NCBI GenBank assembly: GCA_965249065.1
Contig: CBDFLG010000001.1
Location: 1,094,646 to 1,158,645 of the forward strand
Source of the DNA: Dehalococcoidia bacterium
GTDB taxonomy: Bacteria > Chloroflexota > Dehalococcoidia > Lucifugimonadales > UBA3495
Direction of reading: 5' to 3'
Length of the DNA stretch: 64,000 nt
The position numbers were made by a program, and so were the translations under genes. Under the pieces are notes generated by a model. That model ran no database searches. It was not told the DNA's origin and was given only the letters and a program-made list of their open reading frames with translations. Of the stretch, positions 1 through 64,000 are shown piece after piece (the first letter of the stretch is position 1; each line of letters opens with the position of its first letter).

Positions 1-37
1 ACATCGTACCAGCTTTGTTTAGGCCCTTCGTACCTAG

Positions 38-502
38 ATACTGCTATTATGCCGCTATCTTCACTCATCGAAGATATCAACAGCCGCAGATATTCCCGAC
101 GAGCAACCCTTACTCGACTACAACTACATGGAGGACCCCGAGGACCGCCGCCGCCTTCGCGACGCGGTGCGCCTCTGCGCCCACCTGGGTACCCACGAAT
201 CCTTCCGGTACATCGTCCAGGAGCGCGTCGAGCCGACCGACGAGGATCTGGCCAGCGACGACGCCCTGGACGTCTACATGATGCGCGAGGCCACCACTGG
301 CCAGCACATTTCCTGCACCTGCAAGATGGGCCCCGCCACCGACCCCATGACGGTGGTGGACCAGTACGGCAGGATTCACGGCATGGAGAACATCCGCGTG
401 GTGGACGCCTCCATAATGGCCAACTGCATCCGCGCCAACACCAACGTAACCACCATGACCATCGGCGAGCGCGTCGCCGAGTTCATCCGCGAAGGGCGCT
501 AA
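38..502 (+). CDS. GMC-family (choline dehydrogenase-like) oxidoreductase, C-terminal fragment
   Basis: The translation ...PLLDYNYMEDPEDRRRLRDAV...HISCTCKMGP...VVDQYGRIHGMENIRVVDASIMANCIRANTNVTTMTIGERVAEFI matches the conserved C-terminal domain of GMC flavoenzymes. In-frame stops at 20-22 and 35-37 break continuity with any N-terminal part (contig edge, frameshift or remnant). Confidence 0.6.
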   Translation: MLLLCRYLHSSKISTAADIPDEQPLLDYNYMEDPEDRRRLRDAVRLCAHLGTHESFRYIVQERVEPTDEDLASDDALDVYMMREATTGQHISCTCKMGPATDPMTVVDQYGRIHGMENIRVVDASIMANCIRANTNVTTMTIGERVAEFIREGR

Positions 503-525
503 AGCGGCGCCTGCGAGGCAACAGG

Positions 526-759
526 CTAGTCTTTGAGGTTGTCTTTGGGATCGGTAGCGGATTTGAATCGTCGTTCCGCTACCGATGCCAGCTTCTTGCG
601 AAATGTGATAACTGCACCGGCAATTATAAGCAGGATGCCGAGCAGCAATTGGAAGACGGCTTTCTCTAGGCCCACACCCGCTATTATGTTAATCACATTT
701 GTTAGCAGGTAAAACAGTCCAATCGCCAACAGCAAAGTTGAAATCGCGGTCGCTGCCAT
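526..759 (-). CDS. small membrane protein, unknown family
   Basis: 77-aa ORF with GGAGG a few nt upstream of the ATG. Two hydrophobic helices (AISTLLLAIGLFYLLTNVINIIAGV; LLLGILLIIAGAVITF). Confidence 0.5.
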   Translation of the reverse strand: MAATAISTLLLAIGLFYLLTNVINIIAGVGLEKAVFQLLLGILLIIAGAVITFRKKLASVAERRFKSATDPKDNLKD

Positions 760-787
760 GTAGCCTCCCGAAAAACTCCTGCCGCGT

Positions 788-1588
788 CTAAAGTCCGATC
801 AGCTCCCGGGCGTTCTCGCCTAGCATGCGCTCCTTGGCTGCGTCGGGCAGGGGGAGGGACTCGATGAACTGGGCGTCTTGGGCCATGTCGGCCAGCGGGT
901 AGTCGGTGCCGAAGCAGACCTTGTCTGCCCCGTGCCGGCTGACGATGCCCGCCAGCGTCTCGCTGCCCAGTTCCTTCAGCGCCGGCGGCCAGGTGGTGTC
1001 GATCAGCACGTTGTCGCGCCCGATGAGTTCCCGCTCTGCCTCGTCCAGCATATAGAACCCGCCCAGGTGCAGGGCGATGAGCTTCAGCTTGGGGAACTGC
1101 CGCACGACGTTCATTATCCGCGCCGGGTCGGCCCAGATGGTATCGCCGGGCTTGGTGTGCGCCCAGCGCCCCGAGTGGATCTCGACAACCATGTCGTCGC
1201 CCATTTCCTCGTAGAACGGGAACATCCGCGGGTCGTCGGGGTAGTAGCCGTTGACCATCGGGTGCAGCTTGAAGCCCTTGATTCCCGCCTCCCGCATCCG
1301 CCGGACTTCGCCCGCCTTGTCCTCCAGGTCCGGGTGCATCGCTCCGAAGGGCACCAGCATGTCGTCCTGTATGCTGATGAGCCAGTCGTTGGCGCCCCGC
1401 AGATGATCCAGCCGCTCGACCACGCCCAGCACCACGGACTTGTCCACCCCCGACGCCTTCATGTGCGCCTTGATGCCGTCCACGGTGTTGATGCCCACCG
1501 CCGGGTAGCCGAAGGTGCCGGTCATGTTCTCCAGCACCGCCGGCGCGATGCGGTCGGGCCAGATGTGAGTGTGAACGTCAATGCGCAT
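788..1588 (-). CDS. amidohydrolase-family metal-dependent hydrolase (TIM barrel)
   Basis: Start trimmed to MRIDVHTHIWPD (the HxH metal motif at the N-terminus typical of amidohydrolase_2), preceded by GAGGAA. Later FKLHP, EIHSG and FGTDYP motifs. Confidence 0.8.
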   Translation of the reverse strand: MRIDVHTHIWPDRIAPAVLENMTGTFGYPAVGINTVDGIKAHMKASGVDKSVVLGVVERLDHLRGANDWLISIQDDMLVPFGAMHPDLEDKAGEVRRMREAGIKGFKLHPMVNGYYPDDPRMFPFYEEMGDDMVVEIHSGRWAHTKPGDTIWADPARIMNVVRQFPKLKLIALHLGGFYMLDEAERELIGRDNVLIDTTWPPALKELGSETLAGIVSRHGADKVCFGTDYPLADMAQDAQFIESLPLPDAAKERMLGENARELIGL

Positions 1589-1649
1589 CAGCAGTTCCTC
1601 GCTGCGGATTTCGAGTGCCGGTAATTCAGGGCAGGCAACTGGAAACGCG

Positions 1650-1907
1650 CTACAACCTCTTGCCGGCCAGCAGCCCAATCAGACCGCTGAGAGCCGAGAA
1701 GAACCCCTGCCACAGCCGTTCAATAGCCGCTCCGGTCATGGTTCCCGGCGATGCTGCCCCGTTATCCTGGCTTTGGTCAGCTAAAGTTGCATCTGTGATG
1801 ATTGACAGCGCAACAGCCGAGATCAAGGTTAGCAGCGCTATGAGCATAATAAAGGCAACGATTGAGAAGTACAGCTTGGACGCGCTGACGGATGGCTCAT
1901 CATTCAC
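1650..1907 (-). CDS. possible small membrane protein
   Basis: ORF with one strong TM segment (LYFSIVAFIMLIALLTLISAVALSII) in a locally AT-richer stretch. The start is uncertain (GTG at 1907 or an internal ATG), there is no clear SD and no family match. Confidence 0.3.
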   Translation of the reverse strand: MNDEPSVSASKLYFSIVAFIMLIALLTLISAVALSIITDATLADQSQDNGAASPGTMTGAAIERLWQGFFSALSGLIGLLAGKRL

Positions 1908-2137
1908 GCGCTGGCCACACGTCTCCCGTCTGGTAGTCAATCCACGCCGCTTGGCCCGGATGCCGCACCGCAAACCACATTATACGCAGGGACGCGATGA
2001 CCCAGGCAACGAAGGGGTGACGCACCCGTCCCCGGGGACGGTCAGGGGCAGTCTTTGGCGACTGTCCCTGAATTTCCTGAATTTCAGAAAGCAACATACG
2101 CAAATCTTTGCATTGCAAAACTGGTCTTATTATATCC

Positions 2138-2548
2138 CTACTTATACCCCCGCGCTGCGTCGGTTCCTGCCCGCACCGCTTCCGGCGCCGACTTATCCGG
2201 GGAGTCCGGGGCCGAGAGTGGCTCAGGAGCAGCGTCGCGCGGAGGTTCGTAGGGGCCGTAGCCCTTGAGCAGGGGGAAGGGGCGGTCAATGGGCGTAAGC
2301 CACAGGGCCGCGAATATGCGCCCGGCCTTGGCGATGGACGGGTTGGCGTCGCCGCTCTCCAGCCGGACAACGTATGCCTCGCTGACGCCCAGCAGGTCCG
2401 CCAACTGTTGCTGAGTCATGTTCCGCTCTTGTCGCGCGAAGGTTAAAGCGAGAGCGAATCCTATTTGGGCCGCGGCTTCCCCGTAACCCATCCTTTCTTC
2501 GTCATCCTCCAGCTCTTCTGCCAGTTGTGCTCTGAAATCTCGTAACAT
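2138..2548 (-). CDS. XRE-family HTH antitoxin (HigA-like)
   Basis: HTH core MTQQQLADLLGVSEAYVVRLESGDANPS. It starts 2 nt after the stop of the upstream toxin gene on the same strand. Confidence 0.75.
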   Translation of the reverse strand: MLRDFRAQLAEELEDDEERMGYGEAAAQIGFALALTFARQERNMTQQQLADLLGVSEAYVVRLESGDANPSIAKAGRIFAALWLTPIDRPFPLLKGYGPYEPPRDAAPEPLSAPDSPDKSAPEAVRAGTDAARGYK

Positions 2549-2550
2549 TG

Positions 2551-2904
2551 TTAACCGCCTCCGATTGTACGGTATTCGGCAACCAAACGCCTGGCTAGAG
2601 CTATTTCCCTCAAAGGCGTCCGTTGAGTCCTCTTGCGGAACCCGTTAAGCAATATGAACTGGGCTTGGCCTCGGTCGTAATAACAGAACACCCGATAATG
2701 GCGCGCCCGCAACTCGTAAATGTCATCTTCTATATTGTCCATCATCGCAGTGTTCAGTAGACCGAGGCCGATTCTTTCCAGCCGGTCTATGGCGTTATTT
2801 ATGGCTCGTATTCCCGACAAGTCACCGCTTCGGCGAACCGATACACGGAAATCGTTGATTGGACGAGATCCGTCGAAAGACTGAAAGTCGATGATTAAGT
2901 ACAT
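2551..2904 (-). CDS. RelE/ParE-superfamily toxin, Gp49/HigB-like
   Basis: YELRARHYRVFCYY...FILLNGFRKRTQRTPLREIALA is the characteristic Gp49-like/HigB C-terminal pattern. The toxin-first gene order is typical of HigBA. Confidence 0.7.
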   Translation of the reverse strand: MYLIIDFQSFDGSRPINDFRVSVRRSGDLSGIRAINNAIDRLERIGLGLLNTAMMDNIEDDIYELRARHYRVFCYYDRGQAQFILLNGFRKRTQRTPLREIALARRLVAEYRTIGGG

Positions 2905-2950
2905 GCAGGCACTCTAACGCCGGATGTATAACCCTCCCTGCGTTACCCGC

Positions 2951-3793
2951 CTATCCCAGCACTTCCTCGGCCAGCTTCTCCAGCGCGGGCAGACCCTCGC
3001 CGGGGGCGCTGCTGGCCAGGCGGACGGTGGCCATGGTGGCGCCGGCCTCTTCCATTCGCTGGATTTCGTCCCGGTCGGCGGCTCCCGAGATGCAGATCTC
3101 GATGCTCTTGGGGTCGCGCCCGGCCGACTCGGCCAGCTCGTCCAGCGTGGCGCGGGCGGCGCGGACGTCCTCCGGTGTGGCGCGGACCGGCATCCAGCCG
3201 TCGCCGTAGGCCACCACGCGGCGGAAGACGTTGCGGGCTGCGCCGCCCAGCAGCACCGGCGGATGCGGCTTCTGCGCCGGCTTGGGGAACACCTTGAGCG
3301 CCGGGAAGTCGTAGTACTGCCCGTGGTACTCGGCCTCGTCCTGCGTCCACAGGGCCTTCATCACCTCGATGGCCTCCCGGGTTTGCGTCCAGCGGTGGTC
3401 GAAGTCGCCGCCCATGATTTCCGTTTCCTCGCGCAGCCAGCCCGCGCCGATGCCGAAGATGAACCGTCCGCCGGAGTGGTGGTCGAGGGCGGCTATCTGC
3501 TTGGCCTGCACCAGTGGGCTATGTTCCGGCACCAGGCAGACGGCGGTTCCCAGCCGGATGCGGGTGGTGGTGGCCGAAGCCATCGCCAGCCCGATGAACG
3601 GGTCGCCCATGTCGGCCATAGAGGGCGGGATCGAGCCGTCGGGTGTGCCGCCGTAGCGCGAGGTGGTGTGTACCGGGATGACGGGATGCTCCGGCAGCCA
3701 GAAGGAATCGAAACCTACTTCTTCGGCCTTCTGCGCCAACTCCGCCACGTTCATCGAGTTGCTGTTCATTACCGTGCTAACGCCAATTTTCAT
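2951..3793 (-). CDS. LLM-class (luciferase-like) flavin/F420-dependent oxidoreductase
   Basis: MKIGVS...ELAQKAEEVGFDSFWLPEHP...FIFGIGAGW..., the luciferase-like TIM-barrel signature. The cofactor (FMN vs F420) cannot be decided by eye. Confidence 0.8.
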   Translation of the reverse strand: MKIGVSTVMNSNSMNVAELAQKAEEVGFDSFWLPEHPVIPVHTTSRYGGTPDGSIPPSMADMGDPFIGLAMASATTTRIRLGTAVCLVPEHSPLVQAKQIAALDHHSGGRFIFGIGAGWLREETEIMGGDFDHRWTQTREAIEVMKALWTQDEAEYHGQYYDFPALKVFPKPAQKPHPPVLLGGAARNVFRRVVAYGDGWMPVRATPEDVRAARATLDELAESAGRDPKSIEICISGAADRDEIQRMEEAGATMATVRLASSAPGEGLPALEKLAEEVLG

Positions 3794-3936
3794 GTCTGCC
3801 CTCTTTCATTCAATGTTGGTGTGTCCTGGCCGCCGTGATAGTATCATAAAGGCATAAGAGCGGGGCTAGGGACGGCATAAGGCAGACTGACCCGGCTTCG
3901 GAGAATCCGGTAATCAGGCAGGTACGGACAAGCGGC

Positions 3937-4431
3937 GTGAGTTTTACGGAATCCATCAAAACGTGTTTTCAGAAATACGTAGACTTCAGCGGACGGGCCT
4001 CGCGCTCGGAATTCTGGTGGTTCTTCCTGTTCACCCTCGTTGTGAACATTATCCTGACTTTTATCCCGGTTATCGGGCGGATTGTCTCGCTGGGCCTGCT
4101 GCTGCCCTCGCTGGCGGTAGGGGCGCGGCGATTGCACGACACCAACAGGACGGGATGGTGGCAACTGCTGTACTTCTTCCCATTCTTGGGCTGGATTGCG
4201 CTTATTCTATTGTTTGCTCAGCCCGGAACCGCCGGCCCCAACCGATACGGCCTCGCCCCCCTGCAATCGCAACAGGGCATGGCCGGCTACCCGGACCCCG
4301 GCCAACCCTACTCCCCGCCTCCAGTGGGCGACCCCGGCTACCCCGGCTACGGCGCCACTCCGCAGGATTCCTTGCCGGGGCAGGAACCCAGCGGACGGCA
4401 GTTCTGCACCGAATGCGGCGCGGTTGTCTGA
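3937..4431 (+). CDS. DUF805-family membrane protein with Pro-rich linker and C-terminal zinc-ribbon-like tail
   Basis: FSGRASRSEFWWFFLF...RRLHDTNRTGWW...GPNRYG is the DUF805 signature. It ends FCTECGAVV. GTG start. Confidence 0.75.
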   Translation: MSFTESIKTCFQKYVDFSGRASRSEFWWFFLFTLVVNIILTFIPVIGRIVSLGLLLPSLAVGARRLHDTNRTGWWQLLYFFPFLGWIALILLFAQPGTAGPNRYGLAPLQSQQGMAGYPDPGQPYSPPPVGDPGYPGYGATPQDSLPGQEPSGRQFCTECGAVV

Positions 4432-4495
4432 TGTCTTTGGCCTTGACTTGACCCAGAAGACCGGGAACCCATTTGCCTACAGGAGGACGCAGGGA

Positions 4496-5023
4496 GTGAA
4501 CCCGATACAAGCGATCTTGTCGGCCTTTCGTAACTGCGCCAACTTTGACGGGCGGGCCTGCCGGTCGGAATACTGGTGGTTTTACATATTCTTCGTGGTC
4601 TGGCTGATTGCTATATTCGTAGTTAGTGTTGCTTGGTTTCCCTCTTTATTCTCCCTATGGGTTATCTATTTGATAGCCATGATGCTGCCCCTTTGGTCGG
4701 TCACAGTGCGGCGGCTGCATGACATGGACAAATCTGGAAGGTGGGCGTTTCTGGGGTTCATGCCGCTGGCTGGCGGGCCGCGGCTGACCAAGCTGATGGC
4801 GCTTCCGGGAACCGTCGGCCCCAACCGTTATGGCCCCGACCCCTTGCGCCCGGAGTTGGGGGGCGGCTGGACACAGCGCTCCGCCCGGCCCGTAATCCCG
4901 CAGCCCCCGGATGTGGGTATGGCGGAAACGACCGAGTCCGCCGCGGGGCCCCGCTGCTCCCGCTGCGGCTGGGAACGCTGGCCGGATGCGCTTTTCTGCG
5001 CCGATTGCGGCGCGAGCTTCTAA
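4496..5023 (+). CDS. DUF805-family membrane protein (tandem paralog) with C-terminal zinc ribbon
   Basis: GTG at 4496 sits 9 nt after AGGAGG. FDGRACRSEYWWFYIF...RRLHDMDKSGRW...GPNRYG; C-terminus CSRCGW...FCADCGASF. The upstream 100 codons of the tracked ORF overlap the previous gene and are rejected. Confidence 0.75.
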   Translation: MNPIQAILSAFRNCANFDGRACRSEYWWFYIFFVVWLIAIFVVSVAWFPSLFSLWVIYLIAMMLPLWSVTVRRLHDMDKSGRWAFLGFMPLAGGPRLTKLMALPGTVGPNRYGPDPLRPELGGGWTQRSARPVIPQPPDVGMAETTESAAGPRCSRCGWERWPDALFCADCGASF

Positions 5024-5077
5024 CCCAAGGGGCAGGGCAGTACTAAGGTTGCCCTTACACATCCGCCCACCAGCATT

Positions 5078-5105
5078 GTAGGGGCGCACAGCCGTGCGCC
5101 CCTAC
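5078..5105. repeat. REP-A hairpin (GTAGGGGCGCAC-N4-GTGCGCCCCTAC)
   Basis: Perfect 12-bp inverted repeat with a 4-nt loop, in the intergenic region downstream of the DUF805 pair. Confidence 0.85.
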
Positions 5106-5197
5106 GGTAACGTTGATTCGTCGGTAGCCCCGCCCCAACGTTGCGGATATAATCGCCGCAGCAAACCCATAACACAATATAGAATTGAGGTAGCGCC

Positions 5198-5830
5198 TTG
5201 AAAATCGATCCACAAACCTTCGAGAACTTCTACCGTGTCCTGACCGGCGTGGTGGTGCCGCGCCCCATCGCCTTCGTTTCCACCCAGTCGCCCGACGGGG
5301 TGGACAACCTGGCGCCCTATTCGTTCTTCAACGCTTTTGCCTACGACCCACCCACGGTGGTCTTTTCGTCGTCGCGCCGGGTAGAGCAAAAGAGCAAGGA
5401 CACGCTGCGCAACATCGAAGAGACCGGCGAGTTCGTGGTCAACATGGTAGTGGACGACATCGCTGAGGCGATGAACCGCACGTCCGCTGAGTTCCCCGAG
5501 GATGTGGATGAGTTCGACATTGCCGGGCTGACCGCCATACCATCCGACCTAGTCAAGCCGCCGCGGGTTGCCGAGTCGCCGGTCAACATGGAGTGCCGTC
5601 TCAATCAGGTCATCAACTTGGGCGAAGGCCCCGGCGGTCATGGCCTGGTCATCGGCACCATCGTGCTAATGCACGTCCGGGACGACATCATCAATGGCCA
5701 CCGGATCAACCACCACCTGATGAAGCCGACGGGCCGCCTGGCCGGCAGTATGTACTGCCACACCGCCGACACCTTCGAGATGGTTCGCCCGGTCTACGAC
5801 CCCGAGAAGAGCCTCGCCGCCTACCGCTAG
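5198..5830 (+). CDS. flavin reductase-like FMN-binding protein
   Basis: VLTGVVVPRPIAFVSTQSPDGVDNLAPYSFFNAFAYDPPTVVFS is the flavin_reduct domain core. TTG start. Confidence 0.8.
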   Translation: MKIDPQTFENFYRVLTGVVVPRPIAFVSTQSPDGVDNLAPYSFFNAFAYDPPTVVFSSSRRVEQKSKDTLRNIEETGEFVVNMVVDDIAEAMNRTSAEFPEDVDEFDIAGLTAIPSDLVKPPRVAESPVNMECRLNQVINLGEGPGGHGLVIGTIVLMHVRDDIINGHRINHHLMKPTGRLAGSMYCHTADTFEMVRPVYDPEKSLAAYR

Positions 5831-5856
5831 AGGCTGCATTGGTTTAACTGGTGTAT

Positions 5857-5879
5857 GGGGGCGTACGGCTGTGCGCCTC
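5857..5879. repeat. REP-A hairpin, degenerate copy
   Basis: gggggcgtac-ggct-gtgcgcctc, immediately downstream of the flavin reductase stop. Confidence 0.6.
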
Positions 5880-5914
5880 TGCACATTTATTGAATCCAGC
5901 CAAGGTAAAAGGGA

Positions 5915-6346
5915 ATGATGGATTACGACGCAATTCAGCAGGCCGCCCTAGCCCGGCCTATAGATGAACGGGCCGAGTTGCTGGGCCCGCTGCTACGAAG
6001 CCTCCGCGGGCTTTCCGAAGCGGAAATCGAACGAGGGGAAGATCCGCCGGCTGCCAAGCGGGAAGAAGCGCTCAAGGAAACGAGAGACATACCGGTAAAA
6101 GTTGATCCAATTCTGGCGAAGGCCGCGCTGTCTCTCTCCGTCAAAGAACGGGATAAGCTGGTGACGAAGTTGATACACAGCCTAGACGAAGGCATTCCCG
6201 GCGAAGTGGTTTCCCAAGAGGAACATTGGGAAGCGTGGCGAGTTGAGATAGAGCGGCGAGTGAGGGAAGTGGACAGCGGAGAGGTTCAGACCATCCCGTG
6301 GGAGGAAGTCAAGAGAAAGGCGCGGGAGCTTCTTGGTGAGGTATGA
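5915..6346 (+). CDS. addiction-module antitoxin component (Unstab_antitox-like), internally duplicated
   Basis: The C-terminal half LSLSVKERDKLVTKLIHSLDEG...WEAWRVEIERRVREVDSGEVQTIPWEEV fits the 'putative addiction module component' family. The N-terminal half repeats the first helix (AALARPIDERAELLGPLLRSL). It overlaps the ParE gene by 14 nt. Confidence 0.65.
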   Translation: MMDYDAIQQAALARPIDERAELLGPLLRSLRGLSEAEIERGEDPPAAKREEALKETRDIPVKVDPILAKAALSLSVKERDKLVTKLIHSLDEGIPGEVVSQEEHWEAWRVEIERRVREVDSGEVQTIPWEEVKRKARELLGEV

Positions 6347-6632
6347 AATCCACCCTGGTGCGGAAGGGGAGTACCAAGAAGCATTCGTTTACTACGGGAC
6401 AAGACGGCCGGAATCAGGATTGGATTTCGAGGCCGAGTTTGAATCTCTAATTGGGCGTATATGCGAAGCGCCGCGTATGTACCCGGTGGCTTACCAGCCG
6501 AACATTCGCCGAGCTTTGATGGGCGGCAATTTCCCCTATTCCATATATTTCAGGGAAATCGAAGGCGGGATTGCAGTCGTTGCCCTGACCCACCACAGCA
6601 GACGCCCCGGCTACTGGCTGGATCGTGTATAG
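6333..6632 (+). CDS. ParE/RelE-family toxin
   Basis: 99 aa, YEIHPGAEGEYQEAFVYY...FPYSIYFREIEGGIAVVALTHHSRRPGYW, the plasmid-stabilisation ParE pattern. Overlaps the upstream antitoxin. Confidence 0.7.
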   Translation: MVRYEIHPGAEGEYQEAFVYYGTRRPESGLDFEAEFESLIGRICEAPRMYPVAYQPNIRRALMGGNFPYSIYFREIEGGIAVVALTHHSRRPGYWLDRV

Positions 6633-6647
6633 CGCGGCAGGTCGAGG

Positions 6648-7415
6648 CTAGTAGGGGCTTCGGGGGCGTTCGGGCGGCTCGTCCTCGGGGCGGCCCGTCT
6701 CGAGGTCCACGCTGGCGTCATAGGCCGGGCGTCCCTCGCCGGAGTAATCGGGCGGCGGCGCTTCCGAGTAGCTCCCGGAATCGGGGTAACTGCCGGAGGC
6801 GCTGGAGGCTTCCTCAACGCGACGGGTGTAGGTTTCGGACTCCGCAGGTTGGGTTTCCTCAAACTCGGAATTGCTGGCCGAATCCGTTTCAGGAGAGTCG
6901 GTTTCAGGCTCGGCCCAAGACTCGGAGCCAACTTCAGCGCCGACACCGGTCTCTTCGTCGAACTCGAATTCGGGTTCGTCTCCCCGGTTAAGTACCGTGC
7001 CCTCTACGAACGCCGTTCCGGTCTGCTCGCCGTGGTAACGGGTCAGCGCATCCTCCAGGTGGCCGCGAAAGGCGCCGGGGTCGCGCATCATCAACATCAG
7101 GCGGCTCCCGGCCACCATGCGAATTCTGAGCCGCTCGCCCATAGGCATCGCTAGCAGTTCAACGTGGGAAATTTCAGCGAATGATATGACCCGCTTACGA
7201 GGCATTCCATAGACAATGACCATGGAGTCGCGGTAGAGCAGAAACTGCCGGGGCGTGGTAAGCCAACTGTAGGCCGCCATCCCCAGCCCCAAGACTATCA
7301 GAAGCTGGTTCGTCATCGCGCCCAACACCGCCACTATCAAGGAGAAGATGAGCGTGATGTTGAACTTGGATGCGTGCTGGTCCCAGTAAATCGGATTTTC
7401 TTGCTGTTGAGCCAT
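6648..7415 (-). CDS. membrane-anchored bacterial PH-domain-like protein with acidic/Pro-rich C-terminal tail
   Basis: Two N-terminal TM helices, then FLLYRDSMVIVYG...ISFAEISHVELL (bPH-like). The last ~110 aa are low-complexity, rich in E/S/P/G. Confidence 0.55.
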   Translation of the reverse strand: MAQQQENPIYWDQHASKFNITLIFSLIVAVLGAMTNQLLIVLGLGMAAYSWLTTPRQFLLYRDSMVIVYGMPRKRVISFAEISHVELLAMPMGERLRIRMVAGSRLMLMMRDPGAFRGHLEDALTRYHGEQTGTAFVEGTVLNRGDEPEFEFDEETGVGAEVGSESWAEPETDSPETDSASNSEFEETQPAESETYTRRVEEASSASGSYPDSGSYSEAPPPDYSGEGRPAYDASVDLETGRPEDEPPERPRSPY

Positions 7416-7488
7416 GGCGATATTTTAGCACACGTCGCGCCGCCACGCCCGCCCTGGCGCCCTTGGGCTTTGGGGGAGTTGTCCGCTT

Positions 7489-7517
7489 TGACATTCCCTT
7501 GCGCCGCTGATATGTTT
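7489..7517 (+). promoter_or_regulatory. sigma70-like promoter candidate for the comDE-like operon
   Basis: TTGACA (7489-7494), a 17-nt spacer, then TATGTT (7512-7517), ~90 nt upstream of the 7606 start. Confidence 0.4.
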
Positions 7518-7605
7518 CACTGCGGTATGTCGAAATCCGGTTTGGCCTTGGGGCCGTCCCCTTGCTCCGCTCCCGGAACGGGCCGGACCTAAATAACAGC
7601 GGGAT

Positions 7606-8142
7606 ATGACTGTGAGTGAATCCATAAAGCCCTCTGAAAATTGGGCCCATATTATCGTTCAGGCGCTTAAGGACTGGGATACCTCGCTCATCGCCTACGT
7701 GCCGGATGTTTCCATCCACCGCGTGACCAGCATCATTGACCAAGACCCCTTCTTCCATCTGGTGTCGGCGACACGGGAGGAAGAGGCCATCGGCATCGCC
7801 GTCGGCTCCTACGCCGCCGGGCGCAACGCCGCCGTGTTCATGCAGACCAGCGGCTTCGGCAACAGCATCAACGCCCTGGCCAGCTTGTGCATCCCCGCCC
7901 GCGCGCCGATTCCCTTCTTCATCAATATGCGGGGAGGGACCGGCGAGTTCAACATCTCGCAGGTCCCCATGGGCCGGGCCACCGTGCCTATACTCGACCA
8001 GTTCGGCATCGTGAACTACACCATCAACGACGACTACCGGATGGACAAGCTGATGGACGGCGCAATGAAGCTGTGTCATGCCAACCGCCAGCCGGTGGCC
8101 ATCTGCCTGACTCAGTTGCTGCATGGAGGCAAACTTGCGTAG
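7606..8142 (+). CDS. comD: sulfopyruvate decarboxylase alpha-subunit-like TPP enzyme (N-terminal pyrimidine-binding half)
   Basis: ~178-aa split TPP-enzyme subunit: HLVSATREEEAIGIAVGSYAAGRNAAVFMQTSGFGNSINALASL. Overlaps the beta-like subunit by 20 nt. A phosphonopyruvate decarboxylase alternative is not excluded. Confidence 0.6.
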   Translation: MTVSESIKPSENWAHIIVQALKDWDTSLIAYVPDVSIHRVTSIIDQDPFFHLVSATREEEAIGIAVGSYAAGRNAAVFMQTSGFGNSINALASLCIPARAPIPFFINMRGGTGEFNISQVPMGRATVPILDQFGIVNYTINDDYRMDKLMDGAMKLCHANRQPVAICLTQLLHGGKLA

Positions 8143-8713
8143 GTTTGATGCAATCGAACTGGTGCTCCGCTTGGCCGGAGACCGTCCCATCGTGGGCAAC
8201 TTGGGCCCCACGTCCGACGAGCTCTGGCACGCCGGACACCGCGACCGAAATTTCTACACTTACGGCAACATGGGCCTCACCTCCTCCATCGCTCTCGGAA
8301 TGGCCCTGGCGACGGACGAACAGGTCATCTCAATGGACGGTGATGGCTCGTTGCTGATGAACTTGGGGGCGCTGGCAACCATCGGCCGGGAGCTGCCCAA
8401 GAACCTGGTCGTCGTGGTATATGACAACGAGGCCTGGGGCCAGACTGGCAACCAGACCAGCCACACCGGCACCGGCACCAGCCTGGAGCACGTTGCGACA
8501 TCGTGCGGCATTGCCAGTTCCACCACAGTCAACGACTTGGAGGAGCTTGAAGGCGCGCTATCCACGGCCATCTCTACCGATGGCCCCCACTTCATAGTGG
8601 CCAAAATCGAAGAGGCCGGCTATATGCCCGTGGCGCCTGTGGAGCCGGAGTTCACCCTCTACCGCTTCCGAAACACCTTTGTTCAACCCCAGCAGCCGGA
8701 GTTGCCACATTAG
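8123..8713 (+). CDS. comE: sulfopyruvate decarboxylase beta-subunit-like TPP enzyme (C-terminal PP-binding half)
   Basis: TPP-binding motif GDGSLLMNLGALATIG...VVVYDNEAWGQTGNQ. Confidence 0.6.
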   Translation: MEANLRRFDAIELVLRLAGDRPIVGNLGPTSDELWHAGHRDRNFYTYGNMGLTSSIALGMALATDEQVISMDGDGSLLMNLGALATIGRELPKNLVVVVYDNEAWGQTGNQTSHTGTGTSLEHVATSCGIASSTTVNDLEELEGALSTAISTDGPHFIVAKIEEAGYMPVAPVEPEFTLYRFRNTFVQPQQPELPH

Positions 8714-8753
8714 CAGAGCAACGTACGAGGTCTCAGATCACACCAATTGCAAA

Positions 8754-8781
8754 GGGCGGGTCTAATACCCGCCCTTTTTCT
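8754..8781. terminator. bidirectional rho-independent terminator
   Basis: GGGCGGG-tctaata-CCCGCCC followed by TTTTTCTT, preceded by AAA on the other side. It lies between convergent genes ending at 8713 (+) and 8816 (-). Confidence 0.8.
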
Positions 8782-8815
8782 TCTACGAGCGATCGCGTAT
8801 CTGAATTGTGGAAGG

Positions 8816-9586
8816 CTAGTTCTTGACGTACTGGTCGAACCAGCCCAAGGTGCGAGCCAGCGCGTCGTTGGCGGCGTCCTCGCGGTAGCTGTCGCGCTCG
8901 TTGCAGTTGAAGCCGTGGCCGGCGTTGGGGTACATCTTGAAATCGTAGGTAACGCCGGCGGCCGTCAGGGCTTCTTCGATGGTTGTCACGTCGGCCGGGG
9001 TGGGGTTGGCGTCTTCCTCACCGAAGTTACCCATCACCGGGATGCTGATTTTGCCGGTGAGGTCAACCGGGGCAGGGCCGTCGCCGAACGGAGCCAGGAT
9101 GCGCCCGCCGTAGTAGACCGAGGCGGCGCTGAGGCCCGGGCAACTGGTGGCTGCCAGGTAGGTGATGCGCCCGCCGACGCAGTAGCCGACGATGCCAATC
9201 TTGTTGCCGCGGGTGCGCTGATAGCGGTTCTGCAAGTAATCGATGGTAACGTTAATGTCATCAACGAGTTCGCTGTCTTGCAACGCGCCCATGTACTGCT
9301 GTACCTGAGGCATCTGGTCGTAGCCCAACTTGGGGTTGGGATGCTGGCGGTGGTAAAGGGCCGGGGCGACGGCAACATACCCGTGGCGGGCATATTCGTC
9401 GCAAACCTGCTCGATGTGCCGGGTAACGCCAAACGCTTCCATAATGACGATAACTGCGGGGAAGCTGTTTCCTTCCGACGGTGCCGGATGGCTGACGTAG
9501 GTGACCATATCCTGGCCTTGGGCTCCGTGCAGGTCGTCCATCTCCCGTTCGCCGGGGAATCTGATGTTCTCCCAGAATGATGGCAT
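8816..9586 (-). CDS. dienelactone hydrolase-family protein
   Basis: Start set at the ATG (MPSFWEN) preceded by AGGAGG. FPAVIVIMEAFG...ARHGYVAVAPALY...IGIVGYCVGGR...NAGHGF. Confidence 0.8.
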   Translation of the reverse strand: MPSFWENIRFPGEREMDDLHGAQGQDMVTYVSHPAPSEGNSFPAVIVIMEAFGVTRHIEQVCDEYARHGYVAVAPALYHRQHPNPKLGYDQMPQVQQYMGALQDSELVDDINVTIDYLQNRYQRTRGNKIGIVGYCVGGRITYLAATSCPGLSAASVYYGGRILAPFGDGPAPVDLTGKISIPVMGNFGEEDANPTPADVTTIEEALTAAGVTYDFKMYPNAGHGFNCNERDSYREDAANDALARTLGWFDQYVKN

Positions 9587-9779
9587 GGAACTCCTCCTTT
9601 CCATTGTCCCTAGTTCAGAGCCGACGGATTCAGTTGCCGCCTATCACCGGGGCCGACGTCCGCATTGGCGGGGACCTACGGAGCGCATAGGGTTGGCGTC
9701 GCTGATTCCTCGACTGAATGCGAAAGGATTTTAGCAGATTCGCAACGGCGGGAATAGCGGATGCAGAATGTGAGCAGGG

Positions 9780-9971
9780 TTAGGGCCGCGTGACCGGTTC
9801 AAGCCCGACAATTATAGCGATTTCCGGCGGAATCTGTACGCCGCTCTTCTCCAACGCCGCCAGCTCCCGCTCTATGCGCTTACGCTCCGCTTGCTCACCC
9901 TCCTGGATGCCCACCTTCCGGCCCTTTTCAATGGCCCTTCTTTCGACCGCTTCTTTGGCTGTGAATATCAC
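9780..9971 (-). CDS. small charged hypothetical protein
   Basis: 63-aa ORF with a GTG start and GGAG ~9 nt upstream. Lys/Glu/Arg-rich helical sequence, no family recognised. Confidence 0.3.
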   Translation of the reverse strand: MIFTAKEAVERRAIEKGRKVGIQEGEQAERKRIERELAALEKSGVQIPPEIAIIVGLEPVTRP

Positions 9972-10057
9972 TTGAGACGCTCCGTAAACAACGCCTGAGG
10001 TTATTGTTATGCCTGCCAGCAGTCAACCGGCGAATGTCAGTAAAATGATGCCTGCTT

Positions 10058-11179
10058 TTACCCCGTCGCTTCCAACAGCCTGCGCTTCATGTCCTCCGGG
10101 ACGGATTGGAGGCGGCTGCGGAAGGCGGTGTTGGCGCGGTCGGACACCCGGCGAGCGGCTTCTTCCATCAGGGCCACGCCGCCGAGGTAGTCGTTGACGT
10201 GGATGTATTCAGCTTCGATGCCACCGCCAGGGGCGCCGTTGTGGTAGTTGCCCAAAGGGAAAGCGATGCCGGTGGCGCGGTAGCCGTAGGCGGCGAAGGC
10301 GCTTGCCTCGCAGACGCCGCCGCTCATCAACTGCCGCTGCGCCGGGAATCCGCCTTCCTGTTGGTTAAGCGCTTCCCGCGCCCGCGTCAGCACCGATTCG
10401 GCGTCGGCGTCGAAGGTTGAGCCGGCGTCGCCCACACGAATCACCGGCCCCTTGCCTTGTTCGGCCCCCGGCAGGGTGCGGCTGGACTCGGCGGAGACTA
10501 TCAGCGTGCCAGGCGGCAGCAGGCCAGCATCGGCGGCCAGCCGGGCCCCGATTAGCCCGACTTCCTCGGCGCGAGTGAACAGAGCGTAAACGTCGCCTTC
10601 GGGAGTTTGCCCGCTGCGCTTCAGGCGTGCCAGGGCGGCCAGCGCGGCGGCGCAACCGGCCAGATCGTCCACCGCTCTCATACGGATGTATTCGCCGTCC
10701 AGCTCGAAGTCCGGCAGGTCGAATACTGCAGCAGCCGGCAGGGGCAGTTCCGCCGCCAGGGCGGCATCGGTCACGCGAACCAATGCCCGGCGTTCCGATT
10801 CCTCTCCGTAAGGTCCGGCGGTCACTGCCGCAACCCGCCGCCCGCCGGGCAGCAGCGCCTGAAGCGGCACTCCGGCGGCGAAACTGGACGCCGGTATGCC
10901 CCCCAGCGCATCGGCCACGAACTCGCCGCTGTCGCCGCTTCGTCCGGTCAGCTCGAAACCCGGATGGTCCATGTGGGCCACGATAGCCAGAGGCGCAACG
11001 TCCGGGTTGCTGCCCGGCAGCCGGGCCAGGATGTTGCCAGAGGCGTCTACGCTGTACTCCACGCCCGTCTCACCGAGTATCGCGCGCACCACCGACGCCA
11101 CGCCCGCCTCGTGGAAGGCCACCGCTGGCTGCGACCCCAACCGGGCCAGAAAGTCCAATGCTTCTTCTCTATCGTTCAT
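10058..11179 (-). CDS. M42-family (glutamyl aminopeptidase/FrvX-like) metallopeptidase
   Basis: Start at MNDREEAL after GGAGGAG. AIVAHMDHPGFEL, RAVDDLAGCAA and FTRAEEVGLIGA motifs. Confidence 0.7.
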   Translation of the reverse strand: MNDREEALDFLARLGSQPAVAFHEAGVASVVRAILGETGVEYSVDASGNILARLPGSNPDVAPLAIVAHMDHPGFELTGRSGDSGEFVADALGGIPASSFAAGVPLQALLPGGRRVAAVTAGPYGEESERRALVRVTDAALAAELPLPAAAVFDLPDFELDGEYIRMRAVDDLAGCAAALAALARLKRSGQTPEGDVYALFTRAEEVGLIGARLAADAGLLPPGTLIVSAESSRTLPGAEQGKGPVIRVGDAGSTFDADAESVLTRAREALNQQEGGFPAQRQLMSGGVCEASAFAAYGYRATGIAFPLGNYHNGAPGGGIEAEYIHVNDYLGGVALMEEAARRVSDRANTAFRSRLQSVPEDMKRRLLEATG

Positions 11180-11345
11180 TATGATTCTCCTCCACACCGG
11201 AAACTTATCACATTCAAGGACGTTAAACGCCGCTGGTTTGGGGAAATTCGAGTGCCCCCGAAAATCTCGCCGGGCTTTATGCTCCTGGCGTTTAATCCAT
11301 TACCCGTAATGCTATACTGCCAGACAGAACACAGGAACGGGGGGA

Positions 11346-12428
11346 ATGGCCGTGCTGGAGCAATTCAAGGTAGACCATGACGAAGCGGAATTTGTACAGG
11401 GTGAGGCTCTGAAGTCAACCGTAGCCACGATATTCCAGCGGATGGGCGTACCGGAAGACGACGCTGTCTTGGGGGCTGACGTGCTGGTGCTGGCCGACCT
11501 GCGGGGTGTCGACTCCCATGGCGTGTCCAATATGCTGCGCAGCTACGTGTCCGGTTACCAGGACGGCACCATCAATCCGCGTCCTGGCTGGCGCGTCATC
11601 CGCGAGACTCCCTCCACCGCCACGGTGGACTCCGACCGTGGTCTGGGAACAATCATCACACCCAAGGCCATGGGCCTAGCCATCGAAAAGGCGCGCAACG
11701 TGGGTGTTGGCATGGTCGCCATCGGCAACGCGCGGCACTTGGGCATGGCGTCGTACCACTCGATGCTGGCCCTGCCCCACGACATGATTGGCGTGTGCAT
11801 GACCAGTTGCCCGCCGTCGGTGCTGCCCACCTTCGGGGCCGAGCCGCGTTTGGGCACCAATCCCATCGCGGTGGCCGTGCCTGCCGGTGAGGAAGCGCCC
11901 TTCGTCTTCGACGCCGCTACCAGTTCGGTAGCGGTCAACAAGATACGCATCGCCCAGCGTCTCGGCGCCGACATACCGTCGGGCTGGCTGGCCGAGCAAG
12001 ATGGCACGCCCATAATGGAGGACCGTCCGGCCCCGGACAACTACTGGCTTTTGCCCGTGGGCGGCAGCCGCGAGGGCGGCTCCCACAAGGGCTACGGGCT
12101 GTCCTGCGTGGTGGACATCCTGGCCGGAGTGCTGACCGGATTCGGCTATGGCGCGGTGCCGGGGCGCCCCAACTTCGGGCATTACGTGGCCGCCTACAGC
12201 GTGGATGCCTTCACCGACGTAGCCCAGTTCAAGCAGGAAATGGACGAGTGGATCCGCATGATGAACGCCACCCGCCCCGCTCCCGGCCACGACCGTGTGC
12301 TGGTAGCCGGCCAACCCGAGGCCGAGATGGAAGCCGTCCGCCGCGCCGAGGGCATCCCCCTGCACCCAGAGGTAGCCCAGTCGATCCGGGACATTTGCGG
12401 CGAGCTGGGCGTGGCGTGCTCGTTTTAG
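11346..12428 (+). CDS. Ldh_2-family (malate/L-lactate/sulfolactate) dehydrogenase
   Basis: LADLRGVDSHGVSNMLRSYV...GTNPIAVAVPAG...GGSHKGYGLS, the type-2 malate/lactate dehydrogenase family that includes ComC. Confidence 0.8.
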   Translation: MAVLEQFKVDHDEAEFVQGEALKSTVATIFQRMGVPEDDAVLGADVLVLADLRGVDSHGVSNMLRSYVSGYQDGTINPRPGWRVIRETPSTATVDSDRGLGTIITPKAMGLAIEKARNVGVGMVAIGNARHLGMASYHSMLALPHDMIGVCMTSCPPSVLPTFGAEPRLGTNPIAVAVPAGEEAPFVFDAATSSVAVNKIRIAQRLGADIPSGWLAEQDGTPIMEDRPAPDNYWLLPVGGSREGGSHKGYGLSCVVDILAGVLTGFGYGAVPGRPNFGHYVAAYSVDAFTDVAQFKQEMDEWIRMMNATRPAPGHDRVLVAGQPEAEMEAVRRAEGIPLHPEVAQSIRDICGELGVACSF

Positions 12429-12455
12429 CCTTGTTTTAGCAAGGAGGTTGATGGA

Positions 12456-14006
12456 GTGTTAGATCAGCGCTTTCGAAATCTCTGGGAGCAATTGCAGGGC
12501 AAAAAGCCCCACCTGTCTCATTTCTTGACTGGGGTTTACCTATCAGGGATACGTGGCATTAACAACCTGCGGGTCGGATTCGACTATCCGGTCAGTGTGA
12601 TAGCAGGAGGCAATGCCAGCGGAAAATCGACGGTACTATTTGCTGCTGCCTGCGCGTACAAAGTTCCGGGCGCAGGCGTCAAGGATTATGTGCCATCAAC
12701 ATTATTTCCATATTACTGGCCTCGAGTCGGAAAACGTGAAGACGACCGTCGCGAAATCGTGATCGAATTTGATTACTTGACCCCACAGGGGACGATCTCT
12801 ATGCGGTGGCGCCGCGGCACGGGCTGGAATCGCAGCTTTCTGGGCCGCAAGGGAGCAAGTCAACCGGAACGGCCCTTATACCTCAGAACTTTGAGCAACC
12901 TCAGTAACCCCTCCGAGGTCCGGGGGGTTCTCAATATGTCGCACTCGAGATCCGCCCCGGATGAGACTCGGCTAACCGCATCGCAGATCGAATTTGCTCA
13001 TCAGATGCTCCCGTTCCGATATTCAGAGGTAGTCGATTTGTCCAGCGGAAGGAAGAATCTGCTGTTCGCGGGTCAGGAAAGTGGTGTTGCCTATTCAGAA
13101 TTTCACATGGCAGCCGGCGAACGAGCGATACTGCGACTATCGCGAGAGATCGCCCAGCTTAAAGGCGCGCTAGTCCTGATCGACGAAGTGGAAGCAGGGC
13201 TGCACCCCTGGGTACAACAACTGCTGATGCTTCAATTACAACAGCTTGCGCTGCGCAACGACTTACAGATTATCGTTACATCTCATAGCCCGGTTGTGCT
13301 CGACTCGGTACCACCCAATGGGCGCATATTCCTGGACCGGGACGGCGGCGGCAAAGTCACGGTTCGGCCAGCCTATCGCGACTTGGTGCAAGACGCCCTG
13401 TATGGCAGATCAGGCGATGCGCTGAACATTCTTTGCGAGGACGATGCAGCCGAGGGGATTCTCTACGGTGTCTTCGATGTTCTATACCCGCGGCTTGGCG
13501 TTAGAACCGACTCGGTCCGTATTGGGCGCGACACCGGCGCAAGCGAATTTCCGACTCACGCTGCGGCATTCAGAAAATTTGGCCAGATACAGAATTTTGT
13601 CTTTGTGCTCGATGGCGACCAGCGAGATTCCGGCATTTCCGATCGGATTCGATCAGGAGCCCAAATAGATGTGCCTATCCTGTTCGTGCCGGGCCGCAGC
13701 ATCCCGGAGGTTTGGGTATGGAAGGCGTTAATCCGTAACGAAGCGGATGCCGCAGAAGGCTTGGGGATCGATAAAGATGAACTCTCGGCCAGGATGATAA
13801 GGGCAAATGCCGTGTTCGATTCCGCTTCCGACCCGGACACCGAAATTGCGAAGACAAAACTCCGCAGCCTGGCAGACGAACTGCACAGGGAGCCTTCCGA
13901 CATCTGCCGGATTATCGCCCGTCTGGAGGCCACCCGGGACGACAGCGAAATCCAGCCCTTAGTTGAAGGGCTGGAAAGCACTCTACTGGATTGGCGTGGG
14001 AGATAA
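12456..14006 (+). CDS. ABC-type ATPase fused to Toprim/DUF4435-like domain (OLD-family / fused PARIS-like nuclease candidate)
   Basis: GTG start 9 nt after AAGGAGG. Walker A GGNASGKST (res 51-59), signature-like MAAGERA (218-224), Walker B LVLIDEVEAGLHP (239-251), TSHSP (275-279). C-terminal ILCEDDAAEG (325-334) and FVLDGDQRD (383-391) match the Toprim acidic pattern. Lower GC than the flanks. Confidence 0.7.
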   Translation: MLDQRFRNLWEQLQGKKPHLSHFLTGVYLSGIRGINNLRVGFDYPVSVIAGGNASGKSTVLFAAACAYKVPGAGVKDYVPSTLFPYYWPRVGKREDDRREIVIEFDYLTPQGTISMRWRRGTGWNRSFLGRKGASQPERPLYLRTLSNLSNPSEVRGVLNMSHSRSAPDETRLTASQIEFAHQMLPFRYSEVVDLSSGRKNLLFAGQESGVAYSEFHMAAGERAILRLSREIAQLKGALVLIDEVEAGLHPWVQQLLMLQLQQLALRNDLQIIVTSHSPVVLDSVPPNGRIFLDRDGGGKVTVRPAYRDLVQDALYGRSGDALNILCEDDAAEGILYGVFDVLYPRLGVRTDSVRIGRDTGASEFPTHAAAFRKFGQIQNFVFVLDGDQRDSGISDRIRSGAQIDVPILFVPGRSIPEVWVWKALIRNEADAAEGLGIDKDELSARMIRANAVFDSASDPDTEIAKTKLRSLADELHREPSDICRIIARLEATRDDSEIQPLVEGLESTLLDWRGR

Positions 14007-14028
14007 CGATCTGCCCGCACCTTCGTCT

Positions 14029-15432
14029 TCACGCATTGGGCGGGCGCATGGTGTGCCAGGGGGTGTGCTGTTCGTAGGCGTAGGCCACTTTCAGCACCGT
14101 TGACTCGTCGAAGGGTCGTCCTCCGATTTGCAGGCCGATGGGCAGCCCCTCGGAGTTGAAGCCGCAGTTGATGGAAATTGCGGGCGCTCCCGCCAGATTG
14201 AAGGGCCGGGTCATCACCGGGGGCTGGTTGCGGGCCATTTCCTTGGACGTTATGACCGGGTCAGCTCCCACGATAGGGGCGCAACTCTTGGATGTGGGCA
14301 GCATCAGCACGTCGTAGTCGGACAGCGCTCCCAGAACCTCGCGACGAGTCAGCTCTCGAAGTTTCTGCACCTTGTGGTATGCCTGGGCCGGCATGATGCT
14401 GCCCATGAGCAGCCCGACCTGGTTGGAGTGGCCGAATTCGTGGAGCCGCTCGCGTATCCAGTCACGATAGGTAAATGAAGCCTCAGTGTTAATCAGGGCC
14501 GCGGCCAAGGTGCCTCCGTGCACGGTGAGAGGCAGCGAGACGTCCTCCACCGTTGCTCCCAGTTCCTCCAGCACCGCTCCGGCGGCGACTATGCCGTCGC
14601 GAACTTCGGGGTCAACGATGTCGCTGTCGATCAGTTCCCGGATCGCCCCGACTCGCAGGCCGGACAGCCCGCCGCCCAAGGCGTCGCGATAGTCCGGGAC
14701 CGGCGCGTCCCAGGTGTATGGGTCTTTGGGGTCGCGTCCGGCGATGGCCCCCAGAGTAATAGCGGCGTCCTCCACGGTCCGGGAGATGGGACCGACCTGG
14801 TCCATTGACCACGAGCCGGCGGCCACCCCGTAGCGGCTGACTCGTCCCCAACTGGGCCGCAGGCCGACGATGCCGCACCAAGCCGCCGGACGCCGAATCG
14901 AGCCGCCGGTATCCTCGCCCAGCGATGTGGCGCACAGGAAGGCGGCAGTGGCCGACCCGGAACCGCCGCTGGAGCCGCCGGTGAAACGGTCGAGGTCCCA
15001 CGGGTTGCGGTTGTAGCCGTAGCGCTGGGACGCGCCCAGGGCGAACTCGGTCAGATTGGTCTTGCCCAGCAGGATGGCTCCGGCTTTCTTTAGGTTCGCC
15101 ACCGCCGTGGCGTCTTCATCGGGAAAGAAGTCGGCCATGAGCCGGGAGCCGACCGTGGTCCTGATTCCCTGGGTCCAGATTTGGTCTTTGACCGCCACAG
15201 GGATTCCGTGCATCGGGCCGAGGTACTCTCCCCTGGCTATGGCACGTTCAGCCTCTTCGGCGGCGGTCATGGCCTCGTTGCGGCAAACTGTCAGGTACGA
15301 ATTGAACTTGAAGTTCAGGCTGTCGATACGGTCGAGATAGGCGTAGGTTGCCTCGACCGGCGACACTTCCCGCCTTCGGATGAATTCGGACAACTCCGCC
15401 GTGGTCAGGAAAGGAATATCCTGCTTGTCCAT
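14029..15432 (-). CDS. amidase (amidase-signature family, GatA-like)
   Basis: GGSSGGSGSA signature and KDQIWTQGIRTTVGS. 467 aa. Confidence 0.85.
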   Translation of the reverse strand: MDKQDIPFLTTAELSEFIRRREVSPVEATYAYLDRIDSLNFKFNSYLTVCRNEAMTAAEEAERAIARGEYLGPMHGIPVAVKDQIWTQGIRTTVGSRLMADFFPDEDATAVANLKKAGAILLGKTNLTEFALGASQRYGYNRNPWDLDRFTGGSSGGSGSATAAFLCATSLGEDTGGSIRRPAAWCGIVGLRPSWGRVSRYGVAAGSWSMDQVGPISRTVEDAAITLGAIAGRDPKDPYTWDAPVPDYRDALGGGLSGLRVGAIRELIDSDIVDPEVRDGIVAAGAVLEELGATVEDVSLPLTVHGGTLAAALINTEASFTYRDWIRERLHEFGHSNQVGLLMGSIMPAQAYHKVQKLRELTRREVLGALSDYDVLMLPTSKSCAPIVGADPVITSKEMARNQPPVMTRPFNLAGAPAISINCGFNSEGLPIGLQIGGRPFDESTVLKVAYAYEQHTPWHTMRPPNA

Positions 15433-15482
15433 CAGCCGCTCCTCTGGCTAACCTTCGCCTTGCCGTAGTGCTGGAAAGAGTT

Positions 15483-16610
15483 CTAATCCTTCAGCGCCGG
15501 GATCACTTCCTTGCCGAAGAGTTCCAAGGAGCGCATGGTGTCCTTGTGGGACAGCGGTCCGCCTTGAGCCTCCAGTAGCAGCGAGCCGATGCCAAGCTCC
15601 TCCTTGATGTAGCGCAGCTTCTTGATGACCGTGTCGGGACTGCCCACCACCAAGTGGTACTCGTCCTGCAGCTCCTCGTAGGAAAGTTCGTTGAGCGGCT
15701 TGGGGCGGCGCAGCACGTTGGCGGCGGCGCCGGCGGCGGAGAAGTATCCGGGGGGCGACCAGTATTCCCGCGGGCCCTTCAGCGGGTGGCCCATGCGCCA
15801 CAAGAACGCTTTGCCTGACTCCTGCGCCTTCTCGTCGGTGTCGTTGACGTGGGCGCAGATCATGAAAGCGAATTTCTCGGGGCCGGGATCCCAGCCATCC
15901 TCGTTGGCGAACTTGCGATAGTTGCCGAACAGGTTGCGGGCCACGTCCATCTTGGTGAGGAAGGCGGCGTAGGTGTAGCGGTTCGCGGCGGCCCAACGGA
16001 CGGTCTCAGGGCTGCCGGTGCCGGGCACCCACACCGGCGGGTGAGGCTGCTGGATGGGTAGCATCCATGGGTTGACGGCGCGGTAGTGGTAGTGCTTGCC
16101 CTCCCAGCGGAACGGCCCCGGCGTGGTCCAGGTCTTCATGATCAGGTCGTGGCATTCCTCGAACCGCTCCCGGTTGTAGACCGGGTTGGTGTTGTTGGCC
16201 CAGCTTTCGATGCCGATGCCGCGCACGAAGCCGGAGATGATGCGCCCGCCGGATATGACGTCCAGCATGGCGATTTCCTCGGCCAGCCGCACCGGGTTGT
16301 CGGAGGTAGGCAGCATATTGCCCAGCATCAGGATCTTGGCGCGATTGGTGACGCGGGCCAGGATGCCGCCGGTGATGTTCACCTCCACGTCCATGCACGA
16401 CGGCGTGTTGTGGTGCTCGTTAATCATCAGGCCGTCAAAGCCCACTTCCTCGGCGTACTGGTACTCGTCCAGATACCGCTTGAACAGGTCATGGGCCGTA
16501 CCGGGGTCGAAGTAGGTGTTGGGAAACGTGAGGCGCATGGAGGGATACTTGTCGGCCTCCGATTCGGGGAAAGCGGTGTAGGGAAACTCGGTGAAATAAA
16601 AAACGTCCAT
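15483..16610 (-). CDS. LLM-class flavin-dependent monooxygenase
   Basis: FDGLMINEHHNTPSCM...TWTTPGPFRWEGKHY...QQPHPPVWVPG. Close paralog of 19717-20934. Confidence 0.85.
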   Translation of the reverse strand: MDVFYFTEFPYTAFPESEADKYPSMRLTFPNTYFDPGTAHDLFKRYLDEYQYAEEVGFDGLMINEHHNTPSCMDVEVNITGGILARVTNRAKILMLGNMLPTSDNPVRLAEEIAMLDVISGGRIISGFVRGIGIESWANNTNPVYNRERFEECHDLIMKTWTTPGPFRWEGKHYHYRAVNPWMLPIQQPHPPVWVPGTGSPETVRWAAANRYTYAAFLTKMDVARNLFGNYRKFANEDGWDPGPEKFAFMICAHVNDTDEKAQESGKAFLWRMGHPLKGPREYWSPPGYFSAAGAAANVLRRPKPLNELSYEELQDEYHLVVGSPDTVIKKLRYIKEELGIGSLLLEAQGGPLSHKDTMRSLELFGKEVIPALKD

Positions 16611-16641
16611 AGGACTCCAAACTCCTAGTCAGGTTTGATTG

Positions 16642-17127
16642 CTAACCGTTTCTGAGATTCAGCAGAACGTAGACCGCGAAGGCGCGCCGGTCTCGCTCCA
16701 AGGTATTCTCAAAGCGGACGATGCACTGTTCCGCGTTTTCGATGTCAAGGATGACGTCGGATTGCTCCAGAACAACTGCCGGGTCATAGTCTGCGTGTTC
16801 CCGTTTTGATTGCAGGTATATGAACTGGTCGGCAAACTCCTGGATTTCGAATGCAAATCGACGAATCATTCCTTGGTTGTCGCAACGCGCTCTGACAGTT
16901 CCATGTTGCAATGCTCGATATGCCTGCTGCCAAGCCGGCCCGCTACGGCCAGATCCCGGACCTCCGACCAGCATATCGGCGCAACAATTTGCCAAGCAAT
17001 GGAACAGTGCGTAGTAGGTGGTGCTGACTGCCCGGCGAAGGCTGGTTTGGCTTGGTGAATGCCCGTCGACATCTCCGGCCAGCTGCCTGGCCGTGTCGAT
17101 CAGACCGATGCGACTTACCACTCCCAT
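16642..17127 (-). CDS. HEPN-like all-alpha protein (tentative toxin)
   Basis: SLRRAVSTTYYALFHCLANCCAD...YLQSKREHADYD resembles HEPN helix-1 and the R..H..Y region. Overlaps its upstream partner by 13 nt. AT-richer islet. Confidence 0.5.
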   Translation of the reverse strand: MGVVSRIGLIDTARQLAGDVDGHSPSQTSLRRAVSTTYYALFHCLANCCADMLVGGPGSGRSGPAWQQAYRALQHGTVRARCDNQGMIRRFAFEIQEFADQFIYLQSKREHADYDPAVVLEQSDVILDIENAEQCIVRFENTLERDRRAFAVYVLLNLRNG

Positions 17128-17504
17128 CCTCTAGGTTCATGCCACTCACCGCTCTGCCACCTGGACTTCGTGACATAATCGATAAAGGGGTAGGCCTCTA
17201 TGCCCTCTTCGCTCATTTTGTCCCAGACGCGGCGAAACACCTTGTTTTTCCACATCAAGGGCGCCTTTTTCAGGTTGCCCTCGTAAACCACGGATACGGC
17301 GATATACTTCGGCTCGTTTGGCTCTACTTCCCGGAACGGTTGATAGTCAGTCTTCACCAGTATCGGGCCAATACTGAATTCATCGCCGCAATACTCGCTG
17401 AAATCTTTGCTGACTTCTTCAAGGATGATTTTTTCGACTTTGCGGACAAATTTCCTCGGCTTCATTTCACAACATCCGCTATTACTGATTCCATTATAAG
17501 CCAC
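17115..17504 (-). CDS. small protein of unknown family, translationally coupled to the HEPN-like gene
   Basis: 129-aa ORF (GTG at 17504; alternative ATG at 17465 giving MKPRKFVRK...). No GSx..DxD nucleotidyltransferase motif. Trp-rich C-terminus (SRWQSGEWHEPRGWEW). Confidence 0.45.
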   Translation of the reverse strand: MAYNGISNSGCCEMKPRKFVRKVEKIILEEVSKDFSEYCGDEFSIGPILVKTDYQPFREVEPNEPKYIAVSVVYEGNLKKAPLMWKNKVFRRVWDKMSEEGIEAYPFIDYVTKSRWQSGEWHEPRGWEW

Positions 17505-17585
17505 TTTTCTCAGGGAACCCGGTTCGCGTTCCCCTGCGCCTTCTCCGTAGGGGCAGTGTCCAGGAGCTTGGCTATGGCTCCCCTC

Positions 17586-18839
17586 TCACTTCTGCGCTAG
17601 TAGCCACTCCACGAGCGCGTCCAGGAAGGCGTCGCCGTAGCCGGGGGTGTGGCCGCTGCCCTTGCCGACCCATAGCTCGACGTTGATGCCCTCGTCGCAG
17701 CCTGATTCCAGGCGGTAGGCTTGGGTCTCGGCGCCTGGCACGTATCCGTCGAGGTCCAGGGCCGCGTAAGGCTCCGGCTCCTCGGGCCAGTCGCAGCCGG
17801 CGCGCTCGCCCCAGCGCATCACCATATCCAACGCGCCCGCGTAGTATTCCGGCTCTCCGCCGCCCGCTATCCTTGGCTGGCCATTGTTGCCCTCGAACCA
17901 CACGACTTCATCGGCGTCGCCGTGGATGTGCAGCACCGACACTGGAGCGGCCCCCTCACAGCGGGTGGCGTCCGGGTATCCGGTCCCGGCCAGGCTGGCC
18001 ACGGCCCGCAGCCCCGGCAGGCTTTCGCAGGCCATCCGGTAGGACATAAAGCCGCCGTTGGAGTGTCCGAAGAAATACACCGGCCCCACGTCCAGTATCT
18101 CAGACGATTTCTTCACCAAGCCGGTCAGGTAGGCAACGTCGTCCACGGCTGTCTCGCCAAAATCGCAGCACCAGTCGGTGGCGCTCCAGAAGCGGTTGCC
18201 ATCGGCATCCGCAGTGCCGTTGGGCAGCAGCAACGCGAACCCGTCGCTGTTCACACGCTCGTGCAGGGGCATGTATATGCTGTGACCGGCTGAATTGCCT
18301 CCGAATCCGTGGAGGGAAACGATGAGCGGGACCTTTCCATCAGGCAGCGGGTTAGGCAAGACCAGCACTGAACGGTCTTCTGGTTCTAGATAGTTGGGAT
18401 GGTCAATGTTGTAGACTGCGCCTCCGGACTCTTCCGCCAGCCTTACCGTTCTCTCCAGATCGGTCCCTTCCAACAGGGAAAGACGCTTTTCCAAGCCCTC
18501 GAACACTGCTTGCACTACTGGGAAAAGACCTTCAATCCTGGTGGCGGCTGCTTCCAGTTCATCCAGCCGCTCCTCGTTAAGGGCCTGCGACTCTTCCAGA
18601 GCGGCCAACTGCTTGGGCTCTTCAGCAGCCTCGTCTCGCAGCGCAGCTAGGTCGTTTTCCAGTTTTGTATTCGCCTCTTCCAGGGCGTGAACCGTTGCTT
18701 CCAGTGCCAACACTTTTTTATCGGTGGCGGTATCCGGGTCTTCGCCGCTACACGCTGCCAAGACAATGCAGGCCGCCATAAGACCAAGATACCGCCATAT
18801 TCCGGTTACTGTAACTCCGGGGAATCCGATGTTTTTCAC
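17586..18839 (-). CDS. lipoprotein: N-terminal coiled coil + PHB-depolymerase-family (LpqC-like) esterase
   Basis: Lipobox VLAACSG. Heptad-like region (ALEEANTKLENDLAALRDEA...). Then PLIVSLHGFGGNS...FFGHSNGGFMSYRMACE...LHIHGDAD. Confidence 0.75.
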   Translation of the reverse strand: MKNIGFPGVTVTGIWRYLGLMAACIVLAACSGEDPDTATDKKVLALEATVHALEEANTKLENDLAALRDEAAEEPKQLAALEESQALNEERLDELEAAATRIEGLFPVVQAVFEGLEKRLSLLEGTDLERTVRLAEESGGAVYNIDHPNYLEPEDRSVLVLPNPLPDGKVPLIVSLHGFGGNSAGHSIYMPLHERVNSDGFALLLPNGTADADGNRFWSATDWCCDFGETAVDDVAYLTGLVKKSSEILDVGPVYFFGHSNGGFMSYRMACESLPGLRAVASLAGTGYPDATRCEGAAPVSVLHIHGDADEVVWFEGNNGQPRIAGGGEPEYYAGALDMVMRWGERAGCDWPEEPEPYAALDLDGYVPGAETQAYRLESGCDEGINVELWVGKGSGHTPGYGDAFLDALVEWLLAQK

Positions 18840-18842
18840 CTG

Positions 18843-19628
18843 CTAAGCCAAGAACTCCAGAGCCGCCTTGAGGAACTCATCGGGCTTTTCCACCTGGGGT
18901 GAGTGGCCGCAGTTATCAATTACCACCAGGTCGGAGCCGGGGATGGCCTGCTGGTAGATGCTGCCGCACTCCACGGGGACGATGCGGTCCTGGCGTCCCC
19001 AGACCATGCGGGTGGGAGCCTTGACCCGCTGCAACAGGCCGCCCGCCAGGCGCGGGTCGTACATATAGGGCTTCCAGGTGAGGCGCACCGCCATCTCGCG
19101 GTTCAGGTCGGAGGTTAGCTGCTCTTCCGGCGAAAGTTCCCGGCCATAGGTGGCGTCGTAGTCCGGCACCTGGCTGGTGTCATGGAACTGCAATTCCAGC
19201 ACTTGGGCCGGGCTGATGATGAAAATGTCGGCGATTTCGCCCTCGCGAGGCTTCACGCCGGCGGCGCCCACCAGCATCAGCTTGCCGATGGCGTTGGAGC
19301 AGGTGGCCACGATTTCGGCGGCAATCCAGCCGCCCATAGAGAAGCCGATGGCGCGGATGCCTTCCAGTCCCAGGGTGTCCAGATACCAGGTATAGAACGC
19401 GGCCATGTCGGGGATGCTTTCCAGCCAGTCGGGCCGGTTGGACTGCCCATAGCCGGGATGTGACGGGAAGTAGACGGTGTACTTTTCGGCCAGAGCGTCA
19501 ACATAGCGGAGCCAGCCGCTGTTGCCCCCGGCGCCGTGCAGCAGCAGCAGCGGGTCGCCGCTGCCGCCCTTCAGCGTATGGACTTTGGACCCGCCAACTT
19601 CAACAATTTCTTCAGTGAACGCGGGCAT
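18843..19628 (-). CDS. alpha/beta-fold hydrolase (meta-cleavage-product hydrolase-like)
   Basis: PLLLLHGAGGNSGW...GFSMGGW nucleophile elbow...IDNCGHSPQVE. Confidence 0.8.
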   Translation of the reverse strand: MPAFTEEIVEVGGSKVHTLKGGSGDPLLLLHGAGGNSGWLRYVDALAEKYTVYFPSHPGYGQSNRPDWLESIPDMAAFYTWYLDTLGLEGIRAIGFSMGGWIAAEIVATCSNAIGKLMLVGAAGVKPREGEIADIFIISPAQVLELQFHDTSQVPDYDATYGRELSPEEQLTSDLNREMAVRLTWKPYMYDPRLAGGLLQRVKAPTRMVWGRQDRIVPVECGSIYQQAIPGSDLVVIDNCGHSPQVEKPDEFLKAALEFLA

Positions 19629-19672
19629 ATCTGCTCTCCTTTTTACTTTTCAACCCATATCAGGCCAGTGCA

Positions 19673-19694
19673 GGGACGCACGACTGTGCGCCCC
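19673..19694. repeat. REP-A hairpin copy
   Basis: gggacgcac-gact-gtgcgcccc, between 19628 and 19717. Confidence 0.65.
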
Positions 19695-19716
19695 GACGGG
19701 TCTGTTGCTTTGCTTT

Positions 19717-20934
19717 CTATGATTGCTGGGCCTTCTGGAACGGGTCGGTCAGCTCCAGTTCCTCGCCGATTTCGCGGAGGGCGGGCAGGACTTCCTGGCC
19801 CATCAGCTCTAGGCAGCGCATGGTGTCGGCGTGGGTGGTGTCGCCGTCGTTGGTCCAGACGCCGAGGATGCCGGGACGCAACTGCCCCAGCACGTCGCGC
19901 AGCTTGCGAACCACGGTCTCCGGGCTGCCGACAACCCAGCGGTTGGACGCCAGAATCTCGTCGTAGGAGGCTGTTTCCAGACCCAGGCCCAAGAAGGGAT
20001 CCTTGCGGACGCGGCCCTGGTAGCGCGCGACGCGGGGGTCCTTGACGCTGCCGCTGTAGCCGATGGGCATCATGTAGTCGCGGGGCATCGGCACACGGCC
20101 CACACCGACGTTGCCGGTCAGGAAGCCTTTGGCCGACTCATACGCCTTTTCGTCGGTGTCCTGCACGTGGATCCGGCACAGGTAGCCGAAATTCTCCGGG
20201 CCGGGTTCGTAGCCGTTTTCGCGGGCCGTCTCGGTGTAGATGGTCATCATGTCCTGGGTGCCTTGCGGGTCGGTTTCCAGGTAGATGTAGGGATAACGGC
20301 GCTCAGCGGCCCAGACCAGCGTCTCCGGGCTGCCCAGACCGGGAATCCAGACCGGCGGATGCGGCTGCTGGATCGGCCGCTCGAAGGGGTTGACCACTCG
20401 GAATTGGTAGTGCTTGCCCTCCCAGCGGAAGGGGCCGGGGGTGGTCCAGGTCTTGATGAGCAGGTCGTGGGCCTCCTCGAACCGCTCGCGGTTGAACAGC
20501 GGGTTGACGTTGGCCGCCAGGCTCTCCACGCCGGTGCCGCGCACGAACCCGGACACGAGGCGTCCGCCGGAAATCATGTCAATCTCCGCCAGTTCTTCGG
20601 CTAGGCGCAGAGGGTTGTCGAACACGGGCAGCGGGTTGCCCAGCAGCACGATTTTGGGCTTTTTGGTGTTGCGGGCGAGGATGGCGGCCTCCAGGTTCAT
20701 GGTGGCGCCCAGGCAGGTGGGCGTGTTGTGATGCTCGTTGAGCATCAGCCCATCGAACCCGGCTTCTTCGCAGTATTCGTACTCGTCCAGGTATTCGTTG
20801 TACTGCCGCGAGCCGACCATCGGGTCGAAGTTGCTGTTGGAGAAAGTCAGCCGCACCGCCTGGTTGAGGCTGTTGCGAACATCCTCCTCGGTGTAGTTGG
20901 TATACGCCCGCTCGGTGAATCGCATCAGGAACAT
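19717..20934 (-). CDS. LLM-class flavin-dependent monooxygenase
   Basis: FDGLMLNEHHNTPTCL...TWTTPGPFRWEGKHY...QQPHPPVWIPG. Paralog of 15483-16610. Confidence 0.85.
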   Translation of the reverse strand: MFLMRFTERAYTNYTEEDVRNSLNQAVRLTFSNSNFDPMVGSRQYNEYLDEYEYCEEAGFDGLMLNEHHNTPTCLGATMNLEAAILARNTKKPKIVLLGNPLPVFDNPLRLAEELAEIDMISGGRLVSGFVRGTGVESLAANVNPLFNRERFEEAHDLLIKTWTTPGPFRWEGKHYQFRVVNPFERPIQQPHPPVWIPGLGSPETLVWAAERRYPYIYLETDPQGTQDMMTIYTETARENGYEPGPENFGYLCRIHVQDTDEKAYESAKGFLTGNVGVGRVPMPRDYMMPIGYSGSVKDPRVARYQGRVRKDPFLGLGLETASYDEILASNRWVVGSPETVVRKLRDVLGQLRPGILGVWTNDGDTTHADTMRCLELMGQEVLPALREIGEELELTDPFQKAQQS

Positions 20935-20967
20935 TGCTTCGTCTCCTATGTTTGTCTCACAATTTGC

Positions 20968-21390
20968 CTAGTAGTTGCCAATCCAGCGAACACGCGGGTA
21001 AGAATTACGCGCCGCCCGGTAGAATGGCTGGTCGGCGGTCCAAAAATCGCAGTCTAGCGATTCCGCAAGAGCAAGATATTGGGAATCGTAAGCCAGCCGT
21101 TGATTGAGTTCCACCGTCAAGTCAATGGCCCGGTTGTGTAATAGCCGGGATGGGCGAAGGTCAATGCCGGACTCGTACAGCTCTGTTATCAGACGTTTGA
21201 CGCCGTCACTAGTGAGTATCCGCTCAGGTATCTTCTTGCGAAGAGCAGTAGCAAATTCGGCTGGCATAAAATCAGGAGCTGCCAGTTGGATTCCCGCTGC
21301 TTCCCAGGAGTGGACGAGGACTCTGGCTTCAGCAGTGTATGCCTCTTCGACCACTACTTTGACCGCCAGGCTTGCGTCAATTATCACCAT
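20968..21390 (-). CDS. vapC: PIN-domain toxin VapC
   Basis: MVIIDASLAV...LAYDSQYLALAE...FWTAD, the PIN acidic residues pattern. Overlaps the upstream antitoxin by 14 nt. Confidence 0.75.
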   Translation of the reverse strand: MVIIDASLAVKVVVEEAYTAEARVLVHSWEAAGIQLAAPDFMPAEFATALRKKIPERILTSDGVKRLITELYESGIDLRPSRLLHNRAIDLTVELNQRLAYDSQYLALAESLDCDFWTADQPFYRAARNSYPRVRWIGNY

Positions 21391-21664
21391 GACCTCCCAT
21401 GTCCTGGTGCCGCTCTTCCCGCGCCTCGCGGATCAGGTCTGCGGAGTCGGTAGCGCTTTTGCGCCCTTGCAGTATCTCATTGCTCAGGGCAATCATACCT
21501 TTGGCTGAAAACTTTCGGGGAGGCGCTTCGCTGTTCAGTTCCTTGCCGATGGCCTCGCAGCAATACTGCTCCACTGAGACTCCCTTGCGGGCGGCAGTGG
21601 TCTTTAATTTTTGTTCCGTCTCTGAATCTAGGACGATGCTAACACGCTTGCTTTCGTCGCTCAT
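21377..21664 (-). CDS. vapB: ribbon-helix-helix antitoxin (VapB/CopG-like)
   Basis: Start trimmed to MSDESKRVSIVLDSETEQKLKTTAARKGVSVEQYCCEAI (beta-strand + two helices). Confidence 0.65.
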   Translation of the reverse strand: MSDESKRVSIVLDSETEQKLKTTAARKGVSVEQYCCEAIGKELNSEAPPRKFSAKGMIALSNEILQGRKSATDSADLIREAREERHQDMGGHGDN

Positions 21665-21897
21665 CGCTGCTCCGGCGGGAGGTCGAATCGTACCTGGGGC
21701 GCAACCTATCCTACCCGTGCGCCCTGCAAGGGTCAAGGAACGCCGCCTGTGACACCGGGTGCCTTCAATCGTCGCGAAAAGGCCCCTCCCCAGAGGGTGA
21801 GGCGTCCCCCGCGTTTTAGTGAGTACCCTGAGTGCGTGTTAGCATACAGTTGCGTCACGCCGTTGCTTCCCGCCACGGGCAGGCACAAAGCGAAACA

Positions 21898-22464
21898 ATG
21901 CCGGAGAGTGCAAAATGTCCCAATGTTTGCGACTTGTTCTGCTCTGTCCTTGCGCTGATTCTATTAGGCTCGCTCCTGTTCGCCGCCTGCGGCGGGGGCG
22001 AGGAGGGGACGCGCCAGCTTGGTAGTACCACGACTGCAACCGCCACTGCCGCGCCCGAAACAGCTCCGGCTCGCCGGCCCGAGCGCACCCCGCCCGAGGA
22101 AAGGGTTACACCCACTCCCAAGGGCGCACCCCCACTGGCGATGACCTCGCCCGAAACTGACAGAGAAGCGATGGTTGCCCTCTACAATTCCACTAACGGC
22201 CCGAATTGGCGTTACAGCGCTAACTGGCTGAGCGACGCGCCAGTTAGCGAATGGTACGGCGTAACCACCGACAACAACGGCCGTGTCATTGAACTGCGCC
22301 TTAACGAGAATCAGTTGAGCGGGGAGATACCGCCGGAGTTGGGCAACCTCGCCAACCTGACACGGCTGGACCTCGGCGGGAACGAGTTGAGTGGGTGTGT
22401 ACCAACCAGTCGGCTAGGTCAGTTGAGTAGCGATTCCGATCTCGGGGGCTTGCCAACCTGCTAA
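21898..22464 (+). CDS. leucine-rich-repeat lipoprotein
   Basis: Signal/lipobox LLFAACGG, a Pro/Thr linker, then ALYNSTNGPNWRYSANWLSDAPVSEWYGVTTD...LRLNENQLSGEIPPELGNLANLTRLDLGGNELSGCVP (plant-type LRR with N-cap). Confidence 0.7.
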   Translation: MPESAKCPNVCDLFCSVLALILLGSLLFAACGGGEEGTRQLGSTTTATATAAPETAPARRPERTPPEERVTPTPKGAPPLAMTSPETDREAMVALYNSTNGPNWRYSANWLSDAPVSEWYGVTTDNNGRVIELRLNENQLSGEIPPELGNLANLTRLDLGGNELSGCVPTSRLGQLSSDSDLGGLPTC

Positions 22465-22545
22465 GGCTGATGGACTTGTGGATGTCCTCGTATTCCCTTT
22501 ACGCCCGGTAGTTGGACGACTATGCGGCGCCAGGGCCTTTTGATT

Positions 22546-22572
22546 CTCCCTCTCCCAGAGAGATAGGGGACT
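22546..22572. repeat. REP-C-related CT/GA-block motif
   Basis: tctccctctcccagagagatagggga upstream of serA, related to the copies at 32690 and 46877. Confidence 0.45.
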
Positions 22573-22718
22573 TTCTGCGGCCTGCCTGTGGCGCGGGGCG
22601 CAGACACGGCGGGCCGGAGTCGTGTGCTATATTGGAAAGCATAAACAGGCTGACGCGCCGACGGGGGCTGCTCAGGCCCTCCGGCGCCATCCCACAAACA
22701 ACGTAGAGGTATCCGCCT

Positions 22719-24302
22719 ATGCCCAGAGTTTTAGTTTCTGATCCTATCGGCCCCGAGGGGATTTCCCTCCTGCAAACCGGCGCCGAGGTAGACGTAAAGA
22801 CGGGTATGAAGCCCGCCGAACTGCTTGATGCCGTGGGAGGCTATGAGGCCCTGGTGGTGCGCAGCGAGACCAAGGTCAACCGGGAGGTAATCGAAGCAGG
22901 CAAGAAATTGCAGGTAATCGCCCGCGCTGGCATCGGTGTGGACAACATTGACCTTGAAGCCGCCACCGGCGCCGGCATCGCCGTGGTCAACGCCCCCACC
23001 GGCAACACCGTCGCCGCCGCCGAGCATACCATCGCCCTGATGCTGGCCCTCTCCCGCAACATCCCCGGCGCTCATCACTCCTTGCAGTCCGGCGAGTGGC
23101 GGCGCAGCGCCTTCATGGGCATCGAGGTGCGTGACAAGACCCTGGGCATCTGCGGCCTAGGACGGGTCGGCACCGAGGTTGCCCGCCGCGCCCAAGCTTT
23201 CGGGATGCGGCTGGTGGGCTACGACCCCTTCGTTGCTCCCGAGTACGCCCGGCGCATCGGGGTGGAACTGCTGCCGCTGGACAAACTGCTGGCGGAGTCC
23301 GACTTCGTTACCCTGCATACGTCGCTGACCGAAGGCACCCGGAATATGCTGGGGATGCGGCAGATTGAGAACATCAAGCCCGGCGCCCGCATTATCAACG
23401 TGGCCCGCGGCGAGCTGGTGGACGAGGCCGCGCTGCTGGCCGGGCTGGAGTCAGGCCAACTGAGCGGCGTGGCGCTGGACGTGTTCGCCCAAGAACCGCC
23501 GCCGGCCGGCCCGCTGATCGAGCATCCCAAGGCCATCGTCACGCCCCACCTGGGCGCATCCACGCGGGAGGCGCAGCGCGAAGTCGCCATCGAGGCGGCG
23601 GAGCAGGTGCTGGCAGTGCTCAAGGGCGAACCGGCCCGCAACACTGTCAACGCCCCCTTCGTCGCTCCCGAGGTCCACGAGGTGCTGGCCCCCTACGTTC
23701 CGGCGGCCTCGATGGTGGGCAAACTGCTGGGATTCCTCTCCGAGGGACAGGTCACCGGCATCGCAATCAGCTACGAAGGGGAAATCGCCCACCACGACAC
23801 GCGGATGCTTCAGGCGGCAGTTCTGGCCGGGCTGCTGGGGCCGGTCAGCACGGTCAACGTCAACCTGATTAACGCCCCGGTGCTGGCCCGGGAGCGCGGT
23901 TGGAGCGTTACCGACCAGAGCAACCGGGTCTCGCGGGAATACGCCAGCCTCATTTCGGCGACTCTGCATACCGCCAACGGCAGCCTGACCATCGCCGCCA
24001 CCTCCATGCGCAACGAGACCCACATCGTCAAGTTCAACGACTACTGGATGGACATCGTACCCAACACCCCCTATCTGCTGTTCGTGGACAACCGGGACCA
24101 ACCGGGGTCCATCGGCGCGGTAGGCACCATCGCCGGCCGCCACAACATCAACATCAGCTTCATGGGCGTGGGCCGCATCCAACTACGGGGCCAGGCCATG
24201 ATGGTCATCGGCTTGGACGACCCGGTGCCGCCCCATGCTATGGAGGAAATCAGGGCGCTGTCCCACATCGAAAGCGCCCGGCTGGCCACCCTGAACGGAT
24301 AG
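22719..24302 (+). CDS. serA: D-3-phosphoglycerate dehydrogenase
   Basis: 527 aa. LVVRSETKV...ARAGIGVDNIDLEAATGAGIAVVNAP...GLGRVG...VARGELVDE...TPHLGAST, plus a C-terminal ASB/ACT-type extension. Confidence 0.9.
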   Translation: MPRVLVSDPIGPEGISLLQTGAEVDVKTGMKPAELLDAVGGYEALVVRSETKVNREVIEAGKKLQVIARAGIGVDNIDLEAATGAGIAVVNAPTGNTVAAAEHTIALMLALSRNIPGAHHSLQSGEWRRSAFMGIEVRDKTLGICGLGRVGTEVARRAQAFGMRLVGYDPFVAPEYARRIGVELLPLDKLLAESDFVTLHTSLTEGTRNMLGMRQIENIKPGARIINVARGELVDEAALLAGLESGQLSGVALDVFAQEPPPAGPLIEHPKAIVTPHLGASTREAQREVAIEAAEQVLAVLKGEPARNTVNAPFVAPEVHEVLAPYVPAASMVGKLLGFLSEGQVTGIAISYEGEIAHHDTRMLQAAVLAGLLGPVSTVNVNLINAPVLARERGWSVTDQSNRVSREYASLISATLHTANGSLTIAATSMRNETHIVKFNDYWMDIVPNTPYLLFVDNRDQPGSIGAVGTIAGRHNINISFMGVGRIQLRGQAMMVIGLDDPVPPHAMEEIRALSHIESARLATLNG

Positions 24303-24308
24303 TGCCGT

Positions 24309-24329
24309 GGGGGCCCACTGCCGTGCGCC
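24309..24329. repeat. REP-A hairpin, degenerate copy
   Basis: gggggcccac-tgcc-gtgcgcc directly after the serA stop. Confidence 0.5.
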
Positions 24330-24370
24330 GTGTCCAGTTGGTTCCGGCGGCATACACATTATCCCAGACC

Positions 24371-24395
24371 GGGGCGCACGGCTGTGCGCCCCTAC
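24371..24395. repeat. REP-A hairpin copy
   Basis: ggggcgcac-ggct-gtgcgcccctac. Confidence 0.8.
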
Positions 24396-24417
24396 AAGAG
24401 ACAGAGGAGGCCTTAGC

Positions 24418-25494
24418 ATGGGCGACAGAATCGGCATTATGGGCGCGGGCGCGCTGGGCAGCTACGTCGGCGCTTTCCTGTCCCGCGAAGGCGAAGACGT
24501 TACCTTTGTAGATATGTGGCCGGATCATGTGGAGAAGATGCGCGCCGACGGACTGCACGTCACCGGCAGTCAGGGGCCCTTCACCGTGCCTCCGGCCGGC
24601 GGCCAAGCTGGAACGGGCATTAAGGCGATGCACCTGACCGACGCGCAGGGCATCAACGAGCCCTTCGACTTCGTATTTATCTCCGTCAAGTCCTACGACA
24701 CCGAATGGGCCACCCACTTCATCCGCCGCTACGTCAAGGATGAGGGCTTCTTCGTGTCGCTGCAAAACTGCTGGAACGACGTGATAATTGGCGGCATCGT
24801 GGGCCAAGAGCGCACCTTGGGCTGCATCGCTTCCCACATCGAAGTAGCCTTGTGGGAGCCGGGCCATGTGACCCGCGGCGGTGCGGTGGGCCGCGACCAT
24901 GGGCATCACGTTTTCCGGGTCGCCGAGCTGGACGGGCGAATTTCGGCGCGGGCCGAGATGGTGGCCGGTCTGCTGGACAACATTGACGGGGCCTACTCCT
25001 CCGACAACCTGTTCGGCGAACGGTGGGCCAAGCTCTGTCAGAACTCCATGGGCAACGCCATATCCGCCGCCTCCGGCTTGGGTTCGCAGCAGATGGCCGA
25101 AGACCCCCGCTGCCGGATGATACGCATCCAGCTATGCAAGGAAGGGGCGCAGGTGGGCCTGGCCATGGGCCTGAACGTGGTGGACATCCAGGGCCTTTCT
25201 GCTCAGACTTGGGCCGACGCCGACAAGGGCGACGTGTTCGAGGAACTGGACGCCTTCATGGCGGCCCGCGGCGGACGGGTCAACTGGCTGGCGTCCATGG
25301 CCCAGGACGCGCACAAGGGACGCCGCTCCGAAATCGACTTTATGAACGGGCTGGTGGCCGACAAGGGCCGCGAGGTGGGTATCCCGACTCCCTTCAACGA
25401 CGCCGTAATCGAGGCGATGCGCGCCGTAGACGCCGGCATCCTCCCCCAAGGCGCAGACCACGTGGACCGCGTAATGCGCGCCACCGGGCGGTAG
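24418..25494 (+). CDS. ketopantoate reductase (ApbA/PanE)-family oxidoreductase
   Basis: Start at the ATG after GAGGAGG. IGIMGAGALGSYVGAFLSREGEDVTFVD Rossmann motif; C-terminal ApbA_C-like region. The upstream 37 codons of the tracked ORF run through REP-A and are rejected. Confidence 0.7.
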   Translation: MGDRIGIMGAGALGSYVGAFLSREGEDVTFVDMWPDHVEKMRADGLHVTGSQGPFTVPPAGGQAGTGIKAMHLTDAQGINEPFDFVFISVKSYDTEWATHFIRRYVKDEGFFVSLQNCWNDVIIGGIVGQERTLGCIASHIEVALWEPGHVTRGGAVGRDHGHHVFRVAELDGRISARAEMVAGLLDNIDGAYSSDNLFGERWAKLCQNSMGNAISAASGLGSQQMAEDPRCRMIRIQLCKEGAQVGLAMGLNVVDIQGLSAQTWADADKGDVFEELDAFMAARGGRVNWLASMAQDAHKGRRSEIDFMNGLVADKGREVGIPTPFNDAVIEAMRAVDAGILPQGADHVDRVMRATGR

Positions 25495-25552
25495 TCGGGG
25501 AAGCGAGCAGATGGAAGGGGAGCCGCCGACGGGTCTGTATCCAAGAACCGTG

Positions 25553-26177
25553 TTACCACCCCGGCGGCTTGGTGAACTCGCTGGCGGCGTCCTGCATCCG
25601 GTCGGGGAACTGGCTGGCGCTGAGGGGGCCGCGGCGGATGGGGCGGTAGAAGTCGGCAACTCCCGCTAAAGTCCGGCTGCGGTTCGGATGCGGGTTCAGT
25701 ATTCCGACGGTCATGCCAAATCGTTCACGCACAATACGCATCGGAGTAGCCAAGTCGGAGTCGTTCGAAATCACTACCGCCGCATCACCCTCGCCATCGA
25801 AGGCGTCCAACAGTAAGTAGCTGGCCAAGTTGACGTCGGTGCCTTTTTCCTCGGCTCTGCTAACAACTACGGTCTCCGGCTCGCCCGGCGACGGGTTTGC
25901 CACTCGCATGACAACGTTCCTGCGGAGAAAGAAGCCGTAATGAATGGAGAGGTTCGGGGATGGTGCGAAGCGCCCGGAGGTACATTAGATGGTGTTGATG
26001 CCGTTGTGGATTATCGTCTTTGGAGTCTGCCAAGGCAGTAAAATATCTGATATTCTTTATTTGATAAGCTGGGAGAATAATAGAACAGAGTTTGGCTATG
26101 TCGAGCCAGCGATAAGGCGTTCCTCTTAAACACCCGAAATAAAGGTTGAAGCCGTCGACATATATGTTCGTAATCAC
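25553..26177 (-). pseudogene. NYN-domain (LabA-like, PIN-related) protein, frameshifted
   Basis: The N-terminal part MITNIYVDGFNLYFG...YFTA...YLRALRTIP is in one frame. LSIHYGFFLRRNVVMRVANP...EEKGTDVNLASYLLLDAF...VVISNDSDL continues in another. The switch maps to the GGGG run at 25956-25959. Strongly AT-richer than the flanks. Confidence 0.7.
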
Positions 26178-26332
26178 AGTGGGCCTAAAGAGGCAGTAAA
26201 AAGCTGAAGCCGCCCGAAGGCGGCCTCGCGCCCCGGTCGCCGAAGCTACTAGGGGGGGGTAACAATCCTACCTTAACACCACGCCAGGCGGCTGTCAATA
26301 ATAACGGTTATCAGGAAAACAGGAGGGCAGCT

Positions 26333-26794
26333 ATGTTCATCAAGGTAGAGCCTGCCGAGTTCTTTATGTACCGGGTCATCCTGGTTTTTGACCTGGAAAG
26401 CCCGAACTCCGAGGACCAGGAAGTCCGCGACTATATGACCGAGTGGGAGCTGGAACCCAAATACCAGCGCACCGGCGATTTCGAGGGTAGCAACAGCGAT
26501 ATAATGCAGTTCGGCGGCTGCTACTTGGGCAGGCACTTGGGCAAGATGTCGGAAATACAGCGCAGCCACGTGGAACGGGAACTGATTACCGCCGAGATTG
26601 GCCGGCTGCTGGATGACGCCGGCGACCCTGTCGCCGTTCCCGACGCCCGGCGGGAGGAGACCTTGCGGCAGTTGACGCAGACCTTCCATCAGCCTGAAGT
26701 CTTCCAGCCCAACGAGGAGGGTCTGCTGGAAGCCGTGCTGGATGCCTTGGCCGTTCGCCAAGCGGCCCGTGAGCTTCTGGCTATCCCCGGCTAG
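26333..26794 (+). CDS. hypothetical protein, no recognisable family
   Basis: 153-aa ORF with AGGAGG 7 nt upstream of the ATG. Divergent from the NYN gene. Confidence 0.55.
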   Translation: MFIKVEPAEFFMYRVILVFDLESPNSEDQEVRDYMTEWELEPKYQRTGDFEGSNSDIMQFGGCYLGRHLGKMSEIQRSHVERELITAEIGRLLDDAGDPVAVPDARREETLRQLTQTFHQPEVFQPNEEGLLEAVLDALAVRQAARELLAIPG

Positions 26795-26949
26795 GCCCCT
26801 CCGAAACGCTTACCCTCGCTTTCCCTGATGTTACTGGCGTCACACGAAAGGCCCCGGCGTTGCATACGCCGGAGCCTTTCCCCGATGTTCTGTTTGTGCC
26901 ATGCCGCCCAAAAGGCTGGGCTGGGGAAATGGAGCAGTGGCCGAGAGGG

Positions 26950-27025
26950 TGGAGCGGGCGATGGGAATCGAACCCACATGGCTAGCTTGGAAGGCTAGAG
27001 CTCTGCCATTGAGCTACGCCCGCGC
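26950..27025 (-). tRNA. tRNA-Gly (anticodon TCC), CCA encoded
   Basis: The reverse complement reads gcgcgggcgtagctcaatggcagagctctagccttccaagctagccatgtgggttcgattcccatcgcccgctcca (76 nt). It has a 7-bp acceptor stem, a CTTCCAA anticodon loop, GGTTCGATTCC in the T-arm and a terminal CCA. Confidence 0.95.
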
Positions 27026-27135
27026 TCCGGAAAACGGGAACCCGGAGGTCCGCCGCTTAAGTCAATTATAGCCGCAGCGCATCATCCTTGCCAACTATTC
27101 GTCAGGGCCTTTCCAAGCCATCCGCGCGCCCCAGG

Positions 27136-27166
27136 CCGTTAGTCCTTAGCTTGTCGAAGGACGGGT
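27136..27166. repeat. REP-B hairpin, degenerate copy
   Basis: ccgttagtccttagcttgtcgaaggacgggtcg shares the core GTCCT-(T/G)AGCTTGTCGAA-GGAC. Confidence 0.6.
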
Positions 27167-27175
27167 CGTGGGAAT

Positions 27176-27208
27176 CCATTGGTGGTGAGCTTGCCGAACC
27201 ACCAACGG
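27176..27208. repeat. REP-B hairpin variant
   Basis: ccattggtgg-tgagcttgccgaa-ccaccaacgg: 10-bp stem (one mismatch) around the same loop. Confidence 0.7.
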
Positions 27209-27271
27209 ACTCTCACGCACCGCCAACGGACTATCGCGCTTCGCAGAAGCGTTGTTTAACGTTGCCTGGCT

Positions 27272-29161
27272 TTAGTCGCGCAGGCGCCGAGCGCCGGGGC
27301 GCGTAGTCCTAGCGCCCGGCGCTGGCGCCTTCGGGGCGGCTGCGTCGTCGTGAGGGGCGTTGCCGTCGGTTCCTGCTTGGCTTCCGTCTGCTGCGGGGTG
27401 GGGGGCGCGCCGGGACCCGTTGGACACCACGAAGCTCAGACGTTCCCGCAGTTGGTAGACCACCCGGTCCACTTCGTAGTCGGGGGTGCGGTAGCGGTTG
27501 AGGGCATGGCGCAGCACTTCCAACCCGGCCTCCATCTCCGGCCACACCACTTCCTGCACGCCCATGCGTTGCAGGCCTTCGCCTTCGGAGCGCGCCCGCA
27601 CCCGGGCCACGATGTCCAGCTCGGGCTGTAGGTCCAGGGCGTGCTGAGCGGTCAACTCCACCGATACCGGATCGCCGGTGGTAATCACCAGCAGCCCGGC
27701 CTGCGGCACCCGCGCCGCCCGCAACACTTCCACCCGGTCGGCGGAACCTTGGACGGTCTGGTATCCGCTGAGGCGCCACTGGTACAAAGTGCGCTGGTCC
27801 AGGTCAACGGCGACGAAAGGCACATCGTGCTCCTGCAACACCTGCGCCACCAGAGAGCCGACCTGCCCCAGTCCACAGATGACCACGTGGCCGAAAAGCT
27901 GCCGTGGGCGCTCTTCGCCGTGAGGGTTGCCGATACGGTAGGGCCGCAACACCCGGAAGCGGCGGCTCAACACCGTTATCAGCTTGGATCCTCCAGTAAT
28001 GACCGGCGGCCCGGCAGCCATGGTCAGCACCGCCGACACCACGATGAGCGAGTGAAAGTCTTGGTCAACGATACCCAGCGACAACGCCCCGGCCACCAGA
28101 ATAAAGCTGAACTCGCCAATCTGCCCCAAGCCCGCTCCGGTCAGCAGCGCCGTGCTGGGCAGGTAGCCGGAAAAGCGGACGATTAGGGAAGTAACCGCGA
28201 ACTTGATTACCACCACGGACCCGATTACCGCCATTACCATGCCAAAGTGGTCAACAATGAACACCGGGTCAGTCAGCATTCCCAGCGAGGCGAAGAACAA
28301 CGCCCCGAAAATATCGCGCAGCGGGGTCACTTCGGCCAGCGCCCAATGTCCGATGTCGGACTCGCTGAGCAGCAGCCCCGCCACGAAAGCGCCCAGCGCG
28401 GCCGACAAGCCCACTTGATTGGTGAGGGCGGCTGTGGCGAAGACGGTCGTCACCACCATCAGCACAAACATTTCCCGCGAGCCCATCAGCGTGATGCGGC
28501 CCATCACCCACGGCACCACCTTGATTCCCAACAGGGCGACGCCGCCGATAACCACCGTCGCCTTTAGCACGCCCAATCCGATTTCCTGCAAAACCGAGGC
28601 CCCGCCGCCGCTGCCGTCCAGCGCCGGCAGCATGGCAATCATCGGGATAAACATCAGGTCTTGCAGCAAGAGAAAGCCGGTCATCAGCCGGCCTTGCAGG
28701 CTGTTCAGCTCGCCCATGTCCGACAGCGTTTTCAGCACTACCATAGTGCTGCTGAGGGCCCCAACCATTCCCAGAATCAGCGACGTGGTCAGGCCAAGCC
28801 CCAGCGCCAAACCGATGGGCGTTATCATTGCGGCGGTTATCACAATCTGCAATATGCCGCCGACGACTATCACCTTTCCCAAGTGCAGCAGTTCACGGAA
28901 GGAGACCTCGATCCCGATGGCGAACACCAGCAGAACGACGCCAATCTCGGCCATCGTGTGAACCGATTCTTCGTTGGCGACCGTGGCGAAATTAAGCCAA
29001 TCCGCGCCGGCGCGCCCGGCGACGTGAGGGCCGATTATCATGCCCATGGCCAGATAGCCCAGCGCCGGCGGCGCCCGCAGCACGCGAGCCACCACCCCAC
29101 CGACAAAGGCGGCGCAGACCACGGTCACCAAGTCTATGAATAGGTGATTTTCAAGCTCCAT
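27272..29161 (-). CDS. cation:proton antiporter (Kef-type) with C-terminal RCK/TrkA-N domain
   Basis: ~12 TM helices. Then VVICGLGQVGSLVAQVLQEHDVPFVAVDLD Rossmann motif. Start taken at MELENHLFIDL; 29197 is also possible. Confidence 0.8.
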   Translation of the reverse strand: MELENHLFIDLVTVVCAAFVGGVVARVLRAPPALGYLAMGMIIGPHVAGRAGADWLNFATVANEESVHTMAEIGVVLLVFAIGIEVSFRELLHLGKVIVVGGILQIVITAAMITPIGLALGLGLTTSLILGMVGALSSTMVVLKTLSDMGELNSLQGRLMTGFLLLQDLMFIPMIAMLPALDGSGGGASVLQEIGLGVLKATVVIGGVALLGIKVVPWVMGRITLMGSREMFVLMVVTTVFATAALTNQVGLSAALGAFVAGLLLSESDIGHWALAEVTPLRDIFGALFFASLGMLTDPVFIVDHFGMVMAVIGSVVVIKFAVTSLIVRFSGYLPSTALLTGAGLGQIGEFSFILVAGALSLGIVDQDFHSLIVVSAVLTMAAGPPVITGGSKLITVLSRRFRVLRPYRIGNPHGEERPRQLFGHVVICGLGQVGSLVAQVLQEHDVPFVAVDLDQRTLYQWRLSGYQTVQGSADRVEVLRAARVPQAGLLVITTGDPVSVELTAQHALDLQPELDIVARVRARSEGEGLQRMGVQEVVWPEMEAGLEVLRHALNRYRTPDYEVDRVVYQLRERLSFVVSNGSRRAPHPAADGSQAGTDGNAPHDDAAAPKAPAPGARTTRPGARRLRD

Positions 29162-29381
29162 GTCAGGCTGAAAGCTCCGGCCCTTCGTGGCAAACACAAA
29201 TCAGGGCAATTATTGCTATTATAGTCTGAAGGGCCAGCCCGCGAGATTGCCTCACGCTATGAAAAACGGACAACCGGGGTGCCGGTTATTCCGCGGGAGC
29301 CGCGGCCAGCCCCGGATTTCACTGCAATACCAAACTCGATATTACAGCATTACAACAAAAATTGCCGTCAGGAGGCAGAAA

Positions 29382-29771
29382 ATGCCAGTCGAACGTCGAG
29401 ACTACCCGGACATCGCGCCCGCCGGCCCCACCTACAGCCGCGGCACCAAGGCCGGCAATCTGCTGTTCGTGTCCGGCTGCACCGCCCGCGGCTCGGACGC
29501 TCAAGGCAAGCCGTTGATGGAGCAGTTGGATGTGACGCTGGAGCGGGTCGTAGGAGTAGTCAAGGCCGAGGGCGGTTCACCGGGCGACATCGCCAAGATA
29601 ACCTGCTTCGTTACCAGCATCGCCGACTGGCAGGCCAATCCCGCCAAGCAGGCGGAACTATTCGCCCGCCACTTCGAGGGAAAGTACCCGGCCAACTCGC
29701 TAATCGAAATCAGCGCCCTGGCCGAGCCGGGCCTGGACGTGGAAATCGAGGCCATAGCTGTCCTGGAGTAA
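29382..29771 (+). CDS. RidA/YjgF-family protein
   Basis: ATG 8 nt after AGGAGG. GNLLFVSGCTA...ITCFVTSIADW...YPANSLIEISALAEPGLDVEIEAIAVL. Confidence 0.8.
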   Translation: MPVERRDYPDIAPAGPTYSRGTKAGNLLFVSGCTARGSDAQGKPLMEQLDVTLERVVGVVKAEGGSPGDIAKITCFVTSIADWQANPAKQAELFARHFEGKYPANSLIEISALAEPGLDVEIEAIAVLE

Positions 29772-29778
29772 TCCGCTG

Positions 29779-29799
29779 GCCCTGAGTTTGTCGCAGGGC
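29779..29799. repeat. REP-B short variant
   Basis: gccctg-agtttgtcg-cagggc. Confidence 0.5.
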
Positions 29800-29832
29800 T
29801 TGGGTGAATGGGATGCTTGCGCCATAGCCTAT

Positions 29833-29865
29833 CCGTTCGTCCTGAGCTTGTCGAAGTATGAACGG
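29833..29865. repeat. REP-B hairpin copy
   Basis: ccgttcgtcctgagcttgtcgaagtatgaacgg followed by gtttcgcgg. The same 3' flank (atttcgcgg) follows the copy at 55790. Confidence 0.7.
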
Positions 29866-29899
29866 GTTTCGCGGGGCGCATTCCAGATACGACCGGAAC

Positions 29900-32278
29900 C
29901 TAACCCTGCGCCTCGGCCAGCCAGCGGCGGATGTTGTTGGGGCTGAGGGGCAGGCGGTTGATCCGAACGCCGAACGGCGCCAGGGCGTGGGCGACTGCGT
30001 TGCCAAGGGCGGCGCCGGTGGCGAGAATCGCACCCTCGCCCGCGCCCTTGACGCCCAGCGGGTTCAGCGGCGAGGGCGCCTCCTCCAATATCGCGCACTC
30101 GATGTCTGGCACGTCGCTGCTGGTGGGCAGCAGGTAGTCCATCAGGGTGCCGGAAAGCAGTTGGCCGCTACCGTCGTAGACCAGTTCCTCCAGCAGGGTT
30201 CCGCCGATGCCCTGGGCCGCGCCGCCCACCGACTGGCCGTGCATAGTCAGCGGGTTGATGCAGCGGCCCACGTCCTCCACCACCACGTAGCGCAGCACCT
30301 CCAGCTTGCCGGTCTCGGGATCCACGGCTACGTGGGCGGCGTGACTGCCATACGAATAGGTCCATTCCTCAATGCGGAAATACTCCGTCGCGTCCAGCGC
30401 CGTTTCCGGGTCGTCAAACCGGCGCTGCGAATCGGCCAGCGCGGCTACCTGTTGCAGCGTGAGCTCGCGCTGCCCGCCGGGGTCGTCCTTCACCACTACC
30501 ACGCCGTGACGCAGGTCGAGAACTTCGGGCGCGGTGTCGAGGTAACTGGCTGCCAGCGACAGTATCCGCGCCCGGAGCGTCTGGCAGGACAGGTGTATGG
30601 CGCTGCCGGCCATGACCGTGGCGCGGCTGCCGAAGGTGCCGATGCTGGCGGGCAGGTAGTCGGTGCTGCCGTGGAAGATGCTAACGTCTTCGATGGGGAC
30701 GCTCAGCGAGTCGGCGCAGATTTGGGCCATCACCGTCTCGTGGCCTTGGCCCATGGTGGCGATGCCGAGGTAGACTTCCACCCCGCCGCTTGGGGTGACC
30801 AGCACCCGCGCGCCCTCGAAGGGGCCGAAGCCGGTGGGTTCGACGTAGGATGCGATGCCGACGCCGTGGTAGCGCCCCTGTTCGTCGGGGCTCTGCCGGG
30901 CGGCCAGCTCATCGTAGCCGATCTGCTCCAGGGTGCGGTTGAAGGCGCTGGCGTAGTCGCCGCTGTCAAACACCGTATTGCGGCCATCAAGGCGGGTCGG
31001 CCCCGCGTTGTAGGGCATCTCGCTGGCGTCAATCAGATTGCGGCGGCGCAGTTCCGCCGGGTCCAATCCCAGGTCGCCGGCCGCCATATCCAGCAGCCGC
31101 TCGCGGATAAAGGTTCCCTCGAAGAAGCCCGGGGCCCGGTAGGTGCCGGCCCCCATCTTGTTGGTCATCACGCAGTTCACTGAGGCGTGGAATGCCGGAA
31201 CGCGGTACGGCCCCGTCATCATAACTGCGGTGAGAGCAGGAACGACGCTGCCGTGCGTGCGGATATAGGCGCCCATGTCGCCGTAGACCGTGGCGCGCAG
31301 CCCCAGCAGCGTCCCATCGTTGCGGGCGGCGATTTCCACTTGGCACAGCACTTCCCGGGAATGGTTGGCCGACGCCAGATGCTCCACGCGGTCTTCCACC
31401 CACTTCACCGGGCGGCCCAGCCGGAACGAAGCGAAGGGAATCAGGAAGTCCTCGGCGTAGAACTCGCCGCGCACTCCGAAGCCGCCGCCCACGTCCGGCT
31501 CGATGAAGTGGATTCTCTCTTCCTCGATTTCCAGGTGGCTGGCCAGAATAGCCCGGTTGGTATGGGCGACTTTGGTCGGCCCCCACACCCGCAGTTGGCC
31601 GTCGGTTGCGTCATAGCTGGCAACCAGCCCCCTGGTCTCCAGCGGGTTGGCGGTGTGGCGGTTGGTGTGAAACTCCTCTTTTCGGACGTAATCGGCATCG
31701 CGGAAGGCCGCCTCCACGTCGCCGACGCTGATTTCGGCGGAACCGGCCAGGTTGGTCCCGTTGGCCGGATGCACCACCACAGCGTCGGTCAACGCCTCGG
31801 CCACGCTGGTAACGGCGGGCAGCGGCTCATAGTCGACTTCGATAACGTCCAGGGCGTCCTCGGCCAGGTAGCGGCTTTCGGCAACCACTACCGCCACCGC
31901 CTCCCCGGCGTGGCGTACGACATCGGCAGACAGCGGCGTTTGCAGGTAGTTGTCCAGCCCAGGCAGGGGAAACACGCGCATAGGGATGGGCTTGGCCAGG
32001 TCCGCCATGTCGGCGTAGGTGAACACCGCCACCACGCCATCGAGGGCCAGAGCCGCCGAGGCATCTATGCCGCGCACTCGCGCATGGGCGTGGGGGCTGC
32101 GCAGGATGGCGGCGTGCAGCATCCCCGGCAGGCGCACGTCGTCCAGGTACTGCCCCCGCCCGGTAATGAACCGGACATCCTCCCGCCGCCGGAGCGGAGC
32201 GCCGATGTAAGACTGCCCGGAGTAGGACTGCCCGGAGTAGGACTGCATTGACGGCTGTGCGGTCACGGCCTCACCCAT
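29900..32278 (-). CDS. xanthine dehydrogenase-family molybdopterin-binding subunit (CoxL-like)
   Basis: 792 aa. RRREDVRFITGRGQYLDD...(a/b hammerhead)...GGGFG...; ATG preceded by AGAAGG. N-terminal SYSGQSYSGQSY repeat. No adjacent FAD or 2Fe-2S subunit genes. Confidence 0.85.
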   Translation of the reverse strand: MGEAVTAQPSMQSYSGQSYSGQSYIGAPLRRREDVRFITGRGQYLDDVRLPGMLHAAILRSPHAHARVRGIDASAALALDGVVAVFTYADMADLAKPIPMRVFPLPGLDNYLQTPLSADVVRHAGEAVAVVVAESRYLAEDALDVIEVDYEPLPAVTSVAEALTDAVVVHPANGTNLAGSAEISVGDVEAAFRDADYVRKEEFHTNRHTANPLETRGLVASYDATDGQLRVWGPTKVAHTNRAILASHLEIEEERIHFIEPDVGGGFGVRGEFYAEDFLIPFASFRLGRPVKWVEDRVEHLASANHSREVLCQVEIAARNDGTLLGLRATVYGDMGAYIRTHGSVVPALTAVMMTGPYRVPAFHASVNCVMTNKMGAGTYRAPGFFEGTFIRERLLDMAAGDLGLDPAELRRRNLIDASEMPYNAGPTRLDGRNTVFDSGDYASAFNRTLEQIGYDELAARQSPDEQGRYHGVGIASYVEPTGFGPFEGARVLVTPSGGVEVYLGIATMGQGHETVMAQICADSLSVPIEDVSIFHGSTDYLPASIGTFGSRATVMAGSAIHLSCQTLRARILSLAASYLDTAPEVLDLRHGVVVVKDDPGGQRELTLQQVAALADSQRRFDDPETALDATEYFRIEEWTYSYGSHAAHVAVDPETGKLEVLRYVVVEDVGRCINPLTMHGQSVGGAAQGIGGTLLEELVYDGSGQLLSGTLMDYLLPTSSDVPDIECAILEEAPSPLNPLGVKGAGEGAILATGAALGNAVAHALAPFGVRINRLPLSPNNIRRWLAEAQG

Positions 32279-32348
32279 CCTTCTGTATATCTTGGCCTGA
32301 TAGCATGGCTTGTATAGCTGAGCTCATTATAACCCCAGGACGATTGCA

Positions 32349-32410
32349 AAGTCCCTGAGAATCCGTTCCTGGTGAGCTTGTCGAACCGCGAGCGGATTCT
32401 TGAGGACTTT
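32349..32410. repeat. REP-B hairpin with extended outer stem
   Basis: aaagtccctgagaatccg...gagcttgtcgaa...cggattcttgaggacttt. Confidence 0.65.
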
Positions 32411-32460
32411 ACACAAAGACATGACTGCACTTCCTGATGCTGCCTGAGTGGCTTGTTTTT

Positions 32461-32500
32461 GGTTTCCCGGTCATTTCCGGTCATTTCCGGCCATTTGGTT
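32461..32500. repeat. 10-bp tandem repeat, ~4 units
   Basis: ggtttcccgg tcatttccgg tcatttccgg ccatttggtt. Confidence 0.8.
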
Positions 32501-32689
32501 ATTTCTGTTGGGGCGGGCCGTGTTGAGGGCCGAATATGGCGGACGGGCAGGGGCATACAGGGACTATGCTAGGGAGGTGTCATAGGGCTTGGCAAGGGCC
32601 AGGTGTCATAAAATCGTATTAGGGGAACCAGGCAAGGGCTGCGGCATTCGTTCGGGACAGTTTTCGTCTGGGGAATGCCCTCACCATCA

Positions 32690-32710
32690 CCCTCTCCCAG
32701 GGGGAGAGGG
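32690..32710. repeat. REP-C hairpin (CCCTCTCCC-agg-GGGAGAGGG)
   Basis: Perfect 9-bp stem, preceded by ccctcaccatcac. Confidence 0.75.
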
Positions 32711-32758
32711 AACTTTGCAATCGTTCTCATTATAACCCCGGTCTCACCGGCGCCGGGC

Positions 32759-33772
32759 TCAGCCATCTTCCGGCGGCGTCCTTCGCCAGGGCCGGTGGAC
32801 GAGGCGGATCTGCTTCTCTCCCCACCGCATCCGCTCGTACTCTGAGGAGAACTCGGCGCCGACTATCAGGATAAAGCTGGATACATAGGCCCAGATCAGC
32901 ACCACAATCACCGAAGTCAGCGAGCCGTAAATCCTTTCATAGTCGGCAAAATTTTCCAGGTAAAACACGAAGACGCTCTTGGACACCTCGAACAGTACCG
33001 CTCCCAGCAGCGCCCCAGGCCAGATGTTGCGCCAGTAGGTGCGGGTATTGGGCGTGAATTTGTAAATCAGCAGGAATACGGCCAGCGTAAACACGAATGG
33101 CAGGATGCGGGACAGAGCGTTTAGGCCATCATGCGCGAGAAAAGCGAAACTTCCTGTCTCCGGCAAGCCCACGTGTCCCAGCACTTGCACCGCCGCGGTG
33201 GAGCTTATAGACAGGAGAAACAGCGGGGCCACGGCGAGGGTCATCAGAATGTGGCGCAGCTTGTCTATGTAAAAAGGCCGGTCATTATAAACGTCCCAAG
33301 CCCGGTTGACCGCGCGGCTGACCGCCCCGAACAGCAGGCTGGCCGACCAGAACAGGCCGAGAAAGCTCGCTATCCCCAAGAAGCCGCGTATGTTGCCCAC
33401 CGCTTCGACGTTGGCCGCAAGAAGCTCATCGGAGCCCGGGAAATAGGTCTGGAAGAAGGTGAATACCTCCCGCTCCACGGTCTCCGATTTCAGCACCATG
33501 CTGAGCAGGGTGACCAGCCCAATGGTCAGCGGAAACAGCGACAGGATGAAGTAGTAGGCCACCCCGGCCGCCATGTGCGTTGCGTCGTCGGCCCCCAGCT
33601 CCCGCACCGTCCGGTACACCAGCTCCACGGCCGGAATTTTAATGAGCCTTCGCCATACCCGCCTGGCCCGCACACGGACCCGCAGGTAATCGCGGCTGCG
33701 AATTACCCGCGCCCGGAACCGCCCGACCGGGGCGGTCAAAATTGCCTTAATGCGCGCCGGAAATAACATCAT
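32759..33772 (-). CDS. YihY/BrkB-family membrane protein
   Basis: DATHMAAGVAYYFILSLFPLTIGL... plus 6 TM helices; family-typical. Confidence 0.8.
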   Translation of the reverse strand: MMLFPARIKAILTAPVGRFRARVIRSRDYLRVRVRARRVWRRLIKIPAVELVYRTVRELGADDATHMAAGVAYYFILSLFPLTIGLVTLLSMVLKSETVEREVFTFFQTYFPGSDELLAANVEAVGNIRGFLGIASFLGLFWSASLLFGAVSRAVNRAWDVYNDRPFYIDKLRHILMTLAVAPLFLLSISSTAAVQVLGHVGLPETGSFAFLAHDGLNALSRILPFVFTLAVFLLIYKFTPNTRTYWRNIWPGALLGAVLFEVSKSVFVFYLENFADYERIYGSLTSVIVVLIWAYVSSFILIVGAEFSSEYERMRWGEKQIRLVHRPWRRTPPEDG

Positions 33773-33873
33773 ACATATCTATAATAGCAGAGGCGGGTTT
33801 CAAACCCGCCTCTGCTATATTCGCCCATGCCACTGCCGTGCCACGATTGAGAAGGTCCTGGAATATGGCGGTT

Positions 33874-34980
33874 TTATGAGTCGTCCTTCTTCTCTTGACC
33901 GCGGAAGGGAGCGCGCAGGACAACGGCCACGTCACCGACTGTGCCACCGACAGCGCCGGTGACGGCGGTGGCAGTCGCCTCGCCAAAGGACCCGGCGGCG
34001 CTGACCGCGCCGTTGGCCGCAGCCGAGGCCGCGTCTTCGGCCTTCAGGCCAATGCTCTTGGCCGACTCGATGGACTGCTCCACCGCGTTCCGGGCTACGC
34101 TGCCCACGTCTCCGCCCACTTCCGCCGTGCCTTTGATCAGGCCGCGCGCGCTGTCTTCGATGGCCTGCAATACGTTGCCTCCAATCTGGTTCGCGCCGGT
34201 GACCGTGCCGTCAATGGTGTCGCGGGCCGCGGCTCCCAAGTCGCCGCCCACCTCCCGGGTGCCATGAATCGCGCCCCGGGCCGCGCTGAAGACCGCATCC
34301 TGAAGCCGGACGGTAACGCCGCCGGTGGCTTCAATCGCGCCCTCCACAGCGTTGCGGGTAACGGAAGCGACGTCGCCTCCAACCTCGGAAGCTCCTCGAA
34401 TCAGGCCGCGCGTGCTGTCTTCAACGGCTTGCAGCACGTTGCCGCCCACTTCGGCGGTCCCGGTAACTGCGCCTTTGGCTGCGTCGCGCGCCGTTGCGCC
34501 CAGGTCGCCGCCCACGTCCCTCGTGCCTTGAATCGCGCCGCGGGTAACGCTGAATACCGCGTCTTCGGCCCGTAGGCCAACGCTCTTGGTGGTTTCCAGC
34601 GTGCCTTCCACCGCGCTGCGGGCCACGGTAGCCACGTCGCCGCCCACCTCGCTGGTGCCTTGAATTGCGGCCCGCACGGTGTCGCTGCATACTCCGACAG
34701 TCACCGTTGCGACCTCCCCAACGCCGCGAATGATGCCGATGACCGCGCCCTTGGCGGTGGAGCCCAGCTCCGCGCCGACGCCGCCTGTTGCCTGTATGGT
34801 GCCTTTCATTACGTCAACGACCAGTTCCTGGACCCCGCTAACCACTTCACGGGACCCTGACAATGTGCCAACGGTTATATTCCGCGCCGTTAATACGGTG
34901 GTCTCCAAGACATTCCCTGCCCCGTTGATAGTTCCAGTTATTGAGTCTCTTATAGTTCGGCCAATGTTGCTCAAAACCAT
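33874..34980 (-). CDS. repeat protein: nested 22-aa / 88-aa Gly-punctuated helical repeats, unknown family
   Basis: 368 aa, no signal peptide. 22-aa units such as RGLIRGASEVGGDVASVTRNAVEG. Two full 88-aa super-units (res 147-234 and 235-322) plus a half unit. The DNA repeats with a 264-bp period (e.g. 34136 vs 34400). Confidence 0.7.
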   Translation of the reverse strand: MVLSNIGRTIRDSITGTINGAGNVLETTVLTARNITVGTLSGSREVVSGVQELVVDVMKGTIQATGGVGAELGSTAKGAVIGIIRGVGEVATVTVGVCSDTVRAAIQGTSEVGGDVATVARSAVEGTLETTKSVGLRAEDAVFSVTRGAIQGTRDVGGDLGATARDAAKGAVTGTAEVGGNVLQAVEDSTRGLIRGASEVGGDVASVTRNAVEGAIEATGGVTVRLQDAVFSAARGAIHGTREVGGDLGAAARDTIDGTVTGANQIGGNVLQAIEDSARGLIKGTAEVGGDVGSVARNAVEQSIESAKSIGLKAEDAASAAANGAVSAAGSFGEATATAVTGAVGGTVGDVAVVLRAPFRGQEKKDDS

Positions 34981-35138
34981 GTCTGCCCCCTATTCTGGAC
35001 TTCATATCTTGAAAAATCGGACGCGGAGCGCTGCTCTCTTAAGCCGCTGCTCCCGGCAACCCAGCCCGGTGAACGTATTTTATCATACGCTCCCGTATTG
35101 GCCGTTGCCCGCTGCTATCCGCGCCGCATTTCGCAACG

Positions 35139-35363
35139 TTACGGAGCCAGCGTCGCCGGATGCGTCCCGGCGAGGATGAAAGGGAAGGGCACTCCCAGCA
35201 GCAACAGCCCGGCGGTCACGACGCCCCCTACGACCAGCCCCAAGGTCATTTGGCCCCGGATGTATCCCCCCAGAGTCCGGTCCGCTATGCCCGAGAGGTC
35301 CATCAAACGCCCGCCGCACCTAACATAATATACAGTAACTCGCTGAATACTCGCGGCGGCCAC
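35139..35363 (-). pseudogene. probable remnant of an AI-2E (PerM-like) transporter gene
   Basis: LGGYIRGQMTLGLVVGGVVTAGLLLLGVPFPFILAG matches the conserved mid-region of AI-2E transporters. Only ~70 codons exist, against ~350 in intact members. Confidence 0.4.
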
Positions 35364-35440
35364 GGGCCGCCGCCTTGAGCGGCCTACAGCTTGCGGTTAC
35401 ACTTGGATTTGCGGTTATAGTCCGGGCGGCGGCCCGTGGC
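35359..35440. promoter_or_regulatory. 16-bp perfect inverted repeat enclosing a duplicated TTGCGGTTA motif, upstream of mcm
   Basis: gccacgggccgccgcc (35359-35374) is the reverse complement of ggcggcggcccgtggc (35425-35440). Inside, ttgcggtta occurs at 35391-35399 and 35409-35417. It ends 37 nt before the mcm start. Confidence 0.5.
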
Positions 35441-35476
35441 TCCGCGGGCAAGCACGCACAGGCAAAGGAGGGCGGT

Positions 35477-37138
35477 ATGTCCAGCAAGGACAAGCAACAG
35501 TGGCATGAGGAAACGCTCAAACCGGCAGTGGGGCGGTTCCCGGAACGGCGCGAGTCTTTTGAGACCGACAGCGGCCTCGCCATAGATTCGCTGTACGCCC
35601 CTGAAGACCTGGCGGCCCGAGGCCACGACTACGGCGAGGACGTCGGTTTTCCCGGCGAGTTCCCCTACACTCGCGGCGTGCAGCCCAGCGTCTACCGCGG
35701 GCGCGTCTGGACCATGCGCCAGTATTCGGGATACGCCACCGCCGCCGACACCAACCGCCGCTACCGCTACCTGCTGGAGCAGGGCCAGACCGGGCTGTCG
35801 GTGGCCTTCGACCTGCCGACGCAAATCGGCTACGACTCCGACCACCCGCTGGCCAAGGGCGAGGTGGGCAAGGTGGGCGTGCCAATTTGCAGCCTAGAAG
35901 ACATGGAAACGCTGTTCGACGGCATCCCGCTGGGGCGGGTCAGCACCTCCATGACCATCAACGCCACCGCCTCGCTGCTGCTCTGTTTCTACATCGCCGC
36001 CGCCGCCCGGCAGGGCGTGTCCCCGGAGCAGATAAGCGGCACGTTGCAGAACGACATCCTCAAGGAGTACATCGCCCGCGGCACCTACGCCTACCCGCCG
36101 CGTCCTTCGATGCGGCTGGTGGTGGACGTGTTCAAGTATTGCGCCGAGAACGTGCCGCGCTGGAACACCATCAGCATCTCCGGCTACCACATGAGGGAGG
36201 CCGGGGCGACGGCGGTGCAAGAACTGGCCTTCACCTTCGCCAATGCCATCGCCTACGTGCAGGTGGCATTGGACGCCGGGCTGAAAATCGACGAATTCGC
36301 GCCGCGCCTTTCCTTCTTCTTCGTGGCCCAGAACAACCTGTTCGAGGAAGTAGCCAAGTTTCGCGCCGCCCGCCGCATCTGGGCCCGCATAATGCGCGAC
36401 CGCTTCGGGGCCAAGGATTCGCGCTCGATGATGCTGCGGTTCCACACCCAGACCGCCGGCGTCTCGCTGACCGCCCAGCAGCCCGACAACAACGTCATCC
36501 GCTGCACGGTGCAGGCCCTCGCCGCCATCCTGGGCGGCTCCCAATCGCTTCACGTCAACTCCCGCGACGAGGCCCTGGCCTTGCCCACCGAGGAGTCGGC
36601 CCAGCTTTCCCTTCGCACCCAGCAAATCTTGGCCTACGAAAGCGGCACGGCGGACGTGGTGGACCCATTGGGCGGTTCCTGGTACGTCGAGAGCCTGACC
36701 AACGACCTGGAAGAGCAGGCGCTGGATTACATCCGGCGCATAGACGACATGGGCGGCGCGGTGGCAGCCATCGAGGACGGTTTCCAGATGCGCGAGATTG
36801 GCGACGCCGCCTACCGCCACCGTCAGGAAGTGGAGTCGGGCGACCGCATAATCGTCGGCGTGAACCGCTACGCCACCGAGGAGCCGCCGGTGGAGGGCCT
36901 GATGCGCGTGGACGAGGAAGCCGCCCGCCAGCAGATAGCCCGCCTGGAGCGCCTGCGCCGGGAGCGCGACGGCAGCGCAGCACAGGCAGCCCTCAGCCGA
37001 CTGGCAGACGCCGCCCGCAGCGACGATAATACAGTGCCGGCCATACTGGAGTGCGTAGAAGCCTACTGCACCCTGGGCGAGATGTCCGGCGTCCTGCGTG
37101 AAGCCTTCGGCGAGCAGGAGGAAATGGCGGCGTTTTAG
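35477..37138 (+). CDS. methylmalonyl-CoA mutase, large (catalytic) subunit
   Basis: ATG after [66 protein letters not shown] is near-canonical MCM sequence. No B12 domain in this ORF. Confidence 0.9.
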
Positions 37139-37177
37139 GCGGCAGAGCTATCGGAGAGCTATCCGGCGGAGAGAATC

Positions 37178-37489
37178 ATGCCGTTGCACAAACTCAACAA
37201 CCCTAGCCTAGTGTACTACAAAGCACTGAACAAGTACTTGGAGCTGGTGCAGGAAATCCCGGAGGTGGTGGAGGTGCGGCTGTCGGAGGACGACGAACTA
37301 TACGCCATACTCTTGGCAACCCCCCACGAAGACGCCCCTTGCTACCGGGTGTATCAGGCAGAGGGAGAGGTTATGGATTCGGTGAAGCACCAACCCTATC
37401 GGTTTCGGCTAGTGAATGCCCAAGAATTGCCGGAAGAGGGCCGTGAAGAACATATTTGCAGTTTCGGCGATTTGGTGTGGCTGAGATAA
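37178..37489 (+). CDS. small protein, unknown family (paralog 1 of a tandem pair)
   Basis: 103 aa. 64/103 positions are identical to the next gene in a gapless manual alignment (KLNNP.L.YY.AL.KYLELV..IPEVVEVRL.EDD...ATPH.D.PCYRV...LVN.QELPE...GDLVW.R). Confidence 0.6.
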   Translation: MPLHKLNNPSLVYYKALNKYLELVQEIPEVVEVRLSEDDELYAILLATPHEDAPCYRVYQAEGEVMDSVKHQPYRFRLVNAQELPEEGREEHICSFGDLVWLR

Positions 37490-37521
37490 CCGATGCTAAC
37501 CGCGCAAGACAAGGGGGAACA

Positions 37522-37833
37522 GTGAAAGAAGACAAGCTAAACAACCCCGGCCTGCTGTACTATCAGGCCCTGACCAAGTACCTAGAGCTGGTGAAAGACA
37601 TCCCGGAGGTGGTGGAGGTGCGGCTGGCCGAGGATGACTCGCTATGCACGATTATCTCAGCAACGCCGCATGACGATGAGCCTTGCTATCGAGTATTCGA
37701 GGCTCAAGGGGCCATTATACGAGGCGTGAAGCAGCAACCGTTCGTTTTCGATTTGGTGAACTGCCAAGAACTGCCGGAAAACCAGAGGCCGGAACGCATA
37801 GCTAATCTGGGAGATCTGGTATGGAAGCGATAA
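37522..37833 (+). CDS. small protein, unknown family (paralog 2)
   Basis: GTG at 37522 after AAGGGGGA. 103 aa. See the previous feature. Confidence 0.6.
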   Translation: MKEDKLNNPGLLYYQALTKYLELVKDIPEVVEVRLAEDDSLCTIISATPHDDEPCYRVFEAQGAIIRGVKQQPFVFDLVNCQELPENQRPERIANLGDLVWKR

Positions 37834-37836
37834 CCA

Positions 37837-38202
37837 ATGTTAACCGTACAAGAACATTTGGCCTTGGCTGAAAGGAACGAACGATTTGTAGCAGCAATTG
37901 TATCTCTACCGCAAAGGTTCCCGGAGTGGGAGATTACGGCAATGTTCTATTCCGCTCTCCATTACGCCAGCGCGTTTCTGACAACGCAGGGCCATAGCCC
38001 TCAAAACCATTATCAAAGAAATAATATGGTCTGGAATCTGACTAACGCTGGCACAGATTATCAAAATTTGTATCGTCTGAGCCTGAATGCTCGCTACCAA
38101 AGGTCAACGTACACCCCAACGCAAGCGGACGCAATCAAAGGTGGCCCAATCAGCCGCGTCAAAGAGGAAATGCTGGCCCTGCTAGAGCGTGTGGACAAAT
38201 GA
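37837..38202 (+). CDS. HEPN-like all-alpha protein (tentative)
   Basis: Starts 3 nt after the paralog-2 stop. WEITAMFYSALHYASAFLTTQG...NHYQRNNMV...LYRLSLNARYQ parallels the helix pattern of 16642-17127. Confidence 0.5.
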   Translation: MLTVQEHLALAERNERFVAAIVSLPQRFPEWEITAMFYSALHYASAFLTTQGHSPQNHYQRNNMVWNLTNAGTDYQNLYRLSLNARYQRSTYTPTQADAIKGGPISRVKEEMLALLERVDK

Positions 38203-38244
38203 GGGCCGCTAATCCGCAGCTTGGTTGCTACAAAAGGGAATCCT

Positions 38245-38538
38245 ATGACCCGTCTACTCGTTCTTCTCTTCACCATTCTTCTGCTTGTCGGCACGGCCTG
38301 TGGCGGTCCACCTAAAGGGGTGGTGCTGAACGAACGCATGGAAGAGTTCTGTTTGGCTCTCCTCGTATACGATGGGCCAAACTTTGATAGGCTAAATCTC
38401 AACTTCGTAGAATCGGGCGTAGTCATATCGGAGCTATATGAGACGTATTCCCTGTTGGAGCTGGCTATGGAAGCCTGTGACGCGTGGGCGGATTGGTCTG
38501 AGGATAGATACCCAGGAGGTTCAGGCGACCAGTATTAG
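38245..38538 (+). CDS. small lipoprotein
   Basis: MTRLLVLLFTILLLVGTACGG signal plus lipobox. Confidence 0.6.
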   Translation: MTRLLVLLFTILLLVGTACGGPPKGVVLNERMEEFCLALLVYDGPNFDRLNLNFVESGVVISELYETYSLLELAMEACDAWADWSEDRYPGGSGDQY

Positions 38539-38670
38539 TAGAGCGAGGAGACTTGTTAAATATCCACACACCCTGGTCAACCGCCCTTGAAGGCTACCAT
38601 GCCCCTCCTGATCCAATCATCTCTGGAATTCGTGACTCAGGGGCAGAGACCACTAGAAGGAGAAACCACC

Positions 38671-39828
38671 ATGCCCGACCTGATACTCAACGAAGAGGAG
38701 CTGATGCTCCAGACTACCCTGCGCGAGTTTGTTGACCGCGAGATTGCGCCCAAGGCCCGCGAGTCCGACGAGCGTGGCGAGTTCCAATGGGACGCTTGGC
38801 GCAGACTCTCCGAGCTGGGGCTGACCGGCCTGGGCGTCGACGTCAAGCACGGCGGCAGCGGCCCGGCCGGCTACCGTCAGGTCTCCATCGCCGCTGAGGA
38901 AGTGGCGCGGGGCGACGCCTCGGCCTCTGTCAGTTGGCTGGCCCACCTGGCCTTGGGCGTGGCCTCTATTGACCGCTTCGGCAGCGACGAGCAAAAGGAG
39001 CGCATCCTGCCGCCGTTGACCGGTGGGCAGGGCGTGGCCGCCTTCGGCCTCACCGAGCCGGGGGGCGGCTCCGACGCCGCCGCGCTCCAGACCACCGCCG
39101 TCGAGCGTGATGGCACGTACTTTCTCAACGGCAGCAAAATGTTCATCACCAACGCATCGGTGGCCCAGAGCATCGTCGTCTTCGCCACGCAGGACCGCAG
39201 CATGGGCTACAAGGGCGTCAGCGCCTTCATCGTAGAGAGGGGCTCGCCGGGGCTGACCATTAACCCGATGCACGGCAAGCTGGGGATGCGCTCCTCCACC
39301 ACCGACGAACTGGTCTTCCAGGATATGCCGGTGCCCCAAGAAAACCTGCTGGGCGAGGAAGGACGCGGCTTCAACCAGGCTATGGAAATCCTGACCTCCA
39401 GCCGCATCATCATCGCCGCCCAGAGCGTCGGCATCGGCCAGTCGGCGCTGGAGGCCGCTTTGCGCTACGCCCAACAGCGTCACTCCTTCGGCCAGCCCAT
39501 CGCCCAGCACCAGGCCGTTCAGTTCATGCTGGCCGACATGGCCGCCGAGATCCACGCAGCCCGTGTGACCACCATGAACGCCGCCACCCTGAAGGACGCT
39601 GGGCTGCCCTTCATGCAGGAAGCCTCCATCGCCAAGCTGATGGCCTCGGAGATGTGCATCCGGGCTGCCGACAAGGCGTTGCAGATTCATGGCGGTTCCG
39701 GCTACTTCCAGGAGGCCGGCGTGGAGCGCATCCTGCGGGACGCCCGCGTGACCACCATCTACGAAGGCACCTCCGAAGTCCAGCGCCTGCTCATTGCGCG
39801 ACAGCTTCTGAAGGATTACGCTATCTAG
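38671..39828 (+). CDS. acyl-CoA dehydrogenase
   Basis: ATG after GAAGGAG. GLTEPGGGSDAAAL...KMFITNA...IYEGTSEVQRLLIAR. Confidence 0.9.
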   Translation: MPDLILNEEELMLQTTLREFVDREIAPKARESDERGEFQWDAWRRLSELGLTGLGVDVKHGGSGPAGYRQVSIAAEEVARGDASASVSWLAHLALGVASIDRFGSDEQKERILPPLTGGQGVAAFGLTEPGGGSDAAALQTTAVERDGTYFLNGSKMFITNASVAQSIVVFATQDRSMGYKGVSAFIVERGSPGLTINPMHGKLGMRSSTTDELVFQDMPVPQENLLGEEGRGFNQAMEILTSSRIIIAAQSVGIGQSALEAALRYAQQRHSFGQPIAQHQAVQFMLADMAAEIHAARVTTMNAATLKDAGLPFMQEASIAKLMASEMCIRAADKALQIHGGSGYFQEAGVERILRDARVTTIYEGTSEVQRLLIARQLLKDYAI

Positions 39829-39935
39829 CGCAAGAATCGCCGACTTGGAAGGCGCAGGGATTCGCGGCAACCTCGAATCTTTGCGCCAATCCCTCCTTGC
39901 CTTGACAGGTTCCCATTGCAGCCGGAGCAGAAGAT

Positions 39936-40184
39936 ATGGCCTCCAATCCTGCCCCTGAACCGTCGCCGGAATCCAACGCCGCCCTGTGGCTGGCCATGGG
40001 CCGCCTCCAGTCGGACACCGCCCGGGTGCTAGAGGGTCAAACCGAATTTCGTACCGGCCTAGCCGAGATGAACCGCAGGATCGACGAAACGAACCGCAGG
40101 ATGGACCGGCTGTTTTACGCCATCATCGGTGTCGGTGCTGGCGTTATAGGCACCCTGGTCGCTGTCCTGTTGCGCAGTGGATAG
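39936..40184 (+). CDS. small coiled-coil protein with C-terminal TM anchor
   Basis: 82 aa. LAEMNRRIDETNRRMDRLFYAIIGVGAGVIGTLVAVLL. GGAG upstream. Confidence 0.45.
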   Translation: MASNPAPEPSPESNAALWLAMGRLQSDTARVLEGQTEFRTGLAEMNRRIDETNRRMDRLFYAIIGVGAGVIGTLVAVLLRSG

Positions 40185-40240
40185 TTGTTGCATGGATGTC
40201 CTCTTAAAGAGACAAGAAAACCAACGCAGAATGTACCAAG

Positions 40241-40651
40241 ATGCAAAATAACGAACGCCCCATCCGGATTCTGGTGGCCAAGCCCGGACTCGACGGCCAC
40301 GACCGCGGCGCGAAGGTCATCGCCCGCGCTCTCCGCGACGCTGGTATGGAGGTCATCTATACCGGCATCCGGCAAAGCCCCCGGATGATTGTCCAGGCCG
40401 CCGCCCAGGAGGATGTGGACGTTCTTGGCCTGAGCATCCTCTCCGGCGCCCACCTGGAAATCCTGCCAGAGGTGATGACACTGCTCCGGGGTGAAGGGAT
40501 GGACGACGTGCTGGTGGTGGTGGGGGGCATCATACCCTCCGTCGACCGCCAACCCCTCAAAGATCTGGGCATCACCGAGGTCTTTGGCCCCGGCACTTCC
40601 ACGGGGGAGATAGTGGAGTTCATCCGCGAAACCATGTCCGGGAGGGTTTAG
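40241..40651 (+). CDS. methylmalonyl-CoA mutase, small B12-binding subunit
   Basis: [35 protein letters not shown] (DxHxxG cobalamin-binding motif). Confidence 0.9.
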
Positions 40652-40785
40652 AAAGCGCCGGAAACCAGGGCGCCCGGGCGTCCGTGAAATTGCCGGATAA
40701 TCTCGCAAGCGGCTGATTTCCTTGACAGCCCCGACCGTGTAGAATCTATAATCTTGTGGTTGTAAATCCGGAATGACCAGTTAAT

Positions 40786-41316
40786 ATGCTCTATAATGTT
40801 GCGCAGCTTCTGATGGAGCCGACAGGCTCCACCAGACGGTTTCAACTAGACGAATCCTTGCCCTGTGGCCCGGAAGATCTGGGATCCGGCTGGGCAACGG
40901 GTACGGTTCGCATCCTTCGCACCCATCACGGTCTGCTGGTCAACGCCACCGTCGAAGTGCAGGGGGATGCCTCCTGTGCCCGATGCCTGACGGACTTTGC
41001 CCGGTGCTCCACGTTAACGCTGGAGGAGGAATGCTACCCGTTGGTCGATCCGGCCACTGGCAGGAATACGGCCCCGCCTGACGAATCCGAAGGCGTGGTG
41101 CACATCGACACTCGCCAGATGCTGGACTTAAGGGATGTCCTGCGTCAGTACCTTCTTACCGACGAACCGTTGAAGGCTCTCTGCCGGCGCGACTGCCGGG
41201 GCCTCTGCCCGGAGTGCGGCGTGAATCTCAACATGGAAAAATGTAAATGTGCCACGCCTGCCATTGACCCTCGCTGGGCTGCATTGGCGGACTTGCTGCC
41301 AGGAGACAACAGGTAG
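40786..41316 (+). CDS. yceD: YceD/DUF177-family protein
   Basis: C-terminal CRRDCRGLCPECGVNLNMEKCKC, and the classical position upstream of rpmF. Confidence 0.8.
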   Translation: MLYNVAQLLMEPTGSTRRFQLDESLPCGPEDLGSGWATGTVRILRTHHGLLVNATVEVQGDASCARCLTDFARCSTLTLEEECYPLVDPATGRNTAPPDESEGVVHIDTRQMLDLRDVLRQYLLTDEPLKALCRRDCRGLCPECGVNLNMEKCKCATPAIDPRWAALADLLPGDNR

Positions 41317-41476
41317 TGTAACGGCGTCCGGCCGCGTGTAACGCGAGCCGCTGCCGAAGCCAAGCCGCTGCCGGTAAGCCAGTTACACCAAGCCAAATCT
41401 AACCTGATAAGGCAAATATCGACCCCCCGCAGTAGCGGGGCGAATCTCAGTCAATTTTCAGTGAGGATACAACACA

Positions 41477-41653
41477 ATGGGTGCATTACCCAAAAAGAAA
41501 ATTACCAGGGCGCAACGGGGACGCCGTCAGACCGCCTATAAACTCAAGCCGGTACACGCGGCCTCTTGCCAGCGTTGCCGCAGCGCGAAACTCCCCCATA
41601 CCGCTTGTCCGCAGTGCGGGTACTACCGCGGGAGACAGGTAGTGGAGAATTAG
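41477..41653 (+). CDS. rpmF: 50S ribosomal protein L32
   Basis: Not in the ORF track (58 aa). MGALPKKKITRAQRGRRQTAYKLKPVHAASCQRCRSAKLPHTACPQCGYYRGRQVVEN, the L32 zinc-ribbon pattern. Confidence 0.9.
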   Translation: MGALPKKKITRAQRGRRQTAYKLKPVHAASCQRCRSAKLPHTACPQCGYYRGRQVVEN

Positions 41654-41798
41654 CCTCGCCCGGCGTTGCCCGTTTCCTGCCCCGCCCGGAACGGACAACG
41701 ATGGCAGGTTACGGGCCTGGATAAAGATGTAGTGATGCAGCGTTGGCAGCACAGGCTTTTTCAGGGTCTGACCGAGGCGGGCGCTGACCGATATTACA

Positions 41799-41828
41799 TT
41801 ACATCCACAGTGTATTTCATTGCATAAT
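41799..41828 (+). promoter_or_regulatory. sigma70-like promoter candidate for fabD
   Basis: TTACAT, an 18-nt spacer, then (TG)CATAAT in an AT-rich patch ~73 nt upstream of 41901. Confidence 0.35.
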
Positions 41829-41900
41829 GATTGGATGTTGTCTTAAAATTCGCCAAAGACTCAATCTTTGGTTCCTCTTTTTCTGGAGGCTGCTACGAAT

Positions 41901-42839
41901 ATGGCGGAATTGGACAGGGCCTACGTTTTCCCTGGGCAGGGTTCGCAGAAGGTGGGCATGGGCGCGGGTCTCTTGGAGGAATCCAGGGCTGCCCGTGAGA
42001 CCTTCGAGGAAGCGGACGACAGCTTGGGGTTCCCGTTGTCCCGCATGATTTTTGAGGGTCCGGCCGGGGAACTGCAAAACACCGTCAACTCCCAGCCGGC
42101 CATAATGACCGTGAGCATCGCCGCTTGGCGGGCATGGATCGAATACGCCGGCCCCGAGGCCGCCGAGGCCAAGGCCGTCGCCGGGCACAGCCTGGGTGAG
42201 TACACCGCCCTGGTTGCCGCCGGTGTTATTGAGTTCGCCGACGCGGTCCGCTTGGTGCGCCGGCGCGGCGAGTTGATGAGCCAGGCTTCCGTCAACCGGC
42301 CGGGGGCCATGGCGGCCATCCTGGGGCTGGACGAGCTGGCCTTCGCCCAGATTTGCGCCGAGACCGGCGTGGAACTGGCCAACATCAATACCGACAATCA
42401 GATAGTTATCAGCGGCAGCCGGATGGCCATCGCTCACGCGGTGGACCTGTCCACCGCCCGGGGCGCCCGCAAGGCGGTTCCCCTGCCGGTCAGCGGCGCT
42501 TTTCACTCCTCGCTGATGGTTGAGGCCGAGGCGGGGCTGGCCGCTGAACTGGATTCCCTATACCTTCATGAACCCAGGATTCCCATCATCGCCAATTGTG
42601 ACTGCCGTCCCCTGACTGACACCCGGGAAATCCGGGAGGAGTTGGTCAGAGGCCTCTGCCGCTGCGTTCAGTGGAAGGACTCGGTACACGCCATGATTGA
42701 CTCCGGCGTTGACCGGTTCGTCGAGTTCGGCGCGGGCGGGGTGCTGGCAGGGCTGATCAAGCGAATCGACCGGGAGGTGGAGGTCTCCGCGGTGGCCGAC
42801 CCGGATTCCATCCGCAAGCTGGCTGCCACTTTAGGCTGA
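41901..42839 (+). CDS. fabD: malonyl-CoA:ACP transacylase
   Basis: YVFPGQGSQKVGMG...VAGHSLGEYTALVAAG...VSGAFHS. Confidence 0.9.
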   Translation: MAELDRAYVFPGQGSQKVGMGAGLLEESRAARETFEEADDSLGFPLSRMIFEGPAGELQNTVNSQPAIMTVSIAAWRAWIEYAGPEAAEAKAVAGHSLGEYTALVAAGVIEFADAVRLVRRRGELMSQASVNRPGAMAAILGLDELAFAQICAETGVELANINTDNQIVISGSRMAIAHAVDLSTARGARKAVPLPVSGAFHSSLMVEAEAGLAAELDSLYLHEPRIPIIANCDCRPLTDTREIREELVRGLCRCVQWKDSVHAMIDSGVDRFVEFGAGGVLAGLIKRIDREVEVSAVADPDSIRKLAATLG

Positions 42840-42869
42840 CGCCCCCGGACTTGCCAATAGTTGGGCTGT

Positions 42870-43346
42870 ATGGTCAAGTCGATAGACCCTAGGCGGGTTG
42901 CCCGGTCAGTCGCGTTGCAATCCCTTTTTGCAGCCGACGTACAAACTCGCGTTCAGCCGGACACCCCGACTGGGAGACCCAGCCCCGATTACGGGTGGCT
43001 AGACGAAGATATTGACCGCTCCGCCATGGAGTTTGCCGACCGGCTGCACCGTGGTGTGTGCGATCACCGGCAGAGGCTGGATGGCCTCATCGGCCGGTTT
43101 GCGCCGGCCTGGCCGGTGACCCAATTGCCCATTGTTGACCGTAACATCCTGCGTATTGCCATCTTTGAGCTTTTGCATAACCCGGCCACTCCCCCCAAAG
43201 CGGCAATCGACGAGGCGGTGGAGCTGGCCAAGGTGTTCGGCAGCGATAGCTCCGCAAGGTTCGTCAACGGAGTCCTCGGCTCCGTGATGGCCAGCCTGGA
43301 CTCCGGAGAACTGGCCGCCGCCGGACCTGCACCTGATGGGAGATGA
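42870..43346 (+). CDS. nusB: transcription antitermination factor NusB
   Basis: RRVARSVALQSLFAAD...VDRNILRIAIFELL...AIDEAVELAKVFGSDSSARFVNGVLG. Confidence 0.85.
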   Translation: MVKSIDPRRVARSVALQSLFAADVQTRVQPDTPTGRPSPDYGWLDEDIDRSAMEFADRLHRGVCDHRQRLDGLIGRFAPAWPVTQLPIVDRNILRIAIFELLHNPATPPKAAIDEAVELAKVFGSDSSARFVNGVLGSVMASLDSGELAAAGPAPDGR

Positions 43347-43349
43347 ACC

Positions 43350-43625
43350 TTGCCCACCATATACGAGCGCGTCAAAGGAATCGTTGTAGATAAACTGGGA
43401 GCCGACGAGGGCGATGTCGAAGAGAGTTCTTCTTTCGTCGACGACCTGGACGCCGACTCCTTGGACTTGGTCGAGTTGATAATGGCCTTTGAGGAGGAGT
43501 TCTCAACCGAAGACTCCCCTCTGGAGATTCCCGACGAAGATGCGGGCTCCATAGCCACCGTCAGCGATGCAGTGGCCTACCTGAAAGGCCGCGGCATAGA
43601 AGACGACGGTTCGCAAGTGGACTGA
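43350..43625 (+). CDS. acpP: acyl carrier protein
   Basis: [20 protein letters not shown] (phosphopantetheine Ser motif DSLD). TTG start. Confidence 0.85.
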
Positions 43626-43764
43626 CTGCCCGCTTCCACCGTGTGGCCCCGCCTGGGTTCCCGGCCCGACGGAGTTTCTCCGTTCGTCCGGTTGCGCCTT
43701 GGCGGCCGTTGCCGTTTCCCACGCCGGGCGCTGATCTGCGACTCTCTCCGAAGGCAGGAAGGCT

Positions 43765-44541
43765 ATGGATAGCCTGGACGACGTAGCCCGGGCGGTTCGC
43801 GGCTGCACTGACTGCCCGCTTCACCAGGGCCGGACCAATGCCGTTCCCGGCGAGGGCAGCCCATCCGCGGAACTGATGTTCATCGGGGAAGGCCCCGGCT
43901 TCCACGAGGACCGGCAAGGACGCCCTTTCGTCGGCCCCGCGGGGCAACTGCTGGAAGGGTTGCTGGCGTCCATCGGCGCCAACCGGGACGACGTGTTCAT
44001 TGCCAACATGGTCAAGTGCCGCCCTCCCGAAAACCGCGACCCGCAGCCGCCGGAAATCGCCGCCTGCGCCAAATACCTGGAACGCCAGATAGAGTTGGTC
44101 AACCCTAAGCTGATAGTAACCTTGGGCCGCTTTTCGCTGGGCCGCTTCTTTCCTGGGGAGAGCATAACCCGCGCCCGCGGAAAACTGCGCCAGAAGGACG
44201 GACGGCACATTTTCCCGGTGATGCACCCGGCGGCGGCGCTGCGGCGTCCCGAACTGCGGGCAACGATGGTGGAAGACTTCCGCGCCATTGCCGCCGCCCT
44301 GGCGACCACTCCCGAACCGGAGCCGCAACCGGCAGGGCCGCCCCCCGGCGCTCCCCGGCAGGAACCGGCGGACGAGGCCGCGCACATGGACTTGTTCGGC
44401 GCCCCGGCACCGCCGGCATCGTCCAGCCCCGCGGAGGCTGTGCCGGACGATGATTCCCACGAATCAATGGCGGGCCAGGAAACACCGGGGGACCCCTCTG
44501 GGCGTGACGCCTCCGGCCCGCAGCAACTTTCGATGTTTTAG
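43765..44541 (+). CDS. family-4 uracil-DNA glycosylase with Pro-rich C-terminal extension
   Basis: CTDCPLHQGRTNAVPGEG...LMFIGEGPGFHEDRQGRPFVGPAGQLL...MVKCRPPENRDP. ~70 extra low-complexity residues at the C-terminus. Confidence 0.85.
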   Translation: MDSLDDVARAVRGCTDCPLHQGRTNAVPGEGSPSAELMFIGEGPGFHEDRQGRPFVGPAGQLLEGLLASIGANRDDVFIANMVKCRPPENRDPQPPEIAACAKYLERQIELVNPKLIVTLGRFSLGRFFPGESITRARGKLRQKDGRHIFPVMHPAAALRRPELRATMVEDFRAIAAALATTPEPEPQPAGPPPGAPRQEPADEAAHMDLFGAPAPPASSSPAEAVPDDDSHESMAGQETPGDPSGRDASGPQQLSMF

Positions 44542-44655
44542 AGAGTGCGCGGCAAAGAGCTAGACTTGTACGCAGATATCTTTGGTTAAGACGTGGAGGC
44601 TGTGCCATTAGGTGGTCAAGGTAATTGAGTATTAACTTGCGGGTTCTTCTATGCC

Positions 44656-44684
44656 CGTCGTTCCCGCGAAAGCAGGAATCCACG
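44656..44684. repeat. REP-D motif (TTCCCGCGAAAGCAGGAAT class)
   Basis: cgtcgttcccgcgaaagcaggaatccacg. It translates to the familiar artefactual 'VVPAKAGIH'/'SFPRKQES' strings. Confidence 0.6.
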
Positions 44685-45173
44685 CTGCCCCGCTCCGGCA
44701 AGTTTGCCCACACAAGCGGCTTTCGTATTGTGGCGGCTTGCCTGCTGAGCATGACAGCCGGAGCTGTCTTGGCCTGTGCCATCGAGCCGCAGAGTGCGAC
44801 CGAAACCGGGTCGAATTTAGCCGGCATACCCACGGTTGCCACTGCCCTGCCCCTGGAGACACTCACCCCATCAGGTTCCGGGATACCGGCTCCCTTACCC
44901 AGCGCCGCGCCGGCCACGGCTGCAAAGTCTCTGCCGGATGCCACTCTCACCCCTTGTATGAGTCCCGCTTACAAGCGCTTGCATGGAGGGCCTTTCGCAG
45001 ATTCCGGGGACTGAGATTGAATCATGCCAGAGAGCTGCCCAGGTTCCGCGCGCTTTCGCCGGGCAGCATCCACCCTGAAGTTAGGCGTTGAAGCTCGGCC
45101 CGTTTTTCGCGTGGACGCGGCCGGGTAAGCTCACGGAGAACATCAACACGGCCAATCAGAAAATCTTGTAGGA

Positions 45174-46856
45174 ATGTTGACCCAATTGACTGAACAATTT
45201 ACTGAGAAACTTCGCGTCATTCCCTTGGGAGGGCTGGGGGAAATCGGCAAGAACATGATGGCCCTCGAATTCGGCGACGACATCATCATCATAGACTGCG
45301 GCGTTCAGTTCCCTGACGAAGGGATGCTGGGGGTAGACCTGATCATCCCCGATGTGTCCTATCTGGTGGAGCGCGCCGACCGGGTGCGGGGCATCCTGAT
45401 AACCCACGGCCATGAAGACCACATCGGCGCGCTGCCTTTCGTGCTGCCGCAACTGCCCGCTCCGGTCTTTGCTCCCCGCTTGGCCCACGGACTCATCTCC
45501 GCCAAGCTCAAGGAGCGGCGCGCCACCCGCGAATTCACGGCCACGCCCATCGACCCAGGCATTCCATACCAGTTCGGCCAGCACTTCGCCGCCCGCTGGT
45601 TCAGGGTCTGCCACAGCATCCCCGACGCCATGGGCATCGCTGTCAGCACGCCGCTGGGCACCGTGATACACACCGGCGACTTCAAGATAGACCACACGCC
45701 GGTGGACGGGCGCACCATCGACCTCGCAGCCTTGGCCAGCTATGGCGAAGAGGGTGTGCTGCTGCTGCTCTCCGATTCCACCTATGCCGAAGTGCCCGGC
45801 TACACTCCCTCAGAGCGGGTGGTGGGCGAGGCGCTGGACCGGGCCATACGCGAAGCGCCGGGGCGGGTGATGGTCGCCACCTTCGCCTCTCTGGTCTCGC
45901 GGGTGCAGCAGGTGGTGGACGCCGCCGAACGCCACGGGCGCAAGGTTAGCATCGTCGGGCGGAGCATGGTGGACACGGTCAACGTCGCCTCCGAGCTGGG
46001 CTACCTGCGCCTGCCCCCCGGCATCTTGCTGCCTCTCAACGCTACCCGCAGCCTGCCGCCGGAACAGGTGGTGCTGCTGACCACCGGCAGCCAGGGCGAA
46101 CCCACCTCGGCGCTGGTCCGCATAGCCAACGAGGGGCACCGTGACGTGCGCATCATGCCCGGCGACACGGTGGTTATCAGCGCCACCCCGATACCGGGTA
46201 ACGAACTGGCGGTCAGCCGCACCATAGACAACCTGCTGCGCCAGCGCGCCCGGGTGCTCTACGACCGCGTCGCCACGGTGCACGTGCATGGCCACGCCAG
46301 CCAGGAGGAGCTGAAGCTGGTGCTCAGCTTGGTCAAGCCCCGTTACTTCGTGCCGGTCCATGGCGAGTACCGCCATCTCAACGCCCACGCCCAGATAGCC
46401 TGGGACATGGGCGTGGGCAAAGAAGGCATCTTCGTGCTGGAAGACGGCGATGTTCTGGAACTCGGCCCAGAGAGCGGCGCCACCGGAGAGCGCATCAAAG
46501 CCGGCCCCATTTACGTGGACGGCCTTTCCCGCCGCGACGTGCAAAGCCCGGTGCTGACACAGCGGCGCAGCCTCTCCCGCGACGGCGTGGTGGTTGTCGC
46601 GCTAACCGTAAAGCAGGGCAGCCTCCTCCCCGCGGGCGAGCCGCGCACCGTCGCCAGCGGTTTCATGGAGGAAGGCGAAACCGCCCCCCTGTTCGAGGAA
46701 CTGAATGTCCACCTGCTCTCTCAGCTATCGGCCAACGGCAGCCCTCCGGCCACCCACGAGGAACTGAAGGCCAAAGTGCGGGAAACTGCCCGCAGCTTCA
46801 TAGCTAACGCCACGCGCCGATCGCCTATGATAATTCCGGTGGTAACCGAGGTCTGA
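45174..46856 (+). CDS. rnj: ribonuclease J
   Basis: LRVIPLGGLGEIGKNMMALEF...ITHGHEDHIGALP...(beta-CASP)...HGHASQEEL. Confidence 0.9.
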   Translation: MLTQLTEQFTEKLRVIPLGGLGEIGKNMMALEFGDDIIIIDCGVQFPDEGMLGVDLIIPDVSYLVERADRVRGILITHGHEDHIGALPFVLPQLPAPVFAPRLAHGLISAKLKERRATREFTATPIDPGIPYQFGQHFAARWFRVCHSIPDAMGIAVSTPLGTVIHTGDFKIDHTPVDGRTIDLAALASYGEEGVLLLLSDSTYAEVPGYTPSERVVGEALDRAIREAPGRVMVATFASLVSRVQQVVDAAERHGRKVSIVGRSMVDTVNVASELGYLRLPPGILLPLNATRSLPPEQVVLLTTGSQGEPTSALVRIANEGHRDVRIMPGDTVVISATPIPGNELAVSRTIDNLLRQRARVLYDRVATVHVHGHASQEELKLVLSLVKPRYFVPVHGEYRHLNAHAQIAWDMGVGKEGIFVLEDGDVLELGPESGATGERIKAGPIYVDGLSRRDVQSPVLTQRRSLSRDGVVVVALTVKQGSLLPAGEPRTVASGFMEEGETAPLFEELNVHLLSQLSANGSPPATHEELKAKVRETARSFIANATRRSPMIIPVVTEV

Positions 46857-46876
46857 GCAGCCCTCAAATCTCCTCT

Positions 46877-46910
46877 CCCTAAATCCCCCCTCCCAGAGGG
46901 GAATTTAGGG
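46877..46910. repeat. REP-C-class hairpin
   Basis: ccctaaatcccccctcccagaggggaatttaggg, downstream of the rnj stop. Confidence 0.65.
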
Positions 46911-47029
46911 GGAGGGTGTCCCCGGCTCCTCCTCCGGTTGCCGCCAGACTGCGACCGGCCAGGAGGCGAGTTTTGGCTACTACCGCCAAGAGAGTTCGAT
47001 CCGGTTCCGCCCCGCCGACCTTCCTCGAA

Positions 47030-49174
47030 ATGTTCCACGCCGGCCCTTGGCTGTTCGTTGACGGCCTAGTGGTAATGGCCGTGGCAATCGTCGCCGGGGC
47101 GTTCTTCTACCTTTACCCGGACGCCCGTGAATGGGCCTGGCAGGCGTTGGGCTACGGCTGGGCGCCCGTGGGCCTGTGGGCAGCCTCCGCTCTGGTTTTC
47201 CTGCGCTACCGGCCCGGGCTGCTGCTCCGGTACTGGCGGCGCTGGGCCGTGCCTGCCGCTGCCGTGGCGCTGTCGCTGGGCGCCCTGTCCTATGTGTATC
47301 CCGCCCGCGGCCTGCTGGAAGATGTCAGCCTGGGCGGCCGCTGGGGTATGGCCGTCGGAGGCCCTTCGCTGCTGCCCCTAGGCCTGCTGAAGATGGCGGG
47401 CATTCTGGTGCTGGCCCCGCTGGCCCTGTATCCCCGCGCCGTCGGCTCGCTCTACTCGCGAGGCTTGTTGCGCGTCTGGCTGGGCTTCCAGCTTATGGCC
47501 GGATACGCTTACCTCGGCGTTGGCCGCGCCGCCGCCGGGGTGGGAGACGGCCTTGGCCGGTTCAAGGAATCGTCGGCGCGCCGCAGAGAGAAAAAGGCTG
47601 AGGCCAAGGCCGCCCGGGCCCAGACCGCTGAACCCGCCCTGGAAAGCCGGCGCGAGCCGGAACCGGCGCCGCCTGTTGTTGCCGCCGACATCTGGGGGCA
47701 GTCTGCCGCGGATGAGCCGGACGATGACGCCCCACCATGGATGCCCGCCCCTGCCACGTCGTCCGCCGCTTCCTCCGGCTCCGGCTGGAGGCTGCCCTCC
47801 GCCGAACTGCTGGCCCCTCCCGAGCCTAGCAGCGCATCCGAGGAAGAGTTCCGGCAAATGGGGCGGCAGGTGGAGCAGGCGCTGGCCGACCATGGCGTCC
47901 GGGTGGAGGTGACCGACATCAAGGCCGGCCCCCGCGTGGTGCAGTTCGGGCTGTCGCCCGGCTGGGTGTCGAAGCGCGGCTCGGAAGGTAAGGATGGCGA
48001 CGGCGAGCGTAGCCGGGTCAAAGTGCAGAGCATCATAACCCGCGAGAAAGACTTGGCTCTAGCCCTCAAGACGCCCTACCTGCGTGTCGAGGCCCCGGTG
48101 CCCGGCGCGGCCTTGGTGGGGCTGGAGGTGCCGGTGCCGTCGCCCAGCAAGGTGCATCTGCGGGCCGTGATGGAGACCGCCGAGTTCCGCAAGCTGGCGG
48201 GCAAGGGTGGCTTGCCCATTGCTATGGGGCAGGACACGGGCGGCGCCCCGGTGGCCCTCGACCTAGTATCCCTGCCCCACATGCTCATCGCTGGCTCCAC
48301 CGGCAGCGGCAAGAGCGTTCAGATAAACTCCATCATCGCTTCCTTCCTGCTTACCAAGACGCCGGACGATTTGCGCATCCTGATGGTGGACCCCAAGCGG
48401 GTTGAACTGACCCCGTTCAATGGCATCCCGCATCTGATTCAGCCGGTGATAGTGGAGGCCGAGGATGTCACCGAGGCACTGCGCGGCCTCAACCGCGAGA
48501 TGATTCGCCGCTACAAGCAGATGGAAGAAATGGGCGTTCGCAACATAGCTGGCTACAACCAGCGTTCCGCAGAAAATATGCCCTTCCTGGTGCTGATAGT
48601 GGACGAGTTGGCCGACCTGATGATGGTGTCCGGGTTCGAGGTGGAGCAGAGCCTGGTGCGTCTGGCCCAGTTGGGCCGCGCCGCCGGCATCCACCTGCTG
48701 CTGGCCACGCAGCGCCCGTCGGTCAACGTGGTCACCGGCCTGCTCAAGGCCAACATCCCAGCCCGCTGCGCCTTCGCCGTGTCCGGCCAGGTGGACTCCC
48801 GCGTGATTCTCGACTCCGTGGGGGCCGAAAAGCTCATGGGGAAGGGCGACGCGCTCATCCTGCACAAAGAGTCGCCCAAGTCCCAGCGGATGCAGGGCGC
48901 GCTGGTCTATGACGAGGAAATCGAGGAACTGGTCAAATTTTGGAAGGAGCAGGACGGCCCACCCGTCCCTGTCCTCAACCTCGTCTCCGGCGAGGACGAA
49001 GAAGACGGCGACGGCAGCGTTGACTCCCAGCAGATGGACCAGGCCCGCGATCTGGCCGCCCGCAACCCCAACCTGAGCACTTCCGTCCTAGAGCGGCGTC
49101 TGAAAATCGGAGGCCGCCGCGCCGAGGAAATCCTCGAGTCTCTGGAAGAAGAAGGCTACCTGACACCACGGTAA
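47030..49174 (+). CDS. ftsK: DNA translocase FtsK/SpoIIIE
   Basis: N-terminal TM helices, a Pro/Ala linker, then LIAGSTGSGKSVQINSII...LVLIVDELADLMM...LLLATQRPSVNVVTG and a C-terminal gamma-like winged helix. Start chosen at ATG 47030, because the GTG at 46916 lies inside REP-C. Confidence 0.85.
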   Translation: MFHAGPWLFVDGLVVMAVAIVAGAFFYLYPDAREWAWQALGYGWAPVGLWAASALVFLRYRPGLLLRYWRRWAVPAAAVALSLGALSYVYPARGLLEDVSLGGRWGMAVGGPSLLPLGLLKMAGILVLAPLALYPRAVGSLYSRGLLRVWLGFQLMAGYAYLGVGRAAAGVGDGLGRFKESSARRREKKAEAKAARAQTAEPALESRREPEPAPPVVAADIWGQSAADEPDDDAPPWMPAPATSSAASSGSGWRLPSAELLAPPEPSSASEEEFRQMGRQVEQALADHGVRVEVTDIKAGPRVVQFGLSPGWVSKRGSEGKDGDGERSRVKVQSIITREKDLALALKTPYLRVEAPVPGAALVGLEVPVPSPSKVHLRAVMETAEFRKLAGKGGLPIAMGQDTGGAPVALDLVSLPHMLIAGSTGSGKSVQINSIIASFLLTKTPDDLRILMVDPKRVELTPFNGIPHLIQPVIVEAEDVTEALRGLNREMIRRYKQMEEMGVRNIAGYNQRSAENMPFLVLIVDELADLMMVSGFEVEQSLVRLAQLGRAAGIHLLLATQRPSVNVVTGLLKANIPARCAFAVSGQVDSRVILDSVGAEKLMGKGDALILHKESPKSQRMQGALVYDEEIEELVKFWKEQDGPPVPVLNLVSGEDEEDGDGSVDSQQMDQARDLAARNPNLSTSVLERRLKIGGRRAEEILESLEEEGYLTPR

Positions 49175-49209
49175 GCCTCAGCTCCTTATCCCCGGGGAAA
49201 GAAAACGAA

Positions 49210-49231
49210 GAGGCCGGAATATTCCGGCCTC
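49210..49231 (+). terminator. hairpin terminator candidate after ftsK
   Basis: Perfect 22-nt palindrome gaggccggaat/attccggcctc followed by cgtttccgttt. Confidence 0.55.
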
Positions 49232-49295
49232 CGTTTCCGTTTGCCCGTTCATTTGTTATCATTAGGCCATCCTGCCCGGCTCTCCTGATATTGTT

Positions 49296-50000
49296 TTGCT
49301 CATCGATCTTCACACCCACAGCTACCCCATGTCCGACGACAGCTTTATGAGCGTCAATGAACTTATCGAAGGCGCAAAGGCCGCCGGATTGGAAGGCATC
49401 TGCCTTACCGACCACGACGCCTTTTGGCCCGACGAAAGGACGCTGGAGCTGTCGCGGAAGCACGGCATTCTGGTCCTGCCGGGCTGCGAAATTAACACCG
49501 ACGCTGGTCACGTCCTGGCCTTCGGCCTGCGCCGCTACGAATTCGGGATGCACAAGCCGGACTTCCTGCGGGCCTGCGCTGACCGGGACGGGGGAGCGCT
49601 TATAGCCGCCCACCCCTACCGCCGCCGTTTCCTGGAGGAGCCGGGGCGCGACCCCACCGCCCGCGCCGAAATGCTGAAGCGGGCCGTCGGCGACCCCTTC
49701 TTCGGCCTCTGCGAAGCCGTCGAGTCGCTAAACGGGCGGGGATCGGCGGAGCAAAACCGCTATTCCGGCGACCTCTGTGCCTCGCTGTCCCTGCCCTCCG
49801 TGGCCGGCAGCGACGCCCACCGCGCTGCGCAGATAGGCACGGCGGCCACCGAGTTCCAAGGGCGGGTGGAATGCTTGGATGACCTGTTGCGCCTGCTCAA
49901 GAGCGGACGTTTCCGCCCGGTTGACCTGCGCGTCCCGCCAAGCCCGCAACCCGCAGATACCGCCGCCGGAACTCTCACGCCGACTGCCGGAAACGACTGA
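49296..50000 (+). CDS. PHP-domain metal-dependent phosphoesterase
   Basis: LIDLHTHSYPMSDD...ICLTDHD...AGSDAH. TTG start. Confidence 0.75.
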   Translation: MLIDLHTHSYPMSDDSFMSVNELIEGAKAAGLEGICLTDHDAFWPDERTLELSRKHGILVLPGCEINTDAGHVLAFGLRRYEFGMHKPDFLRACADRDGGALIAAHPYRRRFLEEPGRDPTARAEMLKRAVGDPFFGLCEAVESLNGRGSAEQNRYSGDLCASLSLPSVAGSDAHRAAQIGTAATEFQGRVECLDDLLRLLKSGRFRPVDLRVPPSPQPADTAAGTLTPTAGND

Positions 50001-50089
50001 AGCCCGGGCCGTTCCCCCTTAGCGCGTCAAAGGGCGAACGGCAGACCCTCTGAAAACACGATCCTGTCAAGCGTAATGGAGCGCCGCTT

Positions 50090-51067
50090 ATGGCAGAAGC
50101 ACTCAGAATTGAAGACCTGCACGTAGAGTTCCGCAGTCCAGCCGGCACGGTCAGGGCGCTCAACGGCGTCAGCCTGACCCAGGAAGAAGGCGAGATCTAT
50201 TGTCTGGTGGGCGAGAGCGGGGCCGGCAAGAGCACCCTGGCCTTGGCCATCATGGGATTGCTGCCGCAAAACTCCTCCGTGCTGGGTGGGCATATCTACT
50301 TCCGGGGCGTCGACCTGATGAGCGCCGGGCCAGAGTACATCCGAAGTCTGCGCGGGCATGAGGTCTCGATGGTGTTCCAGGACGCGCAGGCGGCCTTGAA
50401 CCCGGTCGAACCAATTGGTTCGCAGTTGGAGGAAGTAATCCACCAGCACAGCAGTATGTCGTTACGCAACGCCAACCGCCTAGCCCAAGAAATGCTCCGC
50501 GAGATGGGCCTGCCCGACCCCAAGCGGGTGATGGGGCAGTATCCCTTCGCCCTCAGCGGCGGGATGTGCCAGCGGGTGATGATGGCGATTGCGCTGGTGC
50601 TGCGCCCCCGCCTGCTAATCGCCGACGAGCCGACCTCCGGGCTGGACGTGACGCTGCAAGCGGAGATTCTGGAACGGCTGCGCGCTCTGGTGAGAGAGCA
50701 GGGTTCCTCGGTGCTGCTCATCACTCACGACATGGGAGTAGTGGCGTCAATGGCCAACAAGGTGGGCGTAATCTACGGCGGGAGCATGGTGGAGCACGCC
50801 GACGTAATCCCGCTGTTTCACCGCGCCCAGCACCCCTACACTTGGTCGCTGCTGCAATCCCTTCCCCGCCTCGACGACGTGGACCGGAAGATACAGCCCC
50901 TTCCCGGCAACCCGCCCGACCTGGTCAACATGGGCGAGGAATGCCCCTTCCTGCCCCGCTGCTTCAAGGCGGTAAACCAATGCCGCCACCACCCCCGCCC
51001 TCCGCTGGCCCAGACGGAGCCGGGCCACTACGTAGCCTGCTACAACCCAATGGCGCCGCCGGAATAG
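50090..51067 (+). CDS. oligopeptide/dipeptide-type ABC transporter ATP-binding protein (OppD/DppD-like), no cognate permease nearby
   Basis: GESGAGKST, LSGGMCQRVMMA, LLIADEPTSGLD, and the C-terminal oligopeptide-type extension (CPFLPRC). Confidence 0.85.
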   Translation: MAEALRIEDLHVEFRSPAGTVRALNGVSLTQEEGEIYCLVGESGAGKSTLALAIMGLLPQNSSVLGGHIYFRGVDLMSAGPEYIRSLRGHEVSMVFQDAQAALNPVEPIGSQLEEVIHQHSSMSLRNANRLAQEMLREMGLPDPKRVMGQYPFALSGGMCQRVMMAIALVLRPRLLIADEPTSGLDVTLQAEILERLRALVREQGSSVLLITHDMGVVASMANKVGVIYGGSMVEHADVIPLFHRAQHPYTWSLLQSLPRLDDVDRKIQPLPGNPPDLVNMGEECPFLPRCFKAVNQCRHHPRPPLAQTEPGHYVACYNPMAPPE

Positions 51068-51207
51068 GGCGGGATTCCACAATAATCCCCGGAACTGATG
51101 ACACATGGCAGTTGCGGCGGCAAGCTGGCGCACCGTATCGTATTGCCAACAATCTTGGCGAGAGCGTAGAGACAACGGCGCGGCCTCTCATCGGCGGAGA
51201 CCAACGG

Positions 51208-52101
51208 ATGCTTATGCTGAGCGAACTGGACGCCGCTCTGGAACAGATTCCCATTTCCCCAATACCGGCGGTGAACGTTGCGACTGTCCCGCAGCGCAGC
51301 CCGTTGCGTTACCCCGGCGGCAAGACCTGGCTCGTTCCCCACGTGCGCGCCTGGCTGTCTGGGCTGGAGCCAGCGCCTGAGTTGCTGATTGAACCATTTG
51401 CCGGCGGCGCTATCGTGTCCCTTACGGCCATCATGGAGGGATGGGCGTCCCGCTGCCTGATGTCGGAAATTGACCGCGACGTAGCTGCATTCTGGCAGGC
51501 CGCTCTGTGGCACAGTGAAGAACTGATTGACCGCGTTCAGAGCTTCGTCCCAACCCGCGAGAGCATCGCCCAGCTTCACAATAGCGCCTCCGGCGACGTT
51601 GTAGACCACGGGTTTCGGACTCTGGTGCTAAACCGCACAAGGCGGGGCGGTATTCTGGCCGACGGCGCATCATTGGCCCGCGTCGGTGAAGCCGGGAAGG
51701 GCCTAGCTTCCCGCTGGTACCCAGATACCATCTCACGCCGTATCCGGGCCGTCGCAGAGCACGCCGACCGTATAGACTTCCGTCAGACCGACGGCATGGA
51801 ATTACTGGAGCGTATGGGTGATACCCCACATTCCCGCACCGCAATTTTCGTTGATCCTCCATACACTGCCGCCGGCAAACGCGCCGGCAAGCGTTTGTAT
51901 AATCATAGCGTCATAGACCATCCGGGCCTTTTCCAGAGTCTGGCCCAAAGCGATGCGGACTTTTTGATGACCTATGACCAATCTCCCGAGATTATTGAAT
52001 TGACCCGCAAGCACGGTTTTTATACCAAGCGAGTCAACATGAAAAACACTCACCACGCCAAGATTTGGGAATTGCTGATTACGCGCCGCTCGGTATTCTA
52101 G
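51208..52101 (+). CDS. D12-class (Dam-like) N6-adenine DNA methyltransferase
   Basis: LRYPGGKTWL, EPFAGGAIV (FxGxG SAM motif) and IFVDPPYTAAG (DPPY catalytic motif). The upstream 214 codons of the tracked ORF overlap the ABC gene out of frame and are rejected. Confidence 0.8.
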   Translation: MLMLSELDAALEQIPISPIPAVNVATVPQRSPLRYPGGKTWLVPHVRAWLSGLEPAPELLIEPFAGGAIVSLTAIMEGWASRCLMSEIDRDVAAFWQAALWHSEELIDRVQSFVPTRESIAQLHNSASGDVVDHGFRTLVLNRTRRGGILADGASLARVGEAGKGLASRWYPDTISRRIRAVAEHADRIDFRQTDGMELLERMGDTPHSRTAIFVDPPYTAAGKRAGKRLYNHSVIDHPGLFQSLAQSDADFLMTYDQSPEIIELTRKHGFYTKRVNMKNTHHAKIWELLITRRSVF

Positions 52102-52134
52102 TCTGCCTTGTATCCTGCTTTCGCTGGACGGAAT

Positions 52135-53010
52135 ATGCCTCGGTATGGTATCGCTGAATGGTTCGGAAAGCCTCTAATATCACTCTCTCCCGAAGAGCGA
52201 ATGGAAATGGCTGTGTCCGCTTCAGGACAGGCGCAAGCGTTGCCATGTCCATTCAAACCTGGGCGGGCCGCCTGTTCCAAAGCGGGCGGAGTTTGCTCAA
52301 TACAACTTTATGACGAAGGGGAGGGCGGACGTACTGGTGCTGCGTCGGGCTGGCCGGTAATTACTTGTCCGGTCCGTTTTGACCAAGACTATTTGCTTGT
52401 CCGCTGGCTGGCTGAAATCGTTGGATTTTCGCCCGGCGAAGCCATGCTGGCCAGAGAGATTCCCTTTATGCAAAGCGCCGCTACCAACAAACCTGCCGGG
52501 AAGATTGACTTGGTAGTTGCCAGAACGGAAGGCAACCGCCTGGAATGGTATGGGCTGGAAATTCAGGCAGTCTATTTCTCCGGGCCAGGTATGTCCACCC
52601 AGTTCAATATCCTCGCCAATGACGACAATGCAACCCCGCCATACCCGGACCATATTCGCCGTCCTGACTGGCGTTCATCAAGCGCCAAACGTTTAATGCC
52701 CCAACTTCAGGTTAAAGTACCCACGGTCCGCCGGTGGAACTCTAAAGTCGCCGTAGCGGTGGACCGGCCTTTCTTTGAGTCTATTGGAGGGCCGAGCGCA
52801 ACTCCGAGCCAAGACATTAACGACGGCGATATTATATGGCTGGTTCCGGAGTTGTCCCGGAACGGCATTGATGGGAGCTTCCAGCTAACGCGAGGCCATT
52901 GGGAAGTTCTGACACTGGAGAGTTCCACGGACAAGCTGCTGGCGGCGAGAACAATTTCGCGTGATGTTTTCGAGACCGCGCTACAGGACAAACTCATTCC
53001 CTTGGAGTAG
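52135..53010 (+). CDS. NotI-family type II restriction endonuclease homolog
   Basis: IAEWFG...CPF...C..AGGVCS...ITCPVRF (4-Cys cluster) and IDLVVAR...YGLEIQAVYFSG. From memory these parallel NotI's AEFFG/CPF/GVC/LVCP and YGVLEIQTMDFHG segments. Starts 34 nt after the methylase stop. Confidence 0.6.
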   Translation: MPRYGIAEWFGKPLISLSPEERMEMAVSASGQAQALPCPFKPGRAACSKAGGVCSIQLYDEGEGGRTGAASGWPVITCPVRFDQDYLLVRWLAEIVGFSPGEAMLAREIPFMQSAATNKPAGKIDLVVARTEGNRLEWYGLEIQAVYFSGPGMSTQFNILANDDNATPPYPDHIRRPDWRSSSAKRLMPQLQVKVPTVRRWNSKVAVAVDRPFFESIGGPSATPSQDINDGDIIWLVPELSRNGIDGSFQLTRGHWEVLTLESSTDKLLAARTISRDVFETALQDKLIPLE

Positions 53011-53031
53011 CCGTGTTGATGCTGGCAGAAC

Positions 53032-54042
53032 CTACCGCCGGGGCGCCGAGTCGCCCACCAGCAGCTCCAGCGCTAGGTCGGGGTCGAGGCGGCCCTGCTT
53101 GATGGACAGGTCGGCTTCGAGCAGGCGGTCGTAGCGCCAGGCTATGTCCTCGCGGGAGTGGCGGCGGGCTTGGTCCATGGTTTTACGCACCACGAAGTCC
53201 GACGATGTTCCCAGCACCCGCTTGAGTTCGTTTTGTGGCAGGCGACGCTCCATCGAGTCGCGGGCCAAGGCCAGCAGCCGCAGTTGCCGCTCCACCATGG
53301 CGATGATGTAAAGCGGCTCGCGGCCATCGTCCCGCAGTTGGGCCAGCAGCCGCAGCGCCGCCTCCGGGCGGCCGTCAATCATCGCGTCCACCGCCTCGAA
53401 GATGCTGGCCTCGCGCACCTGCGACACCATCAGCCGCACGTCCGCCTCGCCGATCTCGCGTCCGGAGGCGTAGAGCGACAGCTTCTCCAACTCTTGGTCC
53501 AGCGTCCAGAGGTCACCGCCTACTAGGTCGGCCATCGAGCGGATGGCTGCCGGGCTGACAGCCGCCCCCTTGGCCTCGGCCGTCTGCTTGATCCAGCGGG
53601 CCAGTTGCTCGCCCCGGGGGGCTGCCTGCTCCTCGACGGTGCAGACCGGGCGAAGTTGCCGCAGCAGAGAATTGTTGGCCGACAGCGTTCCGTCGGTCAG
53701 CAACAGCAGCGTGGTCTCGGGCATTTGGGGGATGGCGTCGGCCAGGGCCTGCCAGCCGCCAGCGGAGTTACCGCCGCCTCGCCCACGTCCTCGACCTCCG
53801 CTCCCGCCACCGGAGCGCGATTCGGCGGTGGCCAGCAGCCCGTCCACCACCACCAGCCGCAGCGTGTCCAGGAAGGGCAGCGCCTGGCACGTTGCGAGCA
53901 GCTCCTGCTGGCTGACCTGCCCCCCCTGCATCCGGTGCCGGTTGGCGTCGAGCAAGGCGTCGGCCCCGTGCTCCGACTCCAACGCTGCCAGCCGCTGCCG
54001 CACCAAGAAGCTGTCGCCAAACACAACAAAGGCGGGCATCAC
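53032..54042 (-). CDS. holA: DNA polymerase III delta subunit
   Basis: 336 aa with delta-subunit layout (N-terminal FVVFGDSFLV..., C-terminal LKRVLGTSSDFVVRKTMDQARRHS...DLSIKQG). Contains a Gly/Arg-rich insert SRSGGGSGGRGRGRGGGNSAGG. Confidence 0.7.
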   Translation of the reverse strand: MMPAFVVFGDSFLVRQRLAALESEHGADALLDANRHRMQGGQVSQQELLATCQALPFLDTLRLVVVDGLLATAESRSGGGSGGRGRGRGGGNSAGGWQALADAIPQMPETTLLLLTDGTLSANNSLLRQLRPVCTVEEQAAPRGEQLARWIKQTAEAKGAAVSPAAIRSMADLVGGDLWTLDQELEKLSLYASGREIGEADVRLMVSQVREASIFEAVDAMIDGRPEAALRLLAQLRDDGREPLYIIAMVERQLRLLALARDSMERRLPQNELKRVLGTSSDFVVRKTMDQARRHSREDIAWRYDRLLEADLSIKQGRLDPDLALELLVGDSAPRR

Positions 54043-54730
54043 TCCCTCGATATGCCACGGGGCCTGCGTTCCGGAGGCTGAGGGGAATCCCCTGGGGCGA
54101 CCTTCAAATTTACATCCCGACTGGGCATCATTATCGCTTTCTTAAGTGAAATTGTTTGGACGCTGTGTCGCAGCGGTTTAGTTCCGGTTTTGCCGCACGT
54201 CAGGTTGCCTGTTCCGGAGGCCCAGCCTGCTGGCTGTTGAGCTGGCGGGTGAGACGTTCTATCTCTTCTAGGAGCCGGTTTCGTTCTTCTTCAGCCCTTT
54301 GGCGCTCTTGCACTAGGGCCTGTTCTGCTGCTTCTCTGGCGCGTCTCTCCCTGGTTATCATGATGTAGCTCCATACACCGCCGCCTGTGGCAGCGATTGC
54401 TGAGTTAGTTACGATGTCTTTCAGCAACGCCGGGTTAATGAATGCGGCGGCGGGCCGAGGCGTTGCATCCTGTGGCAGAGCCTAGTTCTTCGGGGCACCG
54501 GCTTCCGGTAAAGTACCATACCGCCCAAGTGACCGCCAGTGCAGCCAATGCCGCCGCTACTGGCAATACCGCTATTTCCCTGAAGTCTTGCAGCACTGAT
54601 ATGTTCTGGTTCATTCCCGGCCCACTGATTTCGCACTCTGTCAGCCGTAAGGTGGCAAATCCCACGCCCAGTATGGAATAATGGCCTACACGCCCTCACT
54701 AATTCAACCCCGGTACGGATATAGGATCCC

Positions 54731-55771
54731 ATGAAATTCGCCCTGTTTTCCCATGTTCCCTGGCCCGAAGATGCCGCGCCCCGGCAGGTGGTGGACAACA
54801 TCACCGAAGAGTTCTGCGTCGGCGAGCAGTTGGGTTTCGAGAGCGGCTGGCTGGCCGAGCATCACTTCTCCCGCTACGGGCTGGGGTCGGCGTCGCTGCT
54901 GCTGCTGGCCAACATCGCGGCCCGCACCACTACGCTGCGGTTGGGAACCGCGGTCATCATCCCGCCGCTGCACCATCCGGTGAAGCTGGCTGAAGACACC
55001 GCCACCCTGGACCTGCTCAGCGGTGGGCGGCTGGATGCCGGCTTTGGCCGGGGCACCGCAGGCTACGAATACGTCGGCTACAGCGTCGACAGCGATGAGA
55101 GCCAGGTCCGCTTCCAGGAGTCCGTCCGCATCATCGAGGGCCTGTGGACGACGCGGGACTTCTCCTTCGAAGGTGAACACTACCGGGTGGAAAAGGCCAA
55201 CCTGGTGCCGCCGCCGGTGCAGCAGCCCCACCCGCCCATGTTCATCGCCGCCACCCGTAGCCGCGAGACCCAGGACTTCGCGGCGGCCAGCGGACACTCC
55301 GGCATCATCGGAGTGGTGTTGGACACCGGCGACGGGCTGGATCTCTGCCAACAGTTGGTCGAGGGCGCGCGCGATGCCGGCAAGCCCATGGACATGGGCG
55401 GTATCCCTTTCTTCCGCTACTTCTACGTGGCCGACACCGAGGCCGAGGCTCGCCGCGACACCGAGGCCGCCCTCGACTGGACCATGGACGTGAACCAGTG
55501 GCGGCGCACCTACAAGGGTGGCAGCGAAGTATACGACAGCCTGGAAGACTTCCGCAGGACGCGAACAGAGTTTCCGACGTCTTACGAGTACCTGTTCGAG
55601 CACCGCGCCTTCATCGGCAACCCGGAGCGGATCATCGCCAAGATCCGCGCACTGCAGGACACGGGCATCGGATACTTCGGCTGCAACTTCTCCTTCGGCG
55701 GAATGCCGCAGGCCAAGGTGCTGAAGTCCATGGAACTGTTCGCCCGCGAGGTGATGCCAGAGTTTGCGTAA
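54731..55771 (+). CDS. LLM-class flavin-dependent oxidoreductase
   Basis: GFESGWLAEHHFSRYG...RLGTAVIIPPLHHPVKLAEDTATLDLLSGGRLDAGFGRG. Confidence 0.85.
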   Translation: MKFALFSHVPWPEDAAPRQVVDNITEEFCVGEQLGFESGWLAEHHFSRYGLGSASLLLLANIAARTTTLRLGTAVIIPPLHHPVKLAEDTATLDLLSGGRLDAGFGRGTAGYEYVGYSVDSDESQVRFQESVRIIEGLWTTRDFSFEGEHYRVEKANLVPPPVQQPHPPMFIAATRSRETQDFAAASGHSGIIGVVLDTGDGLDLCQQLVEGARDAGKPMDMGGIPFFRYFYVADTEAEARRDTEAALDWTMDVNQWRRTYKGGSEVYDSLEDFRRTRTEFPTSYEYLFEHRAFIGNPERIIAKIRALQDTGIGYFGCNFSFGGMPQAKVLKSMELFAREVMPEFA

Positions 55772-55789
55772 CGGGTGTATGCAGCTCAA

Positions 55790-55822
55790 CCGTTTGTCCT
55801 GCGATAAGCTCAGGACAAACGG
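55790..55822. repeat. REP-B hairpin copy (terminator-like)
   Basis: ccgtttgtcct-gcgataagctc-aggacaaacgg: perfect 11-bp stem, 19 nt after the LLM stop, followed by atttcgcgg. Confidence 0.8.
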
Positions 55823-55879
55823 ATTTCGCGGTGGCCGCGGGACGAACCGTCAGGCAGCAGATAAACGGGAGGAAGCAGC

Positions 55880-57250
55880 ATGACCACCCTGGCCGAGACG
55901 CTGAGCAGCTATGCGGTGTCACTACGCTACGATGACCTGCCCGCCGAGACAGTCCACCTCGCCAAGCGATTCATCATAGACTCCATAGGCTGCGCTCTGG
56001 GCGGCTACAACAGCGAGCCGGCCAGGGTGGCGCGTGAAATGGCCGGGGTCGTTTCCAGCGCGAATCCGGTCACCGTGCTGGGCAGCGGCCAGCAGAGCAG
56101 TCTGGACCTAGCTTCCTTCGCCAACGGAGTGGCGATTCGCTACCTGGACTTCAACGATGGCTATACCAGCAACGAGTCGGGCCACCCCAGCGACAGCATC
56201 GCCGCGTCGCTGTCGGCCACCGAAGCGGCAGGCGGCAGCGGGAAGCGGTTTATCCTCTCTACCGTGCTGGCCTATGAGGTGTTTTGCCGGCTGTGCGACA
56301 CGGTGGACATCAAGCCCAGATTCGACCACGTTACCGTCGGCGGCGTTGCCAGCGCATTGGCGGCGGCAAGGGCGCTGAAGCTGACCCCGGAGCAGACGCT
56401 CCAAGCCGTCAACCTGAACGTCGCCTCCAACCTGGCGCTGTACCAGACCCGCATTGGCGACGTGTCGATGTGGAAGGGCTGCGCTTACGCCAACGCTACC
56501 CGAAACGCAATGTTCGCCGTTATGCTGGCGCAGCGCGGCATCACTGGCCCGTCGCCGGTATACGAGGGGGCCGGGGGATACTTCAACGCCGTTACCAGGC
56601 GTCCCTTCGAGCTGGAATCCATGGGCGGAAGCGGGCAGCCGTTCAAGATTGCCGAGTGCAGCATCAAGCGTTTCCCGCTGGGCCAGTATTCCCAGACGAT
56701 AGCGCAGGCGGTCCTTGAGGTGCGGGAGCAGATGCCGGACGGAATCACCCCGGACTCCGTGGCCGAAATCAACATTGCTACCCTTCAGACCGCGGTCAAC
56801 ATCATGGCCGGCGACCCGGAGAAGTGGCGACCCGCCAACCGCGAGACCGCCGACCACTCCATGCCTTACACCGCCGCCGTCGCGCTGCTGTACGGGGGCG
56901 TGGAGGCTCGCCACTTCGACGACGAATTCCTGTTCGACCGGGGGCTGCTGGGGCTGGTGAGCAAGGTCAACGTCTCGGTGTCGGAGGAGGCCAACCGCCG
57001 CGTACCCGAGGCGATGCTGTGCGACCTGGAGGTTGTGACCACCTCGGGCGAGCGGCACGCGGCACAGGTCGCCTACCACAAGGGCCACTACAAGAACCCT
57101 CTCACCGACGCCGAGGTGGAAGACAAGTTCCGCGCCCTGGCCGCCGAGCGCCTGCCCGCCGCCCGCATTGACGCCCTGCTGGCTCACCTGTGGCACATTG
57201 ACGAAGCGCCGGACCTCAGCGAACTGCTGCGCCTGACGCGATTTGAATAA
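55880..57250 (+). CDS. MmgE/PrpD-family protein
   Basis: YDDLPAETVHLAKRFIIDSIGCALGG...; 456 aa. Confidence 0.85.
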   Translation: MTTLAETLSSYAVSLRYDDLPAETVHLAKRFIIDSIGCALGGYNSEPARVAREMAGVVSSANPVTVLGSGQQSSLDLASFANGVAIRYLDFNDGYTSNESGHPSDSIAASLSATEAAGGSGKRFILSTVLAYEVFCRLCDTVDIKPRFDHVTVGGVASALAAARALKLTPEQTLQAVNLNVASNLALYQTRIGDVSMWKGCAYANATRNAMFAVMLAQRGITGPSPVYEGAGGYFNAVTRRPFELESMGGSGQPFKIAECSIKRFPLGQYSQTIAQAVLEVREQMPDGITPDSVAEINIATLQTAVNIMAGDPEKWRPANRETADHSMPYTAAVALLYGGVEARHFDDEFLFDRGLLGLVSKVNVSVSEEANRRVPEAMLCDLEVVTTSGERHAAQVAYHKGHYKNPLTDAEVEDKFRALAAERLPAARIDALLAHLWHIDEAPDLSELLRLTRFE

Positions 57251-57287
57251 GCCGACTGACCTGCCCGAATAGACAAGGGGGACAATC

Positions 57288-58421
57288 ATGGCCAACGCAC
57301 ACGGCAAGACAATCGCCAACGTCGAGCGGCTGCACCGGCTGATGGACGAAGAGGGGATCTCGGCCATCGTTGCCCGCTCGGGCAAGAACTTCACCTACCT
57401 GTCCGGGTTCGCCTACCCCGGCACCTTGGCGCGGCACCTGGAATTCCCTGATTCTCCCAGGGAAGTGCTGGTGGTGTGGCCGCGAGCGGGTGAGCCGGTA
57501 ATGGTGCTGAATTCCTATGCCGCTCCCTTGGCCCGCCGTGACTCATGGCTGGAGCGCATCGAGGTCTATGACGACTACGCCGAGTCGCCATACGAACGGG
57601 CCGCCAGGGTGTTGGAGCAGTTGGGGCTTGCCGAAGCGACCATCGGGTTCGAGAAGAGCTATGTCAGCGCCAGCCGTTGGGAGGAAATAACCGGGCTGCT
57701 GCCCAAGGCGCGGATTGCCGATAGCACCGAGCTGATGGACCGGGTGCGCTGGATCAAGACGCCCGGAGAGGTCGCCGCCCTTGAGGCCGGCGCCCTTCTC
57801 CTCGACGAGGCCTACTTGGAAGTGCTGCCCAACATCCGTCCCGGCGACACGGAGCGGCTGGTGCACAGCCGCATAATCGAGGGCTGCCTGCGCCGCGGCG
57901 CCAACTGGGCCCACGGCATCCTGAACTCCAGCCGCAACACCGTGGCCTACGGCGGCGAAAGCGACATGGTCCTGGAGGCGGGCGACATCATCCGCAACGA
58001 CTACGTTTCATACCTCAACGGCTACCCGGGCCACCAGTCGCGGAGCGTCTGCGTGGGAACCCCTTCCGATGAGCAGCGGAGGCTGTACCAAGTCACCAGG
58101 GACATCTACCGGGCCACGATAGATCGCTGCGTCCCCGGAGCCAAGACTTCGGACATCTACCACTTCGCCAACGACAGCTTCCACGAGGCCGGGTTTCAGG
58201 GCAACGTCTCGCTGGCCGGGCATGGCGTGGGCGCGTGGTGGCACCAGCAGGAGCCGTACATGGTGCCTTCCAGCAACCGCGTTCTGGAGGAGGGCATGGT
58301 GGTGGCCCTGGAGCCGCACATCGGCTACTGGCACCTGCAGGACATGGTGCTGGTAATTTCAGACGGCCCCAGGCTGCTTTCGCCCCTGTTCGGCACCGAC
58401 GAGATGCTGATTGCGGGCTAG
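57288..58421 (+). CDS. M24-family metallopeptidase (Xaa-Pro peptidase/creatinase-like)
   Basis: Creatinase-like N-domain plus GDIIRNDYVS...GHGVG...LEPHIG. Confidence 0.8.
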   Translation: MANAHGKTIANVERLHRLMDEEGISAIVARSGKNFTYLSGFAYPGTLARHLEFPDSPREVLVVWPRAGEPVMVLNSYAAPLARRDSWLERIEVYDDYAESPYERAARVLEQLGLAEATIGFEKSYVSASRWEEITGLLPKARIADSTELMDRVRWIKTPGEVAALEAGALLLDEAYLEVLPNIRPGDTERLVHSRIIEGCLRRGANWAHGILNSSRNTVAYGGESDMVLEAGDIIRNDYVSYLNGYPGHQSRSVCVGTPSDEQRRLYQVTRDIYRATIDRCVPGAKTSDIYHFANDSFHEAGFQGNVSLAGHGVGAWWHQQEPYMVPSSNRVLEEGMVVALEPHIGYWHLQDMVLVISDGPRLLSPLFGTDEMLIAG

Positions 58422-59917
58422 GGCCGGTTGCGCAGCTCCTCCAGCGCGATGCTTGCCTGTCGCCGCAACTGGCCCGAGGCTACCCGTTCCTCTTCAACCG
58501 CCTTGGAGACGTCAACGGCGTAGGGCGTCCAGGAGCTGGCCAGGGTTTGAAATGCGCCTTCCTCCCGCTCTGCCGCCTCCACCATCAGGGTGTAGACGGG
58601 AAGGAGGAAACCGGACTGCGGGAGGTCCCTCACCTGCCGGGCCAGCCTCCCGGCCTGCCTGCTGAACTCGGTCAGCCGCATACCCGCTTCGACCCGGTCG
58701 CAGCCGCCGTCAGTCGCCCGCCAGTCGGAGAAGCCTTCGTAGAACTGGTTCCATTCATGGACAAAGACCCGGTACTGCACGCCGAAGCCCTTGAGGTCTT
58801 CCAGGTTTTCCGCCGACTTGTCGTTGACTATTTCCTCGATGGACTTCTCCACTTCTTCAAGGGCCGCTACGCTTTCCTCAATGGCGGCGTTAAACTCCTC
58901 CGCCGGTGAAAGTTCCATTTCCTGCGGCCCGTCGGATGCGTCGGGATCCCCGGCAGACGCTTCGGGAACGCCTTCCGTTACTACTTGGGTCGATTCCTCG
59001 GACGAGGTGCGCGCGGCGGGGGCGGGGGTCGGAACCGGGGTGTCGGCGGACTTGGAATCGGTCGGCTCGGACAGGGATTCCGCCAGGTACTCCAGCTCTT
59101 CCAGCTCGATTTCCGCGGCGTCCTGGAGAGTCTCAATCAGTTCCCCGCTGATGTCCGTGGGCGTGAGCTCGCCGATCGCAGAGACTATCTCGCTGAACCG
59201 CTCAATGAGCTGTGCATAGCCCGCAACCCGGGCCTCGGCCTCCAGCCTTCGTTCCTTCTTTACAAGGGTGGAGTAGTCGTCGTGGAAGTCGTCCCAAGCG
59301 TCCGCGATGTCGTCGAAGGTCTTGGAAAACTCCTCCATCTCTGCCACTTCGTCCGCGGTCGGGCCCTCCTCGAACTCGTCCTGAAGCTGGAATGACAGGT
59401 CCGCGACTTCGTTTTGAGCCCGCCCGGCCTCGGCGCGCTTCACTTCGACCGCCTCGAGAAGGGAGATATTGCCGGGTTGCCAGCGGTCCCGCAACTGCCG
59501 GAACGCAGCCTCTTCCGCGTTGGCGGCATCGATCAGCAGGTCGGCCAACTCCATTGTGCTGGTGGTCCTGCGCAGATCCCTGGCGCTGTGGGTGATAGCG
59601 CCGAAAGACACCGCAAAGTCTCGCAGGGCCTCCCGGGCTGTGCCGGGATGACAGGCAGTCAAGTTCGCCTGCCAATCATCAAATTCCTGGTAGAACTGCT
59701 CCCGCTCTTCGCCGATGCTCTGCTGCTGACCGGCGAACTCGTCGATGGTCGCCCGCTCTGCACCTGTCAGAGGCCTGGCAGGCTCAACTGGTGACTGGGT
59801 GGGAAGCAGACCCTGGGGCGCCGGAGTCTCATCTCCGTCTTGGCTACAGGCGATCAACGCGACAAGCGTCAGTATCAGGATGGGCAGGAAAATACGGAAT
59901 CCCAATCGCAGCTTCAT
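58418..59917 (-). CDS. acidic helical lipoprotein with internally duplicated ~130-aa domain
   Basis: Lipobox LIACSQ. FYQEFDDWQANLTACHPG...EEAAFRQLRDRWQP near the N-terminus recurs as FYEGFSDWRATDGGCDRV...EEGAFQTLASSWTP near the C-terminus. No family recognised. Confidence 0.6.
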   Translation of the reverse strand: MKLRLGFRIFLPILILTLVALIACSQDGDETPAPQGLLPTQSPVEPARPLTGAERATIDEFAGQQQSIGEEREQFYQEFDDWQANLTACHPGTAREALRDFAVSFGAITHSARDLRRTTSTMELADLLIDAANAEEAAFRQLRDRWQPGNISLLEAVEVKRAEAGRAQNEVADLSFQLQDEFEEGPTADEVAEMEEFSKTFDDIADAWDDFHDDYSTLVKKERRLEAEARVAGYAQLIERFSEIVSAIGELTPTDISGELIETLQDAAEIELEELEYLAESLSEPTDSKSADTPVPTPAPAARTSSEESTQVVTEGVPEASAGDPDASDGPQEMELSPAEEFNAAIEESVAALEEVEKSIEEIVNDKSAENLEDLKGFGVQYRVFVHEWNQFYEGFSDWRATDGGCDRVEAGMRLTEFSRQAGRLARQVRDLPQSGFLLPVYTLMVEAAEREEGAFQTLASSWTPYAVDVSKAVEEERVASGQLRRQASIALEELRNRP

Positions 59918-59920
59918 AAT

Positions 59921-61279
59921 CTACTGGCCCATTCCCTCGAACTTGCGTATTGCCACGAAATCACTCACCAGGTCCCTCCTGAACTCACCGGAGAACAGTC
60001 TGGTCACCACGCCGGTCAAAGTCTGCGGCGTATCCGCCAGAATGATCAGCATATCCCGGCTCTGGCTCTGGTCCAGCACTATCACCGCGGTGCTGTCCAA
60101 CCCCAGTTCCGGGGCAAATGCAGTTCCCAGCGTGTCGTCCACCCGCACTCCGGCGACTTGCAGGTATTGACTTACCTGTGGCGCGTCTTCAAACAAACCC
60201 AGGAATACCGAGTCCCGGCTGACGTCTTCGACTGAGCCGACCCGGGAAGACAGCCGGTAGGGGGCCAGGCTGTTTTTCATTTGCAGGCCGGTGTTCAGCA
60301 GGGACGGCTGTCCTATCAGTATGTCCACTCCTTCGCCCTGGCCGGTTTCATAAAAATACGGGAAGTCCGACAGGTGGAACTCCCGGACGCTATCCGTAAT
60401 GTAGTCCGCGATGTTTGATACCAGCCGGCCGTTGTCCAGCAGGGAGTCGTTGACCGGCACCATGAAGGTGAAGTCGGCGATGGCCAGCACGTTGCGGCTG
60501 TCGCCCCAGGCGATGGGCGAGAAGCTGCCCACGGTGTCCAGCACCGATGACTTGGTGCCGGGGCCGGCGAAGGCAAGCCCGCCGCCGGGAGACTGTACGG
60601 AACCGGCGTATTCCAGCGTGATGGTGTCCAGTCCTGCGGTGAGTTGGTCGGGCTGGAAGTCCCGAATCAGGATACGCCGGAAGTTGGCGTCGTTCTCTAC
60701 GGTGTTGTAGAGGTAGTCGGCTTGGAAGTCCACACCGAACCGTTTGGCCAGCGCGTTGATGTTCTGGGGACGTCCCGGGTCGGAGACCAGCAGCAGCTTG
60801 CCGCCCTTTTGCACAAACCGTTCCACCAGCACCGCTTCGGTCTCGGTATAGGCCACCTGCGGCAGTATGACAGCGAAGCTGTCGGCCCGACGCAGCTTTT
60901 CCGCCAGTTGAGGCAGGTTGGGTTGGGGCCGGCCTTGACCCTGACCCTGGGCTTCTTTGGCCTCCATCGGATGCAAATCGCCCAGGAACTCCACGTCGAA
61001 GCCCCGCTCCGCCACCCTTGCGGCGAAATTGACCAGTTCGTTTTCCGTGAAGGAGTTTCCGTGTTGCGCGTCCACCACCAGCAGCCCCTGCCGCAGTTGT
61101 CCCGCGGGCAAGCTGACTGAAACGCGGGAGGGTACTGAGGAGGTGTTTATCTGCTCAAAGGGCACGTCCGGCGTGGGAGGCGCGTCATAGCCCCCTCGGT
61201 AAAAGAGAAAGAAGGCCACCAGAAAAGCCGCTGCGGCAAAGAGGGGCAGCAGGGCAAATATCGCCAGTCTAACGAGCAT
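59921..61279 (-). CDS. membrane-anchored protein of unknown function (possibly DUF4350/GldG-like)
   Basis: N-terminal TM helix LAIFALLPLFAAAAFLVAFFLF. The family guess rests only on overall layout. Confidence 0.5.
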   Translation of the reverse strand: MLVRLAIFALLPLFAAAAFLVAFFLFYRGGYDAPPTPDVPFEQINTSSVPSRVSVSLPAGQLRQGLLVVDAQHGNSFTENELVNFAARVAERGFDVEFLGDLHPMEAKEAQGQGQGRPQPNLPQLAEKLRRADSFAVILPQVAYTETEAVLVERFVQKGGKLLLVSDPGRPQNINALAKRFGVDFQADYLYNTVENDANFRRILIRDFQPDQLTAGLDTITLEYAGSVQSPGGGLAFAGPGTKSSVLDTVGSFSPIAWGDSRNVLAIADFTFMVPVNDSLLDNGRLVSNIADYITDSVREFHLSDFPYFYETGQGEGVDILIGQPSLLNTGLQMKNSLAPYRLSSRVGSVEDVSRDSVFLGLFEDAPQVSQYLQVAGVRVDDTLGTAFAPELGLDSTAVIVLDQSQSRDMLIILADTPQTLTGVVTRLFSGEFRRDLVSDFVAIRKFEGMGQ

Positions 61280-62330
61280 TGCCCACGTACAGGTAATAGA
61301 TGTTGGGGTGGTTCAATTCCAAGGGGAACTCCGGCAGGGGGTCTTCCTGTTTCGTTCCCAGCCTGCCGTACAGAATCAGCCCGCGCAGGGCCTCCAGTCT
61401 TTCCAGGCTGCTGTTGGGCTCGATGCCCAGCGATTGTAGGGCAGGGTCGGCGCCGGCGTAATTCCTGCCAAGAAGCGCCAGGGCGTCCGCCGAATCGTCT
61501 CCGCCGCCTGAGGGAGGGAAAATCCCTTCCAGGTCCTTGACGAACTGCCGCAATACCTCCAGGTTCACGTCCACGAGGCCGTAGTTGGAAATGCCTGACA
61601 GTTCGGCGGCCTTTTCGAAGGCGTCGCTGTCGCCGCCGAGTTCGTCGACCAGCCCCAGCCTGACCGCGTGCATTCCCGAGTAGAGGCGCCCTTGGACCAG
61701 TTCGTCCTGGCTGATGCGCAGTTTGTCGCCCCTCTCACTGACCACTATCTGGGCGAAAGCCTCCTTGAGGTCCTCGACGATGCCGAACCACTCTCCCCGG
61801 GAAAATCCGGAGAGCTTATAAGGCCCTGTGGCCAGCACGCTCTCGTCGGGCAATGGGGGGATCAGAGGGTCGGAGAAAGCGACCACGCCCACGTTTCCCA
61901 CCAGGGAGGACGTCTGGGCGTAGGTGTGCGACGCTCCCATGGCCATCATGTAGCCCCCGCTGGCGACCAGGCCGTTCATCACCAGCACCACGGGCTTTTC
62001 CTCCCGCAGCTTGCCCGTCTCTCGATAGAGCCGTTCACTGGAGGCGACGCCCCCGCCGGGACTGGTCAGCTTGATCACCACTGCCTTGATGGAGTCATCG
62101 CGGCGGGCATAGTTGAGGTACTCGCTGATGACGTAGGTGGAATCTTCAGTGATGACCGTGAACGGCACGTCTATCACCCCGATCCTGGGCTGACCGGGAA
62201 AGACAAAGGCGAAAATAAGCAACCCCGCCGCCACGCCCAAGGCTGCCATGAGCGCCGCAACGACGAACCACTTGGTCAGCATTCTTCCAAGGGAGGAAAA
62301 GAGTCCCATTTTTACGAGTCGGTCTCTCAT
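61269..62330 (-). CDS. sppA: signal peptide peptidase SppA (S49, 36K type)
   Basis: VVIKLTSPGGGVASSE...VASGGYMMAMGA... plus an N-terminal TM anchor. Confidence 0.8.
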   Translation of the reverse strand: MRDRLVKMGLFSSLGRMLTKWFVVAALMAALGVAAGLLIFAFVFPGQPRIGVIDVPFTVITEDSTYVISEYLNYARRDDSIKAVVIKLTSPGGGVASSERLYRETGKLREEKPVVLVMNGLVASGGYMMAMGASHTYAQTSSLVGNVGVVAFSDPLIPPLPDESVLATGPYKLSGFSRGEWFGIVEDLKEAFAQIVVSERGDKLRISQDELVQGRLYSGMHAVRLGLVDELGGDSDAFEKAAELSGISNYGLVDVNLEVLRQFVKDLEGIFPPSGGGDDSADALALLGRNYAGADPALQSLGIEPNSSLERLEALRGLILYGRLGTKQEDPLPEFPLELNHPNIYYLYVGNAR

Positions 62331-62643
62331 TCGGATTCAGCTAGACGGGGCGCGAAGTTCCAGGAGCACACTTTGCTTGAGTGCGCATCCGCCCAGTCCC
62401 TAAAACCCGTGTTTCGGCCTGCTAGCTTAACATACGAATACGTTGGGGCAAATGACATGGATTTGTTGGGATAACCTGATTCGCGCCGACGGCCCCCGAC
62501 TCCTCTCGCCCCTAATCAGCACCGGCGAGATGCTGGTAGCCGGGTAGGGCCGGGATGCGCGCCAGCCGTTGTCGTATCGACGAGGCCCCCGACCTGCGCG
62601 AAATGCTGCGTCCGACTCGGGTTGCTCGATAATAACGAACCGC

Positions 62644-62994
62644 CTACGTATGGGAAACCGTAGGCACGTCATCGAGACGCGTCATCAACTCGCCTAGACG
62701 CTGGTCGGATCCTAGCGCTTTGCGCTTCGCTAATTGGTAGAGGAGTTGAATTTGGGTGGACTGCCGGTCACTTGAGAACCCATCAAATTCCACGTAATCT
62801 ATTTCGTCTCCTATCTCGTCAAGTACCGACAGTTTTATCTCGCTATTCAGCCCAGTAGTGCGCGCTGAAATTAACACCGACAGGTTTCCGAATGCCGCCA
62901 CAAAGGTTGATCTGCTGGCAGAACTTTTCCAAGGAACCCGGCCTTGTCCTGTACGCTCGACCAGCTTATCAACAACCTCGCGCATCTCAGCCAT
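62644..62994 (-). CDS. hypothetical soluble protein (second gene of an abutting pair)
   Basis: 116-aa ORF whose ATG (62994) directly abuts the stop (62995-62997) of the upstream gene. AT-richer islet, no family recognised. Confidence 0.5.
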   Translation of the reverse strand: MAEMREVVDKLVERTGQGRVPWKSSASRSTFVAAFGNLSVLISARTTGLNSEIKLSVLDEIGDEIDYVEFDGFSSDRQSTQIQLLYQLAKRKALGSDQRLGELMTRLDDVPTVSHT

Positions 62995-63492
62995 CTAACT
63001 GCCTCCGGTGTTGTCCCTATACGTGATATTGCTTTGCAGAGTTTCCAGTTCTTGTTGAATCGCGTTCAGAATCACATCGAATCTTGGCGCATCTTCCGGT
63101 TCCGTATGTCTATGAAGAGCGCTACTAACTTGGTTTTCCAAGTCAGTAATTTGCGGTATGGCAACTTCGATAGCTTTTCGGAGCTGCTCCAGTTCCGCTG
63201 GCATACTGGCGTGAATCTCGCTCAGCGTCCTTCGGAGAATTTGATACGCCCATATCGCATGGCTCCAGCTTCTTTGACGATGCAGGTCTTTCAGGCGGTT
63301 TATTAGCTCAACCGCCCGCTCAATGTCCACCGAGCTAAGGTTATGGCTGAGCGCATCTCGCGCCTCCCTTGCTGCTTGCTCCGCCGACTTGGCCGCGCGG
63401 CGGGCTAGGAAAGCGAATACAAACCCTACGATACTCGCAACCAGCCCGCCTATACCGATAGCAAGGCCAAGCCAATCCATCCAATTCGCCAT
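62995..63492 (-). CDS. hypothetical protein: N-terminal TM helix + helical domain (first gene of pair)
   Basis: WLGLAIGIGGLVASIVGFVFAFL followed by a long charged helical region. No family recognised. Confidence 0.5.
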   Translation of the reverse strand: MANWMDWLGLAIGIGGLVASIVGFVFAFLARRAAKSAEQAAREARDALSHNLSSVDIERAVELINRLKDLHRQRSWSHAIWAYQILRRTLSEIHASMPAELEQLRKAIEVAIPQITDLENQVSSALHRHTEPEDAPRFDVILNAIQQELETLQSNITYRDNTGGS

Positions 63493-63565
63493 CAGCGCTA
63501 TTGTACCACTCCCCCACCTGTCTCAAACCGCAAGCGGGTTTGGGATTGGCTGGTTCAATTACCCC

Positions 63566-63973
63566 CTACGCCGAAACCTCCTGGTGGCGAGGGTGGAAGC
63601 CGGAGTGGTCCTCGAAGGCGCCGGTTTCCGGGAAGATCTGGCGGTAGAGGCCGCGGGTGCGGGCCTTGATGGTCTTGTTGACTCGCAGGTACAGGGCAGT
63701 GGGATCGGCCTGCTGCTCCTGGTACATCTTGCTTTGCAGCGGGCTGCCGTCTTCCAGTTCCCAGATGCAGAGGTATTTGAGGGCGCCTTCCCCTTCCTCC
63801 AGCTTGAACCGCCTGGCGCTGACGTACCCGGGGATCTCCATGCGCTCCGGAAGGTGCTGCTCATCGTACCATTTGTTGAATTCCGCCTCGTCCTCTGGGT
63901 CAACCTCCATGGTGACCACCAGAACCGTGCTGCCGATGCGCTGAGTGGGGGTGTTGCCGTTCCGTTCCTGCAT
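63566..63973 (-). CDS. EthD/DUF4286-like dimeric alpha/beta-barrel protein (tentative)
   Basis: ATG after GGGAGAGG. VVTMEVDPEDEAEFNKWYDEQHLPERMEIPGYVSARRF pattern. The family assignment is tentative. Confidence 0.5.
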   Translation of the reverse strand: MQERNGNTPTQRIGSTVLVVTMEVDPEDEAEFNKWYDEQHLPERMEIPGYVSARRFKLEEGEGALKYLCIWELEDGSPLQSKMYQEQQADPTALYLRVNKTIKARTRGLYRQIFPETGAFEDHSGFHPRHQEVSA

Positions 63974-64000
63974 GATGCCTCTCCCTTTATGTATGGCTGC

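Follow-up and report, generated by a model that had tools for sequence, protein, structure and literature searches.

A single-gene ABC ATPase–Toprim protein of the HEC-04/IbfA family, probably an anti-phage defence factor, from a Dehalococcoidia bacterium

The gene and its junctions

The window (the whole stretch of DNA that was analysed, 64,000 nt of a Dehalococcoidia contig) contains a 516-codon open reading frame located between an Ldh_2 gene and a convergent amidase gene (Table 1). The flanking genes were assigned with Pfam (Ldh_2, E=1e-105; Amidase, E=1.5e-114). The Ldh_2 gene ends at position 12428 and is followed by a 27-nt gap; on the 3' side a 22-nt gap precedes the amidase, the stop codon of which ends at position 14029. 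The GC content of the frame is 0.55, compared with 0.64–0.65 for the flanks, and its GC3 is 0.59 compared with 0.79–0.81. The extent of the frame, both gaps and the AT-richer composition given in the original prediction were all confirmed. This is a real gene and not a chance reading frame, with more than 2000 homologs in databases, the best 120 of which are full-length and 71–100% identical. An exact-sequence look-up of the 516-residue protein gave no match.

A Shine–Dalgarno sequence (AAGGAGG) is present at positions 12441–12447, 8 nt upstream of the GTG start. The 27-nt upstream spacer could not be aligned with the matching spacers of the related loci L062, L083 and L085. No terminator-like hairpin was found in the 22-nt downstream spacer, and neither promoter nor terminator signals near the gene rose above the level of shuffled sequences. 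With a ribosome-binding site of its own but no recognisable promoter, the gene is probably transcribed by read-through from the upstream Ldh_2 gene. Two small open reading frames at positions 16642–17504 of the window gave no match in Pfam, PADLOC or NCBIfam.

Table 1. Features of the 516-residue protein gene and its junctions, in window positions.
Feature	Position	Strand	Basis
Upstream junction spacer, 27 nt, carrying Shine–Dalgarno AAGGAGG	12429..12455	+	Read from sequence
HEC-04/IbfA-family ABC-ATPase–Toprim gene, 516 aa, complete, GTG start, TAA stop	12456..14006	+	ORF list, PADLOC, hhalign, AF2
ABC-type ATPase head, residues ~23–300, with two inserts (~66–140, ~146–215)	12522..13355	+	Pfam, AF2 secondary structure, Foldseek
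Walker A/P-loop GGNASGKST, residues 51–59, K57	12606..12632	+	Motif position, conservation
ABC signature-like MAAGERA, residues 218–224	13107..13127	+	Aligned with IbfA MSAGEQK
Walker B and D-loop LVLIDEVEAGLHP, residues 239–251, D243/E244	13170..13208	+	Motif position, conservation
H-loop TSHSP, residues 275–279, H277	13278..13292	+	Motif position, conservation
Predicted Toprim domain, residues ~321–415	13416..13700	+	AF2 topology, conservation, PADLOC, Foldseek
PGRSIPE, residues 412–418, core of the family LFLPG..PE.W motif	13689..13709	+	Conservation, weak profile matches
C-terminal six-helix region, residues 416–516, family-specific, least conserved part	13701..14003	+	AF2, conservation
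Downstream junction spacer, 22 nt, up to the convergent amidase's stop codon	14007..14028	+	Read from sequence

Domain architecture and family assignment

The ATPase head was matched in Pfam by AAA_21 (2.6e-14), AAA_15 (1.6e-12) and also SMC_N, and in Foldseek by PtuA, GajA and OLD ATPases. Matches of RecF, SMC_N and Rad50 to the P-loop region were weak, those of RecF and SMC lying far under the curated cut-offs. All six motifs named in the original prediction were found at the residues assigned to them; the LVLIDEVEAGLHP stretch was aligned to the PtuA Walker B of solved structures. In an alignment of 48 sequences reaching down to 25% identity, K57, E222, H250, E328 and D386 are invariant, together with G51 and G56 of the P-loop, G221 of the signature-like motif and P412, and at least 90% conservation was found for D243, E244, H277, D329, D388, P417 and E418. 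The residues proposed for the nuclease centre (E328 and the D386/D388 pair) are accordingly conserved among homologs, as is the P-loop lysine.

The structure was predicted with AF2 using a deeper alignment (pLDDT 89.5, pTM 0.72); an alignment of 72–79% identical sequences gave a pLDDT of 68 for the ATPase head. The ATPase inserts are predicted to be strand-rich (101–127, 189–214). The following domain shows a canonical Toprim topology in the model (b1 323–327, a 330–347, b2 354–358, a 362–374, b3 381–385, a 394–402, b4 408–410), with E328/D329 placed after strand b1 and D386-G-D388 after b3 (pLDDT 85–97). The two acidic stretches are ILCEDDAAEG (residues 325–334, with E328) and FVLDGDQRD (residues 383–391, with D386 and D388). 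The Toprim superfamily is recognised by a parallel sheet of four strands, in which strand 1 is followed by a conserved Glu and strand 3 by DxD (Aravind et al. 1998, as quoted in PMC10568477); the predicted structure of residues ~321–415 has this hallmark. Whole-chain TM-scores against OLD structures are low (0.34–0.39), and the identity of the Toprim fold rests on topology, motifs and Foldseek E-values. The stand-alone, OLD-like ABC-ATPase–Toprim architecture that had been proposed is supported by the motifs and the model, in which the possibility of a non-Toprim fold was not borne out.

By sequence profile, the PADLOC ATPase-Toprim_I-B model spans residues 198–398 (E=2.4e-22). Pfam Toprim models, including DUF4435 and the OLD type, gave no match in 48 full-length and 33 C-terminal family sequences, and a C-terminal-only profile searched against Pfam and PDB sequences yielded no significant Toprim family and only marginal DnaG matches. 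These weak matches to the DnaG primase Toprim (5vaz, E=0.011; 4e2k, 5guj, 1dd9) land on the DGD and LFLP..PE motifs and align PGRSIPE with LFLPEGEDPD of DnaG; with IbfA, PGRSIPE is aligned with LPNGVKPEQY. From these alignments PGRSIPE is the probable third acidic Toprim motif, and we infer a role as metal ligand.

The tail had been described as matching nothing. It is a six-helix region common to the whole family (predicted helices 417–427, 429–436, 440–454, 461–475, 480–492 and 500–515; pLDDT about 90–97), with a mean conservation of 0.62 compared with 0.73–0.89 in the rest of the protein. Neither Pfam nor PDB sequences gave a match to it. Full-length relatives down to 31% identity could be aligned up to residue ~515, and the IbfA alignment described below extends into it as far as residue 485.

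The proposal of a defence gene agrees with the PADLOC search, in which HEC-04, the Hma-embedded candidate 04 with model PDLC04149, was the best-scoring defence model (E=1e-37), residues 16–434 being aligned with positions 19–413 of the 494 in the model, or about 80% of both. R64 IbfA, taken from plasmid record NC_005014, gave 9e-42 on the same model. A BLASTP comparison with R64 IbfA gave 23% identity over residues 14–389 (E=6e-12) with EDD and LDGD aligned, and hhalign of the family profile against R64 IbfA gave 99.9% probability and E=7e-32 over 444 columns (residues 15–485 against 5–475). The identity of the tested relatives HEC-04 and IbfA to this subfamily is only about 23–25%, and for IbfA the two alignments gave 21–23%. 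HEC-04 is an ABC ATPase fused to TOPRIM which protects against T4, T5 and other phages and is toxic on induced expression; its defence is abolished by K62A and by E319A/D375A/D377A (Payne et al., bioRxiv 10.1101/2024.01.29.577857). K62 is the counterpart of K57 here, and E319, D375 and D377 are those of E328, D386 and D388. IbfA of IncI plasmids leads to abortive infection of P22-like phage with altered early transcription (PMC12111858).

We consider it likely that the 516-residue protein is, as the product of a single gene, an anti-phage defence factor belonging to the HEC-04/IbfA family. Among the OLD-like nucleases, which combine ABC ATPase and Toprim, this family forms a stand-alone branch. 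It is known already, having been published as HEC-04 (bioRxiv 10.1101/2024.01.29.577857) and as IbfA (PMC12111858), and the suggestion of an undescribed OLD subclass was dropped; what is new is this member, not the kind. Nor is the protein shorter than its known relatives, as had been supposed: R64 IbfA has 518 residues, the HEC-04 model 494 positions and the 6p74 chain of an OLD nuclease 528 residues.

Site occupancy, turnover and distribution

The gene is accessory, because sister genomes have an empty Ldh_2–amidase site. The spacing of the two flanking genes is 20 nt in L087 and 13 nt in L088 and L089, and the occupied L085 and the empty L089 come from one sample. A syntenic occupied position was found in at least six Dehalococcoidia genomes, and the site has been occupied since before the divergence of several related lineages. 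The claim of an insertion between two metabolic genes stands in so far as empty sites exist; the insertion is not a recent event. The window copy and its six syntenic relatives are directly flanked by metabolic genes, with no defence gene adjoining.

Compared with L062, the flanking DNA is about 85–90% identical up to both stop codons, whereas identity inside the gene is 52–76%. The allele at the Ldh_2–amidase site has been swapped in at least one sister genome. Raw pS was 0.86 for the gene against 0.32–0.53 for the flanks; since this measure is biased by the GC3 difference (0.59 versus about 0.8), a composition-corrected fourfold-site distance was used, by which the flanks gave 0.44–0.80 and the gene was saturated. 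Raw pS was rejected as decisive evidence of ancient alleles: after correction the excess is clear only in comparisons with L062, and in pairs without L062 the gene is merely 1.1–1.8 times more diverged than the flanks. The junctions showed no target-site duplication. In Dehalococcoidia, homologous recombination in the conserved flanks can explain why the gene is gained or lost and its alleles are exchanged.

Homologs of 57–85% identity were found in at least 12 phyla. The host bacteria are apparently mostly sponge symbionts; two Poribacteria bins are confirmed as such, and for the others the habitat was inferred. A scan of representative genomes of 185,579 species returned at least 110 relatives, a lower bound, as peptide patterns derived from the query were used. 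Median identity across phyla is 68%, with 150 of the 516 residues at least 97% conserved and a value of 0.82 for the putative sensor insert. For a defence gene, this is an unusually high degree of conservation. The GC content of the homologs follows that of the host (r=0.86).

Type I restriction–modification (R-M) subunits lie within 10 kb in about 26 of 81 homologous loci, and about 20 of the 81 have the order HsdM-HsdS-[DUF1828/PDC-M24B-like]-T-[DUF4062 protein]-HsdR-YgjP. Further immediate neighbours of homologs are HmaB, HmaC, DrmA, DrmMI, type IIG enzymes, PDC-S01 and PDC-M07A. About one third of the loci fall within or next to R-M systems or defence systems of other kinds, and homologs occur in variable or defence contexts rather than in housekeeping operons. 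The statement that no second gene is present holds over all 81 loci: no conserved partner was found, and the commonest neighbour clusters (at most 23 of 81) are type I R-M subunits.

These observations bear on a cellular reading, according to which the protein would be a DNA-maintenance or repair ATPase-nuclease (RecF/SbcC/RecR-like) or a domesticated gene with a benefit unrelated to phages. The very high conservation across phyla, the GC content adjusted to the host, the stable position in the syntenic genomes and the weak RecF, SMC_N and Rad50 matches at the P-loop are consistent with it, and non-defence roles of chromosomal IbfA homologs were raised as a possibility by the IbfA authors (PMC12111858). 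We nevertheless regard it as very unlikely in view of the empty sites in sister genomes, the coexistence of occupied and empty versions in one sample, the finding of 110 relatives (a lower bound) among so many species representatives, the allele replacement at the same site and the proportion of loci associated with R-M or other defence systems; the RecF and SMC matches, moreover, remain far under the curated cut-offs.

The mobility of the gene was examined through its flanks and vectors. No conserved attachment, homing or attC-like flanking sequence was found in 76 loci apart from the Shine–Dalgarno signal, outside which the flanks carry no more than 0.2 bits of information, and the orientation of neighbours and the gap sizes showed no pattern. 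Where copies are embedded in R-M systems, the whole module has a similar cross-phylum identity. PLSDB plasmids contain no relative above 28% identity, by which plasmid carriage as in IbfA was ruled out. IMG/VR viruses contain no relative, BFVD yielded generic ABC ATPases only, and the single phage relative was a partial match in Burkholderia phage phiE094; these virus searches give no support to a phage as vector or to an origin from a P2-Old-like prophage, despite a match to PHROG 3940.

Also very unlikely is a chiefly selfish or addictive element, in which a toxic nuclease persists and spreads as its loss or disruption is harmful, or promotes its own insertion in a homing-like manner, defence being incidental. 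A lone open reading frame in many unrelated contexts and at least 12 phyla without integrase, transposase or repeats, the precise insertion in a 13–20-nt spacer of convergent genes and the toxicity of HEC-04 on induction (bioRxiv 10.1101/2024.01.29.577857) would fit. Against this stand the lack of a conserved target or attachment sequence and of a target-site duplication, the patternless surroundings, the similar cross-phylum identity of the R-M modules, such that passenger-DNA transfer suffices for spread, and the recombination in flanks that can account for turnover in Dehalococcoidia. A self-propagating, homing-like nuclease gene, in which Toprim breaks would drive insertion or allele conversion with defence secondary, was retained at a very slight probability because the gene is a bare open reading frame found at 13–20-nt spacers and in unrelated contexts of at least 12 phyla, with its allele replaced. 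In a less radical version, the bacteria of one habitat, probably the sponge holobiont, may share the gene for defence; from the unusual conservation of its sensor inserts one would then expect a single conserved trigger among viruses that many phyla have in common.

Proposed mechanism and comparison with known systems

For the HEC-04/IbfA-family defence factor that we favour, a mechanism can be proposed by homology with HEC-04, IbfA and P2 Old. The ATPase head would act as sensor and switch, its inserts recognising a cue of infection; the Toprim domain would then be licensed by the binding of ATP or by dimerisation of the heads. This domain would cut nucleic acid via bound metal ions, the target most likely being DNA as in OLD nucleases. 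Phage replication would be halted, and the cell would probably pay for this through abortive infection or toxicity.

The HEC-04/IbfA family, tested so far only in enterobacteria, is extended here to uncultured Chloroflexota, Poribacteria, Acidobacteriota and further phyla. There, too, it occurs embedded in defence operons, the host system being type I R-M. The Ldh_2–amidase locus is a very clean natural case of a minimal defence hotspot, in which the gene is present, absent or exchanged between two convergent core genes with breakpoints at the stop codons. The cross-phylum identity of 57–85% includes the putative sensing inserts, and the trigger, if it were identified, might prove to be shared by many phages of one habitat. 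A 2023 review of OLD proteins (PMC10568477) left open whether broad defence can come from a stand-alone OLD-like protein by itself, a question for which this large, uniform family supplies many candidates.

Class 1 OLD proteins are defined by an ABC ATPase at the N terminus and a Toprim at the C terminus of one protein chain, the gene for which stands alone (PMC10568477). The window gene agrees with this genetic definition, in its stand-alone position and in the domain order given by the motifs and the AF2 model. The top PDB match of the model is the class 1 OLD nuclease 6p74 from Thermus scotoductus (Foldseek E=9e-13, probability 1.00), similar in length and the sole full-length match; it was also found by sequence, weakly and over the ATPase part only (E=0.014). 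A strict reading would make the protein an orthologue-level equivalent of P2 Old and T. scotoductus OLD, outside a separate HEC-04/IbfA family: a non-specific 5'–3' exonuclease/nickase with an ATPase that merely modulates. We judge this unlikely. Identity to 6p74 is 15%, with a TM-score of 0.34 and an rmsd of about 15 Å over the whole chain; the PADLOC Old model is absent from the 25 best matches of the window protein, whereas HEC-04 stands at the head of the defence models; and the Pfam OLD-type Toprim model reports neither the window protein nor any other family member. The strand-rich inserts also appear unlike the dimerisation domain inserted in the ATPase of the Thermus protein (PMC10568477), and Payne et al. 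(bioRxiv 10.1101/2024.01.29.577857) state that these systems differ in the structure of their ATPase components. The choice between the two assignments is partly one of nomenclature, and a divergent class-1-like OLD lineage could be a reasonable name.

After 6p74, Foldseek ranks PtuA and retron ATPases, and the structures of GajA and retron Eco8 (OLD classes 2 and 3, respectively) are also among the high-ranking matches. The PADLOC ATPase-Toprim_I-B model of type I-B/Eco8 retrons aligns with the ATPase C-lobe and Toprim of the window protein, whereas Eco8 and GajA are larger proteins (about 560–750 aa). No reverse transcriptase, ncRNA or GajB helicase partner recurs in the neighbour clusters of the 81 loci. 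A type I-B retron was rejected, the neighbours in the window being Ldh_2 and amidase and the NCBIfam Eco8 effector model scoring 11.6 against a cut-off of 250 bits. Gabija was rejected as well: no helicase gene adjoins the window gene or recurs elsewhere, and the GajA model match is partial (residues 234–288).

PARIS and AbiL (AbiLi/AbiLii) likewise pair an ABC ATPase with a Toprim-type domain, and were named as relatives in the original prediction together with DUF4435. The AriA, AriAB and AbiLi models match the ATPase only (AriA and AriAB at E=9e-17 and 1e-12), and none of the 48 members has a Pfam Toprim match; the known systems, in contrast, have a Toprim of the DUF4435 type and consist of two genes or of a fused AriAB about 700 aa long. 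PARIS as such was rejected on the lack of a DUF4435 match and of a partner gene and on an AriAB match confined to residues 233–285. A PARIS-like action, in which an AriB-like, RNA/tRNA-cleaving Toprim is restrained by the ATPase until a phage anti-restriction protein is sensed, as a back-up to R-M, concerns target and trigger only and is compatible with HEC-04/IbfA membership. AriA chains appeared in the PDB sequence search, the frequent embedding between hsdS and hsdR suits an R-M guard, and Payne et al. (bioRxiv 10.1101/2024.01.29.577857) point out that anti-defence proteins, Ocr among them, trigger several defence systems with an ABC ATPase. This action is nonetheless unlikely, as AriB-type DUF4435 was undetected in all family members searched, the structural matches favour OLD, GajA and Eco8 nucleases over AriA, and the window copy and many others have no adjoining R-M system.

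The closest known systems are those of the HEC-04/IbfA family itself. IbfA of R64 and pUA1135 (IncI1) is plasmid-borne, whereas the nearest PLSDB plasmid relative of the window protein is at most 28% identical, and a phage phenotype has been measured for IbfA. Both are single-gene proteins of nearly equal length (518 and 516 aa), collinear over the ATPase, the Toprim and most of the tail, with the EDD, LDGD and LP..PE motifs in common. From HEC-04 the window protein differs in that the model match ends at residue 434, leaving the last ~80 residues outside, in that the window copy lies between metabolic genes rather than embedded in a defence system, in that the embedding system of its subfamily is mostly type I R-M rather than Hma, and in its hosts, which are uncultured Chloroflexota, Poribacteria, Acidobacteriota and others and not enterobacteria. 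Like HEC-04, it is one chain of about 500 aa in which the ABC ATPase precedes TOPRIM, and the spacing of K57/E328/D386/D388 is equivalent to that of K62/E319/D375/D377. Close homologs, as distinct from the window copy, occur inside multi-gene defence operons, one neighbour pair being HmaB/HmaC.

The reading frame and its family assignment

The ATPase–Toprim gene is preceded by a strong Shine–Dalgarno sequence (AAGGAGG) 8 nt upstream of its start codon. The stop codon of the upstream Ldh_2 gene (Pfam E = 1e-105) lies 27 nt before it, and that of the convergent Amidase gene (Pfam E = 1.5e-114) 22 nt past its end. The ORF list and the sequence agreed with the original prediction as to position, strand, length and both gaps, and the six motifs quoted there were all found at the residues named. 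The gene had also been described as AT-richer than its neighbours, which was borne out by a GC of 0.55 (flanking genes 0.64–0.65) and a GC3 of 0.59 (flanking genes 0.79–0.81). No promoter-like or terminator-like signals above chance were found around the window gene, which is therefore probably expressed by read-through from Ldh_2.

Pfam models matched the ATPase alone (AAA_21, AAA_15). Among defence models PADLOC HEC-04 stood well ahead of all others (Hma-embedded candidate 04; E = 1e-37, residues 16–434 against model positions 19–413 of 494), followed by the retron type I-B ATPase–Toprim model (E = 2.4e-22, residues 198–398). HEC-04 was discovered inside Hma systems and defends Escherichia coli against T4, T5 and other phages; defence is lost in the Walker A mutant K62A and in the TOPRIM mutant E319A/D375A/D377A, and induction is seemingly toxic (bioRxiv 10.1101/2024.01.29.577857). 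IbfA, a long-known phage-interference gene of the IncI1 plasmids R64 and pUA1135, has been named as a HEC-04 homolog and causes abortive infection of P22-like phage (PMC12111858).

The R64 IbfA sequence was taken as the 1557-bp 'AAA family ATPase' gene adjoining ProQ. BLASTP aligned it with residues 14–389 of the window protein (23% identity, E = 6e-12), the EDD and LDGD motifs being superposed, and the HEC-04 model matched the two proteins with similar strength (9e-42 for IbfA, 1e-37 for the window protein). A profile of the window family matched IbfA with 99.9% probability (E = 7e-32) over 444 columns, residues 15–485, and the homology therefore takes in most of the C-terminal tail, for which the original prediction had recognized no match. 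The protein had likewise been called unusually short; this does not hold, since R64 IbfA has 518 aa, the HEC-04 model 494 positions and the chain of PDB entry 6p74 528 residues. The window protein agreed with the HEC-04/IbfA family in every sequence-based comparison that could be made, and it is assigned to that family as an OLD-like member.

Predicted structure and conservation

A first AlphaFold model, based on close homologs only, had a poor ATPase head and was superseded by a second, built on a deeper alignment (A2) reaching 25% identity (mean pLDDT 89.5, pTM 0.72, no segment below 50). In this second model residues 323–410 are predicted to adopt the canonical Toprim layout, with b1 ending at E328/D329, helices and b2, b3 ending at D386-G-D388, a helix and b4; residues 417–515 form six predicted helices. 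Foldseek searches of the PDB with both models returned as top match the class 1 OLD nuclease of Thermus scotoductus (6p74; E = 1.5e-13 and 9e-13), which was the only full-length match. The retron Eco8 OLD-type effector, Gabija GajA, and PtuA and retron ATPases followed. Whole-chain TM-scores were low (about 0.34), which is in line with a protein of several domains that shares 15% identity. The predicted Toprim fold is assigned from topology, motifs and E-values.

The Pfam Toprim, OLD-type and DUF4435 models gave no match in 48 full-length members or 33 C-terminal sequences. A C-terminal-only profile gave marginal PDB matches only. Four of these were DnaG primases (5vaz, E = 0.011), aligned on DGD and on the subsequent LFLP..(D/E)P motif, and the conserved P412/P417/E418 motif may accordingly represent the third acidic motif of the Toprim domain.

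The catalytic motifs are intact. K57, D243/E244, H277, E328/D329 and D386-G-D388 were invariant across 81 close homologs. In the deeper alignment (down to 25% identity), G51, G56, K57, G221, E222, H250, E328, D386 and P412 were invariant and D243, E244, H277, D329, D388 and E418 at least 90% conserved. An exhaustive representative search gave 155 clusters (50% identity) at E ≤ 1e-30. Full-length relatives (512–535 aa, 68% to about 31% identity) matched through to about residue 515, which argues that the tail belongs to the family architecture; it is the least conserved part of the protein (0.62). Conservation was strong (0.82) in the ATPase insert, residues 71–215.

The site in related Dehalococcoidia

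The order M42 peptidase, Ldh_2, the gene, amidase and luciferase-like oxidoreductase was also found in three related loci, L083, L085 and L062 (a Dehalococcoidia MAG with flanking proteins 86–96% identical to those of the window), and in an amidase-less variant in L075 and L082. Given the flank identities with L062, the window most likely derives from a Dehalococcoidia (Chloroflexota) genome related to it. The site was empty in L087 (Ldh_2 89% identical to that of the window), with the convergent Ldh_2 and amidase stop codons 20 nt apart, and in L088 and L089 (Ldh_2 82% identical), with these codons 13 nt apart. The occupied L085 and the empty L089 came from one metagenome sample. Because related genomes carry the empty site, the gene, which sits in the intergenic spacer of two convergent core genes, is accessory. 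SAR202-type relatives at a greater distance, some of Tara Oceans origin, also lacked it. Judged by the similarity of their flanks, lineages with the gene and lineages without it were interleaved. The spacers were individual to each occupied allele and mutually unalignable, and no target-site duplication was found at any occupied allele.

Between the window and L062, DNA identity was about 85–90% up to both flanking stop codons and 52–76% throughout the gene, with a raw pS of 0.86 (saturated) in the gene and 0.32–0.53 in the flanks. The GC3 of the gene, which is far below the flank values, biases pS, and a composition-corrected distance at fourfold-degenerate sites was therefore used. For this pair it was saturated in the gene and 0.44–0.80 in the flanks, and for L062–L083 it was 2.2 in the gene and 0.60–0.92 in the flanks. 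It can safely be concluded that an allele was replaced here at least once, either on the L062 branch or on that of its sister; another possibility is that old alleles persisted through recombination of the flanks. Outside these two pairs the gene distance was only 1.1–1.8 times that of the flanks, and ancient alleles cannot be claimed for all pairs. The pN of the gene (0.09–0.17) indicates purifying selection.

The six alleles (window, L062, L075, L082, L083 and L085) had a GC3 of 0.56–0.64, compared with 0.74–0.90 in the flanking genes. This low GC3 persists although the site has apparently long been occupied and gene GC otherwise tracks that of the host family-wide; possible causes are repeated re-import from a lower-GC pool and selection to keep a toxic gene weakly expressed.

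Further variation was observed nearby (see table). The two small ORFs of the window lie in a low-GC patch (0.51–0.55), with the luciferase-like oxidoreductase on one side and a hydrolase gene on the other. They had no Pfam, PADLOC or NCBIfam match, and BLASTP matched neither in L062 or other related loci; different small ORFs occupy the equivalent position in related genomes. The patch may be a second variable spot, e.g. a toxin–antitoxin pair. The GmrSD_N gene of L088 is absent from L089, though the Ldh_2 proteins of both are identical. This second defence-gene insertion or deletion lies about 2 kb or less from the same site, and the neighbourhood thus behaves as a small defence hotspot. The slot after Ldh_2 is used by a different gene in the SAR202-type MAGs L090–L094; no Pfam family is recorded for it, and NCBIfam gave no match.

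Coordinates of the gene, irregular copies and other variable features
Locus	Feature	Position	Strand	Description
Window	ATPase–Toprim ORF	12456–14006	+	516 aa, GTG start
Window	Small ORF	16642–17127	−	161 aa, overlaps the next
Window	Small ORF	17115–17504	−	129 aa
L083	Copy of the gene	7944–8060 (frameshift)		Apparent N-terminal frameshift (real defect or assembly error); called product 497 aa, internal TTG start
L076	Copy of the gene	from 10001		Frame extends to 1077 aa, suggesting a lost stop codon or fusion
L088	GmrSD_N (type IV restriction-like) gene	1510–3444	−	644 aa, inserted upstream of M42 peptidase
L090–L094	ORF after Ldh_2	6085–6711	same as Ldh_2	208 aa; amidase elsewhere

Homolog contexts, proposed action and known systems

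Scanning one genome per species yielded 110 relatives; 80 of them were retained (57–76% identical to the window protein). Their taxon labels were Poribacteria, Entotheonella, Binatia, Latescibacterota, Dehalococcoidia, SAR202, Caldilineaceae, Tepidiformaceae, Bryobacterales, Vicinamibacterales, Thermoanaerobaculia, Longimicrobiales, Acidimicrobiales, and Alpha- and Gammaproteobacteria. ORFs of the 80 loci and the window region (n = 81) were clustered and recurrent clusters annotated. The gene lay inside a type I R-M operon in about 20 loci, mostly Poribacteria with one Entotheonella and one Binatia MAG, in the order HsdM, HsdS, (DUF6978), (DUF1828/PDC-M24B-like), gene, (DUF4062/HATPase_c_4/Fic-like_C), HsdR, YgjP-like peptidase. 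A type I R-M subunit occurred within 10 kb in about 26 of the 81. In the remaining loci roughly ten of 98 immediate neighbours were defence proteins (an approximate count, totalled per family and not per locus), namely DrmA, DrmMI, type IIG enzymes, HmaB, HmaC, PDC-S01, PDC-M07A and a pAgo-associated domain. No partner gene was conserved across the 81 loci. The contexts were variable or defence-linked and not conserved housekeeping operons, the setting held in the original prediction to speak against an anti-phage role.

The hsdS–hsdR gap carried shuffled embedded genes in L024, L034, L035, L040, L043, L045, L048, L053, L058, L073 and other Poribacteria: a DUF1828 protein matching the PADLOC candidate PDC-M24B, a DUF6978 protein, and a 501-aa DUF4062 + HATPase_c_4 + Fic-like_C protein matching pAgo-associated domains. 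The YgjP-like metallopeptidase always followed hsdR in these Poribacteria loci.

Median pairwise identity among 77 proteins was 68% (77% within and 68% between taxon labels), with cross-phylum nearest neighbours up to 80–85%, e.g. Entotheonella–Bryobacterales at 85%. The copies in L017 (labelled Acidobacteria) and L020 (labelled Gammaproteobacteria, a 2.2 kb contig of doubtful binning) were 98% identical, reflecting either a very recent transfer across phyla or misbinning. Gene GC followed host GC (r = 0.86, slope 0.70), which indicates that transfers were mostly not recent. For R-M-embedded copies, similar cross-phylum identities of HsdM, HsdR and YgjP (54–69%) and of the gene (64–72%) fit movement with whole modules. 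No conserved sequence outside the ORF other than the ribosome-binding site, no orientation bias, and no close relatives on plasmids or in phages were found.

Both the taxa and the names of the MAGs suggest a habitat in sponge and coral holobionts, and the SB, COS and IRC names presumably follow the scheme used by Robbins et al. for their sponge MAGs. PCPOR2a (L040) and SB0677_bin_25 (L032) are among the sponge-symbiotic 'Entoporibacteria' (PMC7883664); for most other MAGs and the window itself we infer a holobiont habitat. According to Robbins et al. (PMC8163846), sponge symbionts show an enrichment of R-M and CRISPR genes, and these genes undergo lateral transfer from one symbiont phylum to another.

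By analogy with HEC-04, IbfA, P2 Old and TsOLD, the ABC head would sense an infection cue via its inserts, and ATP binding or head engagement would then license the Toprim domain to cut nucleic acid using bound metal ions, halting phage replication, probably with a cost to the cell. The closest structures being those of OLD nucleases, DNA is the favoured target; a less likely alternative is a PARIS-like RNA or tRNA target.

Three aspects go beyond the literature found: the clean present/absent/replaced polymorphism at a site flanked by two core genes, the preferential location of Poribacteria copies in type I R-M operons, and the unusually high cross-phylum conservation, presumed sensor inserts included. 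They are interesting yet unsurprising to a specialist. PARIS, AbiL, Gabija and retron effectors were ruled out, their partner genes or defining domains being absent. The ATPase–Toprim architecture and single-gene context, by which the 2023 review delimits class 1 OLD proteins, are shared with that class, but the curated OLD/Toprim sequence models do not recognize the window protein, which is therefore filed as HEC-04/IbfA and called OLD-like. Its group, originally suggested to be a possible undescribed OLD subclass, is in effect a large, uniform subfamily of the already known HEC-04/IbfA kind.

Follow-up and report, generated by a model that had tools for sequence, protein, structure and literature searches.

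The window, that is, the whole stretch of 64,000 nucleotides analysed here, carries three small genes between the gene for the methylmalonyl-CoA mutase large subunit (mcm) and that for an acyl-CoA dehydrogenase (ACAD). What kind of module do these genes form, and why are two of them so similar to each other? The sequence-only reading had described three tightly packed genes that are richer in AT than their surroundings, and the ORFs, the gaps and the composition all agree with this. The gaps are 32 nt between genes 1 and 2 and 3 nt between the stop codon of gene 2 and the ATG of gene 3. The GC content is 0.46–0.55 in the islet versus 0.63–0.71 in the mcm and ACAD flanks, and the GC3 values of genes 2 and 3 are 0.64 and 0.51 versus 0.86 in both flanks; an atypical GC3 of the islet is seen in all genomes (about 0.6–0.67 versus 0.85). 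The mechanical ORF call for gene 2 begins at TTG 37456, and the start given in Table 1 was adopted because the orthologues begin with M/VK..KLNNPG. The islet had also been regarded as an insertion after the mcm large subunit. The position is correct, but a recent strain-specific insertion is ruled out: the same arrangement is found in about 25 species-level Dehalococcoidia genomes, and the mcm large subunit is 75–100% identical among the loci carrying the gene. The scan for promoters and terminators gave no convincing promoter between mcm and gene 1 and no terminator on the + strand, and the repeat scan of the locus gave no att-like repeats.

Table 1. Features in and around the islet (feature, position in the window, strand, basis)
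Left conserved flank: methylmalonyl-CoA mutase large subunit	35375..37138	+	Pfam MM_CoA_mutase, E 1e-225
Gene 1: apparent orphan partner, small protein of predicted MNT fold, 103 aa	37178..37489	+	ORF with GGAGAG Shine-Dalgarno
Apparent HEPN-gene remnant 3′ of gene 1, six codons (MLTAQD)	37493..37510	+	Junction match to L017 and L022
Gene 2: cognate small partner of predicted MNT fold, putative antitoxin, 103 aa, GTG start	37522..37833	+	Shine-Dalgarno AAGGGGGA upstream
Gene 3: predicted HEPN-domain protein (PF05168 / AF0298-like), putative RNase toxin, 121 aa	37837..38202	+	AF2, Foldseek
Variable cargo slot: signal-peptide/lipoprotein-like ORF, 105 aa from TTG	38221..38538	+	
Right recombination boundary	38596..38657	+	Direct repeat D2; DNA identity to L006 resumes
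Right conserved flank: acyl-CoA dehydrogenase (ACAD)	38668..39828	+	Pfam Acyl-CoA_dh domains; synteny
82-aa ORF 3′ of ACAD, then B12-binding subunit (40241-40651)			

The gene 3 product was examined by structure prediction and by the relatives of the gene. Its AF2 model (pLDDT 96) is all-alpha with five helices, and the Foldseek search against the PDB gave 2hsb as the best match (TM 0.82/0.79, probability 1.00). The four best matches are HEPN proteins (2hsb, 1wol, 8xeh_B and 3o10_C), and 5yep_C was also matched. Gene 3 itself lies below the thresholds of the Pfam, PDB-sequence and PADLOC searches and does not match Pfam HEPN (PF05168) at E ≤ 1, whereas 11 of 28 relatives match this family (best E 1.1e-4). 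In addition, a HEPN protein of the Thermus phage Tsatsa, found by tblastn and scoring 22.5 bits on PF05168 (cut-off 22), was aligned with the gene 3 family by hhalign at a probability of 98.2 (E 4e-14); the gene upstream of this phage gene does not belong to the small family (hhalign 0.6%). One gene 3 homologue carries the JGI name ‘UPF0332 family’, and the exact products of gene 3 and of the downstream ORF are absent from the protein collection. The all-alpha, HEPN-like character that had been suspected for gene 3 is thus borne out, and its predicted structure places the product among the HEPN domains of PF05168 / AF0298 type.

A canonical Rx4-6H motif is indeed missing from gene 3, as had been noticed: the invariant R86 is followed by YQRSTY, the positions +5 to +7 are T/Y/T, and a conserved H never occurs there in the family. 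The longer form RX4HXY is also absent, with R86-Y87 alone conserved and neither the H nor the Y at +7. In the HEPN-T clade of AF0298 (2hsb), the motif has its R but not its H, and another conserved H is located upstream, in an insert between helices 2 and 3, with an acidic residue in helix 2 (PMC3710099). Since the lost H is a described trait of AF0298-like proteins, gene 3 without Rx4-6H is not anomalous. N14, E15, R27, W31, E32, H42, H58, R61, S82, R86, Y87 and K109 are invariant in the family, and three of them fit the AF0298-type pattern on the AF2 model: H58 begins the inserted helix 58–68, R86 ends the helix 72–87, and E32 begins the helix 29–50. The active site is probably the alternative one that has been put forward for the AF0298 clade: it would consist of H58, where the short helix between core helices 2 and 3 begins, and of R86-Y87, where core helix 3 ends, and E32 would lie close by. 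An alternative HEPN active site of this H58/R86 type was proposed in 2013, and we know of no test of it.

Genes 1 and 2 are paralogs, identical at 65 of 103 positions (63%) in a gapless alignment (E 4e-49), one position more than counted before. The shared blocks quoted at that time are present in the sequence, and they make up the core that is conserved throughout a family with at least 59 protein clusters; the HEPN family comprises at least 145 clusters, and 18–19 residues are invariant. The orthologues of gene 2 at L016 and L006 are 93% and 83% identical to it, respectively, and the exact gene 1 product was found on no contig on record. Pfam matches were zero for genes 1 and 2 (E ≤ 1) and for 52 family members (E ≤ 10), those to NTP_transf_2 / Polbeta were none in the window copies and in 52 + 92 relatives, and the Pfam scan of the 92 distant relatives revealed no common family. 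Profiles of 44 or 52 members had no significant nucleotidyltransferase match (the best was a CCA-adding enzyme, E 1.5), and the weak matches of the family were to AsnC/RAM and CCA-adding enzyme at E 0.75–1.6. PDB sequence and profile searches with genes 1 and 3 and with wider alignments gave nothing significant, the BFVD fold search with the small protein was uninformative, and no HTH or RHH family, as a DNA-binding domain, was matched by the window proteins or the 52 members. A faint likeness to XisI had been mentioned; this relationship is dismissed, the XisI profile being unmatched in the window copies (E ≤ 1) and in the 52 relatives (E ≤ 10). Single-sequence scans of the three proteins and the downstream ORF with NCBIfam, Pfam and PADLOC gave nothing, and PADLOC left the window proteins and 28 + 52 relatives unmatched. 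Since models of the two families are missing from Pfam, NCBIfam and PADLOC, the genes are annotated as hypothetical proteins.

The AF2 model made from the alignment of the small family (pLDDT 89) has the order α1-β1-β2-α2-β3-α3-β4, which is the order described for MNT-Lpg, and the L. pneumophila MNT consists of a four-stranded sheet and three helices with the G-loop between β1 and β2 (PMC11586414). The Foldseek match to the L. pneumophila MNT antitoxin 8xeo_A has TM 0.59/0.61, a probability of 1.00 and an rmsd of 3.6 over 98 columns; 6m6v_A, 6m6w_A and 1no5_B were also matched, and MntA and HI0073 are among the matches. The E-values are marginal (about 5e-3 to 3e-2) and similar for generic alpha/beta sandwiches such as the MamM C-terminal domain, RbfA, EscJ and DUF59, whose TM scores are lower (0.36–0.43 for the MamM domain). 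At the G-loop position of MNTs, the connection between β1 and β2 is a 4-residue turn (S/A-E-D-D). No G[GS]...DxD and no conserved G/S or DxD exist in the family, in line with the earlier remark that the GSx..DxD motif is lacking. The term ‘non-MNT partner’, by contrast, has to be given up: the G-loop is missing but the predicted fold is present. The small proteins may thus keep the MNT (pol-beta-like) topology minus the catalytic G-loop, and we hold this with the same moderate confidence as the overall reading of which it is a part. As a sequence link to MNTs is absent, their ancestry is argued from the topology and the highest TM score, together with the partner and the order of the genes. 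As the GSX10DXD loop is cut to a 4-residue turn, the small proteins are probably non-enzymatic.

The two families were found to occur together. A small gene lies directly 5′ of a HEPN gene in 25 related Dehalococcoidia loci, as well as in L035 and L037; at the mcm/ACAD site this pair, with the small gene first, is present in about 25 Dehalococcoidia species. The pair was also found, in the same order but in unrelated contexts, in 17 of 18 testable distant metagenome loci, and the association of the small family with HEPN genes that had been supposed is thereby supported. A third gene, of about 208 aa, lies upstream in distant loci. In nearly all of the 25 related loci, the junction between the two genes is a short gap or a 1-nt overlap. 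The partner 5′, the HEPN gene 3′ and a few bases between them are the layout of the HEPN-MNT dyads (PMC3710099), and the view that this is not a described architecture does not stand. The tblastn search against plasmids found no member, and a metagenome scan with another subgroup found no relatives.

Two observations bear on the origin of gene 1. One is that it is most similar to the HEPN-adjacent copies of L009 (88%), L008 (83%) and L010/L011 (81%), by which gene 1 appears to belong to another allele class. The other is that the 24 nt from the gene 1 stop (37487–37510) match the small-HEPN junction and the HEPN start of L017 at 22 positions and those of L022 at 21. A longer HEPN remnant is located at the same place in L014, and L017 has kept the stacked form, small-HEPN-small-HEPN fragment; generally, the HEPN remnants sit 3′ of orphan partner copies. 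These sequence matches mark gene 1 as an orphan partner gene, with the remnant of a deleted HEPN gene behind it. What the sequence-only reading called a tandem duplication is better understood as cassette stacking and subsequent loss of the inner HEPN gene. Among the related loci, each of the 25 intact HEPN genes is preceded by an intact partner, and none is without a partner. Conversely, an extra intact partner occurs in 9 loci, and in 3 the partner is intact but the HEPN gene is broken or missing (12 cases in total): L030 has no HEPN gene and the HEPN genes of L027 and L032 are interrupted, with the operon intact in all three. Some of the ‘broken’ genes may be long-read assembly errors. This asymmetry of loss fits the logic of toxin-antitoxin systems.

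The comparison with the near-identical strain L006 revealed an exchange of alleles. The dS values are 0.025–0.047 in the flanks and 0.77–1.19 in the islet; MCM and YceD are 100% identical between the two strains and the HEPN proteins 70–72%. A DNA identity of about 99% resumes at 38657, and the right boundary includes the direct repeat D2, a 17-nt imperfect copy of the ACAD start (38596–38612 versus 38668–38684). With this pair of strains, the limits of the exchanged segment are known to a few tens of bases. The small gene of L006 is a chimera. Across genomes, the identities of the small and HEPN proteins track each other (Spearman 0.53) and not the flanks (0.06–0.28), and alleles differ by 30–60% between genomes whose mutase and ACAD are 90–100% identical. 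Alleles are thus exchanged between lineages at the mcm/ACAD site. The median dN/dS values are 0.19 for the small genes and 0.18 for the HEPN genes (about 0.1–0.2 over dozens of pairs), and on this ground both are regarded as real genes. The slot after the HEPN gene is variable. In the window it holds an ORF for which ATG 38245 is a likelier start than the TTG; none of the related loci has a homologue of this ORF, and Pfam, NCBIfam and PADLOC gave no match. In other genomes the place is taken by IS630, a Uma2 nuclease, a weakly Imm5-like repeat protein or a methyl-directed restriction enzyme (PADLOC E 1e-44); such neighbouring-slot genes of other genomes gave the only PADLOC matches.

With moderate confidence, we interpret genes 2 and 3 as a diverged module of the HEPN-MNT toxin-antitoxin type and gene 1 as an orphan partner; the signs of a toxin-antitoxin or conflict role of the islet are indirect. 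The pair would be translationally coupled, partner first, and apparently transcribed with the mcm-acd operon. The gene 3 product may be a toxin that cleaves RNA or at least binds it. Because a 4-residue turn replaces the G-loop, AMPylation of the HEPN protein by the small proteins is most likely impossible, and they would neutralise it by stoichiometric binding, in a manner closer to type II than to type VII; addiction or defence by abortive infection may be the physiological role. The mcm/ACAD site would be a recombination hot spot in a Dehalococcoidia clade, where the conserved flanks and, within the small gene, the invariant core coding for IPEVVEVRL allow whole cassettes and half-genes to be swapped between lineages, and where stacked cassettes may lose the inner HEPN gene and keep the partner, giving rise to genes such as gene 1. 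For uncultured Dehalococcoidia, the locus would provide a clean natural case of a cassette being replaced and an orphan antitoxin being formed. A broader proposal, which we make tentatively and consider rather doubtful, is that the pair represents a widespread unannotated HEPN-MNT lineage: its MNT, devoid of the G-loop, would have reverted from type VII to stoichiometric, allele-specific neutralisation, an old polymorphism would be shuffled by recombination in a core metabolic operon, and orphan partners such as gene 1 would give anti-addiction or cross-protection against incoming alleles.

Other explanations have to be weighed against the diverged HEPN-MNT module. The HEPN toxin might be paired with a new, unrelated alpha/beta antitoxin that resembles MNTs by convergence and still acts by binding, a view not far from that of the sequence-only reading. 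We regard this as unlikely: although the profiles of 44 or 52 members gave no nucleotidyltransferase link (CCA-adding enzyme at best) and the marginal Foldseek E-values are common to MamM, RbfA, EscJ and DUF59, the best TM score and probability fall to the MNT 8xeo_A and not to MamM, four separate MNT entries were matched, the secondary-structure order is that of the MNT description, and the partner is a PF05168 HEPN in the order and spacing of MNT-HEPN dyads (PMC3710099). A further explanation is that the small protein is still an enzyme, modifying the HEPN protein or another target in a type VII-like way through the invariant E29, E32 and D39. The absence of the hallmark G[GS] and the mere four residues between β1 and β2 make this very improbable, and the wide family alignment, in which only V30, T43, F76 and N80 are nearly invariant, does not keep the acidic positions in distant relatives. 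What can be said for it is that E29, E32, R34 and D39 are invariant around the β1-β2 hairpin, where MNTs carry their catalytic residues, and that the invariant Y87 of the HEPN protein adjoins R86, MNTs being known to AMPylate a Tyr near the HEPN motif (PMC11586414).

The pair may also have been domesticated and serve the acyl-CoA mutase/ACAD operon as an accessory or regulator without toxicity; an RNA-binding HEPN protein might, for example, act on the mRNA of the operon in the way suggested for MtlR, with the small protein as its modulator. A selfish module would not usually reside so long and so strictly within a single metabolic operon, which leaves such a role conceivable: from mcm to ACAD, the same place and strand, short gaps and no terminator are found in about 25 species, both genes are under purifying selection, and non-catalytic regulatory uses of HEPN domains are known (PMC3710099). 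We nevertheless consider it improbable, since the alleles, 30–60% different, are swapped between lineages while the mutase and ACAD stay 90–100% identical, the composition of the islet stays atypical, and the pair is also found in unrelated contexts that lack mcm; moreover, the operon is intact where the HEPN gene is absent (L030) or interrupted (L027 and L032), and the neighbouring slot gathers restriction enzymes and an IS element. Lastly, decaying remnants or mis-called ORFs without function are hardly credible. The lack of a family annotation, the atypical composition and the fragments in several loci could be read in that way, but the dN/dS values, the numbers of clusters and invariant residues, the confident AF2 folds and the conserved coupling oppose it, and the status of a pseudogene is refuted by the selection and conservation data.

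The locus can be compared with several known systems. It resembles the defence or variable hot spots in its fixed site, conserved flanks and differing cargo (restriction enzyme, Uma2, IS630 or repeat protein), but the site is very small (0.8–2.4 kb), is located inside an operon, shows no integrase or att site and is anchored by an ever-present two-gene module. With the orphan antitoxin or immunity genes of polymorphic toxin and toxin-antitoxin loci it shares the extra intact partner upstream of the active pair, followed by a toxin remnant, and the alleles exchanged through conserved flanks; here, however, recombination uses core metabolic genes and the small gene's own conserved core as its substrates, and the proteins are cytoplasmic with no secretion or delivery domain. 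Typical modules of the classical type II are autoregulated, whereas no DNA-binding domain or separate promoter was found here. Among HEPN-T proteins, the AF0298-like members of PF05168 (2hsb; Anantharaman et al. 2013, PMC3710099) are the best structural match of gene 3 (TM 0.82) and share with it the kept R, the lost H and the second, strongly conserved H upstream in the insert between helices 2 and 3; the differences are that gene 3, unlike its relatives that reach Pfam HEPN, lies below every sequence threshold, and that the usual partner of that family is a canonical MNT.

The closest comparison is with the type VII HEPN-MNT systems (HepT/MntA), exemplified by Shewanella SO_3166/3165, Aphanizomenon and Legionella (PDB 5yep, 6m6v, 7ae6 and 8xeh). 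Both have two small co-directional genes, an alpha/beta partner and then a helical HEPN protein, with an overlap or a few bases between them; Foldseek matches both predicted folds, and the genes are AT-rich and fast-evolving and lie beside defence genes. The characterised HEPN-MNT examples neutralise the toxin by AMPylation. In contrast, the partner here has no GSX10DXD G-loop or nucleotidyltransferase profile match, by which AMPylation seems unlikely, and the HEPN protein has no RX4HXY; matches to Pfam DUF86 or NTP_transf_2 are absent. If the diverged HEPN-MNT module is the right reading, the locus would offer a natural system for the alternative HEPN active site (H58/R86), and an MNT fold without the nucleotidyltransferase loop, combined with an AF0298-type HEPN, would represent the same scaffold acting by simple binding.

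The three open reading frames (ORFs) that the sequence-only reading had described were located at the same positions (see the table), and its observation was accurate as regards the intergenic gaps (32 nt between genes 1 and 2, and 3 nt between genes 2 and 3), the lower GC content (0.46–0.55 in the islet versus 0.63–0.71 in the flanking mutase and dehydrogenase genes), and the paralogy of genes 1 and 2 (65 identities among 103 positions in a gapless alignment; E = 4e-49). The GC3 values are 0.64 in gene 2 and 0.51 in gene 3, compared with 0.86 in each flank, and a low GC3 is kept by the small and HEPN genes in every genome compared. The mechanical ORF start of gene 2 is TTG 37456; the orthologues start at the equivalent of 37522. 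The proteins of genes 1–3 and of a downstream 105-aa ORF gave no match in Pfam, NCBIfam, or PADLOC.

Positions of the islet genes, the conserved gene 3 residues, and the neighbouring features (L-numbers denote related loci in other genomes or metagenomes)
Feature	Located in	Position	Remarks
Gene 1	window	37178–37489	103 aa
Gene 2	window	37522–37833	103 aa from GTG start; good Shine-Dalgarno
Gene 3	window	37837–38202	121 aa
E32	gene 3 model		start of helix 29–50
H58	gene 3 model		start of inserted helix 58–68
R86-Y87	gene 3 model		end of helix 72–87
105-aa lipoprotein-like ORF	window	38221–38538	signal peptide; lipobox-like LLVGTAC
Methyl-directed type II restriction enzyme	L016; L019	7687–8154; 7680–8168	PADLOC mREase_II PDLC03212, E = 1e-44 to 1e-45; Pfam DUF6998
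Uma2 nuclease	L029		slot after HEPN gene
IS630 transposase	L028		slot after HEPN gene
Variable-length repeat protein	L001; L006; also L010, L011, L012, L018 (at least six loci)	6371–7468 (L001); 6372–7730 (L006)	slot after HEPN gene
Upstream protein of about 208 aa	L040; L048; L050; L037	3394–4020; 3220–3849; 634–1263; 1–747	

The small and HEPN families are an obligate pair. Species-representative genomes were scanned and gave 29 loci, nearly all with Dehalococcoidia in their titles; pooled with three metagenome loci found earlier and with the window, they provided 31 non-redundant loci. An intact HEPN gene is present in 25 of them, always with an intact small gene directly upstream (25/25); in the remaining six, the HEPN gene is absent (one locus) or represented by fragments only (five loci). 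Among 1.84 billion representatives, a profile search yielded 106 hits to distant small-family relatives, many of which are extended at the N-terminus by about 85 aa. A HEPN partner lies downstream of the small gene in two such loci, L035 and L037 (in the latter, hhalign 99.4% and a 3-nt gap), and is the next gene in 17 of the 18 testable JGI metagenome loci, where the neighbouring genes are unrelated and the GC content is 0.44–0.62. Since the HEPN partner follows in nearly all loci whose context is readable, the small-protein homologues do not occur mostly without a HEPN neighbour, an outcome that the sequence-only reading had named as a refutation. An unannotated conserved protein (longer in L037) is encoded just upstream of, or overlapping, the extended small-family gene in distant loci; these relatives possibly represent three-gene systems.

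In about 25 species, the gene order is the same: the mutase large subunit (MCM), one or two small genes, the HEPN gene, variable DNA of 26–1660 nt, acyl-CoA dehydrogenase (ACAD), usually an 82-aa ORF, and the B12-binding subunit. This conserved order rules out a recent insertion of the islet. The flanks and the islet nevertheless differ in history: the mean pairwise protein identities are 89% for MCM and 91% for ACAD, versus 61% for the small and 53% for the HEPN proteins, and the identities of the small and HEPN proteins track one another (Spearman 0.53) and are almost uncorrelated with those of the flanks (0.06–0.28). The clearest comparison is with the strain locus L006, which has the same MCM, B12 subunit, and YceD sequences as the window (100% identity) and flanking DNA at 98–99% identity, while its islet holds one small gene, a HEPN protein at 70–72% identity, and another downstream gene. 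The synonymous divergence from L006 is 0.025–0.047 in the flanks and 0.77–1.19 in the islet. Relaxed constraint cannot yield such a gap; either the alleles were replaced or an old polymorphism has been maintained. Locus L016 is the reverse, with farther flanks (MCM 93%) and a closer pair (92% and 86%). A 17-nt imperfect direct repeat of the ACAD start, ACCATGCCC.(C/G)(T/A)CCTGAT, occurs at 38596–38612 and 38668–38684; the mechanical ACAD ORF start (TTG 38587) is 81 nt early, and identity to L006 resumes at 38657. Recombination at the right boundary probably left this repeat as a scar.

Genes 1 and 2 had been read as a tandem duplication; their paralogy stands, and a simple local copying does not. 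Gene 1 is of a different allele class, nearest to the HEPN-adjacent copies of L008–L013. Straight after its stop codon lies a mini-ORF, ATG CTA ACC GCG CAA GAC ... TGA (37487–37525; MLTAQDKGEQ*). Beginning with this stop codon, 24 nt agree with L017 at 22/24 positions and with L022 at 21/24, a stretch that covers the small-to-HEPN junction and the six initial HEPN codons of these loci. The mini-ORF is thus a deletion scar that opens with six codons from the beginning of a HEPN allele, and gene 1 once had its own HEPN gene. Being of another allele class, gene 1 is therefore an orphan partner gene, left behind when cassettes were stacked and the inner HEPN gene was lost. L017 retains the stacked form (small, HEPN, small, HEPN fragment), and L014 has a longer HEPN remnant between its two small genes. 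The small gene of L006 is chimeric: over the initial ~115 nt it is near-identical to gene 1, and the remainder is gene 2-like, with the switch at the invariant IPEVVEVRL-coding core. In L001 (5299–5997), the two small genes read through as a single fused ORF of 232 aa, without an intervening stop. The upstream copies in L001, L009, L010, L011, L015, and L016 share a distinct C-terminus, DQAPGIENRxAHNRxxGxxVWAR, and thus constitute a third conserved class.

Gene 3 encodes a HEPN domain of the AF0298-like HEPN-T variant, a type already described. Its AlphaFold2 model, built on a 24-sequence family alignment, is a five-helix bundle (pLDDT 96) whose top PDB match is AF0298 (2hsb; TM 0.82, probability 1.00), followed by ST0689, a Legionella HEPN toxin, the sacsin HEPN domain, and Shewanella HepT. 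The Pfam HEPN family PF05168 is matched by 11 of 28 diverse family members (best E = 1e-4), and one homologue is labelled "UPF0332 family" by JGI. A tblastn search recovered a Thermus phage Tsatsa protein annotated as HEPN, which scores slightly over the PF05168 cut-off and gives an hhalign probability of 98.2% against the gene 3 family profile. R86-Y87, H58, and E32 are invariant even among members at 34–45% identity. The Rx4-6H motif is missing, as had been noticed; this matches the AF0298-like clade, which retains the R and lacks the H, and in which a second strongly conserved H from the helix 2/3 insert may make an alternative active site (PMC3710099). In the phage (1242–2279), the HEPN gene, of the same subtype, adjoins an integrase and has a different partner: the two small hypothetical genes that precede it (103 and 126 aa) show no detectable relation to the small family.

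The small-family model (pLDDT 89) has the order α1-β1-β2-α2-β3-α3-β4. Its best Foldseek match, in both TM and probability, is the Legionella MNT antitoxin (8xeo_A; TM 0.59/0.61, probability 1.00), and MntA (6m6v_A, 6m6w_A) and HI0073 (1no5_B) also appear, together with generic alpha/beta sandwiches of similar E-values and lower TM. The Legionella protein has three helices and a four-stranded sheet, with a long glycine-rich loop carrying GSX10DXD between β1 and β2 (PMC11586414); in the small family, this link is a four-residue turn, S/A-E-D-D, and no conserved G/S or DxD was found. Because the topology is MNT-like and the catalytic loop and motif are missing, the small proteins are read as non-enzymatic and, from structure and context, quite probably MNT-derived. 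Sequence methods gave no link to nucleotidyltransferases or any Pfam family, including XisI, of which a faint likeness had been proposed. An unrelated new antitoxin fold would agree with this lack of sequence links and less well with the Foldseek ranking, and we regard it as unlikely; that the partner is still enzymatic is very improbable in view of the four-residue turn.

We consider it somewhat probable that the MNT-derived reading extends to the following chain as a whole. Gene 3 would be a HEPN RNase or RNA-binding toxin using the H58/R86 site, and gene 2 would neutralise it by binding, because the loop needed for AMPylation is absent. The two genes would be translationally coupled, and they are probably transcribed with the operon, since no plus-strand terminator or convincing promoter was found for the islet; gene 1 may cross-protect or merely persist. 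The losses are asymmetric: an extra intact small gene occurs in nine loci, three have an intact small gene whose HEPN gene is disrupted or missing, and in none does an intact HEPN gene lack an intact small gene upstream. Such a pattern would be expected if the HEPN protein were harmful without its partner, although several of the orphan copies have a common ancestry and long-read assembly errors may account for some frameshifts. A domesticated regulator of the mutase operon would suit the fixed site; the distant pairs have unrelated neighbours, and this explanation is rather doubtful. Non-functional remnants are scarcely credible, the small and HEPN genes being under purifying selection (median dN/dS 0.18–0.19).

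The cargo of the slot directly after the HEPN gene varies between genomes (see the table), company that resembles that typical of conflict systems. The repeat protein (180–452 aa) starts with MQENxAKTAAEWVF, consists of ~34-residue repeats (DKALQCMxxAESxAxxxxDWxxIAxxW), resembles Imm5 weakly and below threshold, and is possibly an optional third component. For the 105-aa ORF, neither a family match nor a homologue in any related locus was found. The 82-aa ORF between ACAD and the B12-binding subunit (39936–40184 in the window; also noted in L009, L010, and L018) carries a hydrophobic helix at its C-terminus and matches no family; its conservation is 67–99%, and in some genomes it is duplicated in tandem. 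On the minus strand, 33874–34980 encodes a 368-aa Gly/Ala/Val-rich protein with ~88-residue internal repeats (...GTxEVGGDVxxxARxAVEG...), and BLAST comparisons found self-similar DNA in its gene at 34029–34661.

Two features that define the characterised type VII systems, GSX10DXD and RX4HXY, are absent from the window module, which is therefore not filed under that type. The HEPN half fits the AF0298-like HEPN-T variant, while the small family shares the α/β order of the Legionella MNT antitoxin and lacks its long β1-β2 loop. The reading of a HEPN-like toxin with a partner thus holds, whereas "non-MNT partner" and "undescribed architecture" were overstated, given the MNT topology and the previously described HEPN-T type. 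The partner family is unannotated, and, as far as the searches show, an MNT-fold partner without the G-loop is undescribed in the literature searched. The module would work like the HEPN-MNT modules, from which it most likely descends.

Follow-up and report, generated by a model that had tools for sequence, protein, structure and literature searches.

Do the two genes inserted between an ABC ATPase gene and holA in this Dehalococcoidia genome form a restriction-modification (R-M) system, and can the base that their methylase marks be told? When reading the open reading frames of the window, the whole stretch of 64,000 nucleotides that was analyzed, we confirmed two intact, co-directional genes on the forward strand at 51208-53010. 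They are flanked, as an earlier note on this DNA had described, by a gene for an ABC ATPase with an oligo_HPY tail (50090-51067, forward strand) and by holA, encoding the DNA polymerase III delta subunit (53032-54042, reverse strand). The note had proposed a Type II R-M candidate, and this proposal is supported by a nuclease of Pfam family PF12183 and by conservation of the pair across contexts and in three gene arrangements. We put the probability at about 0.85 that the pair is a compact Type IIP R-M cassette of a D12-like methylase and a NotI-fold nuclease, intact but ordinary. In such a cassette, the methylase would act as an S-adenosylmethionine-dependent amino-methyltransferase that modifies a single base wherever a short recognition sequence occurs in the host chromosome. 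The nuclease, with its predicted N-terminal Cys4 metal cluster and D...E-x-Q active site, would cut the same sequence when unmethylated, probably as a homodimer.

A two-gene insertion with a NotI-fold nuclease

The whole inserted segment (51068-53031) extends from the ABC ATPase stop at 51067 to the holA stop at 53032 on the reverse strand and holds only the two R-M genes. A leader of 140 nt (51068-51207, forward strand) is the presumed promoter region, and a consensus scan of its forward strand found no sigma-70-like site. It is followed by the gene of an alpha-class, D12-like DNA methyltransferase of 297 amino acids (51208-52101; Pfam PF02086), a spacer (52102-52134), and the gene of a NotI-fold PD-(D/E)XK restriction endonuclease of 291 amino acids (52135-53010; Pfam PF12183), all on the forward strand. 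The spacer measures 33 nt, from the methylase stop ending at 52101 to the nuclease ATG at 52135, and not 34 nt as noted before. It carries the purine tract GGACGGA, which lies 4 nt ahead of this ATG and is likely a ribosome-binding site. There is a second in-frame start, a TTG at 52108; homologues begin at MPRYGI, which corresponds to the ATG at 52135. The methylase-first tandem order, the short spacer, and the ribosome-binding site together suggest co-transcription, by which the methylase would be made no later than the nuclease. No gene for a C-protein was found at the cassette, and a search around it for flanking direct or inverted repeats and for promoter or terminator signals gave nothing convincing. 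The segment had been called AT-richer than its surroundings, and its G+C content over 51750-53000 is indeed 0.52-0.55, compared with 0.63-0.71 for the flanks and 0.617 for the genome.

The assignment of the second protein to the NotI family, made earlier from motifs, is borne out by both a profile search and the predicted fold. It matches Pfam NotI (PF12183) with an E value of 8.7e-47 and 159.9 bits (cut-off, 22), residues 29-251 being aligned to profile positions 8-238 of 238, and a genome-wide search agrees. The four-cysteine cluster and the YGLEIQAVYF segment pointed out before are both present, and the cluster and the E-I-Q part of the segment are family-invariant. The cluster reads C38-P-F...C47-S-K-A-G-G-V-C54-S...C78-P-V-R-F, with its cysteine codons at 52246-52248 (C38), 52273-52275 (C47), 52294-52296 (C54), and 52366-52368 (C78); in 63-68 homologues C38, C54, and C78 are invariant, and C47, where not invariant, occurs in at least 90%. 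The putative catalytic residues D125 (52507-52509), E142 (52558-52560), and Q144 (52564-52566), the latter two within W138-Y-G-L-E142-I-Q144-A-V-Y-F, are invariant or nearly so in the 63-68 homologues, which are 30-85% identical. In NotI, glutamine takes the place of the catalytic lysine and iron is held in a Cys4 motif (PMC4081073). From the conserved residues we infer that D125, E142, and Q144 are equivalent to the NotI active site, with glutamine for lysine.

An AlphaFold2 model of the nuclease from a diverse alignment of 63 sequences reached a pLDDT of 95.9 and a pTM of 0.90. Foldseek against the PDB returned NotI chains 3C25_A (E=9.6e-10, TM 0.64/0.54), 3C25_B, and 3BVQ_A, at E values from 1e-9 to 4e-8, a probability of 1.00, and TM scores of 0.54-0.65. 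The NotI structures 3C25 and 3BVQ were the sole matches to the model at E≤0.001, and the next was BamHI at E=0.1. An earlier model from 49 close homologues (pLDDT 72) had given no significant fold match. The link to NotI comes from the Pfam model and the predicted fold. Sequence searches do not reach NotI: no match to it was found among all PDB sequences, even at E≤10, by phmmer with the nuclease or a Sedimenticola relative or by two family profiles of 15 and 68 sequences.

Conservation, mobility, and partners of the pair

The same methylase subfamily adjoins the nuclease in 63 of the 80 metagenomic loci, with the methylase gene first in 13, the nuclease gene first in 10, and the two genes convergent in 40. 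The pairing recurs in three unrelated chromosomal contexts and on four plasmid types, among them plasmids of Aeromonas, of Thermus, and of the IncP-1 group. In relatives the methylase and nuclease genes are separated by 3-31 nt or overlap, and there is no third conserved gene with them. Methylases and nucleases diverge in parallel, the plasmid relatives being 43-45% and 31-40% identical, respectively, to the proteins of the window. Its persistence across different contexts and three gene arrangements is why we regard the pairing as real. Nor is it unusual: most members of the nuclease clade are arranged in this way, and plasmid annotations already record the pair.

The spacer between the ABC ATPase and holA genes is a small variable defence hotspot of the genus. 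The nuclease is present in 6 of 24 congeners. One congener (G001) has an empty site, where just 37 bp separate the two flanking genes, and another (G002) has 170 bp between them; a third (G022) retains at this spot only an in situ remnant, the final ~100 codons of the nuclease gene. In G015 and L001 the site is occupied. The patchy distribution, the empty site, the remnant, and the low G+C content show that the pair is a mobile unit. No relatives of the nuclease were found among phage records. Depending on the species of the genus, the spacer holds R-M genes, a second, distant NotI-family R-M system, or AbiU-like genes.

The remaining loci, where enough flank was available, lack the D12-like methylase and all have a C5-methyltransferase gene beside the nuclease gene, some with Vsr. 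Identity between C5-linked and D12-linked nucleases is 77-83%, and the nuclease tree requires at least four partner switches between D12-like and C5-methyltransferases. One C5-linked nuclease (locus L060) is nested in the window's own clade at 58-61% identity. The C5-methyltransferase partners of the near-identical nucleases form a single conserved family whose members share 49-68% identity, variable region included, and this family adjoins PF12183 genes in all three genomes sampled. Its source names are all generic and give no specificity.

Could the pair be something other than a functional R-M system of the classical kind? The methylase might be orphan or regulatory and lie beside a decayed or repurposed nuclease, or the pair might belong to another defence logic, like the "RM+Abi" proposed for PD-lambda-5. 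The top PADLOC model for the methylase is PD-Lambda-5_B (E=1.4e-48, 164 bits, full length) and not a Type II methyltransferase, the nuclease is matched by no model of PADLOC 2.0, and the cassette is decaying in the congener where the C terminus of the nuclease alone is left. However, both open reading frames of the window are full length and carry every family-invariant residue. The strict linkage of two genes in three arrangements is what would be predicted for a toxin-like nuclease and its protective methylase, no third gene is conserved with them, and the A component of PD-lambda-5 is unmatched. We therefore consider such a function very improbable and retain the Type IIP cassette as our reading.

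The methylated base and the recognition site

The methylase carries RYPGGK (residues 34-39; 51307-51324), EPFAGGAIV (residues 62-70; EPFAGG at 51391-51408), and, as motif IV, DPPY (residues 216-219; 51853-51864), all on the forward strand. The D12-class motifs YPGGK, EPFAGGAIV, and DPPY listed in the earlier note can thus all be read in the translation. The motif order X, I, IV (RYPGGK, EPFAGG, DPPY), with the target-recognition region between I and IV, is that of the alpha class, all three motifs are invariant in the subfamily, and a subfamily alignment shows every family-invariant residue to be retained. Pfam D12 (PF02086) matches weakly but above its cut-off of 22 (E=5.8e-8, 33.2 bits), with the best stretch spanning just the first 75 profile positions. 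The further designation as a Dam-class m6A enzyme proved to be an annotation-level label only: the NCBIfam dam model TIGR00571 scores 34.3 bits, below its cut-off of 114.85, and the best solved relative makes m4C. This relative is M.CbeI (PDB 7M6B), found by phmmer over the full length with E=1.6e-9, against 0.19 for Dam; identity to it is 25-28%. In profile comparison with hhalign, the methylase family matches the CbeI-like family with E=8e-25 (probability, 99.6%) and Escherichia coli Dam with E=5e-8.

M.CbeI and DmtB, both annotated as D12 and carrying DPPY, have been shown to make m4C (PMC3425538), and so neither the motif nor the D12 annotation fixes the methylated base. The labels "D12," "DPPY," and "DNA adenine methylase" should be read with this warning. 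It had been argued that an adenine methylase as protective partner implies an adenine-containing site; this does not follow, as M.CbeI has DPPY yet makes m4C in GGCC. Neither the base (m6A or m4C) nor the cut site can be read from the sequence, and the nuclease may have a specificity other than NotI's.

The partner switches give some indication of the site. Since nucleases that are 77-83% identical use either a D12-like or a C5-methyltransferase, the site of these relatives must hold a protectable cytosine; this constrains the site in the plasmid-type clade to one with one or more cytosines at which C5-methylation is protective as well. In the clade of the window's nuclease a protectable cytosine is only suggested, the argument being weaker because the nearest C5-linked case is just 58-61% identical. 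Genome composition gave no further guide. The NotI site, GCGGCCGC, shows no depletion in the genome (202 observed versus 222 expected), in which many 6-mers are broadly depleted, GATC has an observed/expected ratio of 0.42, and methylase genes comprise 3 of the D12 type, about 12 of the N4/N6 type, and 2 of the C5 type. When five carriers of the genus were compared with three non-carriers, over 400 kb per genome and the whole genome for G000, no palindromes, including CGGCCG and GCGGCCGC, were depleted in carriers alone. We rejected palindrome avoidance as a route to the recognition site, as the genome-wide depletion cannot be tied to the cassette.

Two readings of the methylase can be set against these results. 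If it makes N6-methyladenine, the nuclease site would contain adenine and differ from NotI's GCGGCCGC and, with the C5 partners of near-identical nucleases considered, it would contain both A and C. The DPPY motif IV, membership in Pfam D12, and the PGAP name "DNA adenine methylase" for the plasmid relatives all point this way, as does the undepleted NotI site, and we give this reading close to an even chance. The relation of the methylase to PD-Lambda-5_B, the best PADLOC model, adds a hint. Mrr restricts m6A- and m5C-modified DNA, and an mrr-less cloning host would fit an adenine mark in PD-lambda-5. Cloning of PD-lambda-5 did require an E. coli host without the mrr region, but the modification seen by Mrr is not stated (PMC9519451). 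The hint is also distant, the phage-borne methyltransferases that were matched directly being 26-31% identical to the window's methylase. The m4C products of M.CbeI and DmtB speak against an adenine mark, as does the position of the family, which is clearly nearer the CbeI-like family than E. coli Dam.

Alternatively, the methylase may be an alpha-class N4-cytosine methyltransferase like M.CbeI, acting at a G+C-only site of the NotI/EagI type, perhaps with a GGCC core, where C5- and D12-like methylases would be interchangeable. M.CbeI is its closest solved and characterized relative, a C-terminal TYD-x-SPE block is common to the two enzymes and absent from Dam, the nuclease has the NotI fold, and near-identical nucleases pair with one conserved C5-cytosine methylase family. 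However, identity to M.CbeI is low, CbeI-type methylases partner a different, non-PF12183 nuclease, CGGCCG and GCGGCCGC are not specifically depleted in carriers, and the Mrr hint points the opposite way. We consider the cytosine reading plausible, at somewhat less than even odds.

A broader proposal, which we advance more tentatively still and think rather more apt to fail than to hold, is that the D12-like partners of NotI-fold nucleases, routinely given the mistaken name "DNA adenine methylase," form another lineage of N4-cytosine methyltransferases of the alpha class, the second, and protect the same cytosine-containing site as do the C5-methylases of 77-83% identical nucleases. If so, protection in the nuclease family would have switched naturally and repeatedly between m5C and m4C, with Vsr gained where m5C is used, repairing m5C deamination. 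Near-identical NotI-fold nucleases, some with a C5- and some with an amino-methylase, lend themselves to a clean cross-protection experiment, through which the recognition site could be approached. Enzyme suppliers would have some practical use for a new rare-cutter specificity, but none is demonstrated by these results.

Comparison with known systems

The Type IIP cassette is one more Type II R-M system of the kind that annotation pipelines already label. Its nuclease shares Pfam PF12183 with R.NotI of Nocardia otitidiscaviarum (PDB 3BVQ, apo; 3C25, with DNA), which is its only significant structural match and likewise has an N-terminal four-cysteine cluster. The PD-(D/E)XK core of the window's nuclease is predicted to have glutamine in the lysine position, as in NotI. 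The nuclease is shorter than the crystallized R.NotI chains (291 versus 342-354 amino acids), is 15-16% identical to them in structural alignment, and is partnered by a D12-like amino-methyltransferase and not by a C5-methylase.

M.CbeI from Caldicellulosiruptor bescii and DmtB from Anabaena are alpha-class m4C methyltransferases for GGCC. M.CbeI resembles the window's methylase in class, D12 annotation, DPPY motif, and common C-terminal blocks. CbeI-type methylases, however, adjoin a nuclease of 300-380 amino acids with no PF12183 match. R.CbeI-type nucleases were accordingly rejected as members of the NotI family, and the window's pair was rejected as a CbeI-type system, its nuclease not being CbeI-like. 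PD-lambda-5, from an E. coli prophage, protects its host against many phages (Vassallo et al. 2022, PMC9519451), and its component B is the top defence-database match of the window's methylase. Identification of the pair as PD-lambda-5 was rejected, as the nuclease matches none of the PADLOC models, component A included.

Other carriers of the nuclease family combine it with a C5-methylase and, in part, Vsr, as on the Sedimenticola thiotaurini plasmid NZ_CP011413 and in Rhizobium and Mesorhizobium chromosomes; unlike the window's pair, these cassettes would use m5C for protection and have an added mismatch-repair gene. The same two adjacent subfamilies as in the window are found on plasmids pEST4011 (NC_005793) and pIJB1 (NC_019378) and on those of Aeromonas veronii (NZ_CP121823) and Thermus brockianus (NZ_AP025595), where PGAP labels them "NotI family restriction endonuclease" and "DNA adenine methylase." On these plasmids the nuclease gene precedes the methylase gene, with a gap of 50-130 nt or a small overlap, whereas in the window the methylase gene comes first and the pair lies in a chromosomal hotspot.

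A gene pair flanked by an ABC ATPase gene and holA

The pair between the ABC-transporter ATPase gene (50090-51067, + strand), which ends at its stop on the left, and holA (53032-54042, - strand), whose stop faces the pair on the right, is real and intact, a predicted Type II restriction-modification (R-M) cassette of a conventional kind with a NotI-fold nuclease. Gene 1 (51208-52101, +) encodes a D12-like methylase of 297 amino acids with RYPGGK, EPFAGGAIV, and DPPY motifs, and gene 2 (52135-53010, +) encodes a nuclease of 291 amino acids with C38, C47, C54, and C78 and the segment WYGLEIQAVYF. The earlier note had described these co-directional frames accurately, except that the intergenic gap is 33 nt, not 34 nt. 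The nuclease ATG is closely preceded by a GGACGGA tract, and G+C across the pair is 0.52 to 0.55, compared with 0.63 to 0.71 in the flanks and 0.617 in the genome. The methylase frame is open for 214 codons upstream of its ATG (50566-52101), overlapping the ABC ATPase gene; a longer protein read from it looks like a high-G+C artefact, since homologues begin near MLxxxELD/PISPIPAVNVA.

The methylase and the nuclease form a unit. Members of the same methylase subfamily adjoin the nuclease in three distinct chromosomal settings and in 63 of 80 metagenomic loci, where the methylase gene precedes the nuclease gene in 13, follows it in 10, and converges on it in 40. The pair is also found on a 4-kb Aeromonas plasmid, the IncP-1 plasmids pEST4011 and pIJB1, and a Thermus brockianus plasmid, with methylases 43 to 45% and nucleases 31 to 40% identical to those of the window.

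Family and fold of the nuclease

Assignment of the nuclease to the NotI family, already proposed from the sequence, held up in a search with the Pfam NotI profile (PF12183), which matched with an E value of 8.7e-47 and was covered essentially whole; genome-wide, this is the only PF12183 gene. HMMER searches of PDB sequences with the nuclease or with profiles built from 15 or 68 members of its family gave no match, NotI included, and a first AlphaFold model, from an alignment of 49 close homologues, had a pLDDT of 72 and no fold match. When the alignment was rebuilt with more diverse metagenomic relatives before remodelling, the model reached a pLDDT of 95.9 and a pTM of 0.90. Its only significant PDB matches were the NotI structures 3C25 and 3BVQ (E values of 1e-9 to 4e-8; TM scores of 0.54 to 0.65), at 15 to 16% identity in the structural alignment; BamHI came next, with an E value of 0.1. 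Membership of the NotI family is supported by both the profile match and this fold match. Relatives at 30 to 85% identity all share C38, C54, C78, D125, E142, and Q144, and nearly all share C47. NotI has an Fe-Cys4 motif and a glutamine replacing the catalytic lysine (PMC4081073), to which the four conserved cysteines and Q144 may correspond. This is a large family, comprising 3180 clusters at 90% identity and 698 at 50%.

A variable spot and signs of mobility

The nuclease was found in 6 of the 24 congeners searched. We compared the ABC/holA spot in the window (51068-53031) with loci L048 to L052, L039, and L034. The cassette occupies the same spot in congener G015 and in the closest public relative, contig L001, while the flanking genes without it are 37 bp apart in G001 and 170 bp apart in G002. 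G022 has only a nuclease remnant there (codons ~186-287), G011 has another R-M pair (an N4/N6-type methylase of 671 amino acids with a nuclease that matches PF12183 distantly, at 34 bits), and G023 and G009 have AIPR/AbiU-like genes. This convergent spacer behaves as a small, variable defence hotspot in the genus. Searches around the cassette turned up neither flanking repeats nor recombinase genes.

Several further arrangements were seen. In L001 (1882-3807), two Uma2-family (PF05685) genes, missing from the window, lie between the ABC ATPase and methylase genes. Beside the AbiU-like insert of G009, the last ~41 holA codons occur again (L051, 4700-4822; 85% identical), at a distance of about 1 kb from the complete gene, which suggests duplication of the gene end by the insertion. 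Congener G021 carries the methylase-nuclease cassette three times on C4 (L038, L040, and L042, at 0.42, 1.00, and 1.05 Mb), in 100%-identical copies of at least 2.6 kb each, reflecting either a repeated mobile block or assembly duplication. A DDE transposase (DUF4372 and DDE_Tnp_1) immediately precedes a cassette of a C5-methylase and a NotI-family nuclease (L276, 1409-2563; L277, 106-1260) and is a possible vehicle for the C5 version.

Recognition site, methylated base, and known systems

In every locus lacking the D12-like methylase but having enough flank, a C5-cytosine methylase adjoins the nuclease instead, in some cases with Vsr. These C5 partners are one family (49 to 68% identical, variable region included), which also adjoins PF12183 genes in all three additional genomes that were sampled. 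C5-linked and D12-like-linked nucleases of the plasmid-type clade are 77 to 83% identical, and a maximum-likelihood nuclease tree requires at least four partner switches; the C5-linked nuclease L060 is nested within the window's own clade (SH-aLRT of 99%), with 58 to 61% identity to D12-linked members. Type IIP nucleases of such similarity normally share specificity. If, as we infer, this applies here, the site in those relatives must hold a cytosine protectable by C5-methylation. The step from a Dam-class partner to an adenine-containing, non-NotI site, taken in the earlier note, is removed by this constraint, with which an adenine in the site is still compatible. Through the partner swaps, the methylated base and the recognition site could both be approached directly by experiment.

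In the window's genome palindromes are broadly depleted, and about 17 methylase genes (3 D12, about 12 N4/N6, and 2 C5) make for a heavy R-M load. GATC is strongly depleted (observed/expected ratio of 0.42), as are many 6-bp palindromes (e.g., ACGCGT, 0.12; AAGCTT, 0.16; CAGCTG, 0.16). When palindromes were compared between carriers and non-carriers of the genus, nothing specific to the site emerged.

The D12 Pfam match of the methylase is weak (33 bits), and the NCBIfam dam model scores far under its cutoff. Its best solved relative is 7M6B, M.CbeI of Caldicellulosiruptor bescii (E value of 1.6e-9, full length), compared with 0.19 for E. coli Dam. Despite carrying DPPY and having been annotated as a D12 N6-adenine methylase, M.CbeI proved to produce N4-methylcytosine in GGCC, and the same was shown for its relative DmtB (PMC3425538; PMC8616854). 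Profile-profile comparison of the window's subfamily gave an E value of 8e-25 (247 columns) with the CbeI-like family and one of 5e-8 (188 columns) with E. coli Dam, which places it much closer to the former, although identity to the CbeI-like family is still only about 25%.

The top PADLOC model for the methylase is PD-Lambda-5_B (164 bits), the methylase of PD-lambda-5, an E. coli prophage defence system whose cloning required a host without the mrr region (PMC9519451). The kinship is distant, as phage methylases matched directly are 26 to 31% identical. From Mrr's known behaviour, that host requirement hints at m6A for the PD-lambda-5 methylase. PADLOC-DB 2.0 has no nuclease model matching the NotI-family protein (P0002), and PADLOC-based tools would probably call only the methylase or else an incomplete PD-lambda-5. 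The cassette type is not new: public records already annotate it, PGAP labeling the plasmid pairs as "NotI family restriction endonuclease" and "DNA adenine methylase."
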